NCBI RefSeq assembly: GCF_003790525.1 | Contig: NZ_CP033635.1 | Strand: one strand, 5' to 3' | From: Escherichia coli | GTDB lineage: Bacteria > Pseudomonadota > Gammaproteobacteria > Enterobacterales > Enterobacteriaceae | DNA: 64,000 nt | Shown: piece by piece, positions 1 through 64,000 of the stretch | How positions within the stretch are numbered: the stretch's first letter is position 1 | Layout: the number at the start of each line of letters is the position of its first letter | Notes under the pieces: model-generated | The model's input: only the letters and a program-made list of their open reading frames with translations | Told to the model about the DNA's origin: nothing | Database searches by the model: none | Made by a program: the position numbers and the translations under genes

Positions 1-468
1 CGCTGTGCCAGCCATTTTACCGCCGTCTTTACCGGTCAGGGTGATCACTTTCATCCCCTTCTCACGCGCCGCCGCGATCGCTTTGATCACGTTTGCAGAG
101 TTACCGGAGGTGGAGATCCCCAGCAGTACATCGCCTTCGCGACCTACCGCTTCAACGTAACGGGAGAAAATATCATTGAAACCAAAATCGTTACCGACGC
201 AGGAAATATGACTAACGTCAGAAATGGCAATCGCCGGGTAGCCCGGACGGTTTTCACGGTAGCGACCGGTCAACTCTTCGGCAAAGTGCATAGCGTCGCA
301 ATGGGAGCCGCCGTTGCCACAGGAAAGCACTTTGCCACCGGCTTTAAAGCTGTCTGCTAACAGGACCGCCGCGCGCTGAATGGCGTGAATATTGGCGTCA
401 TCTTTTAAAAAGTTAGCCAGCGTTTCCGCCGCTTCGTTCAGTTCATTACGAATAAGATCCTGGTACAT
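1..468 (-). CDS. gmhA: Phosphoheptose isomerase (sedoheptulose-7-phosphate isomerase), truncated by window edge; start codon at 466-468
   Basis: Reverse-strand translation from 468 reads [21 protein letters not shown]..., recognised GmhA N-terminus; 3' part of gene lies beyond position 1. Confidence 0.9.
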
Positions 469-669
469 GAGGATATCCTTCAGCATAAATGTAATAGACA
501 AAATGCAGTGTACCGGATACCGCCAAAAGCGAGAAGTACGAGCAGGTGCTATGACCAGGACTTTTTGACCTGAAGTGCGGATAAAAACAGCAACAATGTG
601 AGCTTTGTTGTAATTATATTGTAAACATATTGCTAAATGTTTTCACATCCACTACAACCATATCATCAC

Positions 670-686
670 AAGTGGTCAGACCTCCT
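670..686 (+). promoter_or_regulatory. Candidate FadR operator in fadE leader (aagTGGTCaGACCtcct)
   Basis: Match to the TGGTC-N-GACC core of the FadR box consensus, 20-40 bp upstream of the fadE start; known family of FadR-repressed fad genes. Confidence 0.5.
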
Positions 687-707
687 ACAAGTAAGGGGCT
701 TTTCGTT

Positions 708-3152
708 ATGATGATTTTGAGTATTCTCGCTACGGTTGTCCTGCTCGGCGCGTTGTTCTATCACCGCGTGAGCTTATTTATCAGCAGTCTGATTTTGCTC
801 GCCTGGACAGCCGCCCTCGGCGTCGCTGGTCTGTGGTCGGTGTGGGTACTGGTGCCTCTGGCCATTATCCTCGTGCCGTTTAACTTTGCGCCTATGCGTA
901 GGTCGATGATTTCCGCGCCGGTATTTCGCGGTTTCCGTAAGGTGATGCCGCCGATGTCGCGCACGGAGAAAGAAGCGATTGATGCGGGCACCACCTGGTG
1001 GGAGGGCGACTTGTTCCAGGGCAAGCCGGACTGGAAAAAGCTGCATAACTATCCGCAGCCGCGCCTGACCGCTGAAGAGCAAGCGTTTCTCGACGGTCCG
1101 GTAGAAGAAGCCTGCCGGATGGCGAATGATTTCCAGATTACCCATGAGCTGGCGGATTTGCCGCCGGAGCTGTGGGCGTATCTTAAAGATCATCGTTTCT
1201 TCGCGATGATCATCAAAAAAGAGTACGGCGGGCTGGAGTTCTCGGCCTATGCCCAGTCTCGCGTGCTGCAAAAACTCTCCGGCGTGAGCGGGATCCTGGC
1301 GATTACCGTCGGCGTGCCAAACTCATTAGGCCCGGGTGAGCTACTGCAACATTACGGCACTGACGAGCAGAAAGATCACTATCTGCCGCGTCTGGCGCGT
1401 GGTCAGGAGATCCCTTGCTTTGCACTGACCAGCCCCGAAGCGGGTTCCGATGCGGGCGCGATTCCGGATACCGGGATTGTTTGCATGGGCGAGTGGCAGG
1501 GCCAGCAGGTGCTGGGGATGCGACTGACCTGGAACAAACGCTACATTACGCTCGCACCGATTGCGACCGTGCTTGGTCTGGCGTTTAAACTCTCCGACCC
1601 GGAAAAACTGCTGGGTGGCGCAGAAGATTTAGGTATTACCTGTGCGCTGATCCCGACCACCACGCCGGGCGTGGAAATTGGTCGTCGCCACTTCCCGCTG
1701 AACGTACCGTTCCAGAACGGACCGACGCGCGGTAAAGATGTCTTCGTACCGATCGATTACATCATCGGCGGACCAAAAATGGCCGGGCAAGGCTGGCGGA
1801 TGCTAGTGGAGTGCCTCTCGGTAGGACGCGGTATCACCCTGCCTTCCAACTCAACCGGCGGCGTGAAATCGGTAGCGCTGGCAACGGGTGCGTATGCGCA
1901 CATCCGCCGTCAGTTCAAAATCTCTATTGGTAAGATGGAAGGGATTGAAGAGCCGCTGGCGCGTATTGCCGGAAACGCTTATGTAATGGATGCTGCGGCA
2001 TCGCTGATTACCTACGGCATTATGCTCGGTGAAAAACCTGCCGTGCTGTCGGCTATCGTTAAGTATCACTGTACCCACCGTGGGCAGCAGTCGATTATTG
2101 ATGCGATGGATATCACTGGTGGCAAAGGCATTATGCTCGGGCAAAGCAACTTCCTGGCCCGTGCTTACCAGGGCGCACCGATTGCCATCACCGTTGAAGG
2201 GGCTAACATTCTGACCCGCAGCATGATGATCTTCGGACAAGGAGCGATTCGTTGCCATCCGTACGTGCTGGAAGAGATGGAAGCGGCGAAGAACAATGAC
2301 GTAAATGCGTTCGATAAACTGCTGTTCAAACATATCGGTCACGTCGGTAGCAACAAAGTTCGCAGCTTCTGGCTGGGCCTGACGCGCGGTTTAACCAGCA
2401 GCACGCCAACCGGCGATGCCACTAAACGCTACTATCAGCACCTGAACCGCCTGAGCGCCAACCTCGCCCTGCTTTCTGATGTCTCGATGGCGGTGCTGGG
2501 CGGCAGCCTGAAACGTCGCGAGCGCATCTCGGCACGTCTGGGGGATATTTTAAGCCAGCTTTACCTCGCCTCTGCCGTTCTGAAGCGTTATGACGACGAA
2601 GGCCGTAATGAAGCCGACCTGCCGCTGGTGCACTGGGGCGTACAGGATGCGCTGTATCAGGCAGAGCAGGCGATGGACGATTTACTGCAAAACTTCCCGA
2701 ACCGCGTGGTTGCCGGGCTGCTGAATGTGGTGATCTTCCCGACCGGACGTCATTATCTGGCACCGTCTGACAAGCTGGATCATAAGGTGGCGAAGATTTT
2801 ACAAGTGCCGAACGCCACCCGTTCACGTATTGGTCGCGGTCAGTACCTGACCCCGAGCGAGCATAACCCGGTTGGTTTACTGGAAGAGGCGCTGGTGGAT
2901 GTGATTGCCGCCGACCCAATTCATCAGCGGATCTGTAAAGAGCTGGGTAAAAACCTGCCGTTTACCCGTCTGGATGAACTGGCGCATAACGCGCTGGCGA
3001 AGGGGCTGATTGATAAAGATGAAGCAGCTATTCTTGTGAAAGCTGAAGAAAGCCGTCTGCGCAGTATTAATGTTGATGACTTTGATCCGGAAGAGCTTGC
3101 GACGAAGCCGGTAAAGTTGCCGGAGAAAGTGCGAAAAGTTGAAGCCGCGTAA
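708..3152 (+). CDS. fadE: Acyl-CoA dehydrogenase FadE (814 aa)
   Basis: ORF 630..3152; start trimmed to [11 protein letters not shown]... giving 814 aa, as recalled for E. coli FadE; acyl-CoA dehydrogenase domains throughout. Confidence 0.93.
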
Positions 3153-3158
3153 TTGAAT

Positions 3159-3186
3159 AACGGAGCCGAAAGGCTCCGTTTCTTTA
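3159..3186. terminator. Hairpin cggagcc-gaaa-ggctccg plus T-run between convergent fadE and ivy
   Basis: Perfect 7-bp stem with GAAA loop followed by TTTCTTT; sits in the 42-bp gap between two convergent stop codons. Confidence 0.6.
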
Positions 3187-3194
3187 TCCGCTAA

Positions 3195-3668
3195 TTATTT
3201 AAAATTAAAGCCATCCGGATGGTTTTCCAGGCTGCCGGTCAACGCCGCGAACAGCACCGTTTTACCATCAATAGAAAGCGCATCGTTCACATTCAACCAG
3301 GTGAGTTTCTCTTGCGACGTTTTCTCATCAATGGTCGAGAACAGCCCCGTCATCTGATTAGATTTCTCGGACCACATCACAGCGATACGTTGCGAGCCAC
3401 AGTCATGCGGTTTGCACGCGCTCATCACCTGATACGTCTCATCTCCCAACGTTACGGTTTGTGCAGGGGTATAAGTACCGCCTTTCATCACCCAGGCAGG
3501 CAGCTTATGCCCTTGCACCATCTGATTAAACGCCGCTTTGGTGGTTTCGCCCTTTGCAAGGCTGCTAATGGTTAAATCATCCTGCGCCATTGCACTGGTG
3601 GCGATGACCAGAGCGGCGACTGTCGTTATTGCCTTAAACATCATTCCTCCCGAGCTTATCCTGCCCAT
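3195..3668 (-). CDS. ivy: Inhibitor of vertebrate lysozyme Ivy (157 aa, signal peptide)
   Basis: ORF translation MGRISSGGMMFKAITTVAALVIATSAMAQDD... with the CKPHDC motif characteristic of Ivy. Confidence 0.92.
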   Translation of the reverse strand: MGRISSGGMMFKAITTVAALVIATSAMAQDDLTISSLAKGETTKAAFNQMVQGHKLPAWVMKGGTYTPAQTVTLGDETYQVMSACKPHDCGSQRIAVMWSEKSNQMTGLFSTIDEKTSQEKLTWLNVNDALSIDGKTVLFAALTGSLENHPDGFNFK

Positions 3669-3821
3669 GTTATTAACCTCCTAAAGCCTGGCGATAACAC
3701 GATAATTTGCAAATCAGATATTTCCAATATCAGCATTTGTTATCAATTTATTCTGCGCTAAGGCAACTGCCTGATAAGGTGTTAGAGTTATAAAACCCTT
3801 CGCATAAAGGAGTTGTACACC

Positions 3822-4592
3822 GTGCCTGGTTTGAAGATTACGCTTTTGCAGCAACCACTGGTGTGGATGGATGGCCCTGCCAACCTGCGTCATTTTGATC
3901 GTCAACTGGAAGGTATTACCGGACGCGATGTGATCGTTCTACCGGAGATGTTTACCAGCGGCTTTGCCATGGAAGCGGCAGCTGCGTCGCTAGCACAAGA
4001 TGACGTAGTGAACTGGATGACAGCCAAAGCGCAGCAGTGCAATGCGCTGATTGCAGGCAGTGTTGCATTACAAACGGAGTCTGGTTCGGTTAACCGCTTT
4101 TTGCTGGTTGAGCCGGGCGGCACGGTACATTTTTATGATAAGCGTCATCTGTTCCGAATGGCAGATGAGCATCTGCATTATAAAGCGGGCAATGCGCGAG
4201 TAATTGTGGAATGGCGCGGCTGGCGTATTTTGCCGCTGGTGTGCTACGACTTACGTTTTCCTGTGTGGTCGCGCAATCTCAACGATTATGACCTCGCCCT
4301 GTACGTCGCCAACTGGCCTGCTCCGCGCTCTCTGCACTGGCAGGCATTGCTGACAGCCCGCGCGATTGAGAATCAGGCGTATGTGGCGGGATGCAATCGC
4401 GTCGGCAGCGATGGCAACGGCTGCCATTATCGCGGTGACAGCAGAGTGATTAATCCACAGGGCGAGATTATCGCCACCGCCGACGCGCATCAGGCAACGC
4501 GCATTGATGCGGAGCTGTCGATGGTGGCGTTGCGGGAATATAGAGAAAAGTTTCCGGCATGGCGGGATGCGGATGAATTCACATTTCGTTAG
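3822..4592 (+). CDS. yafV: Omega-amidase / C-N hydrolase (nitrilase superfamily) YafV, 256 aa
   Basis: ORF 3813..4592; likely GTG start at 3822 placed 9 nt after AAGGAG (3807-3812); product (M)PGLKITLLQQPLVWMDG... Confidence 0.85.
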   Translation: MPGLKITLLQQPLVWMDGPANLRHFDRQLEGITGRDVIVLPEMFTSGFAMEAAAASLAQDDVVNWMTAKAQQCNALIAGSVALQTESGSVNRFLLVEPGGTVHFYDKRHLFRMADEHLHYKAGNARVIVEWRGWRILPLVCYDLRFPVWSRNLNDYDLALYVANWPAPRSLHWQALLTARAIENQAYVAGCNRVGSDGNGCHYRGDSRVINPQGEIIATADAHQATRIDAELSMVALREYREKFPAWRDADEFTFR

Positions 4593-4653
4593 AGGGTGAA
4601 TATGGCTACGAGATAAGTTTCGTGGCTATTTTTCTCTGGAACTTAAACGACGA

Positions 4654-4686
4654 AAGCCCGAATCAGTAATGATTCGGGCTTTCTGA
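4654..4686. terminator. Hairpin aagcccgaatc-agtaat-gattcgggctt between yafV 3' end and aspV 3' end
   Basis: 11-bp inverted repeat with flanking T-rich sequence on both strands; lies downstream of both convergent genes. Confidence 0.5.
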
Positions 4687-4690
4687 ATAT

Positions 4691-4767
4691 TGGCGGAACG
4701 GACGGGACTCGAACCCGCGACCCCCTGCGTGACAGGCAGGTATTCTAACCGACTGAACTACCGCTCC
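4691..4767 (-). tRNA. aspV: tRNA-Asp (GUC)
   Basis: Reverse complement reads GGAGCGGTAGTTCAGTCGGTTAGAATACCTGCCTGTCACGCAGGGGGTCGCGGGTTCGAGTCCCGTCCGTTCCGCCA, including CCA end. Confidence 0.97.
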
Positions 4768-4899
4768 GCGTTGTGTTCCGTTGGGAACGAGGCGAATATT
4801 ACGGATTGCCTCACCCTTCGTCAACGGTTTTTCTCATCTTTTGAATCGTTTGCTGCAAAAATCGCCCAAGTCGCTATTTTTAGCGCCTTTTACAGGTAT

Positions 4900-5631
4900 T
4901 TATGCCCGCCAGAGGCAGCTTCCGCCTTTCTTCTGCACCAGATCGAGACGGGCTTCATGTGCCGCAAGCTCTTCATCTGTCGCAAAAACAACGCGTAACT
5001 TACTTGCCTGACGCACAATGCGCTGAATTGTTGCTTCACCTTGTTGCTGTTGTGTCTCTCCTTCCATCGCAAAAGCCATCGACGTTTGACCACCGGTCAT
5101 CGCCAGATAAACTTCCGCAAGGATCTGGGCATCGAGTAATGCCCCGTGCAGCGTTCGTTTACTGTTATCTATTTCGTAGCGGGCACATAACGCATCGAGG
5201 CTGTTGCGCTTACCGGGAAACATTTTCCTCGCCACCGCAAGGCTATCGGTGACCTTACAGAAGGTATTGGTCTTCGGAATATCGCGCTTAAGCAACGAAA
5301 ACTCGTAGTCCATAAAGCCGATATCGAACGCTGCGTTATGGATCACGAGCTCCGCGCCGCGGATATAGTCCATGAACTCATCGGCAACCTCGGCAAACGT
5401 GGGCTTATCGAGCAAAAACTCATCGGCAATACCATGTACGCCAAAGGCTTCCGGATCCACCAGCCGATCGGGTTTGAGATAAACATGGAAGTTATTGCCC
5501 GTCAGGCGACGGTTCACCACTTCAACGGCACCAATCTCAATGATCTTGTGGCCTTCATAGTGCGCACCAATCTGATTCATACCGGTAGTTTCGGTATCGA
5601 GAACGATCTGGCGTGTAATTGCAGTGCTCAT
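4900..5631 (-). CDS. dnaQ: DNA polymerase III epsilon subunit (3'-5' proofreading exonuclease), 243 aa
   Basis: ORF 4900..5640; trimmed to [20 protein letters not shown]... the recognised DnaQ N-terminus. Confidence 0.93.
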
Positions 5632-5695
5632 AGCGGTCATTTATGTCAGACTTGTCGTTTTACAGTTCGATTCAATTACAGGAAGTCTACCAGAG

Positions 5696-6163
5696 ATGCT
5701 TAAACAGGTAGAAATTTTCACCGACGGTTCGTGTCTGGGTAATCCAGGACCGGGGGGATACGGTGCTATTTTACGCTATCGCGGACGCGAGAAAACCTTT
5801 AGCGCAGGCTACACCCGCACCACCAACAACCGTATGGAGTTGATGGCCGCTATTGTCGCGCTGGAGGCGTTAAAAGAACATTGCGAAGTTATTTTGAGTA
5901 CCGACAGCCAGTATGTCCGCCAGGGTATCACCCAGTGGATCCATAACTGGAAAAAACGTGGCTGGAAAACAGCAGACAAAAAACCAGTAAAAAATGTCGA
6001 TCTCTGGCAACGTCTTGATGCTGCGCTGGGGCAGCATCAAATCAAATGGGAATGGGTTAAAGGCCATGCCGGTCATCCAGAAAACGAACGTTGCGATGAA
6101 CTGGCTCGTGCCGCAGCGATGAATCCCACACTGGAAGATACGGGCTATCAAGTCGAAGTTTAA
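5696..6163 (+). CDS. rnhA: Ribonuclease HI, 155 aa
   Basis: ORF 5624..6163; trimmed to [26 protein letters not shown]...; divergent from dnaQ with a 64-bp spacer. Confidence 0.93.
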
Positions 6164-6882
6164 GCCTGTGGTTTACGACATTGCCGGGTGGCTCCAACCG
6201 CCTGGCGAATTCGTGGCTTGTTTTTACTCTGTTTCATCGGATTTAGCGTTAAAGGAATAGTCCGTTTCCGGGCGACAATAAGTTGTAAGCAACCAAGCGC
6301 AGGAATATGCGCATTCAATAGTTTTCCACCGTGTTTGTTCCACGGGAGAACGTGGAAACGGCTGGCGTGTAGCACTTCAAAATTCAACAAAGAGAGCCAG
6401 TCCAGTTGCCGCATCAGAGTAAACATCCGGCTATTATAGGGCGAGGTTTTGCGCAATACCGGCACAAGTTTGCGTAATCCCATTAAACTGATGGGGTTGA
6501 AGCCACTAATCACCAGCCAGCCATCATCAATCAGTACCCGATCGGCTTCACGCAATAAACGATGCGGATCGGTGCACCACGGCAAGGTATGTGCCAGTAG
6601 ACAAACATCAACGGATTTATCGGCAAAAGGAAGATGAAGTGGATCCGCCTGCACCTGGACGGGCATTCCTTGCGCAGAAACATTCACTTGATGAGAAACC
6701 GCGCACGCTTCGCAATTGATTTCTGCGCTTAAATTGCCAATCTTAAGCAGATGAAAACCATACATTTTAGTGAACCACGGGTTGAGCTGGCGCTCCAGCG
6801 CCTTGCGATAAAGCTCTCCCCAGGGCAAATCGCCCCAGCAATCAGGAGCCACGACAGTTTGAGGGACTCTTGCCGGTTTCAT
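6160..6882 (-). CDS. yafS: SAM-dependent methyltransferase-like protein YafS (about 240 aa)
   Basis: ORF 6160..6900; start chosen at [14 protein letters not shown]...; stop codon shares nucleotides with the rnhA stop. Confidence 0.8.
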
Positions 6883-6912
6883 CACAACCTTCCGTTTCAC
6901 ACTGAGAGGTAA

Positions 6913-7671
<759 letters not shown>

Positions 7672-7742
7672 TAAAACTTTCTTGTCATCGGCTCCGTTCG
7701 CCGTTATGATCGGTCGTCTTTTAAGCAACTATTGACACACAC

Positions 7743-9101
7743 ATGAAGGCAAAAGCGATATTACTCGCCTCTGTCCTGCTCGTGGGTTGCCAGAGCACCG
7801 GCAACGTTCAACAGCACGCACAGAGCCTTTCTGCAGCTGGTCAAGGGGAAGCAGCAAAGTTTACAAGTCAGGCACGATGGATGGACGATGGGACGTCTAT
7901 CGCGCCAGATGGTGACTTGTGGGCTTTCATTGGCGACGAGCTAAAGATGGGAATTCCGGAAAACGACCGGATTCGCGAACAGAAACAGAAATATTTACGC
8001 AATAAGAGCTATCTCCACGATGTAACTTTACGGGCAGAGCCGTATATGTACTGGATAGCCGGGCAAGTTAAAAAACGTAACATGCCTATGGAACTGGTAC
8101 TACTACCCATAGTGGAGAGCGCTTTTGATCCTCACGCAACGTCTGGCGCCAATGCCGCGGGCATCTGGCAGATCATTCCGAGCACGGGGCGCAATTATGG
8201 TTTGAAACAGACCCGCAATTATGACGCGCGTCGCGATGTTGTTGCTTCAACAACTGCCGCGCTGAACATGATGCAGCGTCTGAACAAGATGTTTGACGGC
8301 GACTGGCTTCTGACCGTAGCGGCTTATAACAGCGGCGAAGGTCGGGTCATGAAGGCAATTAAAACGAACAAAGCGCGTGGGAAATCCACGGACTTCTGGT
8401 CGTTACCGTTGCCGCAGGAAACGAAGCAGTACGTGCCTAAAATGCTGGCATTGAGTGATATTCTCAAAAACAGCAAGCGTTATGGCGTACGTCTGCCAAC
8501 GACCGATGAAAGCCGTGCTCTGGCGCGTGTGCACCTGAGCAGCCCGGTTGAAATGGCGAAGGTTGCAGATATGGCGGGGATTTCCGTCAGCAAGCTGAAG
8601 ACATTCAACGCTGGCGTGAAAGGCTCCACGCTGGGCGCAAGTGGTCCGCAGTACGTGATGGTGCCAAAGAAGCATGCAGATCAACTGCGTGAATCTCTGG
8701 CTTCAGGCGAAATTGCTGCTGTACAGTCGACGCTGGTTGCCGACAATACGCCGCTTAACAGCCGTGTTTACACCGTACGCTCTGGCGACACGCTTTCAAG
8801 TATCGCTTCACGTCTCGGCGTAAGCACCAAAGATTTGCAGCAGTGGAACAAACTGCGCGGATCTAAGCTGAAGCCAGGCCAAAGTTTGACGATTGGTGCA
8901 GGCAGTAGCGCACAGCGACTGGCAAACAACAGCGATAGCATTACGTATCGTGTGCGCAAAGGCGATTCGCTTTCAAGCATTGCTAAACGCCACGGCGTGA
9001 ACATCAAAGATGTAATGCGCTGGAACAGCGATACTGCGAATCTGCAACCAGGCGATAAGCTGACGTTGTTTGTGAAAAACAACAGCATGCCAGACTCCTG
9101 A
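7743..9101 (+). CDS. mltD: Membrane-bound lytic murein transglycosylase D, 452 aa, lipoprotein with LysM repeats
   Basis: Signal/lipobox LLVGCQS at N-terminus; repeated LysM-like segments (YTVRSGDTLSSIA..., YRVRKGDSLSSIA...) at C-terminus. Confidence 0.92.
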   Translation: MKAKAILLASVLLVGCQSTGNVQQHAQSLSAAGQGEAAKFTSQARWMDDGTSIAPDGDLWAFIGDELKMGIPENDRIREQKQKYLRNKSYLHDVTLRAEPYMYWIAGQVKKRNMPMELVLLPIVESAFDPHATSGANAAGIWQIIPSTGRNYGLKQTRNYDARRDVVASTTAALNMMQRLNKMFDGDWLLTVAAYNSGEGRVMKAIKTNKARGKSTDFWSLPLPQETKQYVPKMLALSDILKNSKRYGVRLPTTDESRALARVHLSSPVEMAKVADMAGISVSKLKTFNAGVKGSTLGASGPQYVMVPKKHADQLRESLASGEIAAVQSTLVADNTPLNSRVYTVRSGDTLSSIASRLGVSTKDLQQWNKLRGSKLKPGQSLTIGAGSSAQRLANNSDSITYRVRKGDSLSSIAKRHGVNIKDVMRWNSDTANLQPGDKLTLFVKNNSMPDS

Positions 9102-9112
9102 CAAACCAGATA

Positions 9113-9150
9113 ATAAAAAAGGCACCGATTCCCCCGGTGCCTTTTTTATT
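9113..9150. terminator. Bidirectional intrinsic terminator between convergent mltD and yafE
   Basis: aaaaaa-GGCACCG-attccc-CCGGTGCC-ttttttattt: GC stem flanked by A-run and T-run. Confidence 0.7.
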
Positions 9151-9920
9151 TATGCCGCTTTATGTGCTTCTAACATGATGATATCACTGGTGAAAGAGCC
9201 ATCATTCTGCAAGGCAAAATACGTTTTCACCTCTGTCGATGCGCTCTGTTGGTAAATGCGAATAGCGTCTACTAACGCTTCTGGCGTACGCATTCTCGCT
9301 ACCCATGAAGAAAATTCCAGCGGTAACTTATCTGTAATTAAATTATCAACTATCAGATTGGCTTCATTGATTAACTTCAACCACTCACCGCTGGCGTAGT
9401 TTCGTACGTGAGAGGTATCGCGTAATGCTTCTACCGTCTGTAACCAGATGTCGCGCACTGGATGACCCGGAGACATTACGTCCATCACAATCAGCCTACC
9501 GCCGGGTTCCAATACCCGATTCACTTCACGCAGTGCTGCACCAACATCATGCCAGTGATGGGCAGAATAACGGCTGATAACAATATCAAATGCGTTATCG
9601 GCAAATGGCAGACTTTCGGCATAACCCTGGCGGGTGGTGATATTTTTCAGTTGCCGGGCTTCGGCAGCTTGTGCCACGACATCCAGCATTTGGGCAGATA
9701 AGTCATACGCCACCACCGCGCTCACGTTCTGCGCAGCGACAAAGCTGGCATGCCCTGCTCCGCAGCCCATATCAAGTACACTTGCATCAGGATAATCAGC
9801 CAGACGCACCGCCAGGCGCTGTAAATCTCGCCCGGATGCATGTACGGTACTGGTTAAATACTCACTGGCCTGCGAGCTAAACTGCTTTTCTACGTGGTCA
9901 TGGTGGGATTGTGTTGTCAT
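9150..9920 (-). CDS. yafE: Class I SAM-dependent methyltransferase YafE (256 aa as ORF)
   Basis: ORF translation with glycine-rich SAM-binding motif VLDMGCGAGH; N-terminal extent uncertain. Confidence 0.8.
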   Translation of the reverse strand: MTTQSHHDHVEKQFSSQASEYLTSTVHASGRDLQRLAVRLADYPDASVLDMGCGAGHASFVAAQNVSAVVAYDLSAQMLDVVAQAAEARQLKNITTRQGYAESLPFADNAFDIVISRYSAHHWHDVGAALREVNRVLEPGGRLIVMDVMSPGHPVRDIWLQTVEALRDTSHVRNYASGEWLKLINEANLIVDNLITDKLPLEFSSWVARMRTPEALVDAIRIYQQSASTEVKTYFALQNDGSFTSDIIMLEAHKAA

Positions 9921-9993
9921 TCTGTCCTTTTATTGTTTGATTAAAAAGGGCAGCGCCAAACGTTGGTCTGCCCTGTGGCAGACCTGACATACC

Positions 9994-10845
<852 letters not shown>

Positions 10846-11034
10846 CTACTGTTATAGGGATTTTAGCTCACTCTTTCAACGAGCAATTGTATATTGCTAT
10901 GTAAGCAAGTGCTTACACCGGTCAGAAATTTGCTCATTATTGAGAACATTAAATCGGATGACATATCTCGCATCCTGATGGTTTAATGACAATTAAATTC
11001 AAAATATCTCTTCTATTTTGCAACAGGAGCAAAA

Positions 11035-11949
11035 ATGAAAGCCACGTCGGAAGAACTCGCCATTTTTGTTTCAGTCGTCGAAAGCGGCAGCTTTAGCCGG
11101 GCAGCGGAACAATTAGGGCAAGCAAACTCAGCGGTAAGCCGGGCGGTGAAAAAGCTGGAGATGAAACTTGGCGTTAGCCTGCTTAATCGGACCACGCGGC
11201 AACTTAGCCTGACGGAAGAAGGCGAGCGTTATTTTCGTCGCGTACAGTCAATTTTGCAGGAGATGGCAGCGGCAGAATCAGAAATTATGGAGACGCGTAA
11301 TACACCGCGTGGACTGTTACGGATCGATGCCGCAACTCCAGTGGTGCTGCACTTTCTGATGCCGTTGATTAAGCCTTTTCGTGAACGCTATCCGGAAGTC
11401 ACTTTATCGCTAGTCTCCTCCGAAACGATTATTAATTTGATCGAAAGAAAAGTGGATGTCGCGATACGCGCCGGTACGTTAACGGATTCCAGCTTACGTG
11501 CCAGGCCGTTATTTAACAGTTATCGAAAAATTATCGCCTCCCCCGATTATATTTCCCGCTACGGGAAGCCAGAAACGATCGACGATTTAAAGCAACATAT
11601 TTGCCTGGGATTCACTGAACCCGCTTCCCTCAATACCTGGCCGATAGCCTGTAGCGATGGACAATTACATGAGGTGAAGTACGGTTTGTCATCCAATAGT
11701 GGGGAAACACTGAAACAGCTTTGCCTGAGTGGCAACGGGATTGCGTGTTTGTCCGACTACATGATCGACAGAGAAATCGCTCGCGGAGAATTGGTGGAGT
11801 TAATGGCAGATAAAGTATTGCCAGTGGAAATGCCATTCAGTGCCGTATATTACAGCGACCGTGCGGTAAGTACACGCATCCGGGCTTTTATCGATTTCCT
11901 TAGCGAGCATGTAAAAACAGCTCCCGGAGGAGCTGTCAGAGAGGCTTAA
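11035..11949 (+). CDS. yafC: LysR-family transcriptional regulator YafC, 304 aa
   Basis: N-terminal w[45 protein letters not shown]; divergent from yafD. Confidence 0.9.
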
Positions 11950-12749
11950 TCCCATTCAGGAGCCAGACCTTCCGGGCTAACCAGGCGGTCGTTGCAATCC
12001 AGTGCGGCGATCGCTTTTTTATCTTCGGCATCAAGCTGTAAATTTTGTGCCTTAAGATTACTTTCCAGGTTTTTACGTTTAGTAGAAGAAGGAATTACGG
12101 AGTAACCTTCCCCCATAGCCCACGCCAGAATCACTTGTGCCGGAGTCGCATTGTGTTTAGCTGCGATACGAGCAATAACCTGATCTTTCAGGGCCTTACC
12201 ATACGCCAGCGTCATATAGGAAGTAATATGGATGCCGTGCTGTTTAGCCCAGGCGACCACTTTACGGTTTTGCAGATAAGGTGAGAGTTCAATCTGGTTA
12301 GTAGCGATGTTTTCAGCGCCAACAGCAGCAATCGCCTTTTCCATCAATGGGATCGTGAAGTTGGAAATACCGATCTCACGCGTCAGCCCTTGTTTTTTGG
12401 CTTCCAGCAGCGCCTGCATAAACTCTTCAACAGAGACTTCATCGTTTGGTGACGGCCAGTGGATTAGCGTCAGATCAACATAATCGATACGCAATTTTTG
12501 CAGGCTCTCTTTCAGACTTGGGGTCAATTTGTCTTTGCTGAGATTTTCAATCCAGATTTTAGTGGTGATGTAGAGTTCATTACGTGGCACGCCACTTTCT
12601 GCAATCGCCTGACCTACTGCGGCTTCGTTATCATAGATTTGTGCGGTATCAATTGCGCGATAACCAAGTTCAAGCGCCGTTTTCACAGATGAAATAACAA
12701 CGTCGTCTTTCAGACGGAAAGTACCTAAACCAAATGCAGGGATAGCCAT
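11946..12749 (-). CDS. dkgB: 2,5-diketo-D-gluconate reductase B / aldo-keto reductase, 267 aa
   Basis: ORF translation [22 protein letters not shown]... AKR family; stop overlaps yafC stop (convergent). Confidence 0.92.
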
Positions 12750-12869
12750 AATATGCCTCTTTTAATGCTATTTTCGTTAACTGAAGTGATTATGGGCTTT
12801 AGAATGTTGCGGAAAAAGGGCGTAAAACGCAGAGGATTTTTGCGATTTAAGCAATAATAGAAATATAGA

Positions 12870-12899
12870 CGAAAAAAAACCTCGAGCGTTAACTCGAGG
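12870..12899 (-). terminator. rrnH operon distal intrinsic terminator
   Basis: On minus strand: stem CCTCGAG-ttaacg-CTCGAGG followed by an 8-nt U-run, about 15 nt downstream of aspU. Confidence 0.75.
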
Positions 12900-12911
12900 C
12901 TTCTTAATAAG

Positions 12912-12988
12912 TGGCGGAACGGACGGGACTCGAACCCGCGACCCCCTGCGTGACAGGCAGGTATTCTAACCGACTGAACTACCGCTCC
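12912..12988 (-). tRNA. aspU: tRNA-Asp (GUC), distal tRNA of rrnH operon
   Basis: Same tRNA-Asp sequence as at 4691-4767, located immediately downstream of the 5S rRNA. Confidence 0.97.
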
Positions 12989-13040
12989 ACCGAATTCTTT
13001 TACAACCACCGGTTTTATGACCGGCTTACTGCTTAATTTG

Positions 13041-13160
13041 ATGCCTGGCAGTTCCCTACTCTCGCATGGGGAGACCCCACACTACCATCGGCGCTACGGC
13101 GTTTCACTTCTGAGTTCGGCATGGGGTCAGGTGGGACCACCGCGCTAAGGCCGCCAGGCA
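13041..13160 (-). rRNA. rrfH: 5S ribosomal RNA
   Basis: Reverse complement matches E. coli 5S rRNA (TGCCTGGCGGCC...GGGAACTGCCAGGCAT), 120 nt. Confidence 0.95.
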
Positions 13161-13252
13161 AATTCTGTTTCATCAGACCGCTTCTGCGTTCTGATTTAAT
13201 CTGTATCAGGCTGAAAATCTTCTCTCTTCCGCCAAAACATCTTCGGCGTTGT

Positions 13253-16156
<2,904 letters not shown>

Positions 16157-16330
16157 TCACAACCCGAAGATGTTTCACTTCAGAGTTGCGAAAATTTGAG
16201 AGACTCACGAACAACTTTCATTGTTCAGTGTTTCAATTTTCAGCTTGATCCAGATTTTTAAAGAGCAAAACTTCGCAGTGAACCTTTGCAGGTACACTCT
16301 GAAGTATTTTTTATTTAATCACTACAGAGA

Positions 16331-16406
16331 TGGTGGAGCTATGCGGGATCGAACCGCAGACCTCCTGCGTGCAAAGCAGGCGCTCTCCCAGCTGAGCTAT
16401 AGCCCC
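16331..16406 (-). tRNA. alaV: tRNA-Ala (UGC), 16S-23S spacer
   Basis: Reverse complement GGGGCTATAGCTCAGCTGGGAGAGCGCCTGCTTTGCACGCAGGAGGTCTGCGGTTCGATCCCGCATAGCTCCACCA. Confidence 0.97.
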
Positions 16407-16448
16407 ATAACATGTAGTTAAAACCTCTTCAAATTTGCGATGCAAATT

Positions 16449-16525
<77 letters not shown>

Positions 16526-16593
16526 GTAGAGGTTTTACTGCTCATTTTCATCAGACAATCTGTGTGAGCACTGCAAAGCACAGTTCTTTAAGG

Positions 16594-18135
<1,542 letters not shown>

Positions 18136-18260
18136 AAAAGTTTGATGCTCAAAGAATTAAACTTCGTAATGAATTACGTGTTCACTCTTGAGACTTGGTA
18201 TTCATTTTTCGTCTTGCGACGTTAAGAATCCGTATCTTCGAGTGCCCACACAGATTGTCT

Positions 18261-18279
18261 GATAAATTGTTAAAGAGCA
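18261..18279 (-). promoter_or_regulatory. rrn leader boxA antitermination element
   Basis: Reverse complement reads TGCTCTTTAACAATTTATC, the conserved rrn boxA. Confidence 0.8.
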
Positions 18280-18319
18280 GTTGCGACGCGGCCTTCAGCT
18301 CACTGTCGTGAGGTGGCGT

Positions 18320-18347
18320 ATATTACGCTTTCCTCTTTCAGAGTCAA
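18320..18347 (-). promoter_or_regulatory. rrnH P2 promoter (-35 TTGACT, 16-bp spacer, -10 TAATAT)
   Basis: Hexamers read on minus strand at the expected distance upstream of 16S; architecture matches rrn P2. Confidence 0.7.
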
Positions 18348-18429
18348 CCCTGAATTTCAGGATTTTTCTCTTCAACCGAACCGGCTGTTTGTGTGAAGTG
18401 ATTCACATCCGCCGTGTCGATGGAGGCGC

Positions 18430-18480
18430 ATTATAGGGAGTCGTTTCAGGAAGACAAGCGGAAAAATGCATTTTTATTTC
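18430..18480 (-). promoter_or_regulatory. rrnH P1 promoter (-35 TTGTCT, 16-bp spacer, -10 TATAAT, GC-rich discriminator GCGCCTCC) with upstream A/T-rich UP-like element
   Basis: Hexamers at 18452-18457 and 18430-18435 on minus strand; A/T tract 18461-18480 just upstream; typical stringently controlled rrn P1 layout. Confidence 0.7.
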
Positions 18481-18500
18481 AACCGCTCATCTTTTAATCA

Positions 18501-19073
18501 TTACGCCGGTTTTTGCTGCTTTTTTATCGCTTGCGGCAGGTCTGCCAGGCTATTTAACACCCAATCCGCCGCGTTTTCTGCTTCAGGCGTAACAGGTTTA
18601 CCCGTACGCACCAGCACTTTTGTTCCCACGTTCGCCGCAGCCGCTGCCTGCATATCTTCTAATTTATCGCCCACCATATAAGAAGCGGCCATATCAATAT
18701 GCAAATAATCGCGTGCCGATAAAAGCATCCCCGGATGTGGTTTGCGGCAGTCGCAGACCTGGCGAAACTCTTCAACACTACCCTGCGGATGATGCGGGCA
18801 ATAATAGATACCATCCAGATCGACATCGCGGTCCGCCAGCGACCAGTCCATCCACTCGGTCAGCGTTTCAAACTGTGCTTCAGTAAATTTACCGCGAGCA
18901 ATGCCAGACTGGTTGGTTACTACCACCAGCGCAAAGCCCATTTTTTTTAGCTCGCGCATGGCGTCAATAACACCGTCGATAAATTCAAAGTTGTCGATCT
19001 CATGGACATAGCCGTGATCGACATTAATGGTGCCATCACGGTCAAGAAAAATTGCGGGTACGCTCTTCGCCAC
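18501..19073 (-). CDS. gmhB: D-glycero-beta-D-manno-heptose-1,7-bisphosphate 7-phosphatase (HAD family)
   Basis: ORF translation [17 protein letters not shown]... with HAD motif DRDGT. Confidence 0.92.
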
Positions 19074-19162
19074 CTTTTATAGCTCCTTAATAAGGCATGT
19101 GACGCTAGTATCGCATGTTTCGACCTGCAAGAAAGTGCTCTTCGCATAAACCTGATTGATTT

Positions 19163-19186
19163 AGACGTCTGGATGCCTTAACATCC
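19163..19186 (+). promoter_or_regulatory. Candidate MetJ operator (tandem met boxes) upstream of metN
   Basis: Perfect AGACGTCT octamer at 19163-19170 followed by two degenerate octamers; metNIQ is a known MetJ-regulated operon. Confidence 0.45.
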
Positions 19187-19260
19187 ATTTCATTGACGGC
19201 GTTGCCCGTTCCAGGCATTCGAAATGCCACGACTAACTTAATGACGATAATAAATAATCA

Positions 19261-20292
19261 ATGATAAAACTTTCGAATATCACCAAAGTGTTCCACCAGG
19301 GCACCCGCACCATCCAGGCGTTAAACAACGTCAGCCTGCATGTGCCAGCTGGACAAATTTATGGCGTTATCGGTGCCTCAGGCGCGGGTAAGAGTACACT
19401 TATACGTTGTGTAAACCTGCTGGAGCGCCCAACCGAGGGTAGCGTGCTGGTTGATGGCCAGGAGCTGACCACGCTGTCAGAATCTGAGTTGACTAAAGCT
19501 CGCCGCCAGATTGGTATGATTTTCCAGCATTTTAACCTGCTCTCTTCGCGTACTGTTTTTGGCAACGTGGCTCTGCCGCTGGAGCTGGACAACACGCCGA
19601 AAGACGAAATCAAACGTCGCGTGACGGAATTGCTGTCATTGGTTGGTCTTGGTGATAAGCATGATAGCTATCCGTCGAACCTTTCTGGTGGGCAGAAACA
19701 GCGTGTGGCGATTGCCCGTGCGTTAGCCAGCAATCCTAAAGTATTGCTGTGTGATGAAGCCACCAGCGCGCTGGACCCGGCAACGACACGTTCTATTCTC
19801 GAACTGCTGAAAGACATCAACCGCCGTCTGGGTTTGACGATTCTGTTGATCACTCACGAAATGGACGTTGTGAAGCGCATTTGTGATTGCGTGGCGGTGA
19901 TCAGCAATGGCGAACTGATCGAGCAGGACACGGTAAGTGAAGTGTTCTCGCATCCGAAAACGCCGCTGGCGCAGAAGTTTATTCAGTCGACCCTGCATCT
20001 GGATATCCCGGAAGATTACCAGGAACGTCTGCAAGCGGAGCCATTCGCTGACTGCGTGCCGATGCTGCGTCTGGAGTTTACCGGTCAATCGGTCGATGCC
20101 CCACTGCTTTCTGAAACCGCGCGTCGTTTCAACGTCAACAACAACATTATTAGCGCGCAGATGGATTACGCCGGTGGCGTTAAGTTCGGCATCATGCTGA
20201 CTGAAATGCACGGCACACAACAAGATACGCAAGCCGCCATTGCCTGGCTGCAGGAACACCATGTAAAAGTAGAGGTACTGGGTTATGTCTGA
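19261..20292 (+). CDS. metN: D-methionine ABC transporter ATP-binding protein, 343 aa
   Basis: Walker [13 protein letters not shown] signature LSGGQKQR, C-terminal NIL domain. Confidence 0.94.
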
Positions 20293-20938
20293 GCCGATGA
20301 TGTGGCTGCTGGTTCGTGGCGTATGGGAAACGCTGGCAATGACCTTCGTATCCGGATTTTTTGGGTTTGTGATTGGTCTGCCGGTTGGCGTCCTGCTTTA
20401 TGTCACGCGTCCGGGGCAAATTATTGCTAACGCGAAGCTGTATCGTACCGTTTCTGCGATTGTGAACATTTTCCGTTCCATCCCGTTCATTATCTTGCTG
20501 GTATGGATGATTCCGTTTACCCGCGTTATTGTCGGTACATCGATTGGTTTGCAGGCAGCGATTGTTCCGTTAACCGTTGGTGCAGCACCGTTTATTGCCC
20601 GTATGGTCGAGAACGCTCTGCTGGAGATCCCAACCGGGTTAATTGAAGCCTCCCGCGCAATGGGTGCCACGCCAATGCAGATCGTTCGTAAAGTGCTGTT
20701 ACCGGAAGCGTTGCCGGGTCTGGTGAATGCGGCAACTATCACCCTGATTACCCTGGTCGGTTATTCCGCGATGGGTGGTGCAGTCGGTGCCGGTGGTTTA
20801 GGTCAGATTGGCTATCAGTATGGCTACATCGGCTATAACGCGACGGTGATGAATACGGTACTGGTATTGCTGGTCATTCTGGTTTATTTAATTCAGTTCG
20901 CAGGCGACCGCATCGTCCGGGCTGTCACTCGCAAGTAA
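20285..20938 (+). CDS. metI: D-methionine ABC transporter permease, 217 aa
   Basis: Multi-TM permease; 8-nt overlap with metN 3' end suggests translational coupling. Confidence 0.93.
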
Positions 20939-20977
20939 CGTTCAACACAACATAAATAATTGAAGAAGGAATAAGGT

Positions 20978-21793
20978 ATGGCGTTCAAATTCAAAACCTT
21001 TGCGGCAGTGGGAGCCCTGATTGGATCACTGGCACTGGTAGGCTGCGGTCAGGATGAAAAAGATCCAAACCACATTAAAGTCGGCGTGATTGTTGGTGCC
21101 GAACAGCAGGTTGCAGAAGTCGCGCAGAAAGTTGCGAAAGACAAATATGGCCTGGACGTTGAGCTGGTCACCTTCAACGACTATGTTCTGCCAAACGAAG
21201 CATTGAGCAAAGGCGATATCGACGCCAACGCCTTCCAGCATAAACCGTACCTTGATCAGCAACTGAAAGATCGTGGCTACAAACTGGTCGCAGTAGGCAA
21301 CACTTTTGTTTATCCGATTGCAGGTTACTCCAAGAAAATCAAATCACTGGATGAACTGCAGGATGGTTCGCAGGTTGCCGTGCCAAACGACCCAACTAAC
21401 CTTGGTCGTTCACTGCTGCTGCTGCAAAAAGTGGGCTTGATCAAACTGAAAGATGGCGTTGGCCTGCTGCCGACCGTTCTTGATGTTGTTGAGAACCCAA
21501 AAAATCTGAAAATTGTTGAACTGGAAGCACCGCAGCTGCCGCGCTCTCTGGACGACGCGCAAATCGCTCTGGCAGTTATCAATACCACCTATGCCAGCCA
21601 GATTGGCCTGACTCCAGCGAAAGACGGTATCTTTGTCGAAGATAAAGAGTCCCCGTACGTAAACCTAATCGTAACGCGTGAAGACAACAAAGACGCCGAA
21701 AACGTGAAGAAATTCGTCCAGGCTTATCAGTCTGACGAAGTTTACGAAGCAGCAAACAAAGTGTTTAACGGCGGCGCTGTTAAAGGCTGGTAA
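20978..21793 (+). CDS. metQ: D-methionine-binding lipoprotein, 271 aa
   Basis: Lipobox LALVGCGQ; NlpA-family substrate-binding protein. Confidence 0.93.
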   Translation: MAFKFKTFAAVGALIGSLALVGCGQDEKDPNHIKVGVIVGAEQQVAEVAQKVAKDKYGLDVELVTFNDYVLPNEALSKGDIDANAFQHKPYLDQQLKDRGYKLVAVGNTFVYPIAGYSKKIKSLDELQDGSQVAVPNDPTNLGRSLLLLQKVGLIKLKDGVGLLPTVLDVVENPKNLKIVELEAPQLPRSLDDAQIALAVINTTYASQIGLTPAKDGIFVEDKESPYVNLIVTREDNKDAENVKKFVQAYQSDEVYEAANKVFNGGAVKGW

Positions 21794-21828
21794 TATTTAG
21801 GCTGTTTCCACAATTTGTAATATCATTC

Positions 21829-21860
21829 AGGACGGGCGCTTGCCCGTCTTGTCATTTTTA
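21829..21860 (+). terminator. metNIQ intrinsic terminator
   Basis: Stem GACGGGCGC-ttgcccgtc followed by TTGTCATTTTT. Confidence 0.6.
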
Positions 21861-21910
21861 CAAGCGCCTGATTCAATATTGACGTTTTGATCATACATTG
21901 AGGAAATACT

Positions 21911-22315
21911 ATGCGTGCTTTACCGATCTGTTTAGTAGCACTCATGCTAAGCGGCTGTTCCATGTTAAGCAGATCCCCTGTCGAACCCGTTCAAAGCACT
22001 GCACCCCAGCCGAAAGCGGAGCCTGCAAAACCGAAAGCGCCGCGCGCCACGCCGGTCCGAATTTATACCAATGCAGAAGAATTAGTCGGCAAACCGTTCC
22101 GCGATCTCGGTGAAGTCAGTGGCGACTCTTGCCAGGCCTCTAATCAGGACTCTCCGCCGAGCATTCCAACCGCACGTAAGCGGATGCAAATCAACGCCTC
22201 GAAAATGAAAGCCAATGCGGTATTACTGCATAGCTGCGAAGTCACCAGCGGTACGCCAGGCTGCTATCGTCAGGCTGTATGTATCGGTTCTGCGCTTAAC
22301 ATCACGGCGAAATGA
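21911..22315 (+). CDS. rcsF: Outer-membrane lipoprotein RcsF (Rcs phosphorelay sensor), 134 aa
   Basis: Lipobox LMLSGCSM, proline-rich linker PQPKAEPAKPKAP, C-terminal Cys pairs. Confidence 0.92.
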   Translation: MRALPICLVALMLSGCSMLSRSPVEPVQSTAPQPKAEPAKPKAPRATPVRIYTNAEELVGKPFRDLGEVSGDSCQASNQDSPPSIPTARKRMQINASKMKANAVLLHSCEVTSGTPGCYRQAVCIGSALNITAK

Positions 22316-23019
22316 GCAGTTTCCAGTTCGAGCAAATAGGCGTTATTCGCTCGCCCTATAAAGAAAAATTCGCCGTTCCGCGCCAGCCAGGTCTGGTAAA
22401 AAGCGCCAACGGCGAACTGCATCTCATTGCTCCCTACAACCAGGCCGACGCCGTTCGCGGCCTGGAAGCGTTCAGCCATTTATGGATCCTTTTCGTCTTT
22501 CATCAAACGATGGAAGGCGGCTGGCGTCCAACTGTGCGTCCGCCTCGTCTTGGCGGTAATACCAGAATGGGTGTTTTCGCTACGCGCTCCACTTTCCGCC
22601 CTAACCCGATTGGTATGTCGCTGGTAGAGCTGAAAGAGGTTGTTTGCCATAAAGATAGCGTGATTCTGAAGCTCGGCAGTCTGGATCTCGTCGATGGTAC
22701 GCCGGTAGTGGATATCAAACCGTATCTCCCCTTTGCTGAATCGCTTCCCGATGCCAGTGCCAGCTATGCGCAAAGTGCGCCAGCGGCAGAAATGGCGGTG
22801 AGTTTTACCGCAGAGGTCGAAAAGCAGCTTTTGACGCTGGAGAAGCGTTATCCGCAGTTAACGCTGTTTATCCGCGAAGTACTGGCGCAGGACCCGCGCC
22901 CGGCCTATCGTAAAGGTGAGGAAACGGGCAAAACCTATGCCGTCTGGCTGCATGATTTTAACGTTCGCTGGCGCGTCACCGACGCAGGTTTTGAAGTCTT
23001 TGCGCTGGAACCGCGTTAA
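22312..23019 (+). CDS. tsaA: tRNA (adenine37-N6)-methyltransferase TsaA (YaeB), 235 aa
   Basis: ORF translation MSSFQFEQIGVIRSPYKEKF...; ATGA overlap with rcsF stop. Confidence 0.9.
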   Translation: MSSFQFEQIGVIRSPYKEKFAVPRQPGLVKSANGELHLIAPYNQADAVRGLEAFSHLWILFVFHQTMEGGWRPTVRPPRLGGNTRMGVFATRSTFRPNPIGMSLVELKEVVCHKDSVILKLGSLDLVDGTPVVDIKPYLPFAESLPDASASYAQSAPAAEMAVSFTAEVEKQLLTLEKRYPQLTLFIREVLAQDPRPAYRKGEETGKTYAVWLHDFNVRWRVTDAGFEVFALEPR

Positions 23020-23129
23020 ATTCACGCCCTTCTCTTTTGACATTTCTTTTGCACTGGTAAACTAAATCACTTTTTTTGTCCCAGGCTCGCCTTGAGCCTG
23101 TTCTACCTTCCAACTGGAACCGTAACAAC

Positions 23130-24848
23130 ATGCGTACTAGCCAATACCTGCTCTCCACTCTCAAGGAGACACCTGCCGACGCCGAGGTGATCAGCCATCA
23201 GCTGATGCTGCGCGCCGGGATGATCCGCAAGCTGGCCTCCGGGTTATATACCTGGCTGCCGACCGGCGTGCGCGTTCTGAAAAAAGTCGAAAACATCGTG
23301 CGTGAAGAGATGAACAACGCCGGTGCGATCGAGGTGTTAATGCCGGTGGTTCAGCCATCTGAACTGTGGCAAGAGAGTGGTCGTTGGGAACAGTATGGCC
23401 CGGAATTGCTGCGTATTGCTGACCGTGGTGACCGTCCGTTCGTACTTGGCCCAACTCATGAAGAAGTGATTACCGACCTGATTCGTAACGAGCTGAGCTC
23501 TTACAAACAGCTGCCGCTGAACTTCTATCAGATCCAGACCAAGTTCCGCGACGAAGTGCGTCCGCGTTTCGGCGTCATGCGTTCCCGCGAATTCCTGATG
23601 AAAGATGCTTACTCTTTCCATACTTCTCAGGAATCCTTACAGGAAACCTACGATGCAATGTATGCGGCCTACAGCAAAATCTTCAGCCGCATGGGGCTGG
23701 ATTTCCGCGCCGTACAGGCCGACACCGGTTCTATCGGCGGTAGCGCCTCTCACGAATTCCAGGTGCTGGCGCAGAGCGGTGAAGACGATGTGGTCTTCTC
23801 CGACACCTCTGACTATGCAGCGAACATTGAGCTGGCAGAAGCTATCGCGCCGAAAGAACCGCGCGCTGCTGCTACCCAGGAAATGACGCTGGTTGATACG
23901 CCGAACGCGAAAACCATCGCGGAACTGGTTGAACAGTTCAATCTGCCGATTGAGAAAACGGTTAAGACTCTGCTGGTTAAAGCCGTTGAAGGCAGTAGCT
24001 TCCCGCTGGTTGCGCTGCTGGTGCGCGGTGACCACGAGCTGAACGAAGTTAAAGCAGAAAAACTGCCGCAGGTTGCCAGCCCGCTGACTTTTGCGACCGA
24101 AGAAGAAATTCGTGCCGTGGTTAAAGCCGGTCCGGGTTCACTGGGTCCGGTAAACATGCCGATTCCGGTGGTGATTGACCGTACCGTTGCGGCGATGAGT
24201 GATTTCGCTGCTGGTGCTAACATCGATGGTAAACACTACTTCGGTATCAACTGGGATCGCGATGTCGCTACCCCGGAAATTGCTGATATCCGTAACGTGG
24301 TGGCTGGCGATCCAAGCCCGGATGGTCAGGGTACGCTGCTGATCAAACGTGGTATCGAAGTCGGTCACATCTTCCAGCTGGGTACCAAGTACTCCGAAGC
24401 ACTGAAAGCCTCCGTACAGGGTGAAGATGGCCGTAACCAAATCCTGACGATGGGTTGCTACGGTATCGGTGTAACGCGTGTGGTAGCAGCGGCGATTGAG
24501 CAGAACTACGACGAACGCGGCATCGTATGGCCTGACGCTATCGCGCCGTTCCAGGTGGCGATTCTGCCAATGAACATGCACAAATCCTTCCGCGTACAGG
24601 AACTTGCTGAGAAACTGTACAGCGAACTGCGCGCACAAGGTATCGAAGTGCTGCTGGATGACCGCAAAGAGCGTCCGGGCGTGATGTTTGCTGATATGGA
24701 ACTGATCGGTATTCCGCACACTATCGTGCTGGGCGACCGTAACCTCGACAACGACGATATCGAATATAAATATCGTCGTAACGGCGAGAAACAGTTAATT
24801 AAGACTGGTGACATCGTCGATTATCTGGTGAAACAGATTAAAGGCTGA
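23130..24848 (+). CDS. proS: Prolyl-tRNA synthetase, 572 aa
   Basis: ORF 23076..24848; trimmed to [20 protein letters not shown]...; class II aaRS motifs. Confidence 0.93.
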
Positions 24849-24855
24849 TGCCAGA

Positions 24856-24886
24856 AAGGGTCCTGAATTTCGGGGCCCTTTTTTAC
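24856..24886 (+). terminator. proS intrinsic terminator
   Basis: aaaGGGTCCtgaatttcGGGGCCCtttttt hairpin plus T-run immediately after stop. Confidence 0.65.
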
Positions 24887-24900
24887 ATGGATTGTATAAA

Positions 24901-25725
24901 ATGGATAAACCAAAGGCGTACTGCCGCCTGCTTCTCCCCTGCTTTCTTTTACTTTCGGCCTGTACCGTTGATATCAGCCAGCCAGACTCATCAGCCACAG
25001 CGGTAAATGCCGAGGCGAAAACATGGGCTGTTAAATTCCAGCATCAAAGCTCTTTCACCGAACAATCAATAAAAGAAATAACAGAACCAGATCTCAAACC
25101 CGGCGATTTGCTTTTCTCCTCAAGCCTTGGGGTAACCTCATTTGGTATCCGCGTATTCAGCACTTCCTCTGTGAGTCACGTTGCAATCTATTTGGGAGAT
25201 AATAACGTTGCCGAAGCGACAGGCGCTGGCGTCCAGATTGTTTCACTTAAAAAAGCCATGAAGCATAGTGATAAGCTTTTCGTCTTACGAGTCCCGGACC
25301 TTACCCCGCAACAAGCCACAGAAATCACCGCGTTCGCCAATAAAATCAAAGATAGCGGTTATAACTATCGCGGCATTGTCGAATTTATTCCATTTATGGT
25401 GACTCGCCAGATGTGCTCACTGAATCCGTTCTCCGAGGATTTTCGCCAACAGTGCGTCAGCAGCCTGGCGAAAGCGCAGTTAAGTAACGTTGGCGAAGGA
25501 GACAAAAAGTCGTGGTTTTGTTCGGAATTTGTCACTGATGCATTTGCCAAATCCGGGCATCCGCTTACGCTGGCGCAATCGGGCTGGATTAGCCCTGCCG
25601 ATCTGATGCATATGCGTAGTGGTGATGTCTCTGCATTTAAACCAGAAACGCAGTTACAGTATATTGGGCACCTGAAGCCAGGGATTTATATTAAAGCAAG
25701 TCGCTTTGTTGGACTGACTCAGTGA
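24901..25725 (+). CDS. yaeF: Putative lipoprotein YaeF, permuted papain-fold (C92/YiiX-like) peptidase, 274 aa
   Basis: ORF 24892..25725; start at MDKPKAYCRLLLPCFLLLSACTVD (lipobox LSAC); His motif SHVAIYLG precedes Cys motif WFCSEFV. Confidence 0.82.
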   Translation: MDKPKAYCRLLLPCFLLLSACTVDISQPDSSATAVNAEAKTWAVKFQHQSSFTEQSIKEITEPDLKPGDLLFSSSLGVTSFGIRVFSTSSVSHVAIYLGDNNVAEATGAGVQIVSLKKAMKHSDKLFVLRVPDLTPQQATEITAFANKIKDSGYNYRGIVEFIPFMVTRQMCSLNPFSEDFRQQCVSSLAKAQLSNVGEGDKKSWFCSEFVTDAFAKSGHPLTLAQSGWISPADLMHMRSGDVSAFKPETQLQYIGHLKPGIYIKASRFVGLTQ

Positions 25726-25750
25726 TAAAAGCCAGCCTCGTGCGCAAAAT

Positions 25751-25848
25751 GCCGGATGCGGCGTGAACGCCTTATTCGGCCTACAAAATCGTGCTAATTC
25801 AAAATATTGCATTGTATGCTTTAGGCCTGATAAGCGCAGCGCATGAGG
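25751..25848. repeat. REP/BIME element pair between convergent yaeF and nlpE
   Basis: gccggatgcggcgtgaacgccttattcggcctac (canonical REP) and aggcctgataagcgcagcgcatgagg in inverted orientation. Confidence 0.8.
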
Positions 25849-25880
25849 CAATATTTCATTTGTTTCTGTCTCAAGACGGG

Positions 25881-26591
25881 TTACAGCCCCAAACTACTGC
25901 AATCATGGTTCGGGTAAAATTTACCCGCCGTATCGGGCGCTAATACTTTAGTCGGCGCACCGGTATCGGGATTAGCCTCCAGCGTAAAGTGACCTTCAAC
26001 TGACAGTAACACTGGTTTTTCACTGTTACCCCGCGCAGCCAGGTAGCCACGCTCCAGCTCTGCGTTATTCGCCACAATAAAACGTTTTCCGGTCGCGCAA
26101 TCAGTAAAGGTCGCCGCATCAGCCATATAGAAATACATGCCACGCAGGGTCATCGGCGTCATTGGCATGCTCGATTTTGCCGGTTCCAGCGTGTAGTTGA
26201 ACTGCGATTCAATGGGATTACCTTCACGATCGAGCATCTCCAGTGCATCCCCTTTCGCTCGATAATATGACTTTTCACCTTTGCTGTCGGTTAATACCAG
26301 CTTGTCGGCAGTTCGCGCCCATGTACCGTAGGAGGCAAAGGATGAAGGCTCTTCACGAGCGCCAAGATAGCGCTCGCTCATCACCCAGGTTCCATCTTTT
26401 TCGAGGAACAGAGAGGTTTCGATCCCTTCGCAATCGGCACACGGCAGCACGCCGCGCCAACTTTGCGGCATCGGTTTCAGTTCGGCAGCCTGCGCCGGAG
26501 AAAGCGTGTCGACTTCGGCCCGATTGTTACATCCCATCAGAGTAAAGAGGCTGATTACAGCCATCGCTGTCACTATCGCTTTTCTCACCAT
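25881..26591 (-). CDS. nlpE: Outer-membrane lipoprotein NlpE (CutF), Cpx pathway activator, 236 aa
   Basis: Lipobox LMGCNN; CXXC motif LPCADCEG. Confidence 0.92.
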   Translation of the reverse strand: MVRKAIVTAMAVISLFTLMGCNNRAEVDTLSPAQAAELKPMPQSWRGVLPCADCEGIETSLFLEKDGTWVMSERYLGAREEPSSFASYGTWARTADKLVLTDSKGEKSYYRAKGDALEMLDREGNPIESQFNYTLEPAKSSMPMTPMTLRGMYFYMADAATFTDCATGKRFIVANNAELERGYLAARGNSEKPVLLSVEGHFTLEANPDTGAPTKVLAPDTAGKFYPNHDCSSLGL

Positions 26592-26604
26592 CCATTCCTT
26601 CTTT

Positions 26605-27027
26605 TTACTCCCGACCGCTGCGCACTTTGCCGCGCATCGCCTTCACGCTTGATTTTTGTGCCTTCGATGCCAGCCTGCGCTCTTTTGATGCGCGGGTGGG
26701 CCGCGTGGGTCGTCGGGCTTTTTGTTCTGTTGTTAATTCTTTAATCACTGCCACCAACCGGGCCAGCGCCGCTTCGCGGTTGAGCTCCTGACTACGGTAT
26801 TCCTGCGCCTTAATGACAATCACGCCATCGCTGCTGATTAAATGATGGCTGGCGGCGAGCAGGCGCTCTTTGTAATACTCTGGCAGGCTGGACGCCCGAA
26901 TGTCAAAACGCAGATGAATGGCCGTTGAGGTCTTATTAACATGCTGCCCGCCCGCGCCCTGCGCACGAATGGCGGTGATCTCAAGCTCACCATCGGGGAT
27001 AGCAACATGTCGGGAAATCACAATCAT
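26605..27027 (-). CDS. arfB: Peptidyl-tRNA hydrolase ArfB (YaeJ), alternative ribosome-rescue factor, 140 aa
   Basis: GGQ motif ([10 protein letters not shown]) and basic C-terminal tail. Confidence 0.92.
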
Positions 27028-27569
27028 GAAGGTTGTTGCCAGGCGGTTAAGTTCACTTCCAGATTATTCTTATCATCCGATAACCAGATCACGCCATCCT
27101 GAATCGTTGCCTGCAGCGTCATGGTACGATCGGCAAAGGCGCTCACTTTCGCCAGCTGCTCGTCGTCCAGATACCAGACGGAAAGATTGGCAAACTGCGC
27201 ACATTTGCTCTGATTTTGCTGCCACCAGATTTGCGCCGCCCGACTATTATAGGCAAACAGCGCCACTTCTGCGGCCTGAGTGCAGGCTTTCTTAATCCGT
27301 CGCTCATCCGGCAGCCCCAGTTCAATCCATAAATCAATGCCCAGGTGATCGTTACGCAGCCACGCTTCCGGCTCATCATCGGCACACAAACCTCGGGTAA
27401 ATTGCAGACGTTCATCAGCATATTTCAGCCACGCCAGCAGGCGCAGCATCATGCGCTCCTGGGTTTCTGAAGGATGGCGCGCCAGCGTCAGAGAGGCATC
27501 GAGAAACTGGTTGCGGTCGAGATCGGCCACATTAACCGTCGCTTTATAAATTGTCGCTTTAAGCGCCAT
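27024..27569 (-). CDS. yaeQ: Conserved protein YaeQ, 181 aa
   Basis: ORF translation [22 protein letters not shown]...; ATGA overlap with arfB start. Confidence 0.88.
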
Positions 27570-27734
27570 AAGAAAACTCCTTTCGAATCAGGAGGCCATT
27601 GTAACGGAATACGTGCAGTTGCGACGCTGATATTGCAGAAATGAGTGTGGTATAGTCACCTTGCGAAACAGAGTTTATCTTCGTAGGCTTAGACTTGCAT
27701 CCACGGTTAAGTCAGAGTGCTGACAGGAGGGCAT

Positions 27735-27935
27735 GTGGAAAAATATTGTGAGTTAATACGCAAGCGGTACGCGGAAATCGCCAGCGGAGACTTAGGATAC
27801 GTTCCGGACGCGCTGGGCTGCGTTTTGAAAGTGCTGAATGAAATGGCTGCCGACGACGCCCTTTCTGAGGCTGTCAGGGAAAAAGCAGCATACGCTGCGG
27901 CAAACTTACTGGTGAGCGATTATGTCAATGAATGA
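27735..27935 (+). CDS. yaeP: Small conserved protein YaeP (UPF0253), 66 aa
   Basis: ORF 27717..27935; GTG start preceded by AGGAGG; product (M)[25 protein letters not shown]... Confidence 0.75.
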
Positions 27936-28182
27936 TACGTATCAACCAATCAATTGTGATGATTACGATAATCTTGAGCTCGCCTGCCAGCATCATTTAA
28001 TGCTGACACTTGAGCTGAAAGATGGCGAAAAATTGCAGGCGAAGGCCAGCGATTTAGTCTCCCGCAAAAATGTGGAGTATCTGGTCGTCGAGGCCGCTGG
28101 TACAACCCGCGAGCTGCGTCTGGATAAAATTACCAGCTTTAGCCACCCGGAAATCGGTACGGTGGTGGTGAGCGAGTCCTGA
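27928..28182 (+). CDS. rof: Rho-binding antiterminator Rof (YaeO), 84 aa
   Basis: ORF 27922..28182; trimmed to [23 protein letters not shown]...; 8-nt overlap with yaeP. Confidence 0.85.
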
Positions 28183-28188
28183 TTGACT

Positions 28189-28225
28189 TTCGCCGGATGC
28201 GACGTTTGATGCGTCTTATCCGGCT
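28189..28225. repeat. REP element between convergent rof and tilS
   Basis: tcgccggatgcgacgtttgatgcgtcttatccggc palindromic REP-type sequence. Confidence 0.7.
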
Positions 28226-28230
28226 TTCAC

Positions 28231-29529
28231 TTAACTAAGCGTTTTCTGCCAGACAAAACTGACGCCATTCTCACCTTCAGCCACACCTTCTTGCGTCACA
28301 AATACCCCTGCCGCCGCAATCAACGTTTCGCCATAAAACAGCAGTGGCGTGGTGTCACGTAGCCACGGCGGCACACCCAGCTCTTGCCAGATTTTCTTCA
28401 GCTTACGTCCGCCATTGCGCCCGACAATATGCAGCAATCCAGGCGCTTTGAAACGCACGCTGACCGCTTCGTCTGCACGCGGAGGGCGAATATCGCCTCC
28501 CGCAGTAAGCTGTACACTTCCCAGTCCCGCCGGTAATTCCAGCGGTTGTAGCCACGTCTGCCACGGCACAATGGTTTCGCTTTGCCCGGCAACGGATTTA
28601 ATCCACCACAGTTGCGATTGATAGCGGCGGATTTCAAACGCCCCCAAACGTAAACAGGGGGAAGCATCTTCTCGCGCCAGCGCCACTTCCTGCCAGATCC
28701 TCACCAACGCGTCGCGGGAAGGCATCGGTGCATTCTGCCCTGCCAGCCAGCGGCGGATAATCGCCGCGCGACGGGCATCACTCATCGCCAGCATTGGCGC
28801 AATCTGCAGCGTCCCCTGCGGCGTTTGACAGTGTGCTAAATCATCTGCCAGCAGTTCATCCAGCAGGCTCTCTTGCTCAGCACAAAGTGCAGCGCTGCGG
28901 GCCGTTGCTTCGGCAAAATGCGGCCAACGCTGCTGCAATAACGGCACTACGCGCAGGCGCAGAAAGTTACGATCGTATGAGTCGTCCTGATTACTTTCGT
29001 CTTCAATCCAGCGTAAACCATGCGCCAATGCCCACTGCTCCAGTTCCCCCCGCGTGCGGGCGAGCAACGGGCGGATAAGCTGTGTTCCGGCAAACTCCGA
29101 AACTTCCCCCATAGCCGAAAGCCCGGCAGGGCCGCTACCGCGTTTTAGCGCCAGCAGAAAGGTTTCACATTGGTCGTCGAGATGTTGCGCGGTGACCAGC
29201 ACTTCACCGGGTAACAGGGTACGAGCAAATGCCTGATAACGCACCTGCCGCGCCTGGGCCTCAATGCCCAGTCCTTCTTGCGCAAGTTGCACGCGCTCGA
29301 CCACCAGCGGCACCTGCCACTGTTGGCAGATGTTCTCGCAATGCCTAACCCAGGCATCGGCATTGGCACTTAAACCGTGATGCACATGGATAGCGCGTAG
29401 AGTGACGCCCGGATTTTCCGTCCGCCACTGCACCAACTGATGCAGCAGAACGGTGGAGTCAAGCCCGCCGCTAAAGGCCACCAGAATCTGGCGTGAGGAG
29501 AGAAGTTGTCTATTGAGCGTGAGTGTCAT
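28231..29529 (-). CDS. tilS: tRNA(Ile)-lysidine synthetase, 432 aa
   Basis: PP-loop motif SGGLDS near N-terminus ([15 protein letters not shown]). Confidence 0.92.
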
Positions 29530-29593
29530 GATGATGCGATTTTACAGTAGCAATGCCCGGCACGTTACCGGGCAAATATGGCGATGACAAGCC

Positions 29594-29983
29594 TTACTGC
29601 TCATACAGTTCCAACGGCAGTCCGTCCGGATCGTTAAAGAACGTGAAGCGTTTTTGCGTGTAGGGATCGACACGGATGGCTTCACACTTCACGTTATGGC
29701 TTTCAAGGTACGCCACTGCCGCATCGATATCATCAACGCTAAAAGCCAGATGACGCAGGCCGCAAGCTTCCGGTCGGCTGGGGCGCTCCGGCGGGAACGG
29801 AAATGAGAAAAGCTCAATCACATATTGCCCATTAAGCGCCAAATCCCCTTTCCACGAATCGCGCGCTTCGCGATAGACTTCGCTTTGCAGCGTGAAACCA
29901 AGAATATCGCAGTAAAACGCTTTGCTCACCGCATAATCCGTCGCAATAATCGCAATATGGTGAACCTGTTTTAAACCCAGCAT
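29594..29983 (-). CDS. yaeR: Glyoxalase/bleomycin-resistance (VOC) family protein YaeR, 129 aa
   Basis: ORF 29594..30010; start chosen at MLGLKQVHHIAIIATDYAVSKAFY... Confidence 0.82.
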   Translation of the reverse strand: MLGLKQVHHIAIIATDYAVSKAFYCDILGFTLQSEVYREARDSWKGDLALNGQYVIELFSFPFPPERPSRPEACGLRHLAFSVDDIDAAVAYLESHNVKCEAIRVDPYTQKRFTFFNDPDGLPLELYEQ

Positions 29984-30039
29984 AACGTCTCCTTTATTTG
30001 TTAACAGCACGTTACTCGCCCGGAAGCCGCTCTGGCAAG

Positions 30040-32181
30040 TTATCCCGCCATTTTTAGGACTCGTACGCGGTAAATGCCGTCTTCGTCCTGTTTCGCGCCG
30101 TGAATATCCGTTTCAAAACCGGGGTAATGTTGCCCTACGGAACAAAGCATCAGTAGAAAATCGAGTACCGTGCGGCTCTCTTCGGTCAGCATTTCTCCAG
30201 GCATCAACAGCGGTACGCCGGGTGGATAAGGCAGGATCATATTTGCCGATACTCTACCGACCAGTTGTTCCAGCGCAATGGTTTCTACTTCACCTTTAAT
30301 CTGTCTCTGCCATGCCTGATGTGGCGTCATGATCATCTCCGGCAAGGTATCAAATGCCCGCAACATCAAACCGGGAAGATCGTGTTTACGAATCAGCTTA
30401 TGGATCCCTTGCGCCAGATCCTGAATACGCATACTGCGGTAGAAATCGGGATCTTCTGCATAGAGATCGGGCAGCATATTTTTGATCCGCAGGTTGAGAT
30501 CGTAAGAGCGCTTAAATTCCGTCAACCCACGCAATAATCCCATTGCTTTGGTTTTATCGATGCCAATACTAAAGAGAAACAGCAGGTTATAAGGGCCGGT
30601 TTTCTCTACTACGATCCCACGTTCGTCGAGGAATTTTGCCACCAGCGCCGCCGGGATCCCCTCCTCGCTCATATTGCCCTGCTCGTCCATCCCCGGTGTC
30701 AAAATAGTGACTTTAACCGGATCGAGAAACATATGATCGGCATCCGCATCGTTAAAGCCGTGCCACTGTTCGCCAGGCGCAACGGGCCAGCATTCGGCTT
30801 CATCCACCTGCGGCGGTTGCCAGATATCGAAAAACCAACCGTCAGACTCTTCCCGCAGCCGCTGGACCTCTTTGCGAAAATGCAGCGCCCGCTCCACCGA
30901 ACGGTTAATCAGCCGTTTGCCCGGATTACCACGCAGCATCGCCGCCGCCGTCTCAACCGAAGCAACAATGGGATAACTGGGCGAGGTGGTGGTATGCATC
31001 ATAAAGGCTTCGTTAAACGCCTCTTCGTCATACTCGCCTTTAATGTGGATCAGCGAAGCCTGCGATAACGCCGCCAGCATTTTGTGGGTCGATTGCGTTT
31101 CGAAGATCACTTTTCCCGCAACACGCTCGCCGCTCATACCACTTTTACCCTGGTAGATCGGATGAAAATGGGTGTACGGCACCCAGGCAGAATCGCAGTG
31201 AATCGACGGGACATCCAGCGTCTGTTTGATCCAGTCGGTGTTGTAGAGCAAGCCATCATAGGTGGAGTTGGTAATCACCGCATGAACCGGCCATTGTGCT
31301 TGCGTGGTAGCAGCGACTTTCTCTTCGATACTGTCGCGAGAAAATTCACGGCGCGGGATCCCACCAAGAATCCCCAACGCATTACGTGTTGGTTTTAGCC
31401 AGACCGGCACTACATCGTTCATCATCAACAGATGCGCCAGCGATTTATGACAATTGCGGTCAATTAACAGCGTACTGCCGGATGGCGCGGCGTACATACC
31501 CACAATTTTGTTCGACGTCGATGTTCCGTTGGTGACGATATAACTCTGTTCCGCGCCAAACGTCCGCGCGATGTACTCTTCCGCTTCCAGGTGTGGCCCG
31601 GTGTGGTCGAGCAACGAACCAAGCTCGGTGACCGAAATAGAGACGTCCGCCTTGAGGGTATTCCCGCCGAAAAAATCATAAAACAGACAGCCAACCGGGC
31701 TTTTTTGATATGCGGTGCCGCCCATATGCCCCGGCGTACAAAAGGTGTACTTCCGCTCTTTGACGTAGGTAAACAAGGCTTTCGTGAACGGCGGCGTAAT
31801 GTTATCAAGATATTCGTTGGTGTACTGACGCATACGAATGGCGATATCTTCCGCCTGCCCCAGCGCATATTCAAAAAACCAGAGCGCCATCCGCATATCC
31901 TGCACGCTGACATCCATCGTCGAGTGGGTGTTGATGAAGGCATAAAGCGGGAGATATTCATTAAGCTGATTGATATCGCTACATAAATCGAGACTGTACT
32001 CATCCCAGTCAAAAATCACGCCGCAAATTCGAGGGTTATGTTCGATAAATTTCAGCAAATCAACGCTGTTTTGTGGCCAGATAATCTGAAAGCCTTGCGC
32101 CACCAGCGCCGACTCCAGTTCTTTGATGGGCTCATCTTTATAAAAGACGCCATGCGGTCCCATAATGGCAATGATGTTCAT
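30040..32181 (-). CDS. ldcC: Constitutive lysine decarboxylase LdcC, 713 aa
   Basis: ORF translation MNIIAIMGPHGVFYKDEPIKELE...; PLP fold-I decarboxylase (SxHK motif STHKML). Confidence 0.93.
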   Translation of the reverse strand: MNIIAIMGPHGVFYKDEPIKELESALVAQGFQIIWPQNSVDLLKFIEHNPRICGVIFDWDEYSLDLCSDINQLNEYLPLYAFINTHSTMDVSVQDMRMALWFFEYALGQAEDIAIRMRQYTNEYLDNITPPFTKALFTYVKERKYTFCTPGHMGGTAYQKSPVGCLFYDFFGGNTLKADVSISVTELGSLLDHTGPHLEAEEYIARTFGAEQSYIVTNGTSTSNKIVGMYAAPSGSTLLIDRNCHKSLAHLLMMNDVVPVWLKPTRNALGILGGIPRREFSRDSIEEKVAATTQAQWPVHAVITNSTYDGLLYNTDWIKQTLDVPSIHCDSAWVPYTHFHPIYQGKSGMSGERVAGKVIFETQSTHKMLAALSQASLIHIKGEYDEEAFNEAFMMHTTTSPSYPIVASVETAAAMLRGNPGKRLINRSVERALHFRKEVQRLREESDGWFFDIWQPPQVDEAECWPVAPGEQWHGFNDADADHMFLDPVKVTILTPGMDEQGNMSEEGIPAALVAKFLDERGIVVEKTGPYNLLFLFSIGIDKTKAMGLLRGLTEFKRSYDLNLRIKNMLPDLYAEDPDFYRSMRIQDLAQGIHKLIRKHDLPGLMLRAFDTLPEMIMTPHQAWQRQIKGEVETIALEQLVGRVSANMILPYPPGVPLLMPGEMLTEESRTVLDFLLMLCSVGQHYPGFETDIHGAKQDEDGIYRVRVLKMAG

Positions 32182-32232
32182 GTGTTCCTCCTGGAAAATC
32201 CTTCCTTAATCATAGCCTGCTCAAACCGTGGC

Positions 32233-32262
32233 GATAAAAAAGGGCCACCGAAGTGACCCTTT
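32233..32262 (-). terminator. accA intrinsic terminator
   Basis: On minus strand: AAGGGTCAC-ttcg-GTGGCCCTT followed by TTTTTTATC, 17 nt after accA stop. Confidence 0.7.
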
Positions 32263-32279
32263 TTCAGAACTTTTGCGAA

Positions 32280-33239
32280 TTACGCGTAACCGTAGCTCAT
32301 CAGGCGCTGATAACGACGATTTTTTAAATCTTCAGTGCTTAACACGTCGAGATCGGCCAGATCCGCCAGCAGTTGCGCTTTCAACGATGCCGCCATCGCT
32401 TCCGGGTTACGATGAGCGCCGCCCAGCGGTTCCGGGATGATGGAGTCGATCAGTTTCAGCTCTTTCAGGCGCGGAGCGATGATACCCATCGCTTCAGCCG
32501 CCAACGGCGCTTTGTCGGCGCTCTTCCACAGAATGGACGCGCAACCTTCCGGCGAGATAACGGAATAGGTGCTGTATTGCAGCATATTCACTTTATCGCC
32601 CACGCCAATCGCCAGCGCACCACCAGAACCACCTTCACCGATAACGGTACAAATAGTCGGTACGCTAAGGCGAGACATTTCACGCAGGTTGCGTGCAATG
32701 GCTTCAGACTGACCGCGCTCTTCTGCGCCCACGCCCGGATAAGCCCCCGGGGTGTCGATAAAGGTGATGATAGGCATTTTAAAACGTTCAGCCATTTGCA
32801 TCAGACGCAGTGCTTTGCGGTAACCTTCTGGCGCTGGCATACCAAAGTTACGGCGAATTTTTTCTTTGGTTTCACGACCTTTTTGATGACCAATGATCAT
32901 CACCGGACGACCATCGAGACGGGCGATACCACCGACGATAGCTTTATCGTCTGCATACGCGCGGTCGCCAGCCAGTTCGTCAAATTCATCAAATGCCAGG
33001 CGAACGTAATCCAGGGTATAAGGACGCTGTGGATGGCGTGCCAGTTGCGCAATCTGCCATGCACCGAGATCGGCGAAGATTTTACGCGTCAGTTCTACGC
33101 TTTTTTCACGCAGACGATGCACTTCTTCATCGATGTTAATATCCAGTTTCTCATCCTGGCGGCTAACCGCAGTCAGAGAATCGATTTTCGCTTCCAGCTC
33201 TGCAATCGGCTGTTCAAAATCAAGGAAATTCAGACTCAT
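32280..33239 (-). CDS. accA: Acetyl-CoA carboxylase carboxyltransferase alpha subunit, 319 aa
   Basis: ORF translation [22 protein letters not shown]... Confidence 0.95.
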
Positions 33240-33251
33240 AGTATTCCTGTA

Positions 33252-36200
33252 TTAGTCAAACTCCAGTTCCACCTGCTCCGAACCAATGAGGCCACGGAGA
33301 TCGTTTAATAAACGATCGCTCGGAGAGACACGCCACGTCGCGCCAAAACGCAACCGCGCGCGTGCATCCGCCCTCTGATAGTAGAGATGTACTGGAATTG
33401 TCCCAGAGCGGTGGGGTTCCAGAGACTGACGGAGTCGGTTTAAAAGCTGGTCATCAATTTGCCTGTCCGTCAGCGAGATAGCAAGCCCGCGAGCATATTT
33501 TTCCCGGGCTTCGTCAATATCCATCACTTCGCGAGCGGTCATTTTAAGCCCACCGCTGAAGTCATCAAAGCTGACCTGTCCGCTGACGATAAGTATGCGG
33601 TCTTTTTCCAGCAATTGCTGGTATTTATCCAGGGCGTCAGTAAACAACATCACTTCCAGCCGCCCGGAACGGTCATCCAGCGTGCAGATACCGATACGAT
33701 TGCCGCGCTTGGTGACCATAACCCGCGCAGCAACAACGAGCCCCGCAGCCGTGATGACTTTACCACGTTCTGTCGGGTGCATGTCTTTCAGCCTTATGCC
33801 TCCGACATAACGCTCAATCTCTTTTAAATACTGGTTGATAGGGTGTCCCGTCAGGTACAGACCTAACGTTTCACGTTCCCCATCTAATACCACCTGCTCC
33901 GGCCACGGTTGGCAGCTGGCGTAGGATTGTTCAATTTGTTCCGGCTCTTCTGCCAGCACGCCGAACATATCGGCCTGACCGATGGCTTCCGCTTTTGCGT
34001 GTTGATCAGCCGCTTTTAACGCATCGCCCAGCGAGTTCATCAACGCCGCGCGGTGTGGCCCAAGACGGTCAAACGCCCCGGACATGATCAATTTTTCCAG
34101 CACTCGCCGGTTTAACTTTTTGGTGTCGGTTCGGGCGCAGAGATCAAACAGTTCGCGGAAGTAGCCGCCTTTATTACGGGCTTCGATGATGGCCTCAATC
34201 GGACCTTCACCGACCCCTTTGATCGCGCCAATACCATACACGATTTCGCCGTCGTCGTTGACGTGGAAATGGTAAAGACCGGAGTTTATATCTGGTGGCA
34301 GGATTTTCAGCCCCATCCGCCAGCACTCATCCACCAGGCCCACCACCTTCTCGGTGTTGTCCATATCGGCGGTCATTACCGCCGCCATAAACTCCGCCGG
34401 ATAGTGCGCTTTCAGCCATAACGTTTGATATGACACCAAAGCATAGGCCGCAGAGTGCGATTTGTTAAATCCGTAACCCGCGAATTTCTCCACCAGGTCG
34501 AAGATTTTCATCGCCAGTTCGGCGTTAATTCCGTTCTTTTCTGCACCTTCAGCAAATACAGAACGCTGCTTAGCCATCTCTTCCGGCTTTTTCTTACCCA
34601 TCGCACGACGCAGCATATCCGCGCCACCGAGGGTATAACCAGAAAGCACCTGGGCAATCTGCATGACCTGTTCCTGATACAGGATGATGCCGTAGGTTGG
34701 CTCCAGTACCGGTTTCAGGCTTTCATGCTGCCACTGCACGTCCGGATAGGAGATCTCTTCGCGACCATGTTTACGGTCGATAAAGTTATCCACCATCCCT
34801 GACTGCAACGGACCAGGGCGGAACAGTGCCACCAGTGCGATCATATCTTCGAAGCAGTCAGGTTGCAGACGCTTGATCAGGTCCTTCATGCCGCGCGATT
34901 CAAGCTGGAATACCGCCGTGGTTTCCGAGCGTTGCAGCATGTCGAAGCTTTTCTTGTCATCCAGCGGGATCGCGGCGATATCCAGCGGCGGCTCGCCATT
35001 CTTCGCCCGCCGCTTGTTGATCATCTCCAGCGCCCAGTTGATGATGGTGAGCGTACGCAAACCGAGGAAGTCGAACTTCACCAGCCCGGCGTATTCAACG
35101 TCGCTTTTATCAAACTGGGTGACCGGATGTTTGCCCTCTTCATCGCAGTAAAGCGGCGCAAAATCGGTAATTTTGGTCGGTGCGATAACCACCCCACCGG
35201 CGTGCTTACCGGCGTTACGGGTGACCCCTTCCAGTTTGCGCGCCATGTCGATCAGCGCCTTAACTTCTTCATCCGCTTCGTAGATTTCCGGCAGCTGCGG
35301 CTCGGCTTCAAACGCTTTCGCCAGCGTCATCCCCGGATCGGGCGGGATCAGTTTCGAGATACGATCGACAAAGCCGTACGGATGGCCCAGCACGCGGCCT
35401 ACGTCGCGGATCACCGCTTTCGCCGCCATCGTACCGAAGGTGATAATCTGCGATACCGCATCGCGACCGTACATGTCCGCCACATGTTCGATAACCTGGT
35501 CGCGTTTCTCCATACAGAAGTCAACGTCGAAGTCAGGCATGGAGACACGTTCCGGGTTAAGGAAACGTTCGAACAGCAGGTCAAATTCCAGCGGATCGAG
35601 GTCGGTGATTTTCAGCGCGTAGGCCACCAGTGAACCCGCACCGGAGCCACGGCCTGGCCCTACCGGTACGCCGTTATCTTTCGACCACTGGATAAATTCC
35701 ATAACGATGAGGAAGTAACCCGGGAAGCCCATCTGGTTGATAACCTGAAGTTCAGTCTCCAGACGCTCGTCATATTCCGGGCGGCGCTTCAGACGTTCTT
35801 CCTCGTCAGGGAATAAAAAGGCCAGACGCTCTTCCAGGCCTTCTTTTGCACGCTTGACCAGATAATCTTCGGTGCTCATGTCCCCGGTCGGGAATTGCGG
35901 CAAGAAGTATTCACCCAGACGCACAGTTACGTTACAACGTTTGGCTATCTCAACGGTGTTGGCAAGGGCTTCGGGAATGTCGGCAAAAAGCTCGCACATC
36001 TCCTCTTCGCTACGCATATATTGCTGCGGCGAATAGTTACGCGGGCGTTTAGGATCGTCGAGGGTAAAGCCGTCGTGGATCGCGACGCGGATTTCGTGTG
36101 CGTCAAAGTCGCTGCTGTCGATAAAGCGCACGTCGTTGGTCGCCACAACGGGCAAACCGCGTGATTCCGCCAGTTCCACCGCAGCGTGCAGATAGCTTTC

Positions 36201-36734
36201 TTCGTCCGGCCTGCCGGTGCGGATCAGCTCGAGAAAATAGCGATCCGGGAAGTGTTCTTCATAAAACGCGACACACTCATCTACCAGCGCGCTGTTACCA
36301 CGCAAAAGACTGCGTCCAACGTCGCCCATGCGCCCGCCGGAAAGAAGGATCAACCCTTCATTTAATTCGATAAGCCAGTCGCGATCGATGATCGGCCCGG
36401 CGGCACCGTACCCGCGCTGATACGCTTTTGAGATCAGCAACGTCAGATTCTGATAGCCGGTATTGTTCGCCGCCAGCACCGTCAGGTGGGTTAACTCATC
36501 ACCCAGCAGGTCGCACTGGACGTTAAAATCCGCCCCGACGATGGGCTTAATCCCTGCGCCATGTCCCGCTCCGTAGAACTTCACCAGACCGCAAAGGTTG
36601 GTGAAATCGGTGATCGCCAGTGCTGGCATACCCAACGCCGCCGCCTTTTTTACCAGCGGTGCGGTTTTGGCCAGGCCATCGATCATCGAGTAGTCGCTGT
36701 GCACCCGCAGGTGTACGAAACGTGGTTCAGACAT
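33252..36734 (-). CDS. dnaE: DNA polymerase III alpha subunit, 1160 aa
   Basis: ORF translation [23 protein letters not shown]...; PHP and Pol IIIalpha domains. Confidence 0.96.
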
Positions 36735-36770
36735 CTTCAGATTCCGGTTTACTTAATCTCGACACAAGAA

Positions 36771-37367
36771 TCAGGACGCAAGTCCCAGTGCGCGTTTGAC
36801 AGGCCCAAAGCTGCGCCGATGGTGTTCGGTCGCGCCGTGTTCAGCCAGTTTTTCCAGATGAAAAGCGGTTGGATACCCTTTGTGTTGGGCAAAACCATAT
36901 TGCGGGAAAACAATATCCAGCGCCGCCATTTCGGCGTCACGCGTCACTTTCGCCAGGATAGACGCGGCACTGATTTCCGGTACGCGGCTATCGCCTTTCA
37001 CCACAGCCATCGAAGGCATCGGTAATTTCGGGCAGCGGTTACCATCAATCAACACATATTCCGGCGCAATATGCAGTCCAGCGACGGCACGCTGCATCGC
37101 CAGCATGGTCGCATGTAAAATATTCAGTTCGTCGATTTCGTGAGGTTCCGCGCGGCCCAGACTCCAGCTCAACGCTTTCTCTTTGATCTCTTCACAGAGC
37201 GCCAGACGGCGTTTTTCGCTCAGCTTTTTGGAATCATTCAGCCCGGCAATTGGGCGCGCCGGGTCAAGGATTACAGCAGCGGTAACCACCGCGCCAACCA
37301 ACGGCCCGCGTCCAACTTCATCCACACCCGCAACCAGCTGCGTGTGTGGATAAACAAATTCGATCAT
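36771..37367 (-). CDS. rnhB: Ribonuclease HII, 198 aa
   Basis: ORF translation [28 protein letters not shown]... Confidence 0.94.
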
Positions 37368-38512
37368 TGTGCTAACTCCAGAACGGCTTGTGCCGCCTGC
37401 TCATCGGCATTGCAGCGGATCTGCTGATGCAGTTCACGGAAGGTATCGTGCATCGCGTGACTGGTTTTCCCGTTCGCCAACAGCGGTAACAGCGCCGCAG
37501 CCAGTTTTTGCGGCTCACACTCTTCCTGCAATAACTCTTTGACTAACTCTCTGCCCGCCAGCAAATTTGGCAGCGAGACATACTCGGTTTTCACCAGCCG
37601 CTTCGCCAGCCAGAAGGTAAAAGGCTTCATGCGATATCCCACCACCATCGGGCATTTCGCCAGCATGCACTCCAGGGCTGCCGTACCCGACGCCAGTAGC
37701 GCCGCATCACTGGCGACCATCGCCTCACGGCCCATTCCATCCAGCAGATGAACAGCAAGGTCCGGTGCGACTTCAGCTTTGATACGCTCAAACTGCTCGC
37801 GGCGTTTGGCATTCACCAGCGGCACCACGATCTCGAGATCGGGATATGTCTGACGCAAAAGCTGGGCCGTTTTCAGGAAATCGGCACTAAGCATTTCGAC
37901 TTCTGCACCACGGCTGCCCGGCAACAATGCCAGACAGTGGGCATCGTAAGGGATACCCAGCACATCACGGGCACCATTTTTATCTGGATCTAATGGCATG
38001 GCATCAGCCATGGTATGACCGATAAAGCGGCACGGTACGTTGTATTTGTCATAAAACGCCTTTTCGAAAGGCAGAAATGCGAGCACCAGATCGGTGGCTC
38101 TGCCTATTTTGAAAACGCGTTTCTGTCGCCACGCCCAGACGGACGGACTAACGTAATGAATGGTTTTGACACCCTGCTTTTTGAGGTTACCTTCAAGAGT
38201 AATATTGAAGTCTGGCGCATCAATACCGACAAAAACATCTGGCTTCAGTTCGCCAAAACGCTTTGTCAGATCGGCACGAATATGCAGTAAGCGACGCAGA
38301 CGCCCGAGCACTTCAACAATGCCCATCACCGCCAGCTCTTCCATTTCGTACCAGGCTTCGCAGCCTTCGGCTTGCATTCGTGGCCCGGCAACACCAACAA
38401 AGCGGGCATTGGGCACACGTTCTTTCAGAGCACGGATTAAACCGGCCCCCAGGATATCGCCGGAGGTTTCTCCGGCGACCAGGGCAATCGTTAATGGACG
38501 CTGTTCAGTCAT
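37364..38512 (-). CDS. lpxB: Lipid-A-disaccharide synthase, 382 aa
   Basis: ORF translation [30 protein letters not shown]...; 4-nt overlap with rnhB start. Confidence 0.95.
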
Positions 38513-39300
38513 TAACGAATCAGACCGCGCGTTGAGCGTGCAAAGAAATCGGTAAAGGCTTTCACTTCCGGATATGTTTCCGCCAGTTCAGCAATTTCCG
38601 GTTTCACTTCATCGAGCGTTTTACCGCTACGATAAATCAGCTTATACGCATTGCGGATAGCGGTAATCGCCTCACGGCTGAATCCGCGGCGCTTCAGCCC
38701 TTCGATATTGACACCGAACGGCGTTGCGTGGTTACCCTGCGCAATGACATAAGGAGGGACGTCCTGCGCCACACCGGAGCAGCCGCCAACCATCACATGC
38801 GCACCAATGATGCAGAACTGATGGACTGCGGTCATGCCGCCGATGATCGCGAAGTCGTCAACCGATACGTGACCCGCCAGCGTTGCGTTGTTGGCGAGGA
38901 TGCAGCGGTTACCTACCGTACAATCGTGCGCAATGTGCGCATTGATCATCAGTAAGTTGTCGCTGCCCACCTTCGTCAATCCACCGCCCTGGACTGTGCC
39001 ACGATGAATGGTGACGCTTTCGCGAATGCGGTTACGATCGCCGATTTCCACGCGGGTCGGTTCGCCAGCATATTTCAGATCCTGGTTAACTTCGCCGATG
39101 GAGGCGAACTGATAAATCTCATTATCGCGGCCAATTTTAGTATGACCATTCACGACAACGTGAGATTTCAGTACGGTACCCTCACCAATTTCGACATGGG
39201 GTCCAACGATACAAAAAGGACCAATGTGAGCGTTCGCGCCAATCGACGCGCCCTCTTCCACAATGGCGGTTGGATGCACAAAGGCGGATTTATCAATCAC
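38512..39300 (-). CDS. lpxA: UDP-N-acetylglucosamine acyltransferase, 262 aa
   Basis: ORF translation [29 protein letters not shown]...; hexapeptide repeats; 1-nt overlap with lpxB start. Confidence 0.95.
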
Positions 39301-39303
39301 GTA

Positions 39304-57226: not shown

Positions 57227-58384
57227 CTACCGCTCTTCATCCAGTTGTAACGCCACATACAGCAGCAACCTGTCATCAAAATTGCCCAAATCAAGCCCGG
57301 TCAGTTCCGATATACGATTAAGCCGATACTCCAGAGTATTACGATGAATAAACAGCGCCTTTGACGTTGCCAGCGGTTGCACATTGTGACGAAACCACGC
57401 CGCCAACGTTCGCCGCAGTAAACCATTATTGTCCATCGCTTTCAGCCGCGCCAGCGGTCGCGCCAGTTCGTTGGCCTGCCAGTCGCCACGCAAACTGTCG
57501 AGTAACACAGGCAACATCAGATCCTGATAAAAATAGCAGCGACTTTCTGGCATCCGCTGTTTACCCACCACCATCGTCGTTTTCGCCGTACGATAGGATC
57601 GGGCAATACCGCCAGGACCGGTAAAATAGTTGCCCAGCGAAACGCGAAAACGCAGCTGGCCGTACTCTTTCATGCGGGTAATCAGTTGTTCAACTCGCTT
57701 ACGATGATCTTCTGCATCCCAGCGCCCAAAAGAGTTCAACGCCGGTTTCAACACCACCATTTCGGTCAGCGAAACAATTGCCACCAGATTATTACGCTCG
57801 GGCGTAGTCAGCGCGTTTTGCAGTTGCTGTAACTCCGCCATTGCGCTGTCCACGCCAAGCTGACCGCTGTCGACCTCAACAATAGCTACCACTCGCGGTT
57901 GATTGAGATCGATCCCCAGCCGTTGCGCCCATTCCGTAAGTGCGGGAGTATTCTCCTCAGCCTGAATCAGGTTCATCACCAGTTCTTCCCGCAAACGGCT
58001 ATCCTGCGCCAACAGGTGCATCAACCGCGACTGTTCCAGCATCATTTCAGCCGTCATGCAGACCAGTTCGCCATATTTACGCAGATTCTCTGGTTCACCT
58101 GTCAGGCCAATTACGCCGACAATTTCACCTTCCAGCCGTAACGGTAGATTAATCCCCTGCCGCACACCGTGCAGATGACGTGCCACCGCGTCATCGATAT
58201 CGACGACTCGTCCCTGTGAAAGTACCAGCAATGCTCCTTCGTGCAATTCACCAATACGCTCACGATCGCCGCTGCCGATAATTCGCCCGCGGGCATCCAT
58301 TACGTTGATATTGGTATCGATGATGCGCATGGTACGTGCCACGATATCCTGCGCCATTTTGGTATCAAGATGCCAGCCAGCCAT
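57227..58384 (-). CDS. cdaR: Carbohydrate diacid regulator CdaR (SdaR), 385 aa
   Basis: ORF 57227..58402; trimmed to MAGWHLDTKMAQDIVARTMRIIDTNINVMDARG...; C-terminal PucR-type HTH. Confidence 0.88.
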   Translation of the reverse strand: MAGWHLDTKMAQDIVARTMRIIDTNINVMDARGRIIGSGDRERIGELHEGALLVLSQGRVVDIDDAVARHLHGVRQGINLPLRLEGEIVGVIGLTGEPENLRKYGELVCMTAEMMLEQSRLMHLLAQDSRLREELVMNLIQAEENTPALTEWAQRLGIDLNQPRVVAIVEVDSGQLGVDSAMAELQQLQNALTTPERNNLVAIVSLTEMVVLKPALNSFGRWDAEDHRKRVEQLITRMKEYGQLRFRVSLGNYFTGPGGIARSYRTAKTTMVVGKQRMPESRCYFYQDLMLPVLLDSLRGDWQANELARPLARLKAMDNNGLLRRTLAAWFRHNVQPLATSKALFIHRNTLEYRLNRISELTGLDLGNFDDRLLLYVALQLDEER

Positions 58385-58502
58385 AAGTCCTCCATTATGC
58401 ACGGCTTAGCATAAGGAAGTACGTAACGTACGGCATTGTGCAAATGCCCAAAGGATGATGAAGATGTATGGAGTTGTGGTGAAGTTCACAGATTGTAAGG
58501 AG

Positions 58503-58530
58503 AACCCCTTCCCGTTTTCAGGAAGGGGTT
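58503..58530 (-). terminator. Candidate degP terminator hairpin
   Basis: AACCCCTTCC-cgttttca-GGAAGGGGTT perfect 10-bp stem just downstream of degP stop; no strong U-tract. Confidence 0.5.
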
Positions 58531-58538
58531 GAGGGAGA

Positions 58539-59963
58539 TTACTGCATTAACAGGTAGATGGTGCTGTCGCCGCGCTGAATGTTCAGTGCCAGCACAGACG
58601 GTTTGCTGTCGAGAACTTTACGCAGTTCAGCGATGTTTTTCACTGCCTGCTGGTTCGCGCCAATAATCACATCACCTTTCTTCAGGCCGATCTGCGCAGC
58701 CGGAGTGCCCGTTTTCACGTTGTTCACCACCACGCCCTGATCTTTGCCTTTGTTACTCATCTCAGCGCCTTCAATGCCGTTGAAGATGGTGCTGGAATCA
58801 ACCTGATTCTGGCTGCTCTGCTGAAGTTCCAGGTTCACGTTAACCTGCTTCCCGTCGCGCAGTAAGCCCAGGGTCAGTTTGCTACCTACCGGCATAGTGC
58901 CCACCTGAGCACGCAGTGCGGCAAAGCTGCTGATTGGCTTACCGTTCAGTGAGGTGATCACATCACCCGCTTTAATGCCCGCTTTCGCGGCGGAAGAATT
59001 CGGCAGAACCTGGCTTACGAAAGCACCGCGCTGGGCGTCAACTTTCATCGCTTTCGCCAGATCGGAGTTCAGCTCAGTGCCCATAATACCCAACTCACCG
59101 CGTTTCACCTGGCCGTATTCCACCATCTGCGAGGTCAGGTTTTTCACCATGTTGCTCGGGATAGCAAAACCGATACCGATGTTGCCGCCGTCCGGTGCGA
59201 GGATCGCGGTGTTGATACCGATCAGTTCACCGTTCAGGTTAACCAGCGCACCACCGGAGTTACCACGGTTAATCGCTGCATCGGTCTGGATGAAGTTTTC
59301 GTAGTTTTCGGCATTCAGGCCGCTACGCCCCAGCGCAGAGACAATCCCGGAAGTTACCGTCTCGCCCAGACCAAACGGGTTACCAATCGCTACGGTGTAA
59401 TCACCCACGCGCAGTGCATCAGAATCCGCCATCTTAATTGCGGTCAGGTTTTTCGGGTTCTGGATCTGGATCAGCGCGATATCAGAGCGCGGATCTTTGC
59501 CAACCATCTTCGCGTCGAACTTACGGCCATCGCTCAGTTGGACTTTAATCACCGTCGCGTTATCAACAACGTGGTTGTTGGTGACGACATAGCCTTTATC
59601 GGCATCAATGATGACGCCGGAACCCAGCGCCATGAATTTCTGTTGCTGGCCGCCACCATTACCGCCCTGGCCACCCTGGCAGAACGGAGAACTCTGGAAC
59701 GGAGAACCTTCCTGGCAGAACGGAGAATCATCACCGAAGAACTGCTGGAAATTACGCGGCATACGCGGCGTATTAACGGTTGTGCTACCTTCTACGTTAA
59801 TGCTGACCACTGAAGGCATCACCTTTTCGAGCATCGGTGCAAGGCTTGGCATCTGCTGGGCTGTCGTTGCTGAAGAAGTCTCAGCCGCCGTTGCAGAGAG
59901 CGGAGATAACGCCAAACCTAAACTCAGAGCCAGTGCACTCAGTGCTAATGTGGTTTTTTTCAT
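58539..59963 (-). CDS. degP: Periplasmic serine endoprotease/chaperone DegP (HtrA), 474 aa
   Basis: ORF translation MKKTTLALSALALSLGLALSPLSATAAETSS...; catalytic GNSGGAL, two PDZ domains. Confidence 0.96.
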   Translation of the reverse strand: MKKTTLALSALALSLGLALSPLSATAAETSSATTAQQMPSLAPMLEKVMPSVVSINVEGSTTVNTPRMPRNFQQFFGDDSPFCQEGSPFQSSPFCQGGQGGNGGGQQQKFMALGSGVIIDADKGYVVTNNHVVDNATVIKVQLSDGRKFDAKMVGKDPRSDIALIQIQNPKNLTAIKMADSDALRVGDYTVAIGNPFGLGETVTSGIVSALGRSGLNAENYENFIQTDAAINRGNSGGALVNLNGELIGINTAILAPDGGNIGIGFAIPSNMVKNLTSQMVEYGQVKRGELGIMGTELNSDLAKAMKVDAQRGAFVSQVLPNSSAAKAGIKAGDVITSLNGKPISSFAALRAQVGTMPVGSKLTLGLLRDGKQVNVNLELQQSSQNQVDSSTIFNGIEGAEMSNKGKDQGVVVNNVKTGTPAAQIGLKKGDVIIGANQQAVKNIAELRKVLDSKPSVLALNIQRGDSTIYLLMQ

Positions 59964-60006
59964 GTATTTCAGTCTCGATTAACAGATAACGCAAAATTGC
60001 TGTGTT

Positions 60007-60036
60007 CTTCAGATTCGTTTTATAGCGCGAAGTTCC
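60007..60036 (-). promoter_or_regulatory. Sigma-E (RpoE) promoter of degP: -35 GGAACTT, 16-bp spacer, -10 TCTGA
   Basis: Minus strand reads cGGAACTTcgcgctataaaacgaaTCTGAag about 45-75 nt upstream of the degP start; matches sigma-E consensus. Confidence 0.65.
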
Positions 60037-60092
60037 GAACTAAAGTTTCTGCAAAAGGTAAAAATTTATTGTTCGTCTTTACAAAAGCCTGG

Positions 60093-61610
60093 TTATTGTT
60101 CTACGGCCATCAGACGTCGGTATTCATCCCAGGCATAGAGGTCGGTCATACCGCTGATATAATCCTGCAGCAGGCGGCAACGGTAATAATATTCCCATAG
60201 CGGAAACTCAGGAGAATCTGACGGTAATTTACTGACAGCCTCGACATAGGCCAGCCGATGGCGCGTCGAGAGTTTGTGGAATAAGCGCGATTCAATAGGG
60301 AAACGTTTCACCCGTTCTTTTTCTACCAGTTCAGTAAAGTCTGATAACGACAGGCTTAATAAAGGGCGATAAATCTCTAATAATCCGCTAATGACCCGAT
60401 AGCCCTGCAATTCAAGCTGCTCGACATCTGGATGGCTAAACACATGTTTTACAGCGACATTTTTATAAAGCTTAAGAAGATCGCTGCATTCGCTGGCATC
60501 TTCCAATAATGCATGATTAAACGTTCCGGCGAAAATCGCAGGCAGATTATCAATAAATCGTTGTGCCGCGTAGGGTACCAGTTTATTTAGAGTGTTTACC
60601 CTTAAATACATAAAAAACTGATCTTCCGTACTGCGGCTTAAACTATTTGAGCGTGATTTTTCCCAGGCATTTTCAACCACCAGCGAAAAGAGCGAACCTT
60701 TCTCATGCTGGCCCCACGCTTCGTGCAAATGATGATAAAGCTGCTCAACGGTAAATATTCTTTTCTCTACCGCATCTTCAAGATCTGCCACACAATAGGA
60801 GATGTCGTCGGCAGCTTCCATAATCCACGTTAATGGAAAACGACTGTAAAGCGCCAAATTAAGTTCTTTACGCAACCGGGCAATATAGGCTTCCTCAGAA
60901 AGATAATAACCCGGCTTTTTCATTAAATAGTGATGTGTCTCAGGCGTTTCGCCACGCCACCACGCCGGACGGGTATATTTTAAAATACCGCCAACCTGTG
61001 CCCAGGTGAGATTCATCCGCATCAATGTATGCACCAAACGAATACCCTGTGCGTTACCTTCAAAATGACATAAGTCCTGACGTATTTTGCGCCGCAGCTC
61101 GTTAAGCGGTTCTTCCCCGTCCCGTAAACGTAGTGCTGCCACGCTGCAGCGATCGTCAGTCAGAGGCTGGCTTTCGGCATCTTCCGGGTGCAAACGCTGG
61201 CGAAACCAGTCATTTATCGCCGCTTCGCCAAAATGACCAAACGGCGGATTGCCGATATCGTGCATAAGGCATGACATCTCAACAATGCTTTCAAAGGGGC
61301 CGGTCAGTTCATCCAGGCCGTATGCTTCCAGCAATTTAAGCTCTTTCAGACGGCTTAAAATTTCTTTGGCGATGTAGCGCCCCACCTGCTGGACTTCCAT
61401 CGAGTGGGTAAGACGCGTGCGCACGGCGGCATTGCGCTCCAGTGGAAAAACCTGGGTCTTTTGTTGCAGACGACGAATTGCCGGAGAGTTGATGATACGC
61501 CCGCGATCGCTCTCGAAGATCCGCAGGATCTCATGTTCGGTTTTAACGCCCTGTGGTGAACGGTAACGACGATGCCAGTTTATTTTTTTTCGGAAATCAA
61601 TCTGTGCCAT
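60093..61610 (-). CDS. dgt: Deoxyguanosinetriphosphate triphosphohydrolase, 505 aa
   Basis: ORF translation [42 protein letters not shown]...; HD domain. Confidence 0.94.
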
Positions 61611-61693
61611 GTCCTCTCCCGCGTGAGAAATACGCTTCCCCGTAAGCGCATGGTAAACTATGCCTTCAAATCGGGCTTATCGCGAGTAAATCT

Positions 61694-62392
61694 ATGAAAA
61701 TCGGCATCATTGGTGCAATGGAAGAAGAAGTTACGCTGCTGCGTGACAAAATCGAAAACCGTCAAACTATCAGTCTGGGCGGTTGCGAAATCTATACCGG
61801 CCAACTGAATGGAACCGAGGTTGCGCTTCTGAAATCGGGCATCGGTAAAGTCGCTGCGGCGCTGGGTGCCACTCTGCTGTTGGAACACTGCAAGCCAGAT
61901 GTGATTATTAACACCGGTTCTGCCGGTGGCCTGGCACCAACGCTGAAAGTGGGCGATATCGTTGTCTCGGACGAAGCGCGTTATCACGACGCGGATGTCA
62001 CGGCATTTGGTTATGAATACGGCCAGTTACCAGGCTGCCCGGCAGGCTTTAAAGCTGACGATAAACTGATCGCTGCCGCTGAGGCCTGCATTGCCGAACT
62101 GAATCTTAACGCTGTACGTGGCCTGATTGTTAGCGGCGACGCATTCATCAACGGTTCTGTTGGTCTGGCGAAAATCCGCCACAACTTCCCACAGGCCATT
62201 GCTGTAGAGATGGAAGCGACGGCAATCGCCCATGTCTGCCACAATTTCAACGTCCCGTTTGTCGTAGTACGCGCCATCTCCGACGTGGCCGATCAACAGT
62301 CTCATCTTAGCTTCGATGAGTTCCTGGCTGTTGCCGCTAAACAGTCCAGCCTGATGGTTGAGTCACTGGTGCAGAAACTGGCACATGGCTAA
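61694..62392 (+). CDS. mtnN: 5'-methylthioadenosine/S-adenosylhomocysteine nucleosidase, 232 aa
   Basis: ORF translation [40 protein letters not shown]... Confidence 0.95.
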
Positions 62393-63185
62393 GTCACTGT
62401 TCAGGGCGCTGGTCGCCCTGTCTTTTCTCGCGCCGCTGTGGCTCAATGCCGCGCCGCGCGTCATCACGCTTTCTCCCGCCAACACTGAACTTGCCTTTGC
62501 CGCCGGGATCACGCCGGTTGGGGTCAGCAGCTATTCCGACTATCCTCCACAAGCGCAAAAGATTGAGCAGGTTTCCACCTGGCAGGGGATGAATCTGGAA
62601 CGCATTGTCGCGCTGAAACCCGATCTGGTGATTGCCTGGCGTGGAGGTAATGCCGAGCGGCAGGTTGACCAGCTGGCTTCGCTGGGAATAAAAGTGATGT
62701 GGGTCGATGCGACAAGCATTGAACAAATTGCCAATGCGTTACGTCAACTGGCCCCCTGGAGTCCGCAACCGGATAAGGCCGAACAAGCCGCGCAATCCCT
62801 GCTGGATCAGTACGCGCAATTGAAAGCGCAATATGCTGATAAACCTAAAAAACGTGTTTTTCTGCAATTCGGCATTAATCCGCCATTTACCAGTGGAAAA
62901 GAGTCGATTCAAAACCAGGTACTCGAAGTTTGTGGCGGAGAAAACATCTTTAAAGACAGCCGGGTTCCCTGGCCGCAAGTTAGCCGTGAACAGGTGTTAG
63001 CACGCTCGCCACAGGCGATTGTCATTACAGGCGGACCGGACCAAATTCCTAAAATCAAACAATACTGGGGTGAACAGCTCAAAATTCCCGTTATTCCTCT
63101 CACGAGTGACTGGTTTGAACGTGCAAGCCCACGTATTATCCTCGCTGCACAACAGCTCTGTAATGCGCTTTCACAGGTAGATTAG
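62385..63185 (+). CDS. btuF: Vitamin B12-binding periplasmic protein BtuF, 266 aa
   Basis: ORF 62358..63185; start at [31 protein letters not shown]...; 8-nt overlap with mtnN. Confidence 0.9.
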
Positions 63186-63222
63186 CGCCTGACCTTTTCA
63201 GGTGCTCAGTGGGGATTGAACA

Positions 63223-63846
63223 ATGCTCGTCTATTGGCTGGATATAGTCGGCACAGCGGTATTTGCCATCTCCGGCGTTTTGTTAGCCGGAAAATTGCGT
63301 ATGGACCCTTTTGGTGTTCTGGTACTGGGCGTGGTAACCGCAGTAGGCGGCGGAACAATTCGCGACATGGCGCTGGATCACGGCCCGGTATTTTGGGTGA
63401 AAGATCCCACCGATCTGGTCGTTGCAATGGTCACCAGCATGCTGACCATCGTGCTGGTGCGCCAGCCAAGACGCTTACCAAAATGGATGTTGCCGGTGCT
63501 GGACGCCGTTGGTCTGGCGGTGTTTGTCGGCATTGGCGTGAATAAAGCCTTTAATGCGGAAGCCGGTCCGTTAATCGCGGTTTGTATGGGCGTCATTACT
63601 GGCGTTGGCGGCGGGATCATTCGTGATGTACTGGCCCGCGAAATCCCCATGATTTTACGTACAGAAATCTACGCAACTGCCTGTATTATCGGCGGTATTG
63701 TCCACGCTACGGCTTATTACACATTTTCCGTACCACTGGAAACAGCCAGTATGATGGGCATGGTCGTGACGCTATTGATTCGGCTGGCGGCTATTCGTTG
63801 GCATCTTAAGCTACCGACGTTTGCGCTGGATGAGAATGGTCGTTGA
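63223..63846 (+). CDS. yadS: UPF0126 inner-membrane protein YadS, 207 aa
   Basis: ORF translation MLVYWLDIVGTAVFAISGVLLAGKLRMDPFGVLV...; duplicated glycine-rich TM motifs (GGGTIRD, GGGIIRD). Confidence 0.88.
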   Translation: MLVYWLDIVGTAVFAISGVLLAGKLRMDPFGVLVLGVVTAVGGGTIRDMALDHGPVFWVKDPTDLVVAMVTSMLTIVLVRQPRRLPKWMLPVLDAVGLAVFVGIGVNKAFNAEAGPLIAVCMGVITGVGGGIIRDVLAREIPMILRTEIYATACIIGGIVHATAYYTFSVPLETASMMGMVVTLLIRLAAIRWHLKLPTFALDENGR

Positions 63847-63857
63847 AGAGAGAAGAT

Positions 63858-63880
63858 GTGCCGGATAGTTTATCCGGCAC
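63858..63880. terminator. Hairpin between convergent yadS and erpA
   Basis: GTGCCGGATA-gtt-TATCCGGCAC perfect 10-bp inverted repeat; no clear U-tract. Confidence 0.45.
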
Positions 63881-63892
63881 ATGAACAGCAGA

Positions 63893-64000
63893 TTAGATAC
63901 TAAAGGAAGAACCGCAACCGCAGGTACTTTTCGCGTTCGGGTTGGTCACGATGAAACGAGAACCTTCCAAACCTTCGGTATAGTCAACGGAACCGCCGAC
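63893..64000 (-). CDS. erpA: Iron-sulfur cluster insertion protein ErpA, C-terminal fragment (truncated by window edge)
   Basis: Reverse-strand translation ends ...[31 protein letters not shown], the A-type carrier C-terminus with CGCG motif. Confidence 0.85.

Follow-up and report, generated by a model that had tools for sequence, protein, structure and literature searches.

Results

The fadE/gmhA intergenic region

The DNA analyzed here is a stretch of 64,000 nucleotides (64 kb; hereafter the window) from Escherichia coli, at the left end of which the divergent genes lpcA (gmhA) and fadE are separated by an intergenic region of 237 bp. This region houses the 17-mer AAGTGGTCAGACCTCCT at window positions 670-686 (read there as aagtggtcagacctcct), in agreement with the letters recorded in the first-pass annotation, and the end of the 17-mer is 21 nt from the fadE ATG at 708. 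The features of the locus are listed below by window coordinates.

1..470, minus strand: 5' portion of the lpcA/gmhA gene, which runs off the edge of the window (annotation; the K-12 equivalent is gmhA)
630..635, plus strand: inferred fadE -35 hexamer, TTGCTA (TTG(C/A)TA invariant in alignments)
653..658, plus strand: inferred fadE -10 hexamer, TACAAC (TA(C/A)AAC block conserved)
670..686, unstranded: very probable FadR operator, 17 bp, AAGTGGTCAGACCTCCT (sequence, consensus match, symmetrised PWM, and conservation)
673..682, unstranded: dyad core TGGTC-A-GACC, two putative half-sites for a FadR dimer (one occurrence in 64 kb)
693..698, plus strand: probable fadE ribosome-binding site, AAGGGG (read from the sequence)
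708..3152, plus strand: fadE, the regulated gene, coding for acyl-CoA dehydrogenase (annotated in RefSeq on the identical sequence of SMS-3-5; end taken from the open reading frame)

The start codon of lpcA/gmhA ends at position 470 on the minus strand. The purine-rich AAGGGG at 693-698 lies 10 nt before the fadE ATG and has GGAG-like counterparts in all aligned taxa. Window bases 300-1100 are 100% identical to SMS-3-5 and were matched in 5,423 of 5,426 complete E. coli genomes. In K-12 MG1655, the same 17-mer occupies positions 243,325-243,341, and 104 of the 105 bases compared around the operator are the same, the sole difference being a C in the window, 26 nt upstream of the site, where K-12 has a T. 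The K-12 fadR DNA was matched in 5,422 of 5,426 complete E. coli genomes, a figure that applies at the level of the species, as fadR lies outside the 64-kb window.

Two observations on the wider genomic setting may be recorded. Approximately 2.1 kb outside the window on its left side, the annotation of SMS-3-5 gives yafQ, the toxin gene of the dinJ-yafQ toxin-antitoxin pair, as a pseudogene with a frameshift, and the antitoxin gene dinJ as intact. In addition, 8 of the 5,427 matching places for the fadE/lpcA region (window 300-1100) fall on plasmid-labelled records, as do 12 matching places for fadR in E. coli, and these records are probably mislabelled replicons or assembly artefacts.

Match to the FadR motif

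That the sequence at 670-686 fits the FadR palindrome had been proposed at first pass, and the description holds: the 17-mer agrees with the FadR core at 9 of 9 positions and with the published consensus at 13 of the 16 specified positions, from which it departs at positions 3, 15, and 16. The core, TGGTCNGACC, occurs once in the 64 kb, at 673-682, where 0.38 occurrences would be expected, and at least one match was found in 30 of 100 shuffled windows. Allowing up to three mismatches, the published consensus AACTGGTCNGACCWGTT is likewise matched once in the window, at 670-686, with 0.63 matches expected.

For matrix scoring, a PWM was built from seven FadR operators, with fadE left out. The sites of fadB and fabA and sites 1 and 2 of fadD entered the training set as what we take to be FadR operators, and their sequences were confirmed to be present upstream of those genes in K-12. 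The sequences of fadL sites 1 and 2 were taken from the LldR SELEX paper, and the fabB site was also derived from the literature. A scan with a FadR matrix, which had been suggested as a check on the site, gave an answer that depends on the form of the matrix. In the symmetrised PWM, 670-686 scores 13.7 bits, ranking first among 63,984 positions (the training sites score 9.2-19.9), and matches this good are expected 0.57 times per 64 kb and 0.002 times per 237-bp intergenic region. In the non-symmetrised 7-site PWM, by contrast, 670-686 comes only fourth in the window, with 7.2 bits as written and 9.8 bits as the reverse complement, and scores below all seven training sites. The low score is due to the G at position 3 and the CC at positions 15-16. 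We judge the non-symmetrised PWM to be overfitted, given a tiny training set and a symmetric dimer, and the symmetrised matrix to be the fitting one.

The runner-up 17-mer in the intergenic region reaches only 4.4 bits in the symmetrised PWM, and the reported FadR site of fadE can therefore hardly be anything but 670-686. The motif match itself is not beyond chance in 64 kb, so it is position and conservation that carry the argument.

Conservation of the operator

Orthologous loci were collected with the first 400 residues of FadE and one genome per species, which returned 80 loci, 79 of them usable, ranging from Escherichia albertii to Vibrio, Aliivibrio, Aeromonas, and Agarivorans. A site with no more than three mismatches lies within 300 bp upstream of fadE in 77 of these 79 loci, as against a single one of 775 control segments of 300 bp from the same loci. 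The better-scoring orientation is that of the fadE strand in 75 of the 77 sites; in the other two, both from Dickeya, the reverse complement scores higher. The only degenerate operator is the one upstream of fadE in Arsenophonus nasoniae, an insect symbiont (CACAGATATGACCTCCG, 7 mismatches), and in a Plesiomonas MAG the site carries 5 mismatches with the core almost intact.

Among 15 genera of Enterobacteriaceae, 16 of the 17 operator columns are invariant, the variable one being the unspecified centre, and the spacer positions that flank the operator vary. The site reads AACAGGTCnGACCTCTT in Erwiniaceae, Yersiniaceae, Morganellaceae, and Aeromonas. Here, and in Enterobacterales families other than Enterobacteriaceae, the left arm changes from TGGTC to AGGTC, opposite GACCT, to give the perfect palindrome AGGTCnGACCT. 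Dyad symmetry is thus retained despite a change in sequence, a pattern that marks a dimeric protein binding to DNA and not an RNA element. Among E. coli records, the 46-mer at 655-700 is identical in 5,379 of 5,424 records, in contrast to the surrounding 801 bases, for which only 39 E. coli records are at least 99% identical.

The leaders of fadE differ in length and content among taxa. Those of Brenneria and Pectobacterium exceed 100 nt, compared with approximately 40 nt in E. coli, and that of Dickeya oryzae contains three tandem copies of the 9-nt unit aaacggatt.

Promoter geometry

The first-pass annotation had also located the site after the likely promoter and ahead of the fadE start, and this placement is borne out by a conserved pair of hexamers, TTGCTA-17-TACAAC, the -10 member of which ends 11 nt before the operator in E. 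coli. A scripted search for TTGMTA-17-TANAAC at 4-15 nt before the operator (mode 11) succeeded in the window itself and in 68 of the 78 loci where the operator pattern had been located (69 of 79 sequences in all), and the same search on shuffled upstream segments succeeded in 3.6%. The spacing of the -35 and -10 hexamers in these promoter pairs is 17 bp, except in three, where it is 16 bp. The distance from operator to ATG ranges across taxa from 18 to 132 nt. As the distance to the promoter is kept and the distance to the ATG is variable, the operator tracks the promoter and not the ribosome-binding site.

Comparative data across approximately 80 species therefore pin the operator to the promoter, and they predict a fadE transcription start at approximately 664-667, 6-8 nt past the -10 hexamer, which would place the operator at about +4/+6 to +20/+22. 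A generic sigma-70 scan did not report the plus-strand fadE promoter and returned only a candidate on the minus strand. TACAAC was missed because the scan requires a T at the last -10 position, and the promoter assignment consequently rests on conservation. The portions of the Cappable-seq, SMRT-Cappable-seq, and Kim 2012 supplements that were examined list no fadE start near K-12 243,32x-243,35x; fadE is repressed in standard media. According to a 2022 review, the FadR sites of fadL, fadE, fadBA, and fadIJ overlap the start sites, the fadE start being a genome-wide prediction only (PMC9329746). With the start inferred as above, the position of the operator just after the -10 hexamer agrees with the start-overlapping fadE site of the review.

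Other conserved blocks of the intergenic region

Two further blocks of the spacer are conserved. The first, at window 595-637, lies upstream of and overlaps the fadE -35 hexamer, and reads aaTGTGAgctttgTTGTAATTAtatTGTAAAcatATTGCTAAA. Strongly conserved in taxa as distant as E. coli, Aeromonas, and Plesiomonas, it combines an invariant TGTGA with a pair of (T)TGTAA repeats spaced by 11 bp. Candidates for this block are a CRP half-site, direct repeats for ArcA-P, or the promoter of the divergent gmhA gene. The generic scan lists a gmhA promoter candidate on the minus strand, with GTGAAA at 646-641 and TACAAT at 623-618. According to the review, ArcA binds the fadE promoter and control by CRP is not settled (PMC9329746). 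The second block, at window 500-535, reads AGTGTACCGGATA(G/C)CG...GCGAGAAG and is conserved across Enterobacteriaceae. Located 30-65 nt ahead of the oppositely oriented gmhA/lpcA start, it is presumably the promoter or leader of gmhA.

Discussion

FadR repression of fadE

Taken together, we consider it very likely, with a probability of roughly 93%, that window positions 670-686 are the FadR operator of the fadE promoter. The literature establishes both that FadR represses fadE and that acyl-CoA releases FadR. FadR is a dimer of the GntR family, the winged-helix domains of which bind a 17-bp palindrome with the consensus aaCTGGTCnGACC(T/A)Gtt, and at fad promoters it bars the access of RNA polymerase (PMC9329746). 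Acyl-CoA of at least 14 carbons binds the C-terminal domain, shifts the spacing of the recognition helices, and frees the DNA (PMC9329746). The same review lists fadE among the genes directly repressed by FadR, citing Campbell and Cronan (2002, J Bacteriol 184:3759) for the fadE site, but notes that there have been few studies of fadE expression and calls for binding experiments (PMC9329746). The suggestion, made at first pass, that FadR represses fadE is supported by the review and, in addition, by a recent preprint in which oleate induces a fadE_200-lacZ fusion, carrying approximately 200 bp upstream of the start codon, and deletion of fadR derepresses it. The response of this 200-bp fusion places the responsive element within window 508-707, which contains no credible site other than 670-686. 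FadR control of fadE has also been documented in Vibrio and Aeromonas.

A full-text search of the literature for the 17-mer returned only the LldR and PdhR SELEX papers, plus unrelated matches, and a search for FadR ChIP or footprint-seq data found nothing usable. The 2002 work on the fadE site reportedly included a gel shift.

From the position of the operator, we infer a steric mode of repression. When long-chain fatty acids are absent, a FadR homodimer would sit, through its winged helix-turn-helix domains, on the half-sites TGGTC and GACC. As the operator would begin approximately 5 nt downstream of the predicted start, straight after the -10 hexamer, bound FadR would cover about -1 to +25 and may sterically block productive open-complex formation or promoter clearance by RNA polymerase, thereby repressing fadE. 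Acyl-CoA would then alter the spacing of the recognition helices, whereupon FadR would leave the DNA and fadE would be transcribed.

Possible action of LldR and PdhR at the same site

The alternative that survives best is that LldR (lactate), PdhR (pyruvate), or both would activate fadE from the 17-mer, as its main users or alongside FadR, so that their signals and that of acyl-CoA would converge there, although we regard this as quite unlikely. Genomic SELEX of LldR assigned to the fadE/gmhA spacer an LldR box, AggaGGTCtGACCAcTT, which is the reverse complement of 670-686 and matches at 12 of 14 positions; LldR also gel-shifts a fadE/gmhA fragment, and fadE mRNA rises on overproduction of LldR and falls in an lldR mutant (PMC10272880). 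However, the LldR binding data go no finer than fragments of 200-300 bp and were obtained with the protein at a molar excess of 40- to 640-fold, SELEX gave an intensity of 7.3 at fadE, compared with 62.9 at lldP, and FadR is nowhere mentioned in the paper (PMC10272880). PdhR SELEX selects the fadE/gmhA spacer too, and fadE mRNA is lower in a pdhR mutant (PdhR paper), but the box proposed by those authors lies elsewhere, at window 544-560 on the minus strand (TCCTGGTCATAGCACCT).

The 544-560 box was rejected as a FadR site because its score is low (3.2 bits) and its conservation fails already in E. albertii. This box and the operator are related as a 71% inverted repeat (537-557 and 673-693).

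A position of approximately +5 to +22 would be implausible for an activator, and the operator is conserved in Vibrio and Aeromonas, in which fadE is under documented FadR control. The two "LldR boxes" at fadL are, we assume, sites 1 and 2 of the FadR operators of fadL, and in the symmetrised PWM both score inside the range of the FadR training sites, to which both belong. The LldR boxes at fadE and fadL therefore suggest cross-recognition of FadR sites by a paralogue, and their overlap with FadR operators bears on how the SELEX data are to be read.

It is nevertheless tempting to imagine that the single fadE operator serves as a docking site common to FadR, LldR, and perhaps PdhR, at which lactate or pyruvate status competes with acyl-CoA status. 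We hold this to be an unlikely proposal, offered tentatively; if true, the LldR boxes obtained by SELEX at these two genes, fadE and fadL, would reflect cross-occupancy of FadR operators with a physiological role and not a cross-reaction in vitro.

Unlikely alternatives: RNA-level action and chance

Very improbable, in our view, is action at the level of RNA, in which the right arm, CCUCCU, would pair with the Shine-Dalgarno sequence AAGGGG in a hairpin at 682-698 that limits translation or else terminates or attenuates transcription. A terminator-like stem was indeed marked by the scan at 682-698, followed by the tail CTTTTCGTTA; most Enterobacterales have both CCTCYT and a ribosome-binding site of the GGAG type, and the right flank, CTCYT, is a conserved departure from the FadR consensus. 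The stem, however, comprises 5 pairs, one of them G-U, and the leader folds at -11.1 kcal/mol (z = 0.42), with 128 of 200 shuffles at least as stable. As a terminator or leader hairpin, 682-698 was rejected, being not above shuffles and, in an Rfam search, matching no family. Complementarity to a Shine-Dalgarno sequence cannot covary, and it therefore lends the hairpin no independent support. Conservation likewise speaks against the hairpin. It is dyad symmetry that is preserved; the distance kept is that to the promoter and not the 18-132 nt to the ATG; and Vibrio retains the site with a ribosome-binding site that is approximately 50 nt off and not complementary.

That the site is a functionless chance palindrome is effectively refuted by the conservation data, for although approximately 0.4-0.6 matches of such quality are expected per 64 kb and the naive 7-site matrix ranks it only fourth, the chance expectation in the 237-bp spacer is 0.002, the operator is kept in 77 of 79 orthologous loci compared with 1 of 775 controls, the 46-mer around it is near-invariant in 5,424 E. 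coli records, and the downstream gene, fadE, is a classical member of the FadR regulon.

Comparison with known systems

The closest known system is the FadR operator of fadE (yafH) in K-12, which has the same 17-mer, gene, divergent neighbour, and position relative to the promoter, and from which nothing substantial differs. The operators of fadB (ATCTGGTACGACCAGAT), fadL (sites 1 and 2), and fadD (sites 1 and 2) are also 17-bp imperfect palindromes around TGGTnnnACC and, like that of fadE, lie at or just after the -10/+1 region of a gene for beta-oxidation or transport and are relieved by acyl-CoA. In contrast to fadL and fadD, which have two FadR sites each, fadE has a single one. The fadE site further differs from the other repressor operators in having G rather than C at position 3 and CC at positions 15-16, whereas its core, TGGTCnGACC, is more complete than that of fadD or of fadL site 2.

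The activator sites of fabA and fabB (AACTGATCGGACTTGTT and GGCTGATCGGACTTGTT) share with fadE the same protein and the same 17-bp frame. FadR activator sites lie upstream of the -35 element and aid the binding of RNA polymerase (PMC9329746), whereas the fadE site lies downstream of the -10 hexamer and would repress. The boxes of LldR and PdhR (AAnTGGTCnGACCAnTT and AATTGGTnnnACCAATT) have the TGGT-n3-ACCA architecture in common with the fadE site, and both proteins are GntR regulators of the FadR subfamily, but LldR and PdhR are proteins distinct from FadR and have different ligands.

That FadR represses fadE is textbook knowledge on the control of beta-oxidation in E. coli, and the site therefore has little discovery value; it is rather a positive control, in that a real operator was recognizable from sequence alone. 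As far as its letters can tell, the site at 670-686 is an already known element, the FadR operator of fadE in a strain other than K-12, in which all of the sequence-level defining features are present.

What the first reader, a model, noticed from the sequence alone, without database searches (positions are those of the whole stretch)
4593..4767. Unoccupied aspV tRNA site: aspV directly abuts yafV with no island and no yafT-ykfM-yafU-yafF segment
tRNA-Asp aspV is a recognised integration hotspot in E. coli (pathogenicity and T6SS islands in some lineages; a short yafT-ykfM-yafU-yafF segment in K-12 as I recall it). Here only about 98 bp, containing a single hairpin, separate the aspV 3' end from the yafV stop codon. 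I see no integrase, no direct repeat of the tRNA 3' end and no cargo. This looks like an empty, ancestral-like configuration and helps place the strain's lineage.
Basis: partly seen in the sequence, partly recalled or inferred. Interest (0 to 1): 0.4.

Follow-up and report, generated by a model that had tools for sequence, protein, structure and literature searches.

The report
Empty, ancestral-type aspV tRNA island site
In this E. coli strain (SMS-3-5) the tRNA-Asp gene aspV sits 98 bp from yafV with only the two genes' own terminators between them; this is the original, unoccupied enterobacterial form of a known island hotspot, shared by about 14% of complete E. coli genomes, so it is real but ordinary.

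Summary
yafV (3822-4592, +) and aspV tRNA-Asp(GUC) (4691-4767, -) are convergent and 98 bp apart, with dnaQ and rnhA next. K-12 MG1655 has 2,411 bp there (yafT, ykfM, yafU', yafF'). The window is 100% identical to E. coli SMS-3-5 (phylogroup F, ST354).

The spacer holds two hairpins, not one:
- a yafV terminator at 4602-4629 followed by a T-run;
- a 14-bp-stem aspV terminator at 4652-4683.

No integrase, cargo or partial tRNA copy is present.

The "ancestral-like" reading is supported. Species from about ten other enterobacterial genera, plus a non-coli Escherichia, have the same compact yafV-spacer-aspV-dnaQ layout. They carry the same aspV hairpin, which is 99.7% paired with three compensatory pairs.

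756 of 5,426 complete E. coli genomes (13.9%) share this junction, including IAI39 and ST131. So it is only a coarse lineage marker.

Occupied genomes lack window 4580-4683 altogether. This includes yafV's last three sense codons (EFTFR* here, EFRLW* in K-12). A plain deletion of an island could therefore not recreate this spacer.

The occupied yafV-side junction (ISAs1 remnant, Rhs, VgrG) is shared with E. albertii.

This is a known hotspot in its known empty state. Interest is low.

The parts
3822..4592 (+). yafV (2-oxoglutaramate amidase), 256 aa, GTG start. Its C-terminus ...DADEFTFR* is specific to the empty allele; K-12 has ...DADEFRLW*.
   Evidence: ORF list and sequence; RefSeq annotation of SMS-3-5; C-terminal comparison
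4580..4683 (.). 104-bp segment found only in the empty/ancestral allele. It has no counterpart in the K-12 locus. In E. coli it is present in full only in the 756 genomes with the compact junction.
   Evidence: blastn breakpoints against K-12 at 4579/4580 and 4683/4684; census of the segment
4593..4690 (.). 98-bp yafV-aspV intergenic spacer. It contains two convergent terminators and nothing else.
4602..4639 (+). Intrinsic-terminator-like hairpin (12 pairs, 4-nt loop) followed by TTTTTCTCTGG. Inferred to be the yafV terminator.
   Evidence: terminator scan; RNA fold of the + strand, -43.2 kcal/mol, z = -7.2
4640..4683 (-). aspV terminator: a perfect 14-bp stem (4652-4665 / 4670-4683) with a 4-nt loop, starting 7 nt after the tRNA CCA end, with tail CGUCGUUUAAGUU. 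It is conserved across Enterobacteriaceae.
   Evidence: inverted repeat I1; fold -23.7 kcal/mol, z = -7.0; 22-sequence alignment with 99.7% of cells paired and 3 pairs changed on both sides
4691..4767 (-). aspV, tRNA-Asp(GUC), intact with encoded CCA end
   Evidence: ARAGORN; Rfam RF00005 at 67.7 bits; 100% identity to K-12 aspV
4795..4824 (-). Sigma-70-like promoter match (TTGACG, 17 nt, TAATAT) upstream of aspV. This is a candidate aspV promoter from a consensus match only.
4900..5631 (-). dnaQ, the conserved neighbour upstream of aspV. It fixes the identity of this tRNA-Asp copy as aspV.

Best explanation
This is the native, unoccupied form of the yafV-aspV intergenic region. Two convergent transcription units end here. 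yafV stops at 4592 and is followed by its own hairpin plus T-run terminator (4602-4639). aspV is probably transcribed from a promoter near 4796-4824, or read through from dnaQ. It ends at 4691 and is followed 7 nt later by a 14-bp-stem terminator (4652-4683). No foreign DNA lies between them. This arrangement is the ancestral enterobacterial one. In most E. coli, a T6SS island or its remnants (in K-12, yafT-ykfM-yafU'-yafF') occupy the slot and have replaced window 4580-4683, including yafV's last three sense codons and usually the original aspV terminator. SMS-3-5, like about 14% of complete E. coli genomes, carries the allele that kept the original spacer. Shown directly: the anatomy, the absence of att scars, the census, and the outgroup conservation and covariation. 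Inferred: that the two hairpins act as terminators, and that the allele reached this strain by descent rather than by later allelic replacement.
For: Anatomy. Strain identity: 100% identity to NC_010498.1 at two places whose spacing matches the window exactly; phylogroup F, ST354. K-12 carries 2,411 bp with four genes or pseudogenes in the slot. Homology breaks at 4579/4580 and 4683/4684. No tRNA-derived repeat is present. 756 of 5,426 genomes have the contiguous junction, and exactly 756 carry the full 109-bp spacer query, so every compact E. coli genome has this same ancestral spacer and none is a K-12-type deletion product. Ten outgroup genomes have yafV, a 75-125 bp spacer, aspV and dnaQ: a non-coli Escherichia, Leclercia, Pseudocitrobacter, Pseudescherichia, Kluyvera, Siccibacter, Entomohabitans and others. 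The aspV hairpin is alignable in 22 sequences, 99.7% of cells pair, 3 of 14 pairs carry double (compensatory) changes, and pairing falls to 51% or less when partners are slid. Outgroups with cargo still keep the hairpin next to aspV, with the cargo between it and yafV.
Against: The tail after the aspV hairpin (CGUCGUUUAAGUU) is U-poor for a canonical intrinsic terminator, and the simple scan did not call it, so termination there is inferred from conservation. E. albertii already carries the occupied-type yafV junction with an ISAs1 remnant, Rhs and VgrG. The island allele is therefore old, and the E. coli ancestor may have been polymorphic or occupied. A lineage could have regained the empty allele by homologous recombination with an empty donor; this was not tested.
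Confidence: 0.87

Rival explanations
1. The empty allele is ancestral DNA, but SMS-3-5's lineage once carried the island and regained the empty allele by homologous recombination (allelic replacement) from an empty-site donor.
For: Both alleles coexist within E. coli and within the genus: empty in L002 (a non-coli Escherichia) and in 756 E. coli; occupied in E. albertii and about 4,580 E. coli. The empty allele occurs in unrelated backgrounds such as phylogroup F and B2-ST131. The flanks are conserved core genes suited to recombination.
Against: Flank divergence from K-12 is ordinary (97.7% and 98.0% identity; 97.2-99.6% across the window's collinear blocks). It shows no obvious imported tract. 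Empty-site genomes differ from the window by up to about 3% over the 701-bp junction, so the allele is not a recent sweep. No direct test was run.
Confidence: 0.2
2. Recent precise excision or deletion of an aspV island in this strain left a clean-looking site.
For: tRNA-linked islands elsewhere can excise precisely. K-12 and strain Z0117EC0005 show that islands at this site decay by deletion.
Against: No att-like tRNA repeat or other scar is present. The aspV islands are described as lacking an integrase and direct repeats. Occupied E. coli alleles lack window 4580-4644 entirely, and all but 89 also lack 4645-4683, so deleting an island cannot recreate the 98-bp spacer or the EFTFR* end of yafV. 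The spacer is collinear with outgroup spacers.
Confidence: 0.03
3. The compact junction is an assembly artefact, with a collapsed or missing island.
For: None.
Against: The window matches a finished genome, and 755 other independent complete assemblies have the identical junction.
Confidence: 0.01

Closest known systems
E. coli K-12 MG1655 aspV-yafT-ykfM-yafU'-yafF'-yafV segment
   Same: Same flanking genes in the same order: fadE, ivy, yafV on one side and aspV, dnaQ, rnhA on the other, at 97-98% identity.
   Different: K-12 has 2,411 bp of island remnant, including an ISAs1/H-repeat fragment (yafF) abutting yafV. It also has a different aspV terminator and a different yafV C-terminus (EFRLW*). 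The window has none of this and instead carries the 104-bp ancestral segment.
aspV-associated T6SS islands of E. coli (EHEC EDL933 37-kb cluster; SE11 ECSE_0213-0239; EAEC 042 Ec042-0210-0226)
   Same: Same chromosomal slot between aspV and yafV.
   Different: Those strains carry 20-37 kb of T6SS genes. The window carries nothing. The SE11 paper already noted that the segment lacks an integrase, phage genes, transposases and direct repeats, and that MG1655 probably lost it.
Salmonella SPI-6 / SPI-20 at aspV
   Same: aspV is a recognised hotspot where different T6SS islands were acquired, without obvious direct repeats.
   Different: Different genus and different cargo. The window shows the unoccupied state.
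Classical tRNA-linked, integrase-mediated genomic islands (for example the P4-type-integrase GI-pheV, which SMS-3-5 itself carries)
   Same: Association with a tRNA gene.
   Different: GI-pheV has an integrase next to the tRNA and an attR repeat of the tRNA 3' end. At aspV the boundaries lie 7 or about 46 nt beyond the tRNA and inside yafV, with no repeat.

Membership tests
tRNA-Asp gene aspV (the copy next to dnaQ) | Cloverleaf tRNA with GUC anticodon, located immediately downstream of dnaQ | tested here: met
   ARAGORN; Rfam 67.7 bits against a gathering score of 29; 100% identical to K-12 aspV, with dnaQ adjacent
Occupied tRNA-linked genomic island (integrase/att type) | Integrase gene adjacent to the tRNA | tested here: not met
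   Only 98 bp separate aspV from yafV, and no ORF of 20 aa or more lies within the spacer
Occupied tRNA-linked genomic island (integrase/att type) | Direct repeat of the tRNA 3' end (attR or an excision scar) | tested here: not met
   The 26-mer (up to 3 mismatches) and the 15-mer (up to 2 mismatches) hit only the intact aspV and aspU. No relevant repeats were found.
Occupied tRNA-linked genomic island (integrase/att type) | Cargo genes absent from the empty-site reference | tested here: not met
   The window is collinear with K-12 except for small indels, and it has less DNA than K-12 at this site
Ancestral (unoccupied) yafV-aspV junction | Same compact gene order in outgroup genera | tested here: met
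   Ten outgroup genomes have yafV, a 75-125 bp spacer, aspV and dnaQ
Ancestral (unoccupied) yafV-aspV junction | Spacer sequence homologous to the outgroup spacers | tested here: met
   The aspV-proximal ~50 bp align in 22 sequences at 86% mean column identity. The yafV-proximal half is alignable only with the closest Escherichia outgroup, L002.
Rho-independent (intrinsic) terminator: aspV hairpin 4652-4683 | Stable GC-containing stem-loop directly after the gene | tested here: met
   14-bp perfect stem, -23.7 kcal/mol, z = -7.0. Covariation at 3 pairs and 99.7% of cells paired.
Rho-independent (intrinsic) terminator: aspV hairpin 4652-4683 | U-rich tract immediately 3' of the stem | tested here: inconclusive
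   The tail is CGUCGUUUAAGUU. It was not called by the consensus scan, but GTCGTTT is conserved across genera.
Rho-independent (intrinsic) terminator: yafV hairpin 4602-4629 | Stem-loop followed by a T-run | tested here: met
   12 pairs, 4-nt loop, tail TTTTTCTCTGG; fold
Rho-independent (intrinsic) terminator: both hairpins | Transcripts actually end there | not testable with these tools
   Needs Term-seq, 3' RACE or a Northern blot

The most novel reading that the evidence does not exclude
The yafV-aspV slot may be a family-wide, integrase-independent hotspot in which cargo lands between two convergent terminators rather than in the tRNA. Examples are a gamma-glutamyltransferase plus peptide ABC transporter operon in Enterobacter, a CpxP/Spy-like gene in Citrobacter, and T6SS islands in Escherichia. 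In Escherichia the empty and occupied alleles would be an old polymorphism crossing species boundaries: E. albertii shares the ISAs1-Rhs-VgrG junction that rewrites yafV's last three codons. The 89 genomes that keep the ancestral aspV terminator next to a T6SS island would be an intermediate, showing that the common K-12-type junction arose in two steps.
Probability: 0.4. Interest if true: 0.3.

Novelty: already known. Interest (0 to 1): 0.15.

Why it matters
The finding has little impact on its own. It confirms that SMS-3-5 lacks the aspV T6SS island and its K-12-type remnant at this site. It also gives a clean reference for the ancestral junction, which is useful when delimiting aspV islands in other genomes. 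The true boundaries are window 4579/4580 on the yafV side and 4644/4645 or 4683/4684 on the aspV side, not the tRNA 3' end. As a lineage marker it only separates about 14% of complete E. coli genomes (including phylogroup F strains and ST131) from the rest.

Tried and rejected
- An att scar: searches for partial tRNA 3' ends and a general repeat search found nothing beyond chance.
- A hidden gene or RNA in the spacer: no ORF of 20 aa or more lies inside it. Rfam at E <= 1 gave only sub-threshold hits to the terminator hairpin (Thr_leader terminator portion, HPnc0260), which I rejected as chance or generic hairpin matches.
Only the 64-kb window was checked, through its collinearity with K-12.
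- Whether SMS-3-5 has a T6SS elsewhere: a literature search found eight papers. I did not read them for this question, so it is unresolved.
- A deletion-derived compact junction: rejected because the counts of genomes with the compact junction and with the full ancestral spacer are identical, 756 and 756.

Full report
**What is in the sequence**

The finding's coordinates are exact.
- ARAGORN and Rfam place an intact tRNA-Asp(GUC) at 4691-4767 on the - strand.
- yafV runs 3822-4592 on the + strand, with a GTG start and 256 aa.
- The gene order is fadE, ivy, yafV, then aspV, dnaQ, rnhA, yafS, gloB, mltD and onward to aspU and rrnH.
- The window is 100% identical to E. coli SMS-3-5 (NC_010498.1) at two places. 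Their separation of 52,520 bp is the same in the window and in the genome.
- The RefSeq annotation of that genome shows the same layout.
- SMS-3-5 is O19:H34, phylogroup F, ST354 according to PMC11537424.

**The spacer**

- 4602-4629 has 12 pairs and is followed by TTTTTCTCTGG on the + strand. The consensus scan calls it a terminator, and it sits where a yafV terminator should be.
- 4652-4683 is a perfect 14-bp stem with a 4-nt loop. It begins 7 nt after the CCA end of aspV on the - strand and folds at -23.7 kcal/mol, z = -7.0.

No ORF of 20 aa or more lies inside the spacer. Rfam finds nothing there above noise.

*K-12 spacing.* MG1655 has aspV at 236931-237007 and yafV at 239419-240189. Between them lie yafT, ykfM, yafU (pseudogene) and yafF (pseudogene), a gap of 2,411 bp.

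*An att scar.* The last 26 nt of the tRNA (up to 3 mismatches) and the last 15 nt (up to 2 mismatches) match only the intact aspV and aspU genes in the whole window. A repeat search of 4300-5000 gives only short chance matches. There is no scar.

**Where the alleles differ**

Alignment to K-12 breaks at window 4579/4580 and resumes at 4683/4684.

The left break is inside yafV. Both alleles encode 256 aa, but the window ends ...DADEFTFR* and K-12 ends ...DADEFRLW*. The right break is 7 nt beyond the tRNA, so K-12 has a different aspV terminator.

The 104 bp at 4580-4683 have no counterpart in the K-12 locus.

**Census of the 5,426 complete E. coli genomes**
- 756 (13.9%) have the contiguous yafV-aspV-dnaQ junction.
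- Exactly 756 carry the full 109-bp spacer query. Every compact E. coli junction is therefore this same allele, and none is a K-12-type junction collapsed by deletion.
- Carriers include IAI39 and O25b:H4-ST131 strains.
- A further 89 genomes keep only 4645-4686, the aspV terminator, next to aspV and then carry an island. Strain AR_0077 has a T6SS cluster there (TagK, TagJ, TssE, TssF, TssG, ImpA-family protein). Strain Z0117EC0005 has a decayed remnant with a K-12-type yafV end.
- About 4,550 genomes have the K-12-type flank after aspV, in two sequence variants.
- The yafV-side junction of occupied genomes abuts an ISAs1-family (H-repeat) transposase remnant, which is what K-12 yafF is.
- O157:H7 has a yafT-like gene followed by a full T6SS cluster in the slot.

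**Polarity**

A scan of GTDB species representatives with YafV returned 80 loci. Ten of them have yafV, a spacer of about 75-125 bp, aspV and dnaQ. These are:
- a non-coli Escherichia lineage (L002, 91.5% DNA identity to the window over the junction);
- Leclercia, Pseudocitrobacter, Pseudescherichia vulneris, Kluyvera, Siccibacter and Entomohabitans;
- three unnamed Enterobacteriaceae.

All ten carry the same hairpin after aspV.

In a 22-sequence alignment, 99.7% of the 308 cells of the 14-pair stem are paired. Three pairs carry changes on both sides: A-U to G-C in 7 sequences, U-A to C-G in 2, and G-C to A-U in 2. Pairing collapses to 51% or less when partners are slid. This alignment also includes outgroups with cargo and one E. 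coli T6SS-remnant genome.

The hairpin is thus a conserved structural element and the native aspV terminator. The compact arrangement is ancestral for the family.

**Cargo in outgroups**

Outgroups that do have cargo keep the hairpin beside aspV and carry the cargo between it and yafV.
- Enterobacter asburiae has a gamma-glutamyltransferase, a five-gene peptide/glutathione-type ABC transporter and a GntR-family regulator.
- Citrobacter youngae has a CpxP/Spy-like gene.

No integrase was seen among the ORFs I examined in these two loci.

E. albertii has the occupied-type yafV end (...GFRLL*), followed by an ISAs1 remnant, an Rhs core protein and VgrG. The occupied allele is therefore old, or it has crossed species boundaries.

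**Interpretation**

The site is the original convergent-terminator intergenic region, unoccupied. A deletion of an island cannot have produced it. Occupied E. coli alleles lack 4580-4644 entirely, and all but 89 also lack 4645-4683.

The only way an occupied lineage could become empty with this sequence is by homologous replacement from an empty donor. I cannot exclude this for SMS-3-5's ancestry and rate it at about 0.2.

**Published context**

The literature already describes aspV as a hotspot for T6SS islands without an integrase or direct repeats.
- SE11 paper, PMC2608844, which also suggests that MG1655 lost the segment.
- EDL933, PMC5363993.
- EAEC 042, PMC2808357.
- Salmonella SPI-6 and SPI-20, PMC2907695.

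**Verdict**

This is a known polymorphism in its known empty state. Interest is low.

Noticed in passing
window 4580-4592: The last three sense codons of yafV differ between the empty allele (TFR*) and the occupied allele (RLW* in K-12, RLL* in E. albertii). The island boundary lies inside the gene, yet both alleles keep a 256-aa protein.
   Followed up: partly
L082 5880-6123; L083 2892-6123 (E. coli AR_0077 and Z0117EC0005): 89 E. coli genomes are an intermediate haplotype. They retain the ancestral aspV terminator (window 4645-4686) next to aspV, followed by a T6SS cluster or its remnant, with a K-12-type junction at yafV. This suggests the common K-12-type aspV flank arose in a second step.
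   Followed up: partly
L014 10821-18598; L009 10850-11359: In other genera the same yafV-aspV slot holds non-mobile-looking cargo. Enterobacter asburiae has a gamma-glutamyltransferase, a peptide/glutathione-type ABC transporter and a GntR regulator. Citrobacter youngae has a CpxP/Spy-like periplasmic protein. In both, the cargo sits between yafV and the conserved aspV terminator.
   Followed up: partly
L003 10606-17218 (E. albertii NBRC 107761): An ISAs1 transposase remnant, an Rhs core protein (1,424 aa) and VgrG directly follow yafV. The roughly 85 bp after the breakpoint are homologous to the E. coli K-12 junction.
   Followed up: partly
window 56507-56637: yaeI, present in K-12 between dapD and yaeH, is absent here; 130 bp stand in its place. 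This dapD-yaeH contiguous form is common, in 3,338 of 5,426 genomes.
   Followed up: yes
window 9150-9920 (-), indel at 9757-9950: The yafE-like SAM-dependent methyltransferase is full length here (256 aa). K-12 yafE is shorter (207 aa) because K-12 lacks about 190 bp at its 5' end.
   Followed up: no
window ~49084-49088 and ~50979-50990: K-12 has 146 bp more between pyrH and frr, and 134 bp more between rpsB and tsf. These are probably REP-type intergenic elements that the window lacks.
   Followed up: no
window 25729-25859: The nlpE-yaeF intergenic region is not alignable with K-12 by megablast: 130 bp here against about 174 bp in K-12.
   Followed up: no
window 16164-16263, 51749-51835, 59958-60003: Expected Rfam elements are present: StyR-44 in the rrnH spacer, t44 upstream of rpsB, and the HtrA thermometer upstream of degP. 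All are ordinary.
   Followed up: no

Follow-up and report, generated by a model that had tools for sequence, protein, structure and literature searches.

The closest described counterpart of the locus studied here is the dnaQ-rnh(A) region of Escherichia coli K-12. The title of Maki, Horiuchi and Sekiguchi (1983, PNAS 80:7137; PMC390008) speaks of an "overlap of the promoter regions", and that of Nomura, Aiba and Ishihama (1985, JBC 260:7122) of "convergent overlapping dnaQ-rnh genes"; the overlap of the dnaQ and rnhA promoters has been known since those two papers. A promoter list places dnaQP1 at 235934 and dnaQP2 at 236017 of the K-12 genome. Overlapping 5′ ends were found by Conway et al. 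(2014) in 136 of 388 divergent E. coli operons, with a mean overlap of 168 nt. With respect to gene order, An et al. (2009) reported the arrangement gloB-kerV(yafS)-rnhA-dnaQ in 51% of 197 genomes, in the Proteobacteria, and described kerV, rnhA and dnaQ of Pseudomonas aeruginosa as co-directional. Because the Pseudomonas genes are co-directional, the divergent, promoter-sharing layout is lineage-specific rather than universal; in the present analysis it was confirmed within the Enterobacteriaceae.

The window analysed here is a 64,000-nucleotide stretch of an E. coli genome (RefSeq assembly GCF_003790525.1, contig NZ_CP033635.1) in which the gloB-yafS-rnhA-dnaQ neighbourhood is present. A preliminary description of this DNA had placed the start codons of dnaQ and rnhA 64 bp apart on opposite strands, and had proposed that their promoters overlap back to back within that spacer and that the two genes are subject to coupled, antagonistic regulation.

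The dnaQ-rnhA junction and its start codons

The ATG of dnaQ occupies positions 5631-5629 on the minus strand and that of rnhA positions 5696-5698 on the plus strand, which leaves a gap of 64 bp (Table 1). The RefSeq annotation of E. coli SMS-3-5, whose sequence is identical, gives the same two coding sequences and the same gap, and in K-12 MG1655 rnhA (235535-236002) and dnaQ (236067-236798) are likewise separated by 64 bp. A 701-bp query spanning the junction matched E. coli SMS-3-5 and other strains at 100% identity. Of 5426 complete E. coli genomes, 5424 yielded a single match, the genes being annotated in every case as dnaQ and rnhA; with a 151-bp query centred on the spacer, at an identity of at least 95%, the count was again 5424. 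The spacing, the identity of the two genes and their divergent orientation were therefore given correctly in the preliminary description. Orthologues of dnaQ and rnhA flank the spacer on opposite strands, head to head. The junction is a conserved gene junction and no chance pattern, and the locus is very probably the E. coli dnaQ-rnhA intergenic control region, with interleaved sigma-70 promoters that point towards one another.

The window strain is SMS-3-5-like and differs from K-12 by 35 substitutions across dnaQ and rnhA, none of them in a promoter hexamer. Since its alignment with K-12 contains no indels and positions 5588-5724 are identical, start sites mapped in K-12 transfer exactly to the window (K-12 position x corresponds to window position 241698 - x). 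The spacer is compact and, as had been observed earlier, A/T-rich around its centre, with an A+T content of 59% overall and 70% at 5656-5678, compared with 48.5% for the whole window.

Start codons that would enlarge the spacer were looked for on both sides and none was found. The sole alternative in-frame ATG of dnaQ lies at 5640 (5640-5638) and is directly preceded by an in-frame TAA (5643-5641), which excludes a larger spacer on this side; initiation at ATG 5640 would shrink the gap to 55 bp. Initiation of rnhA at the in-frame GTG 5624 was rejected as well. The segment from this GTG to the rnhA ATG differs in length by 1, 2 or 12 bp among species (spacers of 62, 63, 64, 65 and 66 bp) and, because lengths differing by non-multiples of 3 break the frame, it is noncoding; the protein N-termini in the PDB also argue against the GTG, the RNase HI chains (1rch/2rn2 and others) beginning MLKQ and being 155 aa long and 100% identical. 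The epsilon chains 5fku_D and 1j53_A begin MSTAITRQ and comprise 243 aa.

The canonical dnaQ start at ATG 5631 is favoured over ATG 5640, since the codons between the two ATGs vary freely and the upstream ATG is missing in Siccibacter turicensis (locus L081), where ACG replaces it. The first of these two codons is ACC, ACT, GCC, AGC or AAC and the second GCT, GAT, GTT, GTG, GAC or GCG, so that they change non-synonymously among species in the manner of noncoding DNA. A metagenome-assembled genome of Pluralibacter (L077) has ATT at the canonical dnaQ ATG and keeps the upstream in-frame ATG, which may be an assembly error or a sign of upstream-ATG use. Anti-Shine-Dalgarno complementarity is absent at both dnaQ ATGs (+0.7 and -0.2 kcal/mol, versus -4.4 kcal/mol for rnhA). 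The rnhA Shine-Dalgarno sequence overlaps the -10 element of the opposite-strand dnaQ promoter P2 by 2 bp (5684-5685), and the stretch from this sequence to the rnhA ATG (5679-5698) is identical in 74 of 78 loci.

Several neighbouring features were recorded. At its 3′ end rnhA overlaps the convergent gene yafS tail to tail by 4 bp (6160-6163), and ExcludonFinder gives yafS-rnhA as a convergent excludon of MG1655. Downstream of dnaQ, at a distance of 132 nt, there is a tRNA-Asp gene (4691-4767, minus strand), which is 98 nt from yafV (4593-4767 region); a separate Cappable-seq start at K-12 236910 (window 4788) is located just upstream of the tRNA gene. In K-12, yafV (239419-240189) lies more than 2.6 kb beyond the dnaQ end at 236798, with yafU/ykfM between; because yafV is only 98 nt from the tRNA-Asp gene here, the window strain is without the K-12 insert beside that gene. 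An rRNA operon at 12912-16525 (minus strand), with tRNA-Ile and tRNA-Ala genes in the 16S-23S spacer and a second tRNA-Asp gene after the 5S gene, is ordinary.

Transcription starts and promoters on the two strands

Starts in the dnaQ direction were taken from three independent genome-wide data sets, those of Kim et al. (2012) and Cho et al. (2014) and a Cappable-seq set. The major start, P2, corresponds to K-12 236021 and was supported by 122 reads in Kim et al. (2012), by 203 reads with assignment to sigma-70 in Cho et al. (2014), and by a Cappable-seq score of 405, which makes it dominant in that set. It lies 19 nt from the rnhA ATG and yields a leader of 46 nt, a length also given by Kim et al. 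(2012), who found it shared by Klebsiella pneumoniae with near-identical upstream sequence. An additional sigma-70 start at K-12 236027 (35 reads) was listed by Cho et al. (2014), and Cappable-seq contributed starts at K-12 235991 (score 24, window 5707), at 235937 (score 21, window 5761, P1) and, very weakly, at 236046 (score 5, window 5652). The supplements of Mendoza-Vargas (2009) and SMRT-Cappable-seq contained no dnaQ or rnhA entry. The listed positions of P1 and P2 (235934 and 236017) agree with the mapped starts at 235937 and 236021, so that the two known dnaQ promoters overlapping rnhA are both present here with matching -10 elements.

The -10 element of P2 is situated between the rnhA Shine-Dalgarno sequence and the rnhA ATG, and the ATG itself falls within the -35/-10 spacer of the promoter, whose -35 hexamer is poor. 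P2 has the composition of an extended -10 promoter: A(-11) and T(-7) are kept, TGGTAGACT is followed by TCCTGT and A(+1), and the start was assigned to sigma-70 by Cho et al. (2014). The start of P1 lies 65 nt inside rnhA, and the promoters of both weaker starts, 5707 and 5761, are contained wholly within the rnhA coding sequence.

A hand-coded weight-matrix scan that admits extended -10 promoters, and that was run before the minor sites were seen, predicted dnaQ starts at 5761, 5707 and 5677 exactly. P1 was the best match of the region, in the top 0.06% of the window, and TGGTAGACT scored in the top 0.4%. A simple consensus promoter scan of 5400-5950 returned 0 sites and misses all four mapped dnaQ-direction starts; it is too strict here, and its zero does not mean that promoters are absent. 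Promoter prediction on both strands, suggested earlier as a check, recovered the dnaQ starts with the weight matrix, and for rnhA gave spacer candidates with weak scores (top 2%).

Table 1. Features of the dnaQ-rnhA junction in window coordinates; rnhA promoter elements are candidates.
Feature	Position	Strand	Details
dnaQ coding sequence (DNA polymerase III epsilon, 243 aa)	4900-5631	minus	RefSeq annotation, identical SMS-3-5 record
rnhA-direction start	5581 (K-12 236117)	plus	Cho et al. (2014), 20 reads, sigma-70
Candidate rnhA promoter	5619-5652	plus	-35 TTGCAG at 5619-5624 (dnaQ codons 3-5) with one of two -10 elements
dnaQ-rnhA start-codon spacer (64 bp)	5632-5695	none	ORF list, RefSeq, K-12
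Inverted repeat, left arm	5638-5653	none	12/16 complementary to 5683-5698; holds upstream ATG 5640-5638 and TAA
Candidate rnhA -10 TATGTC	5642-5647	plus	17 bp from TTGCAG; predicted start ~5654
Candidate rnhA extended -10 TGTCAGACT	5644-5652	plus	mirrors P2; predicted start ~5659
Variable A/T-rich centre	5654-5678	none	1-2 bp indels, 12-bp deletion in some genera; per-column conservation 0.3-0.9
Major dnaQ start (P2)	5677 (K-12 236021)	minus	Kim et al. (2012), Cho et al. (2014), Cappable-seq
rnhA Shine-Dalgarno AGGAAG	5680-5685	plus	anti-Shine-Dalgarno duplex -4.4 kcal/mol
Inverted repeat, right arm	5683-5698	none	holds P2 -10 and rnhA ATG
dnaQ P2 extended -10 TGGTAGACT	5684-5692	minus	TG at -15/-14, hexamer TAGACT; 7 nt upstream of mapped start
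rnhA coding sequence (RNase HI, 155 aa)	5696-6163	plus	RefSeq annotation, identical SMS-3-5 record
P2 -35-position hexamer TCTACC	5707-5712	minus	inside rnhA codons 4-6; 17 bp to TAGACT
Minor dnaQ-direction promoter, -10 GAAAAT	5714-5719	minus	start 5707 (K-12 235991), 12 nt inside rnhA
dnaQ P1	5761-5795	minus	-35 TTTTCT 5790-5795, -10 TAAAAT 5768-5773; start 5761 (K-12 235937)

In the rnhA direction, the start must lie to the left of 5680, because the mRNA has to carry its Shine-Dalgarno sequence, and this position in turn puts the -10 and -35 elements into the half of the spacer nearer to dnaQ and into codons 2-5 of that gene. From these considerations a weak rnhA promoter would straddle the dnaQ start codon, with its -35 in dnaQ codons 3-5, its -10 within 5642-5652 and its start at approximately 5654-5659; rnhA may also, or instead, be transcribed from the weak start at 5581 inside dnaQ. 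The latter, with a leader of 115 nt and a position inside dnaQ codon 17, was the only rnhA-direction start retrieved, the Cappable-seq rows examined being those of the K-12 plus strand (the dnaQ direction). It is preceded by a weak match, TTGTGG-16-CAATCT, which is the same in the window and K-12. Across species this -10 varies (CGATCT in 41 loci, CAATCT in 25), and CAATCT is not its commonest form. An "rnhA TSS" at K-12 236672 in Kim et al. (2012), with 2 reads and a 670-nt leader, was discarded as a mis-assignment.

Because the dnaQ promoters extend over the start of rnhA, and a promoter of rnhA would have to extend over that of dnaQ, the two sets of promoters are very probably interleaved and face to face, their transcripts overlapping at the 5′ ends, and are not back to back. 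The earlier proposal of overlapping promoters holds in so far as the promoters share DNA; its back-to-back geometry does not, the dnaQ starts at 5677, 5707 and 5761 lying on the rnhA side. Much of the control DNA falls outside 5632-5695, and as judged from sequence the real control region probably extends over about 5617-5722, together with dnaQ P1 near 5761-5795. For genome scans, the lesson is that back-to-back promoters should not be assumed from a short divergent gap; at this locus functional DNA continues beyond the spacer for approximately 15 bp on the dnaQ side and for 25-100 bp on the rnhA side.

Conserved flanks and competing readings

Conservation was assessed with one genome per species, which gave 80 Enterobacteriaceae loci, 78 of them with enough flanking sequence to be analysed. 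The head-to-head arrangement of rnhA and dnaQ is kept in all 78. The spacer ranges from 52 to 66 bp: in most loci it measures 64 bp, in others 62-66 bp, and in Kosakonia, Trabulsiella, Yokenella and Siccibacter 52-53 bp. In the 78-species alignment two invariant flanks, 5638-5653 and 5679-5722, enclose a variable centre that carries the indels; the A/T-rich centre singled out in the preliminary description is the least conserved part of the region. A deletion of 12 bp (11 bp in L079) at approximately 5660-5673 was seen in loci L047, L048, L050, L059, L062, L064, L068, L076 and L079-L081, which belong to the four genera just named and some further Enterobacteriaceae, with both invariant flanks intact. 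Because deletions in the centre leave both flanks intact, the distance between the two -10 modules is not fixed.

Within the flanks, TGGTAGACT, TCTACC and TGTCAGACT occur in 78/78 loci, TCTACC being invariant although it spans synonymous sites, and GAAAAT, TATGTC and TTGCAG occur in 77, 76 and 62 of the 78, respectively. The P1 -10 is found in several forms (TAAAAT, CATAAT, TAAGAT, TAGAAT and others), in all of which position 2 is A and position 6 is T. Codons 4-9 of rnhA and 2-5 of dnaQ show hardly any synonymous change, a constraint that relaxes abruptly afterwards; elsewhere in dnaQ and rnhA all 64 four-fold sites at which the amino acid is fixed show variation, and the mean frequency of the top base is 0.61. 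The invariance of the first codons and leaders could in part reflect a translation-initiation constraint, which is inseparable here from promoter constraint. A further stretch of reduced synonymous change was observed at 5578-5598, across dnaQ codons 12-18 (GAT ACC GAA ACC ACC GGT ATG), where the constraint could be rnhA leader or promoter-proximal sequence, or codon preference at the Exo I motif.

The two flanks also contain an imperfect inverted repeat whose arms are nearly invariant across species; it is statistically ordinary, being equalled or beaten in 27 of 300 shuffles (9%). The same sequence, AAGTCTnnCAnAnATG, precedes the rnhA ATG and the upstream dnaQ ATG 5640, and its opposite strands give TGGTAGACT and TGTCAGACT. 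A perfect 8-nt inverted repeat, TGTAATTG at 5614-5621 and CAATTACA at 5673-5680, is probably due to chance, since the right-hand copy falls within the variable centre and other species do not conserve it. Six candidate leaders and hairpins gave folds no more stable than those of shuffled sequences (z of -0.9 to +1.25), and the only Rfam match was the tRNA downstream of dnaQ, with nothing at the control region. RNA structure was accordingly rejected as the main explanation.

Several other accounts of the conserved DNA were weighed against interleaved, facing promoters. The most substantial, which we regard as possible and somewhat doubtful, is that the spacer contains no rnhA promoter and that transcription of rnhA begins within dnaQ, at 5581, the block 5638-5653 being kept for another purpose such as dnaQ translation initiation. 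It would fit with 5581 being the only rnhA start retrieved (Cho et al., 2014), with the reduced synonymous change just downstream of it, where GGT is kept in 79/79 sequences, and with the lack of anti-Shine-Dalgarno complementarity at either dnaQ ATG, through which an unusual leader sequence could matter. Set against this, the start at 5581 has only 20 reads and a poor and variable -10, TGTCAGACT is a mirror image, in register, of the proven P2 element, and the published titles of Maki (1983) and Nomura (1985) refer to overlapping promoters. Much less can be said for two promoters lying back to back inside the 64 bp, an arrangement in which the -35 elements would meet at the A/T-rich centre and transcription would start outward near each gene. 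The short spacer, its A/T-rich centre and the very weak dnaQ-direction start at 5652 (Cappable-seq score 5) point that way; the major start 5677 and the others at 5707 and 5761 are all on the rnhA side, however, conservation is lowest in the centre, where a 12-bp deletion is tolerated, and the conserved DNA consists of the two flanks and sequence inside the coding regions, all of which makes this geometry extremely improbable.

Three further interpretations were considered. That the flanks are kept mainly as RNA-level signals, as leader structure or as antisense pairing processed by RNase III, rather than as promoter DNA, is unlikely: the mapped starts make the 5′ transcript overlap real, such overlaps occur in about one in three divergent E. 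coli operons (Conway et al., 2014), and the arms could pair in transcripts that hold both, yet 0 of 6 leader folds exceeded the stability of shuffled controls, Rfam gave no match, the P2 element stands at the exact -10 distance from a mapped start, and the invariance of the arms leaves no covariation to test. A single transcription factor binding both arms and co-regulating the two genes would account for their invariance across 78 species; it is nevertheless very unlikely, given that an equal repeat arises in 9% of shuffles, that 45 bp separate the centres of the arms, a long distance for a simple dimer, that 5560-5780 contains no LexA or DnaA box, and that neither arm needs an explanation beyond its promoter or ribosome-site function. 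We also consider improbable the more elaborate idea that the flanks are functional mirror images, each start codon lying within the -10 module of the other gene in a symmetric mutual-exclusion switch, with DnaQ made partly as a 246-aa form from ATG 5640. Interleaved promoters that face each other remain the preferred reading.

Predicted interference between the genes and comparison with known systems

RNA polymerase at a promoter has a footprint of approximately -55 to +20. By this measure a polymerase at P2 would cover 5732-5657 and one at a spacer rnhA promoter approximately 5600-5678, so that simultaneous binding would be impossible, and polymerases arriving from the two sides would meet head-on. 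Each dnaQ transcript would be complementary to the beginning of the rnhA mRNA; this antisense overlap would measure approximately 20 nt with P2 and exceed 100 nt with P1. Since the yafS overlap lies at the 3′ end of rnhA and the dnaQ transcripts at its 5′ end, opposing transcription overlaps rnhA at both ends. Because P2 appears to be the stronger promoter, by some ten to twenty times, expression of dnaQ would be expected to dampen that of rnhA, and control of the two genes would be reciprocal rather than co-ordinate. Interference, occlusion and antisense effects are predicted in this way from the geometry of the locus.

Antagonistic regulation of dnaQ versus rnhA is therefore plausible, and this part of the preliminary description is reasonable on the geometry, with indirect support from two sources. 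SOS induction is cited as lowering rnhA. In addition, a stationary-phase microarray contrast of ΔrpoS with wild type, a single experiment with three replicates, showed dnaQ falling approximately 2-fold (9.8/9.4/9.4 in wild type, 8.6/8.8/7.9 in ΔrpoS) and rnhA rising approximately 2-fold (7.3/6.7/7.3 to 8.5/8.8/7.6), with borderline significance for rnhA. Searches of 5560-5780 allowing up to one mismatch detected neither a LexA box (CTGT-N8-ACAG) nor a DnaA box (TTWTNCACA); given the lack of a LexA box, the fall of rnhA on SOS induction is not explained by a canonical LexA site in this interval. The region sets the relative amounts of the proofreading subunit of the replicase and of RNase HI, which acts in R-loop and primer removal, and so bears on mutation rate and on replication-transcription conflict; E. 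coli and related bacteria carry it in their core genome.

Among known systems, the locus resembles the divergent excludons in having complementary 5′ ends, the dnaQ starts 5707 and 5761 lying inside the rnhA coding sequence and 5677 upstream of the rnhA Shine-Dalgarno sequence, and in the reciprocal expression expected from them. It differs in extent, since the main dnaQ/rnhA overlap is approximately 20 nt, against a mean of 168 nt. Among the matches listed in the ExcludonFinder table dnaQ-rnhA is not named as a divergent excludon, and only yafS-rnhA appears, as a convergent one. In its sequence P2 appears to be of the extended -10 (TGn) sigma-70 type, which it resembles in the TG at -15/-14, the hexamer TAGACT, the poor -35 and the start 7 nt downstream; extended -10 promoters are a class of promoter, not a regulatory system. 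The nearest system is the dnaQ-rnh(A) region of E. coli K-12 itself, with which this junction shares the locus, the genes, the 64-bp gap, the positions of P1 and P2 and, base for base and without any difference, the spacer.

Follow-up and report, generated by a model that had tools for sequence, protein, structure and literature searches.

Convergent genes that meet tail to tail with a minimal overlap, on one of the tetramers CTAA, TTAA, CTAG or TTAG, were described as a class in 2007 (Lillo & Krakauer, PMC2174442). Across the 58 genomes of that study, 672 of 1890 convergent overlaps (36%) measured exactly 4 bp and the other 1218 were longer. For E. coli, 58 convergent overlaps (116 genes) were recorded, with a rho-independent terminator predicted in the partner's coding sequence for 23 of the 116, and it was argued that genes in convergent overlap must carry their rho-independent terminators within the coding sequence of the partner (PMC2174442). 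A second described system is the excludon, for which a recent catalogue of E. coli MG1655 lists 165 convergent cases, dkgB-yafC and yafS-rnhA among them by name (ExcludonFinder, Sanmartin et al. 2025, PMC12288877). Membership there means overlap in at least 50% of 58 strand-specific RNA-seq samples, overlap is called when coverage past the end of the coding sequence stays above half of the gene mean, and in 146 of the 165 convergent excludons the predicted terminators overlap the neighbouring transcription unit (PMC12288877). In a third system, reported from SEnd-seq work (bioRxiv 10.1101/2022.10.23.513370), overlapping bidirectional terminators serve hundreds of convergent pairs in E. coli; they require a stem-loop and do not resemble intrinsic terminators.

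The DNA analysed here (the window) is a stretch of 64,000 nt from an E. coli contig (NZ_CP033635.1) with two junctions at which convergent genes overlap by 4 nt, a gap of -4. Gene coordinates follow the RefSeq annotation of NC_010498.1 (E. coli SMS-3-5), which is 100% identical over 9 kb in reverse orientation; window positions equal those of the extracted locus (L001) plus 2999. The genes and their common stops are:

5696-6163, plus strand: rnhA, RNase HI, 155 aa (RefSeq; Pfam RNase_H at residues 3-141)
6160-6882, minus strand: yafS, class I SAM-dependent methyltransferase, 240 aa (RefSeq; Pfam Methyltransf_11)
6160-6163: TTAA tetramer with the rnhA stop TAA at 6161-6163 (plus) and the yafS stop TAA at 6160-6162 (minus) (sequence, open reading frames, RefSeq)
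11035-11949, plus strand: yafC, LysR-type regulator, 304 aa (RefSeq; Pfam HTH_1 at 7-64, LysR_substrate at 89-293)
11946-12749, minus strand: dkgB, aldo-keto reductase, 267 aa (RefSeq; Pfam Aldo_ket_red)
11946-11949: TTAA tetramer with the yafC stop TAA at 11947-11949 (plus) and the dkgB stop TAA at 11946-11948 (minus) (sequence, open reading frames, RefSeq)

The overlapping ends proposed at 6160-6163 and 11946-11949 by an earlier sequence-only reading of the window were confirmed by the sequence (contexts gtTTAAgc and gcTTAAtc, respectively), by the open reading frames, which end at 6163 and 11949 on the plus strand and at 6160 and 11946 on the minus strand, by RefSeq, and by K-12 MG1655, where both junctions have identical 4-nt overlaps. 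Both overlaps have been annotated since the first K-12 genome. At each junction the coding sequences have 4 nt in common, the stops only the central TA (6161-6162 and 11947-11948), and the outer base of each stop also completes, as third base, the last sense codon of the partner. Within 130 nt on each side of the junction, K-12 and SMS-3-5 differ by 10 substitutions at rnhA/yafS and 3 at yafC/dkgB, and 5414 of 5426 complete E. coli genomes contain the 9-kb region at ≥95% identity. Two minus-strand tRNA-Asp genes with equal Rfam scores (4694-4767 and 12915-12988), the counterparts of K-12 aspV and aspU, flank the 8-kb block that holds both junctions.

The gene ends themselves are well founded. 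Residues 1-155 of RnhA match the crystallised E. coli protein without a difference (PDB 1rch/2rn2), and the DkgB C-terminus GLAPEWD is also the end of a solved homologue (3up8) and is kept in nearly all related loci examined. Over the last 25 codons of yafS in 26 species, the fraction of non-majority bases was 0.08, 0.12 and 0.39 at codon positions 1, 2 and 3, and variation concentrated at third positions indicates that this tail is translated. YafC ends in 11 residues that fall beyond its Pfam domains and differ between genera, and the frame is open up to the stop. Corrected gene ends, which the sequence-only reading had named as the observation that would remove the overlaps, did not emerge, the ends of RnhA, DkgB and yafS having been validated. 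Both pairs thus belong to the Y-TA-R tetramer class in every respect, being tail-to-tail coding genes with an exact 4-nt overlap and genuine C-termini. Their geometry, with its tail-to-tail arrangement, 4-nt coding overlap and common TA, is identical to that of the published 4-bp convergent overlaps and shows no difference in kind (PMC2174442); what is added here are the lineage histories of both junctions and the specific hairpins embedded in them.

The window contains eight convergent junctions between coding sequences, with gaps of 46, 53, 48, 155, -4, 48, -4 and 42 nt, and each of the six spacers (42-155 nt) folds to a strong hairpin of -18 to -58 kcal/mol. As a rough estimate, about 20 of some 650 convergent junctions in E. 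coli (~3%) would be of the -4 type, a frequency that rests on the published counts (PMC2174442) and the eight junctions of the window, the figure of ~650 being extrapolated from nine convergent junctions (these eight plus one tRNA-CDS junction) per 64 kb. On the same rough footing, two of eight at -4 would be a mild local excess (about 0.02), judged post hoc. No sign of a special function was seen at either junction, and both are real, ordinary and already known, 4 nt being the most frequent kind of convergent overlap. The overlapping-gene literature of Fukuda 2003, Johnson & Chisholm 2004 and Kingsford 2007 reportedly covers the class as well.

The histories of the junctions were traced in 80 species-representative loci obtained through a GloB search (Salmonella, Klebsiella and Yersinia are not among them), using both junctions where synteny holds and defining gene ends by tblastn followed by in-frame extension to the stop. 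The yafC/dkgB gap was -4 in 9 of 29 loci (Escherichia, two Citrobacter lineages and Pseudocitrobacter) and +6 to +71 in the other 20, and none of the 29 had an overlap deeper than 4 nt. In the Citrobacter freundii group, each gene ends in its own TTAA and the two lie ~20 nt apart; the E. coli sequence corresponds to this arrangement minus one TTAA repeat and the spacer, suggesting an origin by spacer deletion. A second, unrelated YafC tail (AGSFATRTQES) likewise ends at -4, which implies that this state was reached at least twice. Judged from these loci, the -4 state of yafC/dkgB appears young and labile. One locus, from Citrobacter sp. Awk 4 (L007 7761-7790), has an aberrant DkgB C-terminus, KAIAAWIATIAW, which suggests a frameshift near the 3' end.

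The rnhA/yafS junction appears, by the same comparison, to be old. Within the Enterobacteriaceae its gap was -4 in 27 of 33 loci, with all four allowed tetramers in use, and 0 (four loci), +15 (one) or -50 (one, Cedecea) in the remaining six; outside the family it was -4 in Photobacterium, +70 in Vibrio cholerae, +61 in Pseudoalteromonas and +401 in Idiomarina. In Cedecea (L034 6199-6248), a different frame of approach takes yafS past the -4 barrier and 50 nt into rnhA. Gene order was compared between the window (4900-6916) and loci L036, L040, L043, L063, L077 and L079 (at about 5700-7000). Among Xanthomonadales, Pseudomonas, an Ectothiorhodospiraceae genome and Burkholderiales, rnhA shares its strand with dnaQ and, where detected, with a yafS-like gene; in two loci read directly (Pseudomonas and Burkholderiales), the stop of the methyltransferase gene runs into the rnhA start in an ATGA overlap. 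By contrast, rnhA is inverted in Enterobacteriaceae, Vibrionaceae and Alteromonadales. The co-directional order in the other lineages points to an inversion that affected only rnhA in an ancestral yafS-rnhA-dnaQ operon, probably in the lineage to Alteromonadales, Vibrionales and Enterobacterales, after which the junction would have been compacted to -4. The convergent junction with yafS and the divergent one with dnaQ (64 bp) would both stem from this inversion.

The rnhA/yafS junction of several genera forms an inverted repeat that has the stop tetramer at its centre and folds to hairpins of -11 to -16 kcal/mol. For example, Kluyvera (L020 6239-6258) has CCGGACGC-TTAA-GCGTCCGG, in which the common stops lie in the hairpin loop and RnhA and YafS both end in the tripeptide PDA; similar repeats occur in L015, L019 (Pseudocitrobacter), L029, L014, L018 and L022. 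A stop-centred hairpin was rejected for the E. coli junction, where the fold reaches only -3.4 kcal/mol.

The sequence-only reading held that the two junctions leave no room for terminators. There are indeed zero intergenic bases, but a terminator scan and folding placed a hairpin followed by a U tract inside the last codons of the partner for three of the four genes (rnhA, yafC and dkgB), so that terminator-like elements appear to be displaced rather than absent. The predicted elements are:

11909-11936, minus strand: predicted intrinsic terminator of dkgB, ACAGCUCC-UCCG-GGAGCUGU followed by UUUUACAU, within the yafC codons for TAPGGAV; dG -14.4
11983-12026, plus strand: predicted terminator-like element of yafC, a 14-bp stem (11983-12016) with a 6-nt loop, followed by UUUUAUCUUC, inside dkgB codons
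6161-6228, plus strand: predicted 3' UTR hairpin of rnhA, long and imperfect (6161-6220), with its core at 6181-6208 and UUUUU at 6221-6225
6081-6118, minus strand: weak hairpin in the yafS sense, dG -6.0 kcal/mol, followed by UUCGUUUU, inside rnhA codons and spanning a published RNase III duplex

With terminators displaced into the partner's coding sequence, the predicted read-in would be ~35-75 nt and not unlimited. In the classical bidirectional form, one hairpin in a 40-50-nt spacer acts for both strands, whereas the -4 junctions have different hairpins for each strand inside coding sequence. The intergenic bidirectional intrinsic terminator between mltD and a yafE-like gene in the same window (9112-9150) does the same job of ending two converging transcripts. 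This perfect terminator also draws sub-threshold Rfam hits (CsrC 3' end, STnc40 and SpF25; 9108-9226), and sRNA genes at these positions were rejected, the hits matching the terminator. The yafE-like gene itself (9150-9994 region) encodes a class I methyltransferase, is 771 nt long and begins 73 nt past yafD, against a length of 624 nt and a distance of 3 nt for yafE of K-12. Between yafD and mltD, SMS-3-5 has ~218 bp more than K-12, pointing to an indel or a truncation in K-12.

The best conserved of the embedded elements is the dkgB hairpin, which begins 10 nt past the dkgB stop (running from 11936 down to 11909 on the minus strand). Among 19 loci from several genera, picked by a motif in the 5' arm of the hairpin, every stem position is paired (16 distinct sequences; 100% of cells). 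The tetraloop varies (UCCG, UUCG, UGCG, UUUG or UUCA), and the synonymous stem sites show a single difference, a compensatory UA-to-CG pair in Cedecea. Loci with overlapping coding sequences and loci with a gap of 20-32 nt both have the hairpin. Seen from the other strand, the C-terminal tail of YafC (yafC codons 294-304, 11914-11946) is essentially the translated dkgB terminator hairpin: the loop-encoded residues differ from genus to genus (G, E, A or K), while the stem nucleotides are constant, and other genera have unrelated YafC tails or an intergenic hairpin instead. Read-through from rrnH as the reason for a dkgB terminator was set aside, as there is a strong terminator behind the tRNA-Asp gene upstream of dkgB.

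The yafC-sense hairpin was the top hit of the terminator scan (z -2.5 versus shuffles) and is retained in most Enterobacteriaceae loci. The rnhA-sense hairpin lies inside the last ~22 codons of yafS, which encode the basic C-terminal tail of YafS; it has an MFE of -34.2 kcal/mol (z -2.2 versus shuffles; dG -28.5 for hairpin plus tail) and recurs in Escherichia and Citrobacter. Pairing in these two was 83.4% versus 83.1% in shuffles (yafC-sense) and 77.3% versus 75.5% (rnhA-sense), so that the covariation counts of both are indistinguishable from protein-coding conservation. Many other species have stronger equivalents of the weak yafS-sense hairpin, at -10 to -19.5. Recoding the partner synonymously, for hairpins chosen after being seen, gave z -2.5 (p about 0.014) for the yafC-sense hairpin in dkgB, z -2.8 (p about 0.01) for the rnhA-sense core in yafS and z -1.5 (p about 0.09) for the dkgB-sense hairpin in yafC; the yafS-sense region in rnhA, used as a control, gave z +1.3 and was not significant. 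For the dkgB-sense hairpin, the peptide sequence alone favours a hairpin under most recodings. The four gene names are absent from the 3'-end supplementary tables of Adams et al. 2021 and TERMITe 2025, and Rfam gave no hit with an E-value ≤1 at 6000-6300 or 11850-12050, its other matches being rRNA, tRNA and the sub-threshold hits at 9108-9226. Embedding of the terminators of three genes in the partner's coding sequence is therefore a prediction from scanning and folding; the position of these hairpins in the partner's last codons, and the conservation of the dkgB hairpin across genera, are what is new here.

Published transcriptome data bear out that transcription of each gene enters the coding region of its partner, as had been proposed, since there are no intergenic bases and both pairs are in the RNA-seq excludome; the strand-specific RNA-seq check suggested for the two junctions was in effect published in 2025, with both pairs named (PMC12288877). 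Only the two -4 pairs of the window's eight convergent pairs are in the catalogue, and the six pairs with spacers are absent from it (PMC12288877). However, a coverage-based call is near-automatic when the coding sequences already overlap, so that membership is weak evidence of regulation. Excludons are defined as a class by reciprocal expression, while the listing of the two pairs is coverage-based only. Terminators lying within the neighbouring unit, as in most catalogued cases, are present here by prediction only (11909-11936, minus; 11983-12026, plus; 6161-6228, plus), and the yafS element is weak.

The antisense overlap of 3' ends that had also been proposed is unavoidable by geometry, and for rnhA/yafS it is seen as double-stranded RNA. 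A perfectly paired RNase III duplex, captured with p19, was recorded on both strands at K-12 235581-235603, with 105 and 89 reads (2020, PMC7373196 Table S3). It lies 43-68 nt inside the rnhA 3' end, at about 6095-6117 of the window, which indicates that yafS-sense RNA reaches at least this far. No comparable duplex was seen for yafC/dkgB in the consulted part of that data set (PMC7373196). At gene level, antisense reads for the four genes amount to 1.9-5.9 RPM against 16-44 RPM in sense, and 5' overlaps have a 38-fold higher density of p19-captured dsRNA than 3' overlaps (PMC7373196). Actual transcriptional interference, which the sequence-only reading had raised as a potential outcome, left no sign in the published data examined, where antisense reads are only ~2-6 RPM. 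At its other end, yafS has a much stronger overlap: its start codon and that of gloB lie 33 bp apart on opposite strands (window 6838-6916; K-12 234816-234860), and p19-captured RNase III duplexes are very abundant at the yafS 5' end, with up to 7765 reads and 207-2607 RPM for yafS at gene level, so that this divergent overlap far exceeds the 3' overlap with rnhA. K-12 also annotates a tiny ORF, ykfO, antisense within gloB.

Taken together, the two junctions are minimal 4-nt Y-TA-R overlaps in which -4 is very probably a passive boundary and nothing special. A gene ending in NNY-TAR places a TAR stop, shifted by one base, on the opposite strand, and a converging reading frame in that register cannot read more than 4 nt into its partner. 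Loss of the spacer between convergent genes would then find its stopping point at -4, with both proteins retaining their own C-termini at no coding cost, and mutation of the central TA would destroy both stops together. For yafC/dkgB, the spacer would have been deleted between the two TTAA repeats of a Citrobacter-like arrangement; for rnhA/yafS, inversion of rnhA alone in a yafS-rnhA-dnaQ operon would have been followed by compaction to -4. Hairpins that normally occupy a 40-50-nt spacer are here embedded in the 3' coding sequence of the partner, with predicted transcript ends at ~11910 for dkgB, ~12020-12026 for yafC and ~6225-6228 for rnhA. The yafS transcript reads at least 65 nt into rnhA and, having only a weak hairpin, is probably ended by Rho or by polymerase collision. 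The mRNA pairs would have ~115-135 nt of complementary 3' ends in common (predicted at about 11910-12025 and about 6085-6228), giving low-level dsRNA. Against a purely passive boundary, the long-lasting -4 state of rnhA/yafS could reflect selection on the overlap itself, and the excludon catalogue makes a case for the function of such overlaps (PMC12288877).

The alternative that survives best is that head-on collisions of RNA polymerase at stem-loops, and not intrinsic terminators or Rho, chiefly determine the 3' ends, a reading that we consider unlikely as the main mechanism and that is compatible with -4 as a passive boundary. It draws on the SEnd-seq report of bidirectional terminators at hundreds of E. 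coli convergent pairs, on the lack of a convincing terminator for yafS, and on the palindromes of -11 to -16 kcal/mol centred on the rnhA/yafS stops in several genera. However, the E. coli rnhA/yafS junction has no such central hairpin (-3.4 kcal/mol), three of the four genes have ordinary-looking intrinsic elements with a hairpin and U tract, and the genes are weakly expressed (16-44 RPM sense), whereas the collision model reports lower termination efficiency for lowly expressed pairs. Overlapping bidirectional terminators (Ju et al. 2019; Wang et al. 2022) likewise involve convergent transcripts that overlap at their 3' ends and carry stem-loops, but use one common element, in contrast to the two separate strand-specific hairpins with U tracts predicted at each junction here.

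Less probable still is a selected regulatory excludon, in which antisense 3' ends, head-on transcription and RNase III cleavage would give mutually exclusive expression within each pair. The presence of both pairs in the MG1655 excludome as the only two of the window's eight junctions, the RNase III duplex in the rnhA 3' end, and the retention of -4 at rnhA/yafS in 27 of 33 Enterobacteriaceae loci and in Photobacterium are all in keeping with such a role. However, the excludon call is near-automatic for overlapping coding sequences, antisense reads are low (~2-6 RPM), the density of captured dsRNA is 38-fold greater at 5' than at 3' overlaps, and the retention of -4 can be attributed to the double cost of mutating the common TA. 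In addition, the yafC/dkgB overlap is labile, with spacers in 20 of 29 loci, the dkgB hairpin persists with or without overlap, indicating that the coding overlap itself is not what is conserved, and no functional link is known between the partner genes.

A narrower proposal, to which we give very little credence, is that the rnhA/yafS overlap has been selected since the Enterobacteriaceae ancestor, with antisense 3' ends and the packed gloB/yafS and rnhA/dnaQ divergent junctions coupling RNase HI to its neighbours, and with the embedded hairpins as dual-coded elements under their own selection. An annotation artefact, in which one gene end of each pair would be wrong and the genes would not truly overlap, could appeal to the poor conservation of the YafC tail between genera, but is effectively refuted because stop codons, unlike starts, are set by the reading frame, RnhA and the crystallised protein agree through the final residue, DkgB has a conserved end, the yafS tail varies as coding sequence does, and the K-12 and SMS-3-5 annotations are identical at both junctions.

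The two junctions matter little as discoveries, the class having been analysed statistically in 2007 and the RNA-seq overlap of both pairs having been published in 2025. Their value is modest and lies in two case histories of how convergent genes reach -4, one old and stable (rnhA/yafS) and one young and labile (yafC/dkgB), which illustrate two routes, namely inversion of a single gene and deletion of a spacer between TTAA repeats, and which also illustrate how terminators can end up translated as protein tails. If the embedded terminators are confirmed, synonymous recoding of these genes, for example in genome refactoring, would need to preserve the hairpins.

What the first reader, a model, noticed from the sequence alone, without database searches (positions are those of the whole stretch)
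9150..9920. yafE start-site ambiguity: the 256-aa ORF includes full SAM-binding motif I
The ORF from the ATG at 9920 gives 256 aa with about 50 residues N-terminal to the VLDMGCGAGH motif. A shorter annotation (about 207 aa in K-12, as I recall it) would begin right at motif I and likely truncate the Rossmann fold. The longer form is structurally more plausible.
Basis: inference. Interest (0 to 1): 0.15.

Follow-up and report, generated by a model that had tools for sequence, protein, structure and literature searches.

The report
Intact yafE methyltransferase; K-12 copy is deleted
The 256-residue gene in this window is the normal, complete and already annotated form of the yafE methyltransferase. 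The shorter 207-residue K-12 version is not a different start choice but the remnant of a ~220-bp deletion that removed the gene's start and its cofactor-binding motif.

Summary
Window 9150-9920 (-) is a 256-aa ORF whose motif I (VLDMGCGAGH) lies at residues 48-57. The window is E. coli SMS-3-5, and RefSeq already annotates exactly this CDS.

The start at 9920 is secure:
- An in-frame TAA lies four codons upstream.
- An AAGGA Shine-Dalgarno precedes the ATG.
- Orthologues in Salmonella, Citrobacter, Klebsiella and Enterobacter are 256 aa, begin at the same Met, and conserve residues 1-47 as well as the catalytic core.

There is no start-site ambiguity. K-12 carries a deletion (217 bp in window coordinates, 221 bp in most E. 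coli) between imperfect 11-bp direct repeats. It removes the SD, the ATG and codons 1-~62, including all of motif I. The K-12 207-aa ORF starts at a fortuitous ATG 3 nt after the yafD stop.

About 30% of complete E. coli genomes lack the segment, including K-12 and B strains, which have two different junction variants. A 2025 paper found that purified MG1655 YafE binds no SAM, which the deletion explains.

This is an ordinary gene and a useful curation note, of low novelty.

The parts
9150..9920 (-). yafE CDS, 256 aa, class I SAM-dependent methyltransferase (intact allele)
   Evidence: ORF listing. Pfam PF08241, 95.7 bits. Identical RefSeq CDS WP_000211711.1. 256-aa orthologues with 100% coverage.
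9925..9929 (-). Shine-Dalgarno AAGGA, 4 nt upstream of the ATG. Other E. coli alleles have a 7-nt spacer.
   Evidence: Sequence. AAGGACA is invariant in 5 genera. Anti-SD duplex -5.3 kcal/mol, the best of the early in-frame start candidates. Spacer difference.
9930..9932 (-). In-frame TAA stop four codons upstream of the ATG; the ORF cannot be extended
   Evidence: Read directly from the sequence. The ORF listing starts the ORF at 9920.
9750..9779 (-). Motif I, VLDMGCGAGH (residues 48-57): strand beta1 plus the glycine-rich SAM-binding loop
   Evidence: Translation. Start of the PF08241 match. Model strand 47-52 with pLDDT of about 95.
9768..9770 (-). It is not a credible start.
   Evidence: No SD: duplex -0.2 kcal/mol. 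The K-12 ORF does not start here.
9739..9955 (.). 217-bp segment absent from K-12, B and about 30% of E. coli. It carries the 3' half of the intergenic region, the SD, the ATG and codons 1-~62.
   Evidence: Pairwise and multiple alignments. Segment present in 3809 of 5426 complete genomes.
9950..9960 (-). Left copy of the imperfect direct repeat, TTTGGCGCTGC, at the deletion boundary
9733..9743 (-). Right copy of the direct repeat, TTTGTCGCTGC, at the deletion boundary
   Evidence: The two junction variants, TTTGG.. (1334 genomes) and TTTGT.. (~270 genomes), correspond to crossovers on either side of the G/T mismatch.
9988..9990 (-). Intergenic ATG 3 nt after the yafD stop. It is the start of the chimeric 207-aa ORF in deletion alleles. 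In this window it heads only a 32-codon out-of-frame ORF.
9965..9984 (-). Conserved intergenic hairpin, GGTCTGCC-ACAG-GGCAGACC, just after the yafD stop
   Evidence: RNA fold z = -3.66. Conserved in 5 genera with one compensatory U-A to C-G change in Klebsiella.
9994..10794 (-). yafD (endonuclease/exonuclease/phosphatase family), the upstream gene on the same strand
   Evidence: Synteny conserved in Salmonella, Klebsiella, Citrobacter and Enterobacter.
9112..9150 (.). Terminator-like hairpin flanked by A and T runs, between the convergent yafE and mltD genes
   Evidence: 17-pair stem followed by a T run.

Best explanation
Window 9150-9920 (-) is the intact, ancestral allele of yafE. It is a 256-aa class I (Rossmann-like) SAM-dependent methyltransferase of unknown substrate, translated from the ATG at 9920 behind an AAGGA Shine-Dalgarno.

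Residues 1-46 form N-terminal helices. Residues 47-57 form strand beta1 and the glycine-rich SAM-binding loop.

The 207-aa 'YafE' of K-12 is a deletion allele, not a differently annotated start. Slipped mispairing or illegitimate recombination between two imperfect 11-bp direct repeats (TTTG[G/T]CGCTGC, 217 bp apart here and 221 bp apart in most E. coli) removed four things: the distal intergenic region, the SD, the start codon, and codons 1-~62.

An intergenic ATG 3 nt after the yafD stop happens to fall in frame with the remnant. That produces an open 207-codon chimeric ORF lacking beta1, motif I and most of helix alphaA, so it should not bind SAM.

Shown here: the sequences, the deletion, its repeats, its frequency, and conservation of the N-terminus and the start. 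Shown in the literature: the MG1655 protein does not bind SAM. Inferred: the slippage mechanism, and that the intact protein is an active enzyme.
For: ORF and motif.

Identity to SMS-3-5 and the matching RefSeq CDS.

K-12 versus window alignment: a 217-bp gap flanked by TTTGGCGCTGC and TTTGTCGCTGC. The K-12 ORF reads MSGLPQGRPTFG|AAQNVSAVV....

PGAP labels yafE 'incomplete; missing N-terminus' (pseudogene) in one MG1655 assembly.

Polarity: Salmonella, Klebsiella, Citrobacter and Enterobacter all carry the segment in the same yafD-yafE-mltD-gloB context. The ATG and AAGGACA are invariant, so the long form is ancestral.

Of the 120 best homologues, nearly all are 256 aa with 100% coverage.

N-terminal identity is 0.82 against 0.79 for the core, and third-codon-position variation dominates from codon 2 onward.

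BH2331 (PDB 1VL5) aligns from query residue 20, so the N-terminal region is conserved as far as Bacillus.

The model gives helices 3-40, beta1 47-52 and alphaA 57-63, with high confidence in the core. Foldseek's top hits are YcgJ, BH2331 and small-molecule methyltransferases.

The SD duplex energy favours Met1 over internal candidates.

The segment is absent from 1617 of 5426 genomes. Junction-specific probes find 1334 and ~270 genomes.

Purified MG1655 YafE showed no SAM binding and no activity (PMC12096079).
Against: There is no direct evidence (N-terminal peptide, ribosome profiling) that Met1 is the initiation site in SMS-3-5.

Its SD-ATG spacer is only 4 nt, against 7 nt in other E. coli.

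Catalytic activity and substrate of the intact protein are untested.

The structure model is only moderate overall (mean pLDDT 65.9; C-terminal third below 50).

The slippage mechanism is inferred from the repeats alone.

The chimeric 207-codon ORF is still open in all three deletion alleles examined (K-12, REL606, O145:H28). Residual function of the remnant is therefore not strictly excluded.
Confidence: 0.93

Rival explanations
1. One reading: a pure annotation ambiguity. K-12 and this window have the same sequence here, and the K-12 annotation simply chose an internal start at or near motif I.
For: The K-12 CDS is indeed 207 aa. An ATG (Met51) does sit inside motif I in this window.
Against: The DNA differs. 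K-12 lacks 217 bp, including motif I. Its ORF starts in the former intergenic region 3 nt after the yafD stop. A start at Met51 would give 206 aa, not 207.
Confidence: 0.01
2. The long form is derived: the 217-bp segment is an insertion in SMS-3-5-like strains, and the K-12 arrangement is ancestral.
For: None, beyond the fact that K-12 is the reference strain.
Against: Four other genera have the segment with a conserved coding sequence and the same start. 70% of E. coli genomes have it. The segment encodes the indispensable motif I of the fold.
Confidence: 0.01
3. In this window both Met1 and an internal start (Val38 GTG or Met51 ATG) are used, giving two isoforms.
For: In-frame candidate codons exist at 9809 and 9770.
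Against: Neither has a usable SD (-2.7 and -0.2 kcal/mol). A Met51 product would lack strand beta1. Conservation gives no sign of a second initiation region.
Confidence: 0.03
4. The 207-aa chimeric protein of K-12 and B strains is a translated, selected, SAM-independent neo-protein rather than a decaying remnant.
For: The ORF is open in K-12, REL606 and O145:H28. Its ATG lies 3 nt after the yafD stop, so translational coupling is conceivable. The protein is soluble when over-expressed, and the yafE knock-out changed m6A peak counts, though from one sample only (PMC12096079).
Against: It lacks the central strand and the SAM loop, and no SAM binding or activity was measured. The start codon abuts a stable hairpin and has a poorly placed SD. 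REL606's allele has 4 nonsynonymous among 5 private changes, and O145:H28 has V207G at a conserved site. PGAP calls it a pseudogene. The K-12 allele differs by 1 nt from an intact allele over the shared 564 bp, so an open frame is expected from recency alone.
Confidence: 0.05

Closest known systems
B. subtilis YcgJ (PDB 1XXL/2GLU) and B. halodurans BH2331 (PDB 1VL5), structural-genomics class I methyltransferases of unknown substrate
   Same: They are the best sequence matches among solved structures (E = 1e-37 and 1e-31). They share the core plus the C-terminal extension, including the SRYSAHHW and RD.SH.R motifs. BH2331 also aligns through the N-terminal helix region from residue 20. They are among the top Foldseek hits (ranks 1 and 3).
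   Different: Identity is only about 26-30% over the structural alignment. Neither has an assigned function, so they give a fold but no substrate.
E. coli K-12 YafE (b0210, UniProt YAFE_ECOLI, 207 aa)
   Same: Same locus and same gene. The C-terminal ~195 residues are about 92% identical.
   Different: The K-12 allele lacks residues 1-~62 (N-terminal helices, beta1, motif I, most of alphaA) through a 217/221-bp deletion. It carries 12 unrelated N-terminal residues read from intergenic DNA. It does not bind SAM in vitro.
UbiE/MenG and BioC methyltransferases (the source of older 'UbiE-like' or 'biotin synthesis' labels)
   Same: Same Methyltransf_11 / UbiE-COQ5-type class I fold and motif I.
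   Different: Scores are far below the curated family cut-offs: TIGR01934 78 against 158 bits, BioC PRK10258 62 against 342 bits. It is not a member of either family.
Natural-product small-molecule methyltransferases (AtmM, RebM, MitM, TleD)
   Same: They are the next-best sequence and fold matches over the core domain. This suggests a small-molecule rather than a nucleic-acid substrate.
   Different: Identity is low (22-31%). The substrate-binding regions differ, and there is no biosynthetic gene cluster context here.

Membership tests
Class I SAM-dependent methyltransferase (Pfam Methyltransf_11, PF08241) | Profile match above the curated cut-off | tested here: met
   95.7 bits against a cut-off of 21.2, residues 49-145, covering profile positions 1-95 of 95.
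Class I SAM-dependent methyltransferase (Pfam Methyltransf_11, PF08241) | Motif I: (V/I/L)(L/V)(D/E)xGxGxG glycine-rich loop after strand beta1 | tested here: met
   VLDMGCGAGH at residues 48-57. It is invariant or nearly so in the orthologues. It is absent from the K-12 allele.
Class I SAM-dependent methyltransferase (Pfam Methyltransf_11, PF08241) | Acidic residue at the end of strand beta2 (binds the ribose hydroxyls) | tested here: met
   VVAYDLS with D73, nearly invariant. It aligns with the corresponding D in 1XXL and 1VL5. Its role is inferred from general knowledge of the fold.
Class I SAM-dependent methyltransferase (Pfam Methyltransf_11, PF08241) | Rossmann-like alpha/beta fold | tested here: met
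   AlphaFold2 model with alternating beta/alpha elements; core pLDDT 84-95, overall 65.9. Foldseek probability is 1.00 to many class I methyltransferases.
Class I SAM-dependent methyltransferase (Pfam Methyltransf_11, PF08241) | SAM binding and methyl transfer | not testable with these tools
   Only the truncated K-12 protein has been assayed, and it was negative (PMC12096079).
UbiE/MenG quinone C-methyltransferases (TIGR01934) | Score at or above the NCBIfam cut-off | tested here: not met
   78.3 bits against 158.35.
BioC malonyl-ACP O-methyltransferase (PRK10258 / TIGR02072) | Score at or above the NCBIfam cut-off | tested here: not met
   62.0 against 342 bits, and 61.6 against 184.95 bits.
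N-terminally truncated (pseudogene-like) allele; applies to K-12 yafE, not to the window | Loss of conserved 5' coding sequence relative to orthologues and outgroups | tested here: met
   For K-12, REL606 and O145:H28. The window allele is full length.

The most novel reading that the evidence does not exclude
The chimeric 207-aa ORF, created at least once and possibly twice at the same 11-bp repeat and carried by about 30% of E. coli including K-12 and B, is translated by coupling to yafD and retained for a SAM-independent role. A related possibility is that loss of YafE activity is itself adaptive in those lineages. In that case the conserved enterobacterial YafE enzyme has a function that screens using K-12 knock-outs could not detect.
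Probability: 0.07. Interest if true: 0.4.

Novelty: already known. Interest (0 to 1): 0.18.

Why it matters
For this window nothing needs changing, because the 256-aa CDS is already the RefSeq annotation.

The practical value lies with the reference strains. K-12 (MG1655, W3110, DH5alpha, BW2952) and B (REL606, C41(DE3)) carry a yafE remnant without motif I. Even so, NC_000913.3 and UniProt still list it as a 207-aa putative methyltransferase, and RefSeq is inconsistent: a pseudogene in one MG1655 assembly, a normal CDS elsewhere.

Published searches for orphan methyltransferase functions used the Keio yafE knock-out or purified MG1655 YafE (PMC12096079, PMC3936739). The deletion explains the reported lack of SAM binding. 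It also means those negative results say nothing about the intact enzyme, which is conserved across Enterobacteriaceae. Anyone wishing to find YafE's substrate should use a 256-aa allele such as this one.

Tried and rejected
- **Relaxed selection in K-12.** I first read K-12's S242F, at an otherwise invariant Ser, as post-deletion decay. I rejected this because intact alleles of the same haplotype (O15:H12, ETEC1747) carry the same change.
- **One or several deletion events.** I tried to settle this from flanking haplotypes and could not. K-12 (G junction) and O145:H28 (T junction) share a 3' haplotype that about 1080 non-deleted genomes also carry. REL606 (T junction) has a very different 3' haplotype. 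Recombination and recurrence therefore cannot be separated with about 10 alleles.
- **First junction probe.** The 80-bp probe was unusable for counting, because BLAST joined pieces across the intact segment. I replaced it with 48- and 50-bp probes designed to share fewer than 28 exact bases with other alleles.
- **Rfam.** A scan of 9050-10100 found nothing above any gathering score, only terminator-like resemblances.
- **Literature.** No paper in the library mentions yafD and yafE together. None describes the K-12 truncation.
- **uORF.** A uORF reading of the intergenic ATG was considered and dropped. The codon is GTG in three genera, is not a start in Klebsiella, and indels break the frame.

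Full report
**Observation**

The ORF listing gives a 256-aa ORF on the minus strand at 9150..9920, starting with ATG. It translates as MTTQSHHDHVEKQFSSQASEYLTSTVHASGRDLQRLAVRLADYPDASVLDMGCGAGH....

The sequence upstream reads ...CAATAAAAGGACAGAATG. This places an AAGGA Shine-Dalgarno at 9925-9929. It also places an in-frame TAA at 9930-9932, so 9920 is the first possible start in this frame.

Pfam Methyltransf_11 matches residues 49-145 at 95.7 bits against a cut-off of 21.2. No NCBIfam equivalog reaches its cut-off: UbiE/MenG scores 78 against 158 bits, and BioC 62 against 342 bits.

**Source and existing annotation**

The stretch is 100% identical to E. coli SMS-3-5 (NC_010498.1). RefSeq annotates exactly this CDS there (241122-241892, WP_000211711.1). 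It lies between yafD on the same strand and the convergent mltD. The 'longer form' is thus already the annotation for this genome.

**What the K-12 short form really is**

In one search about 30% of genomes, including K-12 MG1655, covered only 79% of the query, in two pieces. Aligning K-12 with SMS-3-5 shows a clean 217-bp gap, corresponding to window 9739-9955.

- Left of the gap the sequence is ...CCAACGTTTGG|CGCTGCCC.
- Right of the gap it is ...CCAGCTTTGT|CGCTGCGC.
- The deletion therefore lies between two imperfect 11-bp direct repeats, TTTG[G/T]CGCTGC, at window 9950-9960 and 9733-9743.

The lost DNA comprises the distal intergenic region, the SD, the ATG and codons 1-~62.

The K-12 207-aa ORF (b0210, NC_000913.3 231926-232549) begins at an ATG 3 nt after the yafD stop (window 9988-9990). 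It reads MSGLPQGRPTFG from former intergenic DNA and then continues AAQNVSAVVAYDL.... It contains no motif I at all.

Pfam still recognises the remnant, but the match no longer covers the motif I end of the profile and starts at position 5 of 95. PGAP flags the gene as 'incomplete; missing N-terminus' in one MG1655 assembly. It is nonetheless a normal 207-aa CDS in NC_000913.3, REL606 and O145:H28 RM12581. It is also UniProt YAFE_ECOLI.

**Polarity and the true start**

The best 120 homologues come from Citrobacter, Salmonella, Klebsiella, Enterobacter, Yokenella and others. Nearly all are 256 aa with 100% query coverage.

A 15-sequence alignment shows that all full-length orthologues begin MTT.SHHD at the same Met. 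Mean pairwise identity is:

| Region | Identity |
|---|---|
| Residues 1-47 | 0.82 |
| Residues 48-148 | 0.79 |
| Residues 149-256 | 0.79 |

DNA from Salmonella, K. pneumoniae, C. koseri and Enterobacter shows the same yafD-yafE-mltD-gloB order. The ATG and AAGGACA are invariant in all of them.

Variable sites by codon position are 11:11:36 in codons 2-47. This is the same third-position bias as in the rest of the gene (32:20:87 and 35:19:89).

BH2331 (PDB 1VL5) aligns from query residue 20, so the N-terminal region is conserved as far as Bacillus.

Anti-SD duplex energies favour Met1 (-5.3 kcal/mol) over Val38 (-2.7) and Met51 (-0.2).

The long form is therefore ancestral, and Met1 at 9920 is the start.

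**Structure**

An AlphaFold2 model built from the shallow alignment has a mean pLDDT of 65.9. The core scores 84-95, and the C-terminal third is poor. It gives helices 3-15, 18-23, 25-28 and 31-40, then beta1 47-52, alphaA 57-63 and beta2 68-73.

Foldseek's best PDB hits are YcgJ (1XXL), AtmM and BH2331 (1VL5), followed by RebM, MitM and TleD.

The K-12 deletion thus removes the N-terminal helices, the central strand beta1, the glycine loop and most of alphaA.

**Experimental literature**

A 2025 paper (PMC12096079) cloned yafE from MG1655 genomic DNA and purified the protein. It found no change in tryptophan fluorescence with SAM ('suggesting no SAM binding') and no methyltransferase activity. 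YafS, tested alongside, bound SAM with a Kd of 0.68 uM.

The paper does not mention truncation. The deletion documented here explains its result.

The Keio yafE knock-out was also used in an m6A2030 screen (PMC3936739). Salmonella yafE, which is full length, was one of nine candidates in a PhoP-methylation screen that found no effect (PMC8546571).

**Population picture**

The 217-bp segment is present in 3809 of 5426 complete E. coli genomes and absent from 1617.

Most intact alleles carry 221 bp there. SMS-3-5 lacks 1 nt in a T run and 3 nt in the SD-ATG spacer (AAGGACAG---AATG against AAGGACAGCGCAATG).

Two junction variants exist:

- TTTGG-CGCTGC-GC is the K-12 type, found in MG1655, W3110 and GM4792 among the rows listed. 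Allele-specific probes find it in 1334 genomes.
- TTTGT-CGCTGC-GC is found in REL606, C41(DE3) and O145:H28, in about 270 genomes.

The two variants correspond to crossovers on either side of the single mismatch in the repeat.

Whether they represent two events, or one event plus a point change, could not be resolved. K-12 and O145:H28 share a 3' haplotype that many intact alleles also carry (2688 genomes). K-12 differs from the intact O15:H12 allele by 1 nt in 564 bp. REL606 has a quite different 3' haplotype.

**Verdict**

The conclusion that the 256-aa form is the right one is correct and already annotated. The 'start-site ambiguity' is not real. The K-12 short form is a deletion allele lacking motif I, not a start at motif I.

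This is an ordinary, known gene, with a useful curation note for users of K-12 and B strains.

Noticed in passing
window 9921-9997 (-), the yafD-yafE intergenic region: A conserved hairpin, GGTCTGCC-N4-GGCAGACC, lies right after the yafD stop and shows one compensatory U-A to C-G change in Klebsiella. RNAalifold also pairs GCUGCCCUUU with the AAAGGACAG Shine-Dalgarno region of yafE, which could occlude the SD. In addition, GGGCAG...CUGCCC+UUUUU could form an alternative terminator-like hairpin. No covariation supports the second or third structure. The K-12 deletion removes the 3' half of this region.
   Followed up: partly
window 9921-9924 (-): SMS-3-5 has a 4-nt SD-ATG spacer (AAGGA-CAGA-ATG). 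The other E. coli alleles examined have 7 nt (AAGGA-CAGCGCA-ATG), and other genera have 7-9 nt. This could lower translation of yafE in this strain.
   Followed up: no
L001, L003, L010, L016 (K-12, O145:H28, REL606): RefSeq treats the same deletion allele inconsistently. It is a pseudogene 'missing N-terminus' in GCF_000974535.1, but a normal 207-aa CDS in NC_000913.3, REL606 and RM12581.
   Followed up: yes
L013 (strain YD786); P0006; hits H30, H31, H110, H170: There are further independent lesions of yafE in E. coli. YD786 has a frameshifted full-length allele. P0006 is a 243-aa allele with an in-frame 13-aa deletion of strand beta2 (QNVSAVVAYDLSA), seen on 48 contigs. Several genomes give only partial or rearranged matches. 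Together these suggest recurrent decay of the gene in E. coli.
   Followed up: partly
yafE 3' 564 bp in L001-L016: Among 11 E. coli alleles, about 16 of 28 variable sites are at first or second codon positions. Several intact alleles carry private changes at residues invariant across genera (R167C in O157:H7, T169I in ETEC1747). REL606's remnant has 4 nonsynonymous among 5 private changes. This hints at weak constraint on yafE in E. coli generally, but the numbers are small.
   Followed up: partly
P0054, P0059, P0064, P0074 (Klebsiella, 277-279 aa): Some gene calls in Klebsiella extend the protein by 21-23 residues upstream of the conserved MTT start. The extension (MGQACVCMVLPLLLKKPKDNA) is not conserved and looks like an over-long start call.
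   Followed up: no
window 9112-9150: A 17-pair GC-rich hairpin flanked by A and T runs lies between the convergent yafE and mltD genes and probably acts as a bidirectional terminator. It produced only sub-threshold Rfam resemblances to sRNA 3' ends.
   Followed up: no
and summaries: Two of the ~5440 yafE matches lie on records classed as plasmids rather than chromosomes. They were not examined.
   Followed up: no

Follow-up and report, generated by a model that had tools for sequence, protein, structure and literature searches.

The rrnH locus and its control region

The window analysed here is a 64-kb stretch of Escherichia coli DNA in which gmhB and an rrn operon follow one another on the minus strand (Table 1). 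A 521-nt query laid over their junction matches strain SMS-3-5 and other E. coli strains at 100%, in records annotated gmhB / 16S ribosomal RNA, and the shared rrn part of this query finds about seven matching places per genome. gmhB lies directly upstream, the 16S–23S spacer carries tRNA-Ile (GAT) and tRNA-Ala (TGC), a distal tRNA-Asp (GTC) follows the 5S gene at 12912–12988 (−) (ARAGORN), and K-12 MG1655 has the identical layout of metN, gmhB and rrsH. The locus is therefore rrnH, as a first-pass annotation of this DNA had named it, rather than one of the other six E. coli rrn operons. An Rfam match to StyR-44 (105 bits; 16164–16263, −), a known family derived from the rrn spacer, lies in the 16S–23S spacer just upstream of 23S rRNA. 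The region described below is very probably the canonical, long-studied control region of E. coli rrnH, read on the minus strand. Positions relative to P1 are given such that −n corresponds to window coordinate 18421 + n, the start being placed as at rrnB P1, 9 nt after the −10 hexamer; on this scale, the TAA stop codon of gmhB (18503–18501, −) occupies −82 to −80.

Table 1. Features of the gmhB–rrnH junction, in window coordinates
Feature	Coordinates	Strand	Remarks
16S rRNA, complete bacterial	16594–18135	−	Rfam; 23S rRNA and two tRNAs downstream
Rest of the 16S leader (5′ flank of pre-16S rRNA)	18136–18244	−	up to the mature 16S 5′ end at 18135 (Rfam)
boxC-like element, G/T-rich, TGTGTGGG	18245–18252	−	invariant in alignment A1
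boxA antitermination element, TGCTCTTTAACAA	18267–18279	−	exact match; invariant in all eight sequences of A1
boxB-like hairpin	18283–18308	−	just upstream of boxA; RNA fold −9.7 kcal/mol versus −13.5 in K-12 rrnH
rrnH P2	18312–18347	−	−35 TTGACT 18347–18342, 16-nt spacer, −10 TAATAT 18325–18320; start expected a few nt downstream
rrnH P1 core	18421–18457	−	−35 TTGTCT 18457–18452, 16-nt spacer, −10 TATAAT 18435–18430; scan match 10/12
P1 discriminator, GCGCCTCC, then +1 A	+1 at 18421	−	start assigned by rrnB P1 homology
UP-element-like A/T-rich tract, TGAAATAAAAATGCATTTTTC	18461–18481	−	−60 to −40; 17/21 A/T; aligned with the rrnB P1 UP element
Predicted Fis site I, centre −71, GATTAAAAGATGAGC	18485–18499		intergenic; spans −78 to −64; score 12
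Predicted Fis site, centre −91, GCAGCAAAAACCGGC	18505–18519		inside gmhB codons 185–190; score 10, with G at −7 and C at +7
Predicted distal Fis site, centre −134, GGGTGTTAAATAGCC	18548–18562		inside gmhB codons 171–176; score 13/13
gmhB ORF, 190 aa	18501–19073	−	ORF list; annotation of identical E. coli records and K-12
metN, divergent	begins 19261	+	

A consensus scan of 18000–19300 gives five promoter-like sites, compared with 1.7 ± 1.1 in shuffled sequence, and two of the five, both on the minus strand, sit where P1 and P2 should be. The window was then aligned to the DNA upstream of each of the seven K-12 rrn operons (loci L001–L007; eight sequences, alignment A1). The hexamers of both promoters fall in register with those of all seven operons, which supports the tandem P1/P2 reading of the first-pass annotation and argues against misassignment of the P1 hexamers. 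The P1 core, CCCTATAATGCGCC, is invariant in all eight sequences, as are the columns of the GCGCC(A/T)CC-type discriminator and the P2 −35 hexamer TTGACT; the P2 −10 is TAATAT or TATTAT (TAWTAT). P2 is identical here to that of K-12 rrnD, rrnE and rrnH, and the P1–P2 interval is likewise of the rrnD/E/H sequence type. The A/T-rich tract, also noticed on first reading, aligns with the rrnB UP element (Table 1). All the elements expected of an enterobacterial rrn P1 can thus be found in the sequence, namely the hexamers and their spacer, the discriminator, the UP tract, and Fis site I with further sites upstream; about 110–120 nt downstream of P1 follows a sigma-70 promoter of the form TTGACT-16-TA(A/T)TAT, as expected of an rrn P2. 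A promoter-like match inside the gmhB coding sequence (TTGACG-16-AAAAAT, 9/12; 18940–18967, −) is probably due to chance.

Downstream of P2, sequence and folding reveal the order of a boxB-boxA-boxC leader, with a hairpin upstream of boxA and a boxC-like element downstream. The boxA of the first-pass annotation is the right one, and from boxA to 16S the leader is near-invariant among the seven operons, only two columns of A1 being variable. The boxB-like hairpin region, between P2 and boxA, carries two substitutions relative to K-12 rrnH, at 18309 and 18293 (−). One, G>A, loses a closing G–C pair, and the other, A>G, lies in the loop; the hairpin is predicted to be less stable than its K-12 counterpart (Table 1).

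K-12 rrnH (gmhB/yaeD–rrsH) is the same locus, and over A1, about −185 to +320 relative to the P1 start, the window differs from it at nine positions. All else in this stretch is identical, including the three predicted Fis sites, the UP tract, the hexamers of both promoters and boxA. In addition to the two changes in the boxB-like hairpin, two fall in the P1 spacer at −24 and −23 (18445–18444, −; AA in the window strain, GC in K-12), and three more single-base differences occupy A1 columns 21 and 91, upstream, and 565, in the leader. The gmhB ends account for the remaining differences: that of K-12 reads GCA CAA TGA (191 aa) and that of the window strain GCG TAA (190 aa).

The likeness to rrnB extends to architecture and spacing: the 16-nt P1 spacer, TATAAT, the discriminator type, a G…C 15-mer at −71, an A/T-rich tract from −60 to −40, the P2 TTGACT, and an identical boxA and downstream leader are common to both. 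The two differ in the P1 −35 (TTGTCT in rrnH, TTGTCA in rrnB), at discriminator position −3 (T in rrnH, A in rrnB), in the sequence of the UP tract, in the P1–P2 interval, which is shorter in rrnH, and in the placement of the upstream Fis-like sites (−91 and −134 in rrnH, −102 and −143 in rrnB). Based on what is established for rrnB P1, we infer the start site, the function of the UP and Fis elements, and antitermination at rrnH. Sigma-70 RNA polymerase would start at the two tandem promoters. P1, with its near-consensus −10, 16-nt spacer and G+C-rich discriminator, would be the growth-rate- and ppGpp-sensitive promoter, boosted by contacts between the UP tract and the C-terminal domains of the alpha subunits, while P2, about 110 nt downstream, would supply basal expression. 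Transcripts from either promoter would carry boxB-boxA-boxC, where a Nus-factor antitermination complex is expected to assemble before 16S is reached.

Fis-like sites and the end of gmhB

The Fis motif is 15 bp long and has an A/T-rich core between a G and a C, with Y–R steps at ±3–4 (PMC4784862). We scored 15-mers with a hand-made rule drawn from that description, rather than with a trained matrix, giving credit for G at −7 and C at +7, for pyrimidine–purine steps at ±3–4 and for an A/T-rich centre, up to a maximum of 13. Applied to the DNA upstream of rrnB P1 as a positive control, the rule gives its three highest scores to sites centred at −71, −102 and −143, the classical Fis sites I–III reportedly described by Ross et al. 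(1990). Upstream of rrnH P1, the rule returns Fis-like sites at −71, −91 and −134 (Table 1). Over the 64-kb window, scores of at least 10 occur once per 69 bp, of at least 12 once per 831 bp, and of at least 13 once per 6400 bp (10 sites). One site scoring at least 12 and one scoring at least 13 within 70 bp exceeds what chance would give, about 0.12 per 100 bp. The −91 site, taken by itself, is weak, because its score is of the level that recurs every 69 bp. Among the seven K-12 operons, six have a G…C 15-mer scoring at least 11 and centred exactly at −71; the exception is rrnE, in which the G…C 15-mer lies one base further upstream and scores below this cut-off.

The first-pass annotation had the zone where Fis sites would be expected overlapping the gmhB 3′ end and stop, and had ended the control region at 18560. 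The overlap is real for the predicted −91 and −134 sites, which lie inside the coding sequence. It does not extend to site I, which begins 2 nt after the gmhB TAA and sits just outside the gene in the window strain. (The gmhB of K-12 has one more codon, and its TGA reaches over the first two bases of predicted site I.) The boundary, for its part, falls slightly short, as the predicted distal site runs 2 nt beyond it.

Overlap of this kind is not special to rrnH. The co-directional murI stop lies 82–84 nt before the rrnB P1 start, leaving Fis sites II and III in coding DNA, and the co-directional hemG stop lies 86–88 nt upstream of the rrnA P1 start; three of the seven K-12 operons, rrnH (gmhB), rrnA (hemG) and rrnB (murI), thus have upstream Fis sites in coding DNA. 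At rrnG, too, a co-directional protein gene, clpB, precedes a P1 with a −71 Fis-like site. However, clpB is followed by a strong stem-loop and U tract, and its stop is about 70 nt further from 16S than that of gmhB, so that the rrnG Fis sites are intergenic and read-through is blocked. The upstream neighbours of rrnC, rrnD and rrnE are divergent.

Fis dimers bound upstream would boost P1, from the proximal site at −71 and from the further predicted sites at −91 and −134. Judging by their sequence, these last two may be occupied by Fis. It is also possible that only the intergenic −71 site matters. The matches at −91 and −134 would then be by-products of coding, from the Lys/Gln-rich tail and the Asp-Trp-Val-Leu/Ile-Asn-Ser motif, with little or no effect on P1 activation, and the gmhB 3′ end would not truly serve two purposes. 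We regard this as somewhat unlikely. The low score at −91 speaks for it, as does the fact that site I gives most of the Fis activation at rrnB P1. Against it, several Fis complexes form on rrnH DNA. Fis and UP contributions at all seven rrn P1 promoters, with Fis footprints, were reportedly described by Hirvonen et al. in 2001. In gel shifts, purified Fis gives multiple complexes on an rrnH promoter fragment, in the number previously reported, and the activity of an rrnH P1+P2 reporter falls in a fis mutant (PMC4696680). That Fis binds the rrnH promoter region is, accordingly, already published.

Transcription across the junction

A terminator scan of the minus strand from gmhB to P1 finds no terminator-like site. 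The same scan misses the evident clpB terminator upstream of K-12 rrnG (L002, about 455–495, −), which makes its negative call weak when taken alone, and we therefore folded the regions directly. Such false negatives arise when the stem continues into the U tract through A–U pairing. In the control fold, the clpB terminator reaches −28.3 kcal/mol (z = −4.1) and has its U tract, and the rrnA and rrnB junctions fold into no structure (z = +0.7 and +1.1, respectively). The rrnH junction can form a hairpin at about 18491–18449 (−), of −10 kcal/mol and z = −2.4 on the 46-nt piece 18490–18445, with 11 outer pairs in a longer fold. The paired arms of this hairpin come from Fis site I (right half, AAGAUGAGCGG) and from the −35 region (CCGCUUGUCUU), and the palindromic UP tract, AAAAATGCATTTTT, lies between them. 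Most pairs are A–U or G–U, the U-rich stretch lies inside the stem, and what follows is CCUGAAAC; as no U tract comes after the stem, we rejected this hairpin as a canonical gmhB terminator. Neither the scan nor folding, then, reveals an intrinsic terminator (a G+C-rich stem-loop with a U tract) between the gmhB stop and P1.

In the K-12 Term-seq tables, the stretch from the gmhB stop (223408) to P1 contains no 3′ end, which may only reflect low expression of gmhB. The 3′ ends that are listed lie at 222856 and 222898, early in gmhB, and at 223637 and 223766 (PMC7815308 supplement). The third of these corresponds to about 18269 (−) in the window, in or just after boxA, and its listed 60-nt flank runs past boxA to …TTTATCAG; the fourth corresponds to about 18140 (−), 5 nt before mature 16S. 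Both leader ends are presumably products of pausing or processing.

That the few gmhB transcripts read on into the rrn leader is the simplest expectation, and a plausible one, given the missing terminator and the missing mapped 3′ ends. The few polymerases that transcribe gmhB would most likely continue through the Fis, UP and P1 DNA. Alternatively, gmhB transcripts may end upstream of or within P1, either through Rho once the ribosome has come off at the stop codon or at the weak hairpin at 18491–18449, and the sharing of DNA with rrn signals would be trivial. The folding of the rrnH junction, in a place where rrnA and rrnB have no such structure, lends some support to this idea, as do the false negatives of the scan. 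Even so, we consider it unlikely. The hairpin is built mostly of A–U and G–U pairs and leads into CCUGAAACGAC rather than a U tract, the 80 nt between the stop and the P1 start would be short for Rho loading and release, and the Term-seq tables are empty over that interval. Searches of the literature for gmhB/yaeD read-through into rrnH, and for "rrnH P1", returned nothing specific.

Fixed spacing and a sliding stop codon in the Enterobacteriaceae

Because gmhB stops about 80 nt short of the P1 start, with no canonical terminator in between, the predicted upstream Fis sites come to lie within its last 25 or so codons. Scanning with the GmhB protein, one genome per species, gave 80 loci (L008–L087) from about 25 genera of Enterobacteriaceae, so that 81 sequences could be compared. 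Nearly all 80 loci end at a contig edge a few hundred bases past gmhB, which is what a repeated rrn operon would lead one to expect. Wherever a locus extends as far as P1, exactly 638 nt separate the gmhB start from the −10 hexamer, and indels are absent. GmhB nonetheless ranges between 185 and 191 aa, its length depending solely on where the stop codon falls (18496–18507, −): the window strain has GCG TAA and 190 aa, and other Enterobacteriaceae have 185–190 aa, ending in TAA, TAG or TGA. Within E. coli, the 55-nt allele around the gmhB stop is identical in 1422 of 5257 genomes. Column conservation across genera outlines site I, the UP tract (most columns at least 0.9), the −35, the −10 and the discriminator (at least 0.9), and is lowest, among the parts of the promoter, in the P1 spacer.

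From the gmhB start to −40, a good Fis-like site is kept in at least half of the 81 sequences at five centres only: −71 (100%), −91 (99%), −134 (86%), −383 and −445. Between −150 and −60, no Fis-like position other than the first three is conserved. The G…C 15-mers at −383 (about 18797–18811; 100% of the sequences) and −445 (about 18859–18873; 65%) lie deep inside gmhB, far from any promoter, and are probably by-products of conserved codons. Their conservation implies that coding constraint alone can preserve Fis-like matches, which calls for caution with the −134 site and favours the possibility that −71 acts alone. Over the −134 core, third-position conservation is 0.76, compared with a gene mean of 0.64, and 14% of equal-sized runs are as high (rank 0.14), so that this synonymous-site test detects no significant excess there. 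The strongest synonymous conservation in gmhB is found elsewhere, in codons 5–12 at the 5′ end and in codons 130–139. Conservation of the −134 site could thus be explained by the coding sequence alone.

At the −91 site, some observations speak against a coding by-product. Its G at −7 and C at +7 are present in all 81 sequences. In most other genera the site spans the gmhB stop, and the two boundary bases persist although the bases between them change. The G at −7 is the synonymous third base of Lys185 (AAG), invariant in the 81 sequences, whereas AAA is the commoner codon at other gmhB lysines (0.85 at codon 152 and 0.56 at codon 159). Codons 184–186 as a group are 0.96–1.00 fixed at the codon level. 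These patterns are suggestive of some constraint on the gmhB 3′ end beyond coding, and, together with the lack of gmhB–P1 indels in any genus despite a variable protein tail, they weigh against a role for −71 alone. One way to account for them is that the end of gmhB also carries, as a second code, the rrnH upstream activator. The phasing of Fis sites would bar indels between gmhB and P1 throughout the family and fix both the synonymous choices in codons 184–186 and the G/C boundaries of the −91 site, while the stop codon is left to slide, giving proteins of 185–191 aa. We put this forward tentatively, as a proposal with somewhat less than an even chance of being right.

The first-pass observation is correct, and what it describes is a known, textbook element. 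Few bacterial control regions have been studied as closely as rrn P1 and P2 with their UP elements, Fis sites and boxA leader, and their recognition here has little importance beyond correct annotation. All that is mildly new is that, throughout the family, gmhB stays coupled to P1 without indels while its stop codon slides. The fixed spacing, the sliding gmhB stop and the conserved Fis-like sites within gmhB make a tidy example of regulatory DNA inside coding sequence. They also advise caution in recoding or deleting gmhB, as part of the rrnH upstream activator would be lost with a clean deletion or a synonymous redesign. If the second code proposed above is real, the architecture of an rRNA promoter, more than the enzyme, would dictate how long the C-terminal tail of GmhB is and what sequence it has.

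What the first reader, a model, noticed from the sequence alone, without database searches (positions are those of the whole stretch)
24901..25725. yaeF: poorly characterised lipoprotein with permuted papain-fold catalytic motifs
The product has a lipobox (LLLSAC) and a His motif (SHVAIYLG) that precedes a Cys motif (WFCSEFV). That His-before-Cys order is typical of permuted papain-fold (YiiX/C92-like) peptidases or amidases. The gene is flanked by a REP/BIME cluster and reads as more A/T-rich than its neighbours. Substrate and function are, to my knowledge, undefined.
Basis: partly seen in the sequence, partly recalled or inferred. Interest (0 to 1): 0.3.

Follow-up and report, generated by a model that had tools for sequence, protein, structure and literature searches.

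The report
yaeF: known permuted papain-like lipoprotein
This is the ordinary, already catalogued E. coli core gene yaeF, a lipoprotein carrying a rearranged papain-type cysteine enzyme domain whose substrate has not been identified in any source I could search.

Summary
Window 24901-25725 (+) is an intact 274-codon ORF, 100% identical to yaeF of E. coli SMS-3-5. RefSeq names it 'YaeF family permuted papain-like enzyme'.

- **Motifs:** the lipobox (LLLSAC, Cys21), the His motif (His93) and the Cys motif (Cys207) are all present, in that order.
- **Family:** NCBIfam NF008552 scores 536 bits over the full length, and Pfam PF05708 passes its threshold.
- **Catalytic residues:** His93, Glu105, Tyr154 and Cys207 align with all four catalytic residues of those enzymes. 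They are 89-99% conserved over 102 diverse relatives.
- **Distribution:** the gene is in 5423 of 5426 complete E. coli genomes, and proS-yaeF-nlpE order is kept as far as Klebsiella and Chania. The modest A/T richness (47.5% GC) is therefore not a sign of recent import.
- **REP/BIME:** it lies only on the 3' side.
- **Function:** I found no experimental function in the literature.
- **New here:** the YaeF-type domain carries a 40-50-residue two-cysteine helical insert. In distant multidomain proteins it sits beside peptidoglycan-hydrolase domains, never lipase domains.

Verdict: already known, low interest.

The parts
24853..24883 (+). proS intrinsic-terminator-like hairpin followed by a T run. 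It ends 15-18 nt before the yaeF start codon.
   Evidence: RNA fold -25.9 kcal/mol, z -3.74, 14-bp stem. No sigma70-like promoter was found between it and the ATG.
24901..25725 (+). yaeF coding sequence (274 codons plus stop)
   Evidence: ORF and translation; RefSeq CDS yaeF; NCBIfam NF008552 at 535.6 bits, full length.
24901..24963 (+). Lipoprotein signal peptide, residues 1-21. It has a basic n-region (K3, K5, R9), a hydrophobic core and the lipobox L-S-A-C. Cys21 is the codon at 24961-24963. Residue +2 is Thr, not Asp.
   Evidence: Sequence. Cys21 is invariant, and Thr22 and Asp24 are at least 90% conserved, in 30 orthologues. Closest non-enterobacterial relatives also carry lipoboxes. Outer-membrane sorting is inferred from the established +2 rule and was not tested.
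25072..25680 (+). Permuted NlpC/P60 catalytic domain (residues 58-260)
25177..25179 (+). His93 codon, the catalytic base
   Evidence: 99% conserved over 102 sequences. Aligns with His49 of YiiX and BcPPNE (residue identities from PMC3142127).
25213..25215 (+). Glu105 codon, the third triad residue that orients His
   Evidence: 98% conserved. Aligns with Glu64 of YiiX and BcPPNE.
25360..25362 (+). Tyr154 codon, the NlpC/P60 signature Tyr thought to contact the P1 carbonyl
   Evidence: 89% Tyr and 10% Phe. Aligns with Tyr115 of YiiX in 'GKPYDF'.
25363..25518 (+). Clade-specific insert between Tyr154 and Cys207: two helices (156-173 and 179-193). It includes Cys172 (25414-25416) and Cys185 (25453-25455), a probable disulfide.
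   Evidence: Both Cys are 99% conserved. Helices come from the AF2 model. The insert is 41-56 residues in all 102 relatives, against 13 residues in YiiX and 27 in BcPPNE. The disulfide is inferred.
25519..25521 (+). Cys207 codon, the catalytic nucleophile and first residue of helix 207-217
   Evidence: 99% conserved. Aligns with Cys128 of YiiX and Cys154 of BcPPNE. Helix position.
25751..25849 (.). BIME: REP 25751-25784 (+) and inverted REP 25822-25849 (-) in the yaeF-nlpE spacer
   Evidence: One mismatch to each REP pattern, with none expected by chance. The first pattern was recalled from memory and the second was modelled on this site, so that match is partly circular. Sub-threshold Rfam hits to the REP-derived naRNA4 and ES036. 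Spacer fold z -4.44. Parts of the 1.3-kb query recur at a median of 6 places per E. coli genome.

Best explanation
yaeF encodes a lipoprotein whose mature part is an active cysteine enzyme of the circularly permuted NlpC/P60 (YaeF/YiiX, C92) kind. It is predicted to be sorted to the inner face of the outer membrane.

Inferred mechanism: His93, oriented by Glu105, deprotonates Cys207 at the N-terminus of its helix. The thiolate attacks the carbonyl of an amide or ester bond, and Tyr154 contacts the P1 carbonyl. The resulting thioester acyl-enzyme is resolved by water (hydrolase) or by an acceptor (acyltransferase).

The substrate pocket would be built by the family-specific helix 78-87 and a clade-specific, probably disulfide-stapled helical hairpin (156-193).

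Substrate class is not settled. I lean towards a fatty-acyl group on an envelope lipid or lipoprotein (about 0.45), against a peptidoglycan or peptide amide (about 0.35) and other substrates (about 0.2).

Shown here: gene, family membership, fold, conservation of all catalytic residues, purifying selection. Inferred: lipidation and outer-membrane sorting, the disulfide, catalytic geometry, chemistry and substrate.
For: - **Family:** NCBIfam equivalog 535.6 bits against 279; Pfam PF05708 above threshold.
- **Catalytic residues:** all four catalytic residues of YiiX and BcPPNE align with His93, Glu105, Tyr154 and Cys207. They are 89-99% conserved in 102 sequences down to about 25% identity.
- **Selection:** dN/dS is 0.107 between SMS-3-5 and K-12. 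The gene is present in 5423 of 5426 E. coli genomes.
- **Lipoprotein:** the lipobox is invariant.
- **Lean to fatty acyl:** YiiX crystallised with a fatty acid, and permuted members have hydrophobic S1 pockets (PMC3142127). Characterised permuted relatives act on fatty-acyl groups, namely Tox-Act1/TseH, LnsA, RID and Cln5. The pocket-forming helix aB is retained in YaeF.
Against: - No experiment on YaeF was found in the searchable literature.
- Pfam PF05708 aligns only the His half (residues 65-156).
- In multidomain relatives the YaeF-type domain keeps company with peptidoglycan hydrolases and never with lipase-type domains. The His half also passes the canonical NLPC_P60 threshold. Both argue against the lipid lean.
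- Hydropathy of the insert does not distinguish the lipoprotein clade from the multidomain clade.
- Neighbourhoods of stand-alone homologues are inconsistent.
Confidence: 0.8

Rival explanations
1. YaeF is a peptidoglycan-directed peptidase or amidase. It is tethered to the outer membrane and cuts a stem-peptide bond or a peptide attached to the wall. Its chemistry is that of MepS, LytE or CwlO despite the permuted topology.
For: Among 62 multidomain relatives with a complete YaeF-type domain, the partner domains were:
- Amidase_2 (7) and Amidase_3 (6)
- Phage_lysozyme (3)
- Peptidase_M15/VanY and PG_binding_1
- Peptidase_C70 (20) and trypsin (5)

No lipase or phospholipase family appeared. 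The recurrent order is Amidase_2, then YaeF-like, then C70. Residues 34-121 of YaeF pass the Pfam NLPC_P60 threshold (36 against 23 bits). They are 28-37% identical to CwlO, MepS and LytE over 54-59 aligned residues. The Snodgrassella homologue follows an OmpA-family gene.
Against: The full-length structural neighbours are the lipid- or amino-acid-binding permuted enzymes, not wall peptidases. Xu et al. judged the permuted S1 pocket unsuitable for peptides. Every characterised permuted relative found handles fatty acyl groups. Envelope-attacking cocktails could combine wall and lipid activities, and those relatives are only about 25-31% identical to YaeF.
Confidence: 0.35
2. YaeF is an acyltransferase rather than a hydrolase. 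It would move a fatty acyl group from a phospholipid to a protein or lipid acceptor at the outer membrane, in the manner of LRAT/PLAAT, LnsA or RID.
Against: The nearest relatives, YiiX and BcPPNE, were interpreted as amidases. No acceptor, partner gene or conserved operon was found. Nothing in the sequence distinguishes transfer from hydrolysis.
Confidence: 0.15
3. The A/T-rich gene is a recent horizontal acquisition, or a decaying or non-enzymatic remnant.
For: GC is 47.5% against 51.5% for the window, and GC3 is 48% against 53-61% in neighbours. yaeF is unusually divergent between E. coli lineages. There is a REP/BIME next to it.
Against: proS-yaeF-nlpE synteny is kept in Klebsiella and Chania, with the same lowered GC there. 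The gene is in 5423 of 5426 genomes, nearly always full length. dN/dS is 0.107. Catalytic residues are 89-99% conserved. The neighbouring nlpE is even more divergent, so the divergence is regional.
Confidence: 0.04

Closest known systems
YiiX (E. coli, PDB 2IF6) and BcPPNE (Bacillus cereus, PDB 3KW0): YaeF/YiiX family of permuted NlpC/P60 enzymes (Pfam PF05708, MEROPS C92)
   Same: - Same permuted order His, Glu, Tyr, Cys, with all four residues aligned.
- Same extra helix aB before the His strand.
   Different: - YaeF is a lipoprotein.
- It keeps an N-terminal segment (residues 34-57) that aligns to the canonical NLPC_P60 Pfam profile.
- It has a 53-residue Tyr-to-Cys spacing with a two-Cys helical hairpin, against 13 residues in YiiX and 27 in BcPPNE.
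- It ends in a conserved YVGHLK strand (Y254 98%, G256 100%, H257 96%).
- The Lys-binding Glu67/Asp68 of BcPPNE are not conserved.
- The Pfam model aligns only the His half of YaeF.
Canonical NlpC/P60 peptidoglycan endopeptidases (MepS/Spr, LytE, CwlO; Pfam PF00877)
   Same: The His-bearing beta-sheet half is shared, including the GDL(L/V)F and SHV(A/G)IY(L/I)G motifs. It passes the PF00877 threshold and is 28-37% identical over 54-59 residues. Like MepS and NlpC, YaeF is a lipoprotein. Distant YaeF-type domains sit beside wall hydrolase domains.
   Different: The nucleophile helix lies after the sheet rather than before it, because the domain is circularly permuted. The third triad residue is Glu rather than His. 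There are extra helices around the pocket.
Lipid-acting permuted relatives: LRAT/PLAAT (H-RAS-like suppressors), T6SS effectors TseH and Tox-Act1, LnsA, RID, Cln5
   Different: The similarity is much weaker, at 10-25% identity over 92-124 residues. YaeF is a chromosomal core gene without an immunity partner or secretion-system context. No lipid activity has been shown for it.
Viral permuted amidases (poxvirus G6R/OPG091, giant-virus and phage C92 proteins)
   Same: Foldseek matches to BFVD with probability 1.0 and E down to 6e-9. Same family name.
   Different: 12-23% identity. No lipoprotein signal. Function also unknown.

Membership tests
YaeF family (NCBIfam NF008552, equivalog) | Full-length score above the curated cut-off of 279 bits | tested here: met
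   535.6 bits, E=1.9e-161, residues 1-274 on profile positions 1-274.
YaeF/YiiX permuted NlpC/P60 (Pfam PF05708, C92) | Pfam gathering score of 27 bits | tested here: met
   46.5 bits, but only residues 65-156 aligned to profile positions 2-98 of 166. The family profile A2 hits 3kw0 at E=2.8e-11 and 2if6 at E=1.8e-10.
YaeF/YiiX permuted NlpC/P60 (Pfam PF05708, C92) | Circular permutation: catalytic His and third polar residue precede the catalytic Cys, with the signature Tyr between them | tested here: met
   His93, Glu105, Tyr154 and Cys207 align with YiiX His49, Glu64, Tyr115 and Cys128. They are 89-99% conserved.
YaeF/YiiX permuted NlpC/P60 (Pfam PF05708, C92) | Papain-like alpha+beta fold superposable on solved members | tested here: met
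YaeF/YiiX permuted NlpC/P60 (Pfam PF05708, C92) | Cys and His side chains juxtaposed in a catalytic dyad | not testable with these tools
   Model coordinates are not exposed. The only indirect support is that Cys207 starts helix 207-217, His93 starts strand 93-99, and the model superposes on templates at 2.1-2.3 A.
YaeF/YiiX permuted NlpC/P60 (Pfam PF05708, C92) | Thiol-dependent hydrolase or transferase activity | not testable with these tools
Bacterial lipoprotein | Signal peptide ending in a lipobox [LVI][ASTVI][GAS]C | tested here: met
   Residues 18-21 are L-S-A-C after a basic n-region and a hydrophobic core. Cys21 is invariant in 30 orthologues. Actual acylation was not tested.
Canonical NlpC/P60 (Pfam PF00877) | Catalytic Cys on a helix N-terminal to the His-bearing sheet | tested here: not met
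   PF00877 matches residues 34-121 (36 bits). No Cys lies in the mature protein before His93, and the conserved nucleophile is Cys207.
REP/BIME element | About 35-bp imperfect palindromes in inverted pairs, repeated around the genome, in an intergenic position | tested here: met
   Two inverted REPs at 25751-25784 and 25822-25849. Strong fold, z -4.44. Rfam naRNA4 and ES036 hits below threshold. Multiple places per genome. Present on the 3' side only.

The most novel reading that the evidence does not exclude
The YaeF clade is marked by the two-Cys helical hairpin and the YVGHLK strand. It may be a peptidoglycan- or peptide-directed branch of the permuted NlpC/P60 enzymes, which would be an exception to the current view that permuted members act on lipids. 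The same domain is reused as a module of large cell-wall-degrading proteins that lack signal peptides. These proteins have shared N-termini and lie in a gene cluster with no Pfam or PHROGs matches, seen in Anaerolineae-type metagenomes.
Probability: 0.3. Interest if true: 0.5.

Novelty: already known. Interest (0 to 1): 0.2.

Why it matters
YaeF is one of two permuted NlpC/P60 proteins in E. coli. It is a nearly universal envelope lipoprotein, encoded between the genes of two envelope-stress sensor lipoproteins (rcsF upstream, nlpE next to it). No function for it appears in the searchable literature. Assigning its substrate would fill a gap in the map of E. coli envelope enzymes. It would also test whether 'permuted means lipid-acting' holds across the superfamily. 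The finding as submitted adds nothing beyond the existing annotation.

Tried and rejected
- **First AF2 model.** Run on 30 close orthologues, it was unusable (pLDDT 57.6). It was replaced by a model on a 48-sequence alignment that included distant lipoprotein homologues.
- **afdb50 fold library.** Not installed.
- **Single-sequence PDB search.** Only marginal hits.
- **The repeat finder.** With seed 7 it found no inverted repeats in the spacer. The REPs were recovered by pattern search instead.
- **Promoter scan.** No sigma70-like site upstream of yaeF.
- **Literature.** 'yaeF', 'b0193/ECK0193/P37056', 'YiiX/YebB/YycO/C92' and 'permuted NlpC/papain-like' gave no functional study of YaeF. The CFT073 NsrR ChIP peak listed beside yaeF belongs to c0233, a strain-specific transposase-like gene.
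- **Gene neighbourhoods.** For stand-alone homologues they are inconsistent: OmpA-like, FA_hydroxylase, M24 peptidase, or unknown proteins.
- **Insert hydropathy.** Kyte-Doolittle hydropathy of the Tyr-Cys insert does not separate lipoprotein from multidomain clades.
- **Neighbours of multidomain relatives.** Pfam and PHROGs scans gave nothing above threshold.
- **Recent horizontal transfer.** Rejected on synteny and on the shared low GC in orthologues.

Full report
**What is there.** The window is a stretch of an E. coli chromosome identical to strain SMS-3-5 (NC_010498.1) over 24700-26000. Coordinates 24901-25725 (+) are an uninterrupted 274-codon ORF. It coincides exactly with the RefSeq CDS yaeF, named 'YaeF family permuted papain-like enzyme'. 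The local gene order is metQ, rcsF, tsaA, proS, yaeF, then nlpE, arfB and yaeQ on the opposite strand. An in-frame TTG at 24892 exists, but Met1 at the ATG 24901 is invariant in 30 orthologues.

**The three motifs.**
- LLLSAC is residues 16-21.
- SHVAIYLG is residues 92-99.
- WFCSEFV is residues 205-211.

**Flanks and composition.**
- *5' side.* There is no REP upstream. The 52-nt proS-yaeF spacer is filled by a strong terminator-like hairpin at 24853-24883 (-25.9 kcal/mol, z -3.74). No sigma70-like promoter lies before the ATG, so how yaeF is transcribed is open.
- *3' side.* The 155-nt spacer to the convergent nlpE holds two REPs in inverted orientation: 25751-25784 (+) and 25822-25849 (-), each one mismatch from its pattern with none expected by chance. 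The first pattern was recalled from memory; the second was modelled on this site, so its match is partly circular. The spacer folds at z -4.44 and gives sub-threshold Rfam hits to the REP-derived naRNA4 and ES036. This is one BIME, on one side only.
- *Composition.* yaeF has 47.5% GC and 48% GC3. proS has 54.2% and 61%, nlpE has 52.7% and 54%, and the window as a whole is 51.5% GC. The A/T richness is real but modest.

**Family and fold.**
- *Profile hits.* NCBIfam NF008552 (YaeF equivalog) scores 535.6 bits over the full length, against a cut-off of 279. Pfam PF05708 (Peptidase_C92) scores 46.5 against 27 but aligns only residues 65-156. PF00877 (canonical NlpC/P60) scores 36 against 23 over residues 34-121.
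- *Structure models.* A first AlphaFold run on close orthologues failed (pLDDT 57.6). A second run, on 48 sequences including distant lipoprotein homologues, gave pLDDT 88.8 and pTM 0.87.
- *Viral neighbours.* The viral library returns phage and giant-virus C92 proteins and poxvirus OPG091/G6R.

**Catalytic residues.** A profile of the family aligned to the solved chains gives these correspondences (residue identities from PMC3142127):

| YaeF | YiiX | BcPPNE |
|---|---|---|
| His93 | His49 | His49 |
| Glu105 | Glu64 | Glu64 |
| Tyr154 | Tyr115 | not aligned by the profile search (Tyr127 is its catalytic Tyr) |
| Cys207 | Cys128 | Cys154 |

In the model, Cys207 is the first residue of helix 207-217. 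His93 opens strand 93-99, and Glu105 lies in the next strand. This is the papain-type arrangement.

Conservation was measured over 102 domain sequences, spanning about 25-100% identity:
- His93 99%, Glu105 98%, Cys207 99%.
- Tyr154 89%, with Phe in a further 10%.
- Asp69 100%, Arg130 99%.
- Cys172 and Cys185 99% each.
- Tyr254 98%, Gly256 100%, His257 96%.

**What distinguishes YaeF within the family.**
- The Tyr-to-Cys spacing is 53 residues, against 13 in YiiX and 27 in BcPPNE. The extra 41-56 residues form two helices (156-173 and 179-193) that carry the conserved Cys172/Cys185 pair. I read this as a disulfide-stapled hairpin; that is an inference.
- According to Xu et al. this region is one wall of the S1 pocket.
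- YaeF also retains the family-specific helix 78-87.
- Residues 34-57 align to the canonical NLPC_P60 Pfam profile.
- The protein ends in a conserved YVGHLK strand.

**Distribution and evolution.**
- *Within E. coli.* yaeF is in 5423 of 5426 complete genomes, and at least 80% of its length is covered in 5419.
- *Across Enterobacterales.* Orthologues of at least 50% identity come from Citrobacter, Klebsiella, Enterobacter, Serratia and related genera. The proS-yaeF-nlpE order is kept in Klebsiella huaxiensis and Chania multitudinisentens. yaeF is again about 4 GC points below proS there. The low GC is therefore an old property of the gene, not a mark of recent import.
- *Selection.* Between SMS-3-5 and K-12, yaeF has dN/dS 0.107, which indicates purifying selection.

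**How it most likely works.**
- *Localisation.* The protein has a typical lipoprotein signal. Thr at +2 predicts Lol-dependent sorting to the outer membrane. That prediction rests on the established Asp+2 retention rule and was not tested here.
- *Chemistry.* The mature domain has everything needed for thiol catalysis through a thioester intermediate.
- *Substrate.* The substrate is unknown: four full-text searches found no experimental study of YaeF.
- *Evidence for a fatty-acyl substrate.* The nearest full-length folds bind a fatty acid (YiiX) or an amino acid (BcPPNE), and they have hydrophobic S1 pockets. Every characterised permuted relative I found handles fatty-acyl groups.
- *Evidence for a peptidoglycan substrate.* A profile search of 1.84 billion representatives gave 1935 hits. 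The closest non-enterobacterial ones are stand-alone lipoproteins. More distant hits are 400-1500-residue proteins without signal peptides that contain a complete YaeF-type domain. Their partner domains, out of 62 scanned, are Peptidase_C70 (20), Amidase_2 (7), Amidase_3 (6), trypsin (5), Phage_lysozyme (3), M15/VanY and PG_binding_1. No lipase-type family appears.
- *Where this leaves the substrate.* Gene neighbourhoods of the stand-alone homologues do not settle it. I put fatty-acyl substrates at about 0.45, peptidoglycan or peptide amides at about 0.35, and other substrates at about 0.2.

**Comparison with what is known, and verdict.** The gene, its family, the permutation and even the family's name are established (Anantharaman and Aravind 2003, as cited in PMC3142127 and PMC6403190; Pfam PF05708; NCBIfam NF008552). 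The small additions from this work are the clade-specific insert, the conserved Cys pair, and the wall-hydrolase company of distant relatives. Novelty: already known. Interest: low (0.2).

Noticed in passing
window 24901-26591 (yaeF and nlpE), compared with proS at 23130-24848: yaeF and nlpE form a species-wide divergence hot spot. Against this window, 67% of E. coli genomes are only 90-95% identical in yaeF and 87% in nlpE. Only 1 of 5424 is that divergent in the adjacent proS. Against K-12, dS is 0.21 for yaeF and 0.29 for nlpE but 0.09 for proS, with dN/dS about 0.1. This suggests old allele classes or recombination at this locus.
   Followed up: partly
window 24849-24900: The proS terminator hairpin ends about 15-18 nt before the yaeF ATG. 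No sigma70-like promoter and only a weak Shine-Dalgarno (GGA, by eye) are visible. yaeF may depend on read-through or on a promoter inside proS.
   Followed up: partly
window 25726-25880, compared with L002 4826-5024 (K-12): The yaeF-nlpE spacer differs in REP content between strains. It is 155 bp here and 199 bp in K-12, which has an extra REP near yaeF and lacks the one near nlpE. Only 2982 of 5426 genomes match at least 80% of 24700-26000 in one piece. CFT073 carries c0233, a transposase-like gene with an NsrR site, next to yaeF.
   Followed up: partly
L003 6562-20689 (Anaerolineae MAG JAGRBY010000016.1) and L004 983-12127 (JGI 3300048083): Large multidomain proteins carrying a YaeF-type domain plus wall hydrolase and protease domains sit in a shared cluster. 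The cluster has otherwise unannotated genes (about 390, 250-260, 734-802, 345-370 and 411-440 aa) and an S8 peptidase. Pfam and PHROGs give nothing above threshold, apart from a weak Trypco2 plus a TIG domain. This may be an undescribed conflict or delivery system.
   Followed up: partly
proteins P0204, P0207, P0208, P0210, P0225, P0179 and others (N-termini): Many of these multidomain proteins start with a shared motif. One form is 'MPAQIRPNRLEVTDRFPMLGFTIRT'. A second group starts 'M.NRF..LE'. Neither has a Pfam match. These may be trafficking or packaging domains.
   Followed up: no
L010 3805-5870 and L011 3625-5786: In two unrelated genomes the stand-alone YaeF-like lipoprotein gene overlaps the stop of the upstream gene by 4 bp, which looks like translational coupling. 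The upstream gene is a FA_hydroxylase-family gene in one case and an M24 (PepP-like) aminopeptidase gene in the other. These give contradictory hints about the substrate.
   Followed up: no
L002 7375-8672 (K-12 record NZ_CP009685.1): tilS is annotated as frameshifted in this particular MG1655 assembly. This is probably an assembly error and is unrelated to the finding.
   Followed up: no

What the first reader, a model, noticed from the sequence alone, without database searches (positions are those of the whole stretch)
25751..25848. REP/BIME elements at convergent gene junctions
Canonical REP palindromes occupy the yaeF/nlpE junction (25751-25848) and the rof/tilS junction (28189-28225). These are recognition sites for REP-associated functions and likely act as mRNA 3' stabilisers or terminators here.
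Basis: seen in the sequence. Interest (0 to 1): 0.15.

Follow-up and report, generated by a model that had tools for sequence, protein, structure and literature searches.

The report
Known REP/BIME repeats between convergent genes
The two spots are ordinary, already catalogued E. coli REP repeats (a two-palindrome BIME-1 between yaeF and nlpE, a single REP between rof and tilS) that sit where converging transcripts end; the finding is correct but not new.

Summary
The window is E. coli chromosome. A Y-type REP lies at 25751-25784 (+) and a Z1-type REP at 25821-25849 (-). The 36-nt linker between them is conserved and has an IHF-like box, so this is a BIME-1 ("RIP"). It sits between convergent yaeF and nlpE. 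A single 33-nt REP at 28192-28224 fills the 48-nt gap between convergent rof and tilS. No shuffled window gave any match.

The orthologous K-12 elements are annotated REP16 and REP15. A 2026 preprint supplement lists both as overlapping bidirectional terminators. Neither has a U-tract, so they are not classical intrinsic terminators. In other strains these same REPs carry REP-specific IS621 and IS1397 insertions.

- The yaeF/nlpE junction is polymorphic across 5,426 genomes. About 37% have the window type and 35% the K-12 type (Z2-Y, no Z1). Roughly 8-12% have no REP and carry a bidirectional terminator-type hairpin instead.
- The rof/tilS REP is essentially fixed (5,417 genomes). It lacks the GTAG tail. 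It lies 9 and 6 nt from the two stop codons, inside the range reported to slow translation termination.
- The window's copies carry small departures from consensus.

Verdict: already known, low interest.

The parts
25751..25784 (+). Y-type REP, with its CTAC tail at 25781-25784 facing the linker. Orthologue of the K-12 REP16 Y copy. C->T at 25776 turns one stem pair into G-U in the yaeF-sense RNA and into an A-C mismatch in the nlpE-sense RNA.
   Evidence: 1 mismatch to the Y consensus, 0 of 100 shuffles match. 33/35 identical to the published Y consensus. Hairpin -18.4 kcal/mol, z -3.97 on +; -14.0, z -2.1 on -.
25785..25820 (.). 36-nt 'L' linker of a BIME-1, with an IHF-like box ATTCAAAATATTG at 25797-25809.
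   Evidence: The linker aligns with those of unrelated dispersed copies at yghA/exbD and yaaA/yaaX, with an invariant core ATTCAA.AT.TTGCA. 1 mismatch to WATCAANNNNTTR. BIME-1 L linkers are described as conserved and frequently carrying an IHF site (PMC3333891).
25821..25849 (-). Z1-type REP, inverted relative to the Y copy, tail towards the linker. Degenerate: GTAG->TTAG (25821) and stem C->G (25845).
   Evidence: 3 mismatches to the Z1 consensus, 0 of 100 shuffles match. 27/30 identical. Its own hairpin is weak (-6.8 and -12 kcal/mol, z +0.7 and -0.9). The canonical form is seen in strain SCEC020001.
25735..25745 (+). Flank GCCTCGTGCGC, which in the predicted yaeF-sense RNA pairs with 25839-25849 and encloses the whole BIME in one long hairpin. 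Homologous to the short linker next to the Y REP in the K-12 allele.
   Evidence: Whole-BIME fold -52.9 kcal/mol, z -4.55 on +; -39.8, z -2.1 on -. Alignment A2.
28192..28224 (+). Single REP (K-12 REP15), Z2/Y hybrid without a GTAG/CTAC tail. Fills the rof-tilS gap, 9 nt after the rof stop (28180-28182) and 6 nt after the tilS stop (28231-28233, - strand).
   Evidence: Exact match to the degenerate REP pattern, 0 of 100 shuffles match. Hairpin -22.0 (z -5.1) on + and -19.0 (z -4.2) on -. Identical in K-12. Present in 5,417 of 5,426 genomes. Median 17 related places per genome. Listed as REP15, a bidirectional terminator.

Best explanation
These are ordinary members of the E. coli REP repeat family, sitting in the shared 3' regions of two convergent gene pairs. 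Junction 1 is a BIME-1 (Y REP, L linker with an IHF-type box, inverted Z1 REP). Junction 2 is a lone REP. When transcribed from either strand each forms a G+C-rich hairpin that defines and protects the steady-state 3' end of the incoming mRNA. It does this by blocking 3'-5' exonucleases and by contributing to termination that is factor-assisted (partly Rho-dependent) rather than intrinsic. This limits antisense read-through into the facing gene. At the DNA level they are also landing sites for REP-specific mobile elements, and the L linker probably binds IHF. Shown here: their identity as REP/BIME, the hairpin potential on both strands, family membership, the polymorphism, and the IS targeting. 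Taken from the literature for the K-12 orthologues: coincidence with mapped bidirectional terminators. Inferred only: the exonuclease block, any Rho involvement, IHF binding, and any effect on translation termination of rof and tilS.
For: Matches to REP consensus with no chance matches. Stable hairpins on both strands for the Y REP and the rof/tilS REP, z -2.1 to -5.1. The whole composite, linker included, recurs at unrelated convergent junctions, yghA/exbD and yaaA/yaaX. BIME-1 is defined as z1 + y with a conserved L linker that often carries an IHF site (PMC3333891). The K-12 orthologues REP15 and REP16 coincide with overlapping bidirectional terminators in log and stationary phase (Table S16 of bioRxiv 10.64898/2026.03.23.713779). 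The same preprint reports REPs in about 30% of convergent intergenic regions and higher expression of such gene pairs. REP hairpins resist exonucleases and mark the 3' ends of Rho-dependent transcripts (PMC6061677). IS1397 sits in the loop of the Y REP (L006) and of the rof/tilS REP (L013). IS621 sits at GTAG|GCCTGAT of the Z1 REP (L007, L009, L012), which is the natural IS621 target ATCAGGCCTAC (PMC11208160). The REP-free allele has a hairpin with the shape of a bidirectional intrinsic terminator at the same place, AAAGCCGGAG-AATG-CTCCGGCTTT at -27.6 kcal/mol. That shows what job the position requires.
Against: No run of T follows any of the hairpins, so none is called terminator-like. The window's Z1 copy barely folds on its own, and its GTAG is mutated. 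The window's junction-1 allele is not the K-12 allele, which has Z2-Y and no Z1, so the K-12 3'-end data transfer only to the shared Y REP. The preprint itself reports wide, context-dependent variation and no uniform effect of REPs on mRNA half-life. No expression, IHF-binding or 3'-end data exist for this strain.
Confidence: 0.85

Rival explanations
1. The REPs are selfish or neutral repeat DNA, relics of REP/BIME spread by the TnpA_REP (RAYT) transposase. They are tolerated at convergent junctions because nothing there is disrupted. They have no selected role in the expression of the neighbouring genes, and any 3' ends seen at them are incidental.
For: Junction 1 is highly polymorphic. It has a window-type allele (2,031 genomes), a K-12-type allele (1,918), a Z2-L-Z1 allele lacking Y, a REP-free allele and IS-bearing alleles. 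The window's copies carry stem-weakening and GTAG mutations, which suggests decay. REPs are substrates of TnpA_REP.
Against: The rof/tilS REP is retained in 5,417 of 5,426 genomes, and the 41-nt query is at least 99% identical in 4,121 of 5,450 matching records. Both K-12 orthologues coincide with mapped bidirectional terminators. The REP-free allele supplies another strong hairpin rather than nothing. Selfish origin and co-opted function are not mutually exclusive.
Confidence: 0.3
2. The main role of the rof/tilS REP is translational. It starts 9 nt after the rof stop and 6 nt after the tilS stop. The hairpin would therefore hinder ribosomes reaching the stop codon, causing stalling, mRNA cleavage and tmRNA rescue, and so lowering Rof and TilS output.
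For: The distances are read directly from the sequence. REPs fewer than 16 nt from a stop codon are reported to down-regulate translation by ribosome stalling (Liang, Rudd and Deutscher 2015, as summarised in PMC12306157).
Against: Not tested for these genes. The primary paper could not be read, and neither gene appears in the held RepRanger supplements. tilS is essential, so strong down-regulation seems unlikely. The yaeF/nlpE REPs lie 25 and 31 nt from their stops, outside the reported range.
Confidence: 0.2
3. The junction-1 element acts mainly at the DNA level, as an IHF-binding or topological site rather than through RNA.
For: The L linker is conserved among dispersed copies and has an IHF-type box. 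The literature assigns IHF binding to BIME-1 L linkers.
Against: The box has one mismatch to a loose consensus that is common by chance, and binding was not tested. The K-12 allele has a diverged linker and no Z1, and about 10% of genomes have no BIME at all. The recent preprint found no measurable chromosome-compaction role for its model REP and no long-range REP-REP contacts.
Confidence: 0.15

Closest known systems
E. coli K-12 REP16 (nlpE/yaeF intergenic BIME)
   Same: Same locus, with an orthologous Y-type REP differing at 2 positions and the same start of the L linker. Listed as a bidirectional terminator between convergent genes.
   Different: K-12 has an extra inverted Z2 REP and a short linker on the yaeF side, and has lost the Z1 REP (199-nt spacer against 155 nt here). 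The window allele is a plain Y-L-Z1 BIME-1, shared by about 2,031 of 5,426 genomes.
E. coli K-12 REP15 (rof/tilS intergenic REP)
   Same: Sequence identical across the REP and its flanks. Same position relative to both stop codons. Listed as a bidirectional terminator in log and stationary phase.
   Different: None found.
BIME-1 / RIP elements (Y-L-Z1 with an IHF site), e.g. the copy between yaaA and yaaX
   Same: Same parts in the same order and orientation. The linker core is invariant across copies. Also at a convergent junction.
   Different: The window copy has GTAG->TTAG and a broken stem pair in Z1, and a G-U in the Y stem. In the yaaA/yaaX copy the second REP is of the longer Z2 kind.
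Bidirectional intrinsic terminators at convergent genes
   Same: Same position and the same presumed job. The REP-free allele of this junction has a hairpin of this shape.
   Different: The REPs lack the flanking A and U tracts and are not called by the terminator scan.

Membership tests
REP (E. coli repetitive extragenic palindrome) | A 30-40 nt imperfect palindrome matching the y, z1 or z2 consensus | tested here: met
   Y 33/35, Z1 27/30, and the rof/tilS REP 29/37 (Z2) or 28/35 (Y). No matches in shuffles. Definition from PMC3333891.
REP (E. coli repetitive extragenic palindrome) | Conserved GTAG tetranucleotide at the foot of the palindrome | tested here: inconclusive
   Met for the Y REP (CTAC at 25781-25784). 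Not met for the window's Z1 copy (TTAG at 25821-25824, GTAG in other strains). Not met for the rof/tilS REP (GGCTTTCAC). The latter is nevertheless annotated REP15 in K-12.
REP (E. coli repetitive extragenic palindrome) | Extragenic, and dispersed in many copies per genome | tested here: met
   Both lie between stop codons. Median of 6 places per genome for the BIME query, 36 for the K-12 allele and 17 for the single REP.
BIME-1 | One y and one z1 REP in inverse orientation, single copy, separated by the long conserved L linker | tested here: met
   Definition.
BIME-1 | L linker binds IHF | not testable with these tools
   Only a motif: ATTCAAAATATTG, 1 mismatch to WATCAANNNNTTR, conserved in position among copies.
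Intrinsic (Rho-independent) terminator | G+C-rich hairpin followed directly by a U-tract | tested here: not met
   No terminator-like site in either junction. The tails are TTTCAC and GAAAGT at junction 2.
Substrate of TnpA_REP (RAYT) | REP with a 5' GTAG and a stem mismatch, bound and cleaved as single-stranded DNA | not testable with these tools
   By sequence only the Y REP qualifies. No RAYT gene was looked for in the window.
Rfam naRNA4 / ES036 sRNA families | Score at or above the family gathering threshold | tested here: not met
   35.3 against 59.5 bits, and 25.4 against 37.6 bits. No family reaches threshold in either junction.

The most novel reading that the evidence does not exclude
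The structural alleles at yaeF/nlpE (BIME-1, Z2-Y BIME, or a plain terminator-type hairpin) may act as lineage-specific settings of NlpE/YaeF expression. The fixed, GTAG-less rof/tilS REP lies within 9 and 6 nt of both stop codons. It may act as a two-way brake on translation termination that ties the output of the Rho inhibitor Rof and of TilS to REP/tmRNA-dependent control.
Probability: 0.12. Interest if true: 0.3.

Novelty: already known. Interest (0 to 1): 0.08.

Why it matters
It matters little on its own. REPs and BIMEs have been catalogued in E. coli for decades, and these two are already named in K-12 (REP15, REP16). The modest value lies in two side results. First, one locus shows, across 5,426 genomes, most of the known behaviours of REPs: gain and loss of individual REPs, replacement by a terminator-type hairpin, and targeting by IS621 and IS1397. 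It could therefore serve as a natural allelic series for testing what a REP does to convergent genes. Second, the two junctions contrast sharply: the GTAG-bearing BIME is polymorphic and the GTAG-less REP is fixed.

Tried and rejected
- I looked for REP annotation in the K-12 RefSeq record. The local copy holds no repeat_region features, not even at the yaaX/yaaA REP, so it gave no names. The names came from a preprint supplement instead.
- The intrinsic-terminator scan of both junctions was negative, so the 'classical terminator' reading was dropped.
- An Rfam search gave only sub-threshold matches to REP-derived sRNA families.
- I tried to find the ancestral state of junction 1 by scanning genome contigs for the REP-free allele's hairpin. 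No hit was next to yaeF or nlpE, and the one Escherichia albertii hit was an unrelated terminator. The ancestral state is unresolved.
- Liang, Rudd and Deutscher 2015 is not held. The held RepRanger supplements do not mention these genes.
- A GCCTGATGCG match at 4486 lies in what appears from the sequence context to be coding DNA and lacks a REP palindrome, so I did not count it as a REP.
- Mechanical ORFs overlap the BIME (65 aa on -, 50 aa on +). I dismissed them because no gene is annotated there in the identical strain.

Full report
**What is there**

The window is E. coli chromosome. The stretch around the finding reads proS, yaeF (+, 24892-25725), nlpE (-, 25881-26591), arfB, yaeQ, yaeP, rof (+, 27922-28182), tilS (-, 28231-29529), yaeR, ldcC. 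Gene names come from a strain that is 100% identical over the junction.

**Junction 1 (155-nt spacer)**

- The Y-type REP consensus matches 25751-25784 (+) with one mismatch.
- The Z1-type consensus matches 25821-25849 (-) with three mismatches.
- Neither pattern matched in any of 100 shuffles of the window.
- Against the consensus strings quoted in PMC11208160, the copies are 33/35 (Y) and 27/30 (Z1) identical.
- The two REPs are inverted, with their CTAC/GTAG tails facing a 36-nt linker.
- That linker is not random. It aligns with the linkers of dispersed copies at yghA/exbD and yaaA/yaaX, with an invariant core ATTCAA.AT.TTGCA. It contains ATTCAAAATATTG, one mismatch from the IHF consensus.
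- This is the definition of a BIME-1: y + z1, single copy, long conserved L linker that often carries an IHF site (PMC3333891).

**Junction 2 (48-nt spacer)**

- A 33-nt REP at 28192-28224 has 13-bp arms and a 7-nt loop.
- It is a Z2/Y hybrid without the GTAG/CTAC tail.
- It still belongs to a dispersed family, with a median of 17 related places per genome.
- It starts 9 nt after the rof stop and ends 6 nt before the tilS stop.

**Structure**

- The Y REP folds stably on both strands, at -18.4 and -14.0 kcal/mol.
- The rof/tilS REP also folds stably on both strands, at -22.0 and -19.0 kcal/mol, z -4.2 to -5.1.
- The window's Z1 copy barely folds alone (z about 0), because a C->G change at 25845 breaks a stem pair.
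- If the whole BIME is transcribed, it is predicted to fold into one long inter-REP hairpin (-52.9 kcal/mol, z -4.55 in the yaeF sense). The same is true of the other alleles.
- No hairpin is followed by a T-run, and the terminator scan finds nothing in either junction.
- Rfam gives only sub-threshold matches, to the REP-derived families naRNA4 and ES036.

The rof/tilS junction is essentially fixed. It is covered in 5,417 of 5,426 complete E. coli genomes and is identical in K-12.

The yaeF/nlpE junction is polymorphic.

- The window-type allele (Y-L-Z1) is covered in 2,031 genomes.
- The K-12 allele is covered in 1,918 genomes. It has an extra inverted Z2 REP and a short linker on the yaeF side, and has lost Z1.
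- Strain 116333 has Z2-L-Z1 without Y.
- Strain MS 198-1 and others have no REP at all. From ranks in an evenly spaced list, this is roughly 435-650 genomes. They have a 29-nt spacer holding AAAGCCGGAG-AATG-CTCCGGCTTT, a -27.6 kcal/mol hairpin with A and U flanks, which is the shape of a bidirectional intrinsic terminator.
- Some strains carry insertion sequences in these same REPs. IS1397 sits in the loop of the Y REP (strain SSGw2). It also sits in the loop of the rof/tilS REP (NCTC10444, with a TGA duplication). IS621 sits at GTAG|GCCTGAT of the Z1 REP, which is the reported natural target ATCAGGCCTAC.
- Both IS elements are documented REP-specific inserters (PMC1525189).
- In the window, the IS621 target reads ATCAGGCCTAA.

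**How it probably works**

Published data cover the K-12 orthologues.

- Table S16 of Harris et al. 2026 (bioRxiv 10.64898/2026.03.23.713779) lists 213630-213673 as REP15 (rof/tilS) and 216053-216093 as REP16 (the Y REP at nlpE/yaeF). Both are given as overlapping bidirectional terminators between convergent genes, detected in log and stationary phase.
- The same preprint reports REPs in 207 of 704 convergent intergenic regions and higher expression of such gene pairs. For its model REP it reports a dual role as a partly Rho-dependent terminator and an mRNA stabiliser.
- Dar and Sorek 2018 describe REP hairpins as exonuclease-resistant ends of Rho-dependent transcripts.

I therefore take the REPs to be hairpins that define and protect 3' ends in both directions, working without a U-tract. 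They are secondarily DNA targets for mobile elements, and for the L linker probably for IHF. Identity, folding, polymorphism and IS targeting are shown here. The 3'-end role is transferred from K-12: fully for REP15 and partly for REP16. Exonuclease blocking, Rho involvement and IHF binding are inferred.

One further possibility applies only to junction 2. REPs fewer than 16 nt from a stop codon are reported to stall terminating ribosomes (Liang et al. 2015, as summarised). This REP is within that range of both stops. This was not tested.

**Rivals**

- A purely selfish or neutral repeat fits the polymorphism and the decay of the window's copies. It does not fit the fixation of REP15 or the substitution of another hairpin in the REP-free allele.
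- A mainly translational role, or a mainly DNA-level (IHF) role, cannot be excluded, but neither has direct support.

**Novelty and verdict**

The finding is already known. Its low interest score was appropriate.

**Dead ends**

- The local K-12 record has no repeat annotation.
- A scan of genome contigs for the REP-free hairpin, meant to identify the ancestral state, hit generic terminators only.
- The Liang 2015 paper is not held.

Noticed in passing
L010 676-706 (strain MS 198-1), orthologous to window 25726-25880: About 8-12% of complete E. coli genomes have no REP at the yaeF/nlpE junction. They carry instead a 29-nt spacer with a perfect hairpin flanked by A and U runs, the shape of a bidirectional intrinsic terminator. 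Which state is ancestral was not resolved.
   Followed up: partly
window 25735-25745 and 25839-25849: In the yaeF-sense fold a flank upstream of the Y REP pairs with the head of the Z1 REP and encloses the whole BIME. The G at 25845 that breaks the Z1 REP's own stem pairs with C25739 in this long helix. The canonical allele has a C-C mismatch there. This may be coincidence.
   Followed up: partly
L005, L007, L011, L012 (yaeF): yaeF is annotated as a frameshifted pseudogene in several strains, but is intact in the strain identical to the window.
   Followed up: no
window 25785-25828 (+) and 25711-25781 (-): There are sub-threshold Rfam matches of the L linker to ES036/CssrF (25.4 against 37.6 bits) and of the Y REP region to naRNA4 (35.3 against 59.5 bits). 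This suggests those sRNA families are built on REP/BIME sequence.
   Followed up: no
window 25751-25849 versus 28192-28224: The BIME containing a GTAG-tailed REP is structurally polymorphic among strains, while the GTAG-less REP is fixed in 5,417 of 5,426 genomes. This is consistent with GTAG being required by the REP transposase, but it rests on only two loci.
   Followed up: partly
window 13043-18135 (-), 4694-4767, 12915-12988, 16334-16525, 51749-51835, 59958-60003: A ribosomal RNA operon with spacer and distal tRNAs, another tRNA, the t44 RNA and the HtrA 5' UTR thermometer all reach Rfam gathering scores. These are ordinary features of this chromosome region.
   Followed up: no

Follow-up and report, generated by a model that had tools for sequence, protein, structure and literature searches.

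The yaeP–rof locus

The stretch analysed here (the window) comprises 64,000 nucleotides of the Escherichia coli contig NZ_CP033635.1 and carries two small genes, yaeP and rof, on the same strand. In window orientation the RefSeq gene order is nlpE(−), arfB(−), yaeQ(−), yaeP(+), rof(+), tilS(−), and the TGA of yaeP overlaps or directly follows an ATG of rof, which is at 27922 or at 27928. The features of the locus are:

27627–27656, + strand: predicted σ70 promoter of the yaeP–rof operon (consensus scan and conservation), with −35 CTGATA at 27627–27632, an 18-nt spacer and extended −10 TGG-TATAGT at 27648–27656
27657–27734, + strand: 5′ leader of about 70 nt, with a conserved core at 27657–27692 and the yaeP Shine–Dalgarno (SD) sequence AGGAGG (27725–27730) at its 3′ end
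27735–27935, + strand: yaeP coding sequence, GTG start in the context AUGUG, 66 aa, TGA stop at 27933–27935; small three-helix protein UPF0253/YaeP
27906–27935, + strand: rof translation-initiation region inside yaeP codons 58–67, with SD-like GGTGAG at 27911–27916, ATG(−14) at 27922–27924, ATG(−8) at 27928–27930 and the yaeP stop at 27933–27935
27922–28182, + strand: rof coding sequence in the RefSeq annotation of this genome, 86 aa (84 aa from 27928 in the K-12 style); Sm-like Rho-binding antiterminator Rof
28192–28224, no strand assigned: palindrome of REP type, GCCGGATGCGACG / CGTCTTATCCGGC, located between rof and the convergent tilS; 3′ limit of the operon

The upstream product is a member of Pfam family PF06786 (UPF0253/YaeP; E = 7.5e-34, 116.3 bits against a cut-off of 27, residues 1–65 of 65) and of the NCBIfam equivalog NF003436 (137.4 bits, cut-off 99). 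The downstream product belongs to PF07073 (ROF; E = 2e-28, 98.8 bits, cut-off 27.6) and to the equivalog NF008636, the Rho-binding antiterminator (181 bits, cut-off 117, positions 1–86 of 86). The original prediction had named both genes and given YaeP a GTG start and 66 aa; the open reading frames and both family libraries bear this out. The 8-nt overlap that it reported holds for the K-12 start at ATG 27928 (84 aa), but becomes 14 nt with the RefSeq start at ATG 27922 (86 aa). Since rof has two in-frame ATGs at these positions, the size of the overlap is a matter of annotation.

The 801 bases around the pair are 100% identical to those of E. coli SMS-3-5. The region is present in 5424 of 5426 complete E. 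coli genomes and without a match in the other two; three of the roughly 5430 E. coli matches are to records labelled as plasmids. The locus is the already described E. coli yaeP–rof two-gene operon, and what follows refines a known system and describes no new kind of system. Said et al. 2024 (Nat Commun 15:3186, PMC11018626) depict the pair with its 8-nt overlap and its conservation in Enterobacteriaceae (their Fig. 1e). In their passages on the locus, these authors and Morita et al. (PMC9765468) describe a rof gene without a canonical SD sequence, a promoter divergent from yaeQ, REP elements that bracket the locus, and a linkage of rof to yaeP that is found in Enterobacteriaceae and not in Vibrionaceae. 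Morita et al. (2022, mBio), who recovered yaeP–rof from a multicopy screen, write that the overlap suggests that yaeP may modulate rof expression. Both the overlap and the idea of coupling are thus in print.

Promoter, leader and operon boundary

An alignment of 84 distinct sequences, from Enterobacteriaceae and four further genera of Enterobacterales, shows conservation of both hexamers of the promoter at 27627–27656 and of its TGn element. From this we infer that yaeP and rof are transcribed from a single promoter, with a start site near 27663, which corresponds to about 214197 on the minus strand of K-12. At this locus SMRT-Cappable-seq lists only the divergent yaeQ–arfB–nlpE unit (start site at K-12 position 214269).

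Inside yaeP or across its start we found one weak promoter-like match, at 27720–27749 (CTGACA, a spacer of 16–18 nt and AATATT/TATTGT, 9 of 12 positions), and no promoter as conserved as the one upstream. A start just inside yaeP would allow rof to be expressed independently, leaving the overlap without consequence for expression, and Zhang et al. did use ‘rof with its own promoter’, a fragment that their text leaves undefined, to complement a rof deletion in Salmonella. However, the internal match overlaps the yaeP SD sequence and start codon, so that yaeP translation explains its conservation, and 1.0 ± 1.0 such matches are expected in the region by chance. It is the promoter upstream of yaeP that shows clear conservation, multicopy clones from screens always carry yaeP together with rof, and strong synonymous constraint in yaeP is confined to its last 30 nt and its initiation-proximal first five codons. 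We regard an independent rof promoter inside yaeP as very improbable.

The leader core at 27657–27692 (CACCTTGCGAAACAGAGTTTATCTTCGTAGGCTTAGA) is about 90–100% conserved in Enterobacteriaceae, above the level of the synonymous sites of the genes, and part of it (AGAGTTTATCTTCGTAGG) is also retained in Yersinia and Pectobacterium. This stretch may be an operator, a site for a small RNA or another regulatory element. The fold of the leader is not significantly more stable than expected (z-score −0.9), and Rfam returned no family match in the leader or at the gene junction, the only hits in the region being sub-threshold matches to the REP-derived naRNA4. We also considered and rejected attenuation or feedback by Rho in the leader or in yaeP: this sequence is G-rich (C/G ratio 0.46–0.88, against a window median of 1.10) and not rut-like.

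The palindrome at 28192–28224 is an inverted repeat with 13-nt arms that are 85% complementary. Together with REP palindromes at 25711–25828 it gives sub-threshold Rfam matches (naRNA4/ES036) that flank the five-gene yae locus. REP elements on both sides agree with the ‘insulating’ REP elements in the description of the locus by Said et al. (PMC11018626).

The start of yaeP lies within ATGTG (27733–27737), a sequence found in 72 of 80 Enterobacteriaceae species, with GTGTG in five more. The out-of-frame ATG at 27733 would encode only MWKNIVS followed by a stop. The gene has been listed among the atGTG-starting genes, with no predicted ambiguity of its start (PMC9841429). INRI-seq reports a strong ‘alternative’ yaeP peak (71.8, 5/5 replicates) at an in-frame CTG at −15, K-12 position 214139, which corresponds to about 27720 of the window (PMC9825163). 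This CTG lies just upstream of AGGAGG, and the peak may be a displaced footprint and no real start.

Conservation of the gene pair

A genome scan with one genome per species gave 394 matches, of which the best 80 were used; all 80 are Enterobacteriaceae, and the sample is biased towards near relatives. Serratia, Yersinia, Pectobacterium, Pantoea and Lonsdalea were each sampled singly to represent other families. In 80/80 of these closest Enterobacteriaceae species yaeP and rof adjoin and overlap, with no indels in either gene, and the same overlap and synteny are found in 5/5 species of the other Enterobacterales (Yersiniaceae, Pectobacteriaceae, Erwiniaceae). Conservation of the overlap across Enterobacteriaceae, proposed at the outset as a check, therefore holds and extends to 85/85 of the Enterobacterales species sampled, which argues against a chance overlap of reading frames.

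Outside this group the two genes part. Vibrio, Utexia and three other lineages have yaeP without a neighbouring rof, and in V. cholerae the two are on separate chromosomes according to Said et al. (PMC11018626). The linkage thus appears, from the genomes compared, to be an arrangement specific to Enterobacterales. In Vibrio alfacsensis (L085:3001–3398) the ATG that overlaps the yaeP stop (TAATG) belongs to a DUF4250 gene of 63 aa; yaeP is here again the upstream member of a tight pair of small genes, with a partner other than rof.

YaeP, a conserved protein, and its probable independence of Rof

YaeP has the three-helix fold seen in PDB 5H1N (Sf173), a crystal structure described as a dimeric helical bundle. 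This structure, its own, is the only informative fold neighbour. The dN/dS ratio of yaeP (codons 2–57) is 0.015–0.07, similar to that of rof, and indicates strong purifying selection on both genes; the protein has a reported abundance of 94.5 ppm (PMC9841429). YaeP is therefore a real, strongly conserved small protein and no mere leader peptide. It belongs to a small family (36 clusters at 50% identity among 1.84 billion representatives) and, as the original prediction stated, has no assigned function (UPF0253). In the library of representatives a 1134-aa protein, P0136, contains nine stretches that match YaeP residues 23–54 (E = 1.2e-9), perhaps as repeats of a YaeP-like helical unit, perhaps as an artefact of low complexity.

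The coupling of such a protein to a modulator of transcription termination had been called suggestive. One could imagine YaeP as a chaperone, antagonist or co-factor of Rof on Rho, with the overlap ensuring synthesis at the same time and place and in a fixed ratio. The invariance of gene order and overlap in all 85 species, the similar purifying selection on two small proteins and the dimeric bundle without a function are all compatible with such a role. The reported genetics and biochemistry speak against it. Overexpressed alone, yaeP had no effect on the colony phenotype or on terminator read-through, and rof alone was sufficient for the phenotype, in the experiments that Morita et al. describe (PMC9765468). 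By itself Rof binds Rho and inhibits it in vitro, and cryo-EM structures show the two together (Said et al., PMC11018626; PDB 8W8D, 8PTM). The occurrence of yaeP without adjacent rof in Vibrio and four further lineages, and the separate chromosomes in V. cholerae, likewise count against a partnership. An AlphaFold model of a YaeP–linker–Rof fusion with a paired alignment gave inconsistent models (pTM 0.44), in which the confidence for YaeP was lower than for YaeP alone; as a crude test without interface metrics it offers no confident complex. We find no support for a functional link. YaeP is dispensable for Rof activity and is an independent protein, and a role as functional partner of Rof is quite improbable.

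The Rof encoded here has all four of the Rho-contacting residues C10, Y13, D14 and E17 (84-aa numbering), which are invariant in 79–80 of 80 Enterobacteriaceae. These residues of the N-terminal helix are needed for Rho binding and toxicity in the work of Said et al. (PMC11018626). The sole difference from the proteins of solved structure is at codon 60 (84-aa form; 28099–28101), which specifies Thr here and Glu in K-12 (AAGETRELRL).

The rof initiation region is embedded in the end of yaeP

Across 80 species the mean synonymous-codon entropy is 0.03 bits in yaeP codons 58–66, against 0.96 bits in codons 6–57, and 100,000 random draws of nine codons yielded no value as low. The run of unvarying codons, TTA CTG GTG AGC GAT TAT GTC AAT GAA TGA, starts 16 nt ahead of the first rof ATG, so that dual coding alone cannot account for all of the constraint. 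Among E. coli genomes, too, no part of the locus varies less than the junction: 5292 of 5424 have its 81 nt at 100% identity, and just 1443 retain at least 99% identity over the surrounding 801 nt.

The conserved stretch contains a candidate ribosome-binding site. GGTGAG, five nucleotides and ATG(−14) are kept in this arrangement in 85/85 species. In the distant families the adjacent synonymous sites have drifted (CTG to TTG, AGC to AGT, GAT to GAC, GTC to GTT), while GGTGAG, the 5-nt spacer and ATG(−14) have been retained. Canonical GGAGG is absent upstream of rof. GGUGAG forms only a 5-bp match to the anti-SD sequence, and its predicted pairing with the 3′ tail of 16S rRNA (−7.6 kcal/mol, against an operon mean of −2.4) is within the top 1.6% of 10-mers in the window; AGGAGG of yaeP pairs more strongly (−10.8 kcal/mol). 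The aligned spacing that separates GGUGAG from the −14 AUG is long for a functional SD sequence, though within the range.

The invariance of the junction could partly reflect other constraints, for example on mRNA structure. A hairpin that would occlude the site, its stem holding the SD-like box and the −14 AUG and its loop the −8 AUG, appears in the minimum-free-energy fold of the E. coli sequence. Its central pairs are broken in 24–40 of 57 sequences, its pairing is no better than in shuffled controls (49/500), the RNAalifold consensus is worth −4 kcal/mol and the fold z-score is −0.7. We found no covariation in this hairpin, and its outer pairs, being invariant, are uninformative. The hairpin is unsupported, though not disproved.

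Which ATG starts rof

Reference annotations disagree on the N-terminus of Rof. K-12 MG1655 is annotated with an 84-aa protein and an 8-nt overlap (NP_414731.2), whereas RefSeq/PGAP assigns 86 aa, ATG 27922 and a 14-nt overlap in this very genome, and the NCBIfam model NF008636 has 86 positions. The older NMR structure (PDB 1SG5) used the 86-aa protein and the cryo-EM structure (PDB 8W8D) the 84-aa protein. Gene callers outside Enterobacteriaceae give an 86-aa rof in 4/5 genera, and the 87-aa call in Serratia is equivalent, with the same start.

ATG(−14) is kept in 85/85 of the Enterobacterales species sampled and ATG(−8) in 82/85. The latter is replaced by ACG in two Enterobacteriaceae loci (L010 and L019), through a silent change of yaeP Asn65 from AAT to AAC, and by ATA in Pantoea agglomerans, and in these three ATG(−14) alone can start rof. 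The comparative data thus favour the upstream AUG at 27922 as most likely the ancestral and main start of rof, in place of the K-12 start 6 nt downstream. The K-12 curators chose 84 aa deliberately, which counts against the 86-aa start.

Data on initiation come from INRI-seq, in which a synthetic pool of E. coli 5′ fragments was translated in vitro with retapamulin (PMC9825163). The rof fragment begins 30 nt upstream of the annotated ATG and hence lacks the yaeP start. It gave a peak of 8–13 at the annotated ATG (5/5 replicates) and a separately listed alternative peak of 7.9 at the in-frame ATG at −6 (4 replicates) (PMC9825163). Initiation in vitro was thus recorded at both AUGs, with a slightly higher signal at the annotated one, and peaks 6 nt apart may not be fully resolved. 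The rof initiation region is accordingly weak but autonomous in vitro, and either ATG may serve as a start. In vivo, Ribo-RET (Meydan 2019, tabulated in PMC9825163) detected neither rof start, for which low expression of the operon under those growth conditions is one possible reason; searches of N-terminomics data (the TRAINSPOTTER supplements) found no entries for rof or yaeP. We consider 27922 the AUG that probably dominates in vivo.

Translational coupling

The best account of these observations is a weak rof initiation region embedded in yaeP, partial coupling, one operon promoter and an independent YaeP, and we hold this account as a whole to be likely. A single conserved extended −10 promoter upstream of yaeP would drive both genes. 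Ribosomes would load efficiently on yaeP, which offers a strong AGGAGG and a GTG start. The signals for rof would be wholly contained in the last ∼ 30 nt of yaeP, where a moderate, non-canonical GGUGAG is followed 5 nt downstream by AUG 27922 and, in most species, 6 nt further by another AUG, 27928, which gives an 8-nt overlap and an 84-aa Rof. The site, weak as it is, could recruit ribosomes unaided and would probably also be fed by ribosomes that finish yaeP at UGA 27933–27935. Rof would then be made in small amounts, more or less in step with yaeP translation, as suits a toxic global inhibitor of Rho.

The original prediction read the overlap as implying co-translation. The arrangement is compatible with coupling, but an overlap alone does not make coupling obligatory; rof has the conserved GGUGAG, and INRI-seq records initiation on a fragment without the yaeP start. 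In a coupled pair of the termination–reinitiation type the downstream gene would be without an independent ribosome-binding site; rof has a conserved SD-like site of its own. That site is weak, and partial coupling is possible. Dependence of rof on yaeP translation is probably partial at most, and we infer a contribution of coupling in vivo.

A stricter mechanism would have rof depend entirely on termination and reinitiation. Lacking a ribosome-binding site, rof would be started at AUG 27928 by ribosomes that back up 8 nt from the yaeP UGA, and Rof would be made only with YaeP. Stop and start codons within 8 nt of each other, the presence of ATG(−8) in 82 of the 85 species, the lack of canonical GGAGG, the 84-aa K-12 annotation and the slightly higher INRI-seq peak at the annotated ATG (PMC9825163) are all as expected from such a mechanism, and Said et al. 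state that rof has no SD sequence and an 8-nt overlap with yaeP (PMC11018626). However, initiation on the INRI-seq fragment means that upstream translation is not obligatory in vitro (PMC9825163), a conserved SD-like box with a pairing energy of −7.6 kcal/mol is present after all, the three lineages without ATG(−8) retain ATG(−14), and synonymous constraint starts 16 nt before the first possible rof AUG, more than pure reinitiation would call for. Strict coupling is therefore unlikely, and we prefer the embedded weak site with partial coupling. Constructs that bear on this choice appear in the source data for Fig. 3d of Said et al., which list yaeP+rof, yaeP(delta)ATG+rof (rof-HA), rof[84aa] and rof[86aa]; their outcome is not given in the text (PMC11018626).

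Discussion

Among the overlapping gene pairs of enterobacterial operons, trpE–trpD and trpB–trpA, with their UGAUG stop/start, are classical translationally coupled examples. Like them, yaeP and rof lie on the same strand and transcript, and the downstream signals are buried in the upstream coding sequence. In contrast to the trp pairs, which overlap by 1 or 4 nt, yaeP and rof overlap by 8 or 14 nt and rof initiates independently in vitro. Within the five-gene ‘yae’ locus itself, yaeQ–arfB is another pair of small genes with overlapping stop and start codons; it differs in its canonical 4-nt ATGA overlap (27024–27027), its position on the minus strand and its membership of another transcription unit. 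Said et al. note the yaeQ–arfB overlap in the same sentence as that of yaeP–rof (PMC11018626).

Where the passages of Said et al. and Morita et al. on this locus have an 84-aa start and a rof gene without an SD sequence, we describe a GGUGAG box, a universal ATG 6 nt upstream and 30 nt without synonymous change. The case for a 14-nt overlap and an 86-aa protein, the SD-like box, the stretch without synonymous change and the conserved leader were not found stated in those passages. The true N-terminus matters somewhat for biochemistry, since this part of Rof is the Rho-binding helix region; an N-terminal His-tag abolishes Rof activity, as Said et al. report (PMC11018626). We draw attention to the conflict between the annotations of K-12 (84 aa) and RefSeq/PGAP (86 aa), in which the comparative data favour the 86-aa start.

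We speculate, tentatively and with more doubt than conviction, that the K-12 start of rof is wrong or secondary, native Rof being an 86-aa protein made from the universally conserved AUG 27922 by way of a conserved non-canonical SD sequence in yaeP, and that the highly conserved leader of about 70 nt together with yaeP translation forms a new control point that sets the level of Rof under stress. A bolder form of this idea, with YaeP as a direct modulator of Rof or Rho, has no positive evidence in its favour.

Other inhibitors of Rho offer a comparison. Psu of phage P4, YihE and Hfq are, like Rof, direct Rho antagonists whose level must stay low (PMC12360218). They are unrelated to Rof in sequence and genomic context, and the likeness concerns Rof and not the overlap. 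We know of no upstream overlapping small reading frame comparable to yaeP for Psu, YihE or Hfq.

Few cellular proteins shut down Rho, the essential terminator; Rof is among them, and its overproduction is toxic. Both Said et al. and Morita et al. raise the question of what determines the amount of Rof in the cell. An obvious candidate for such control is the overlap with yaeP, as has been pointed out in print, and the synonymous mutations identified here would separate the SD-like box, the two AUGs and yaeP translation from one another.
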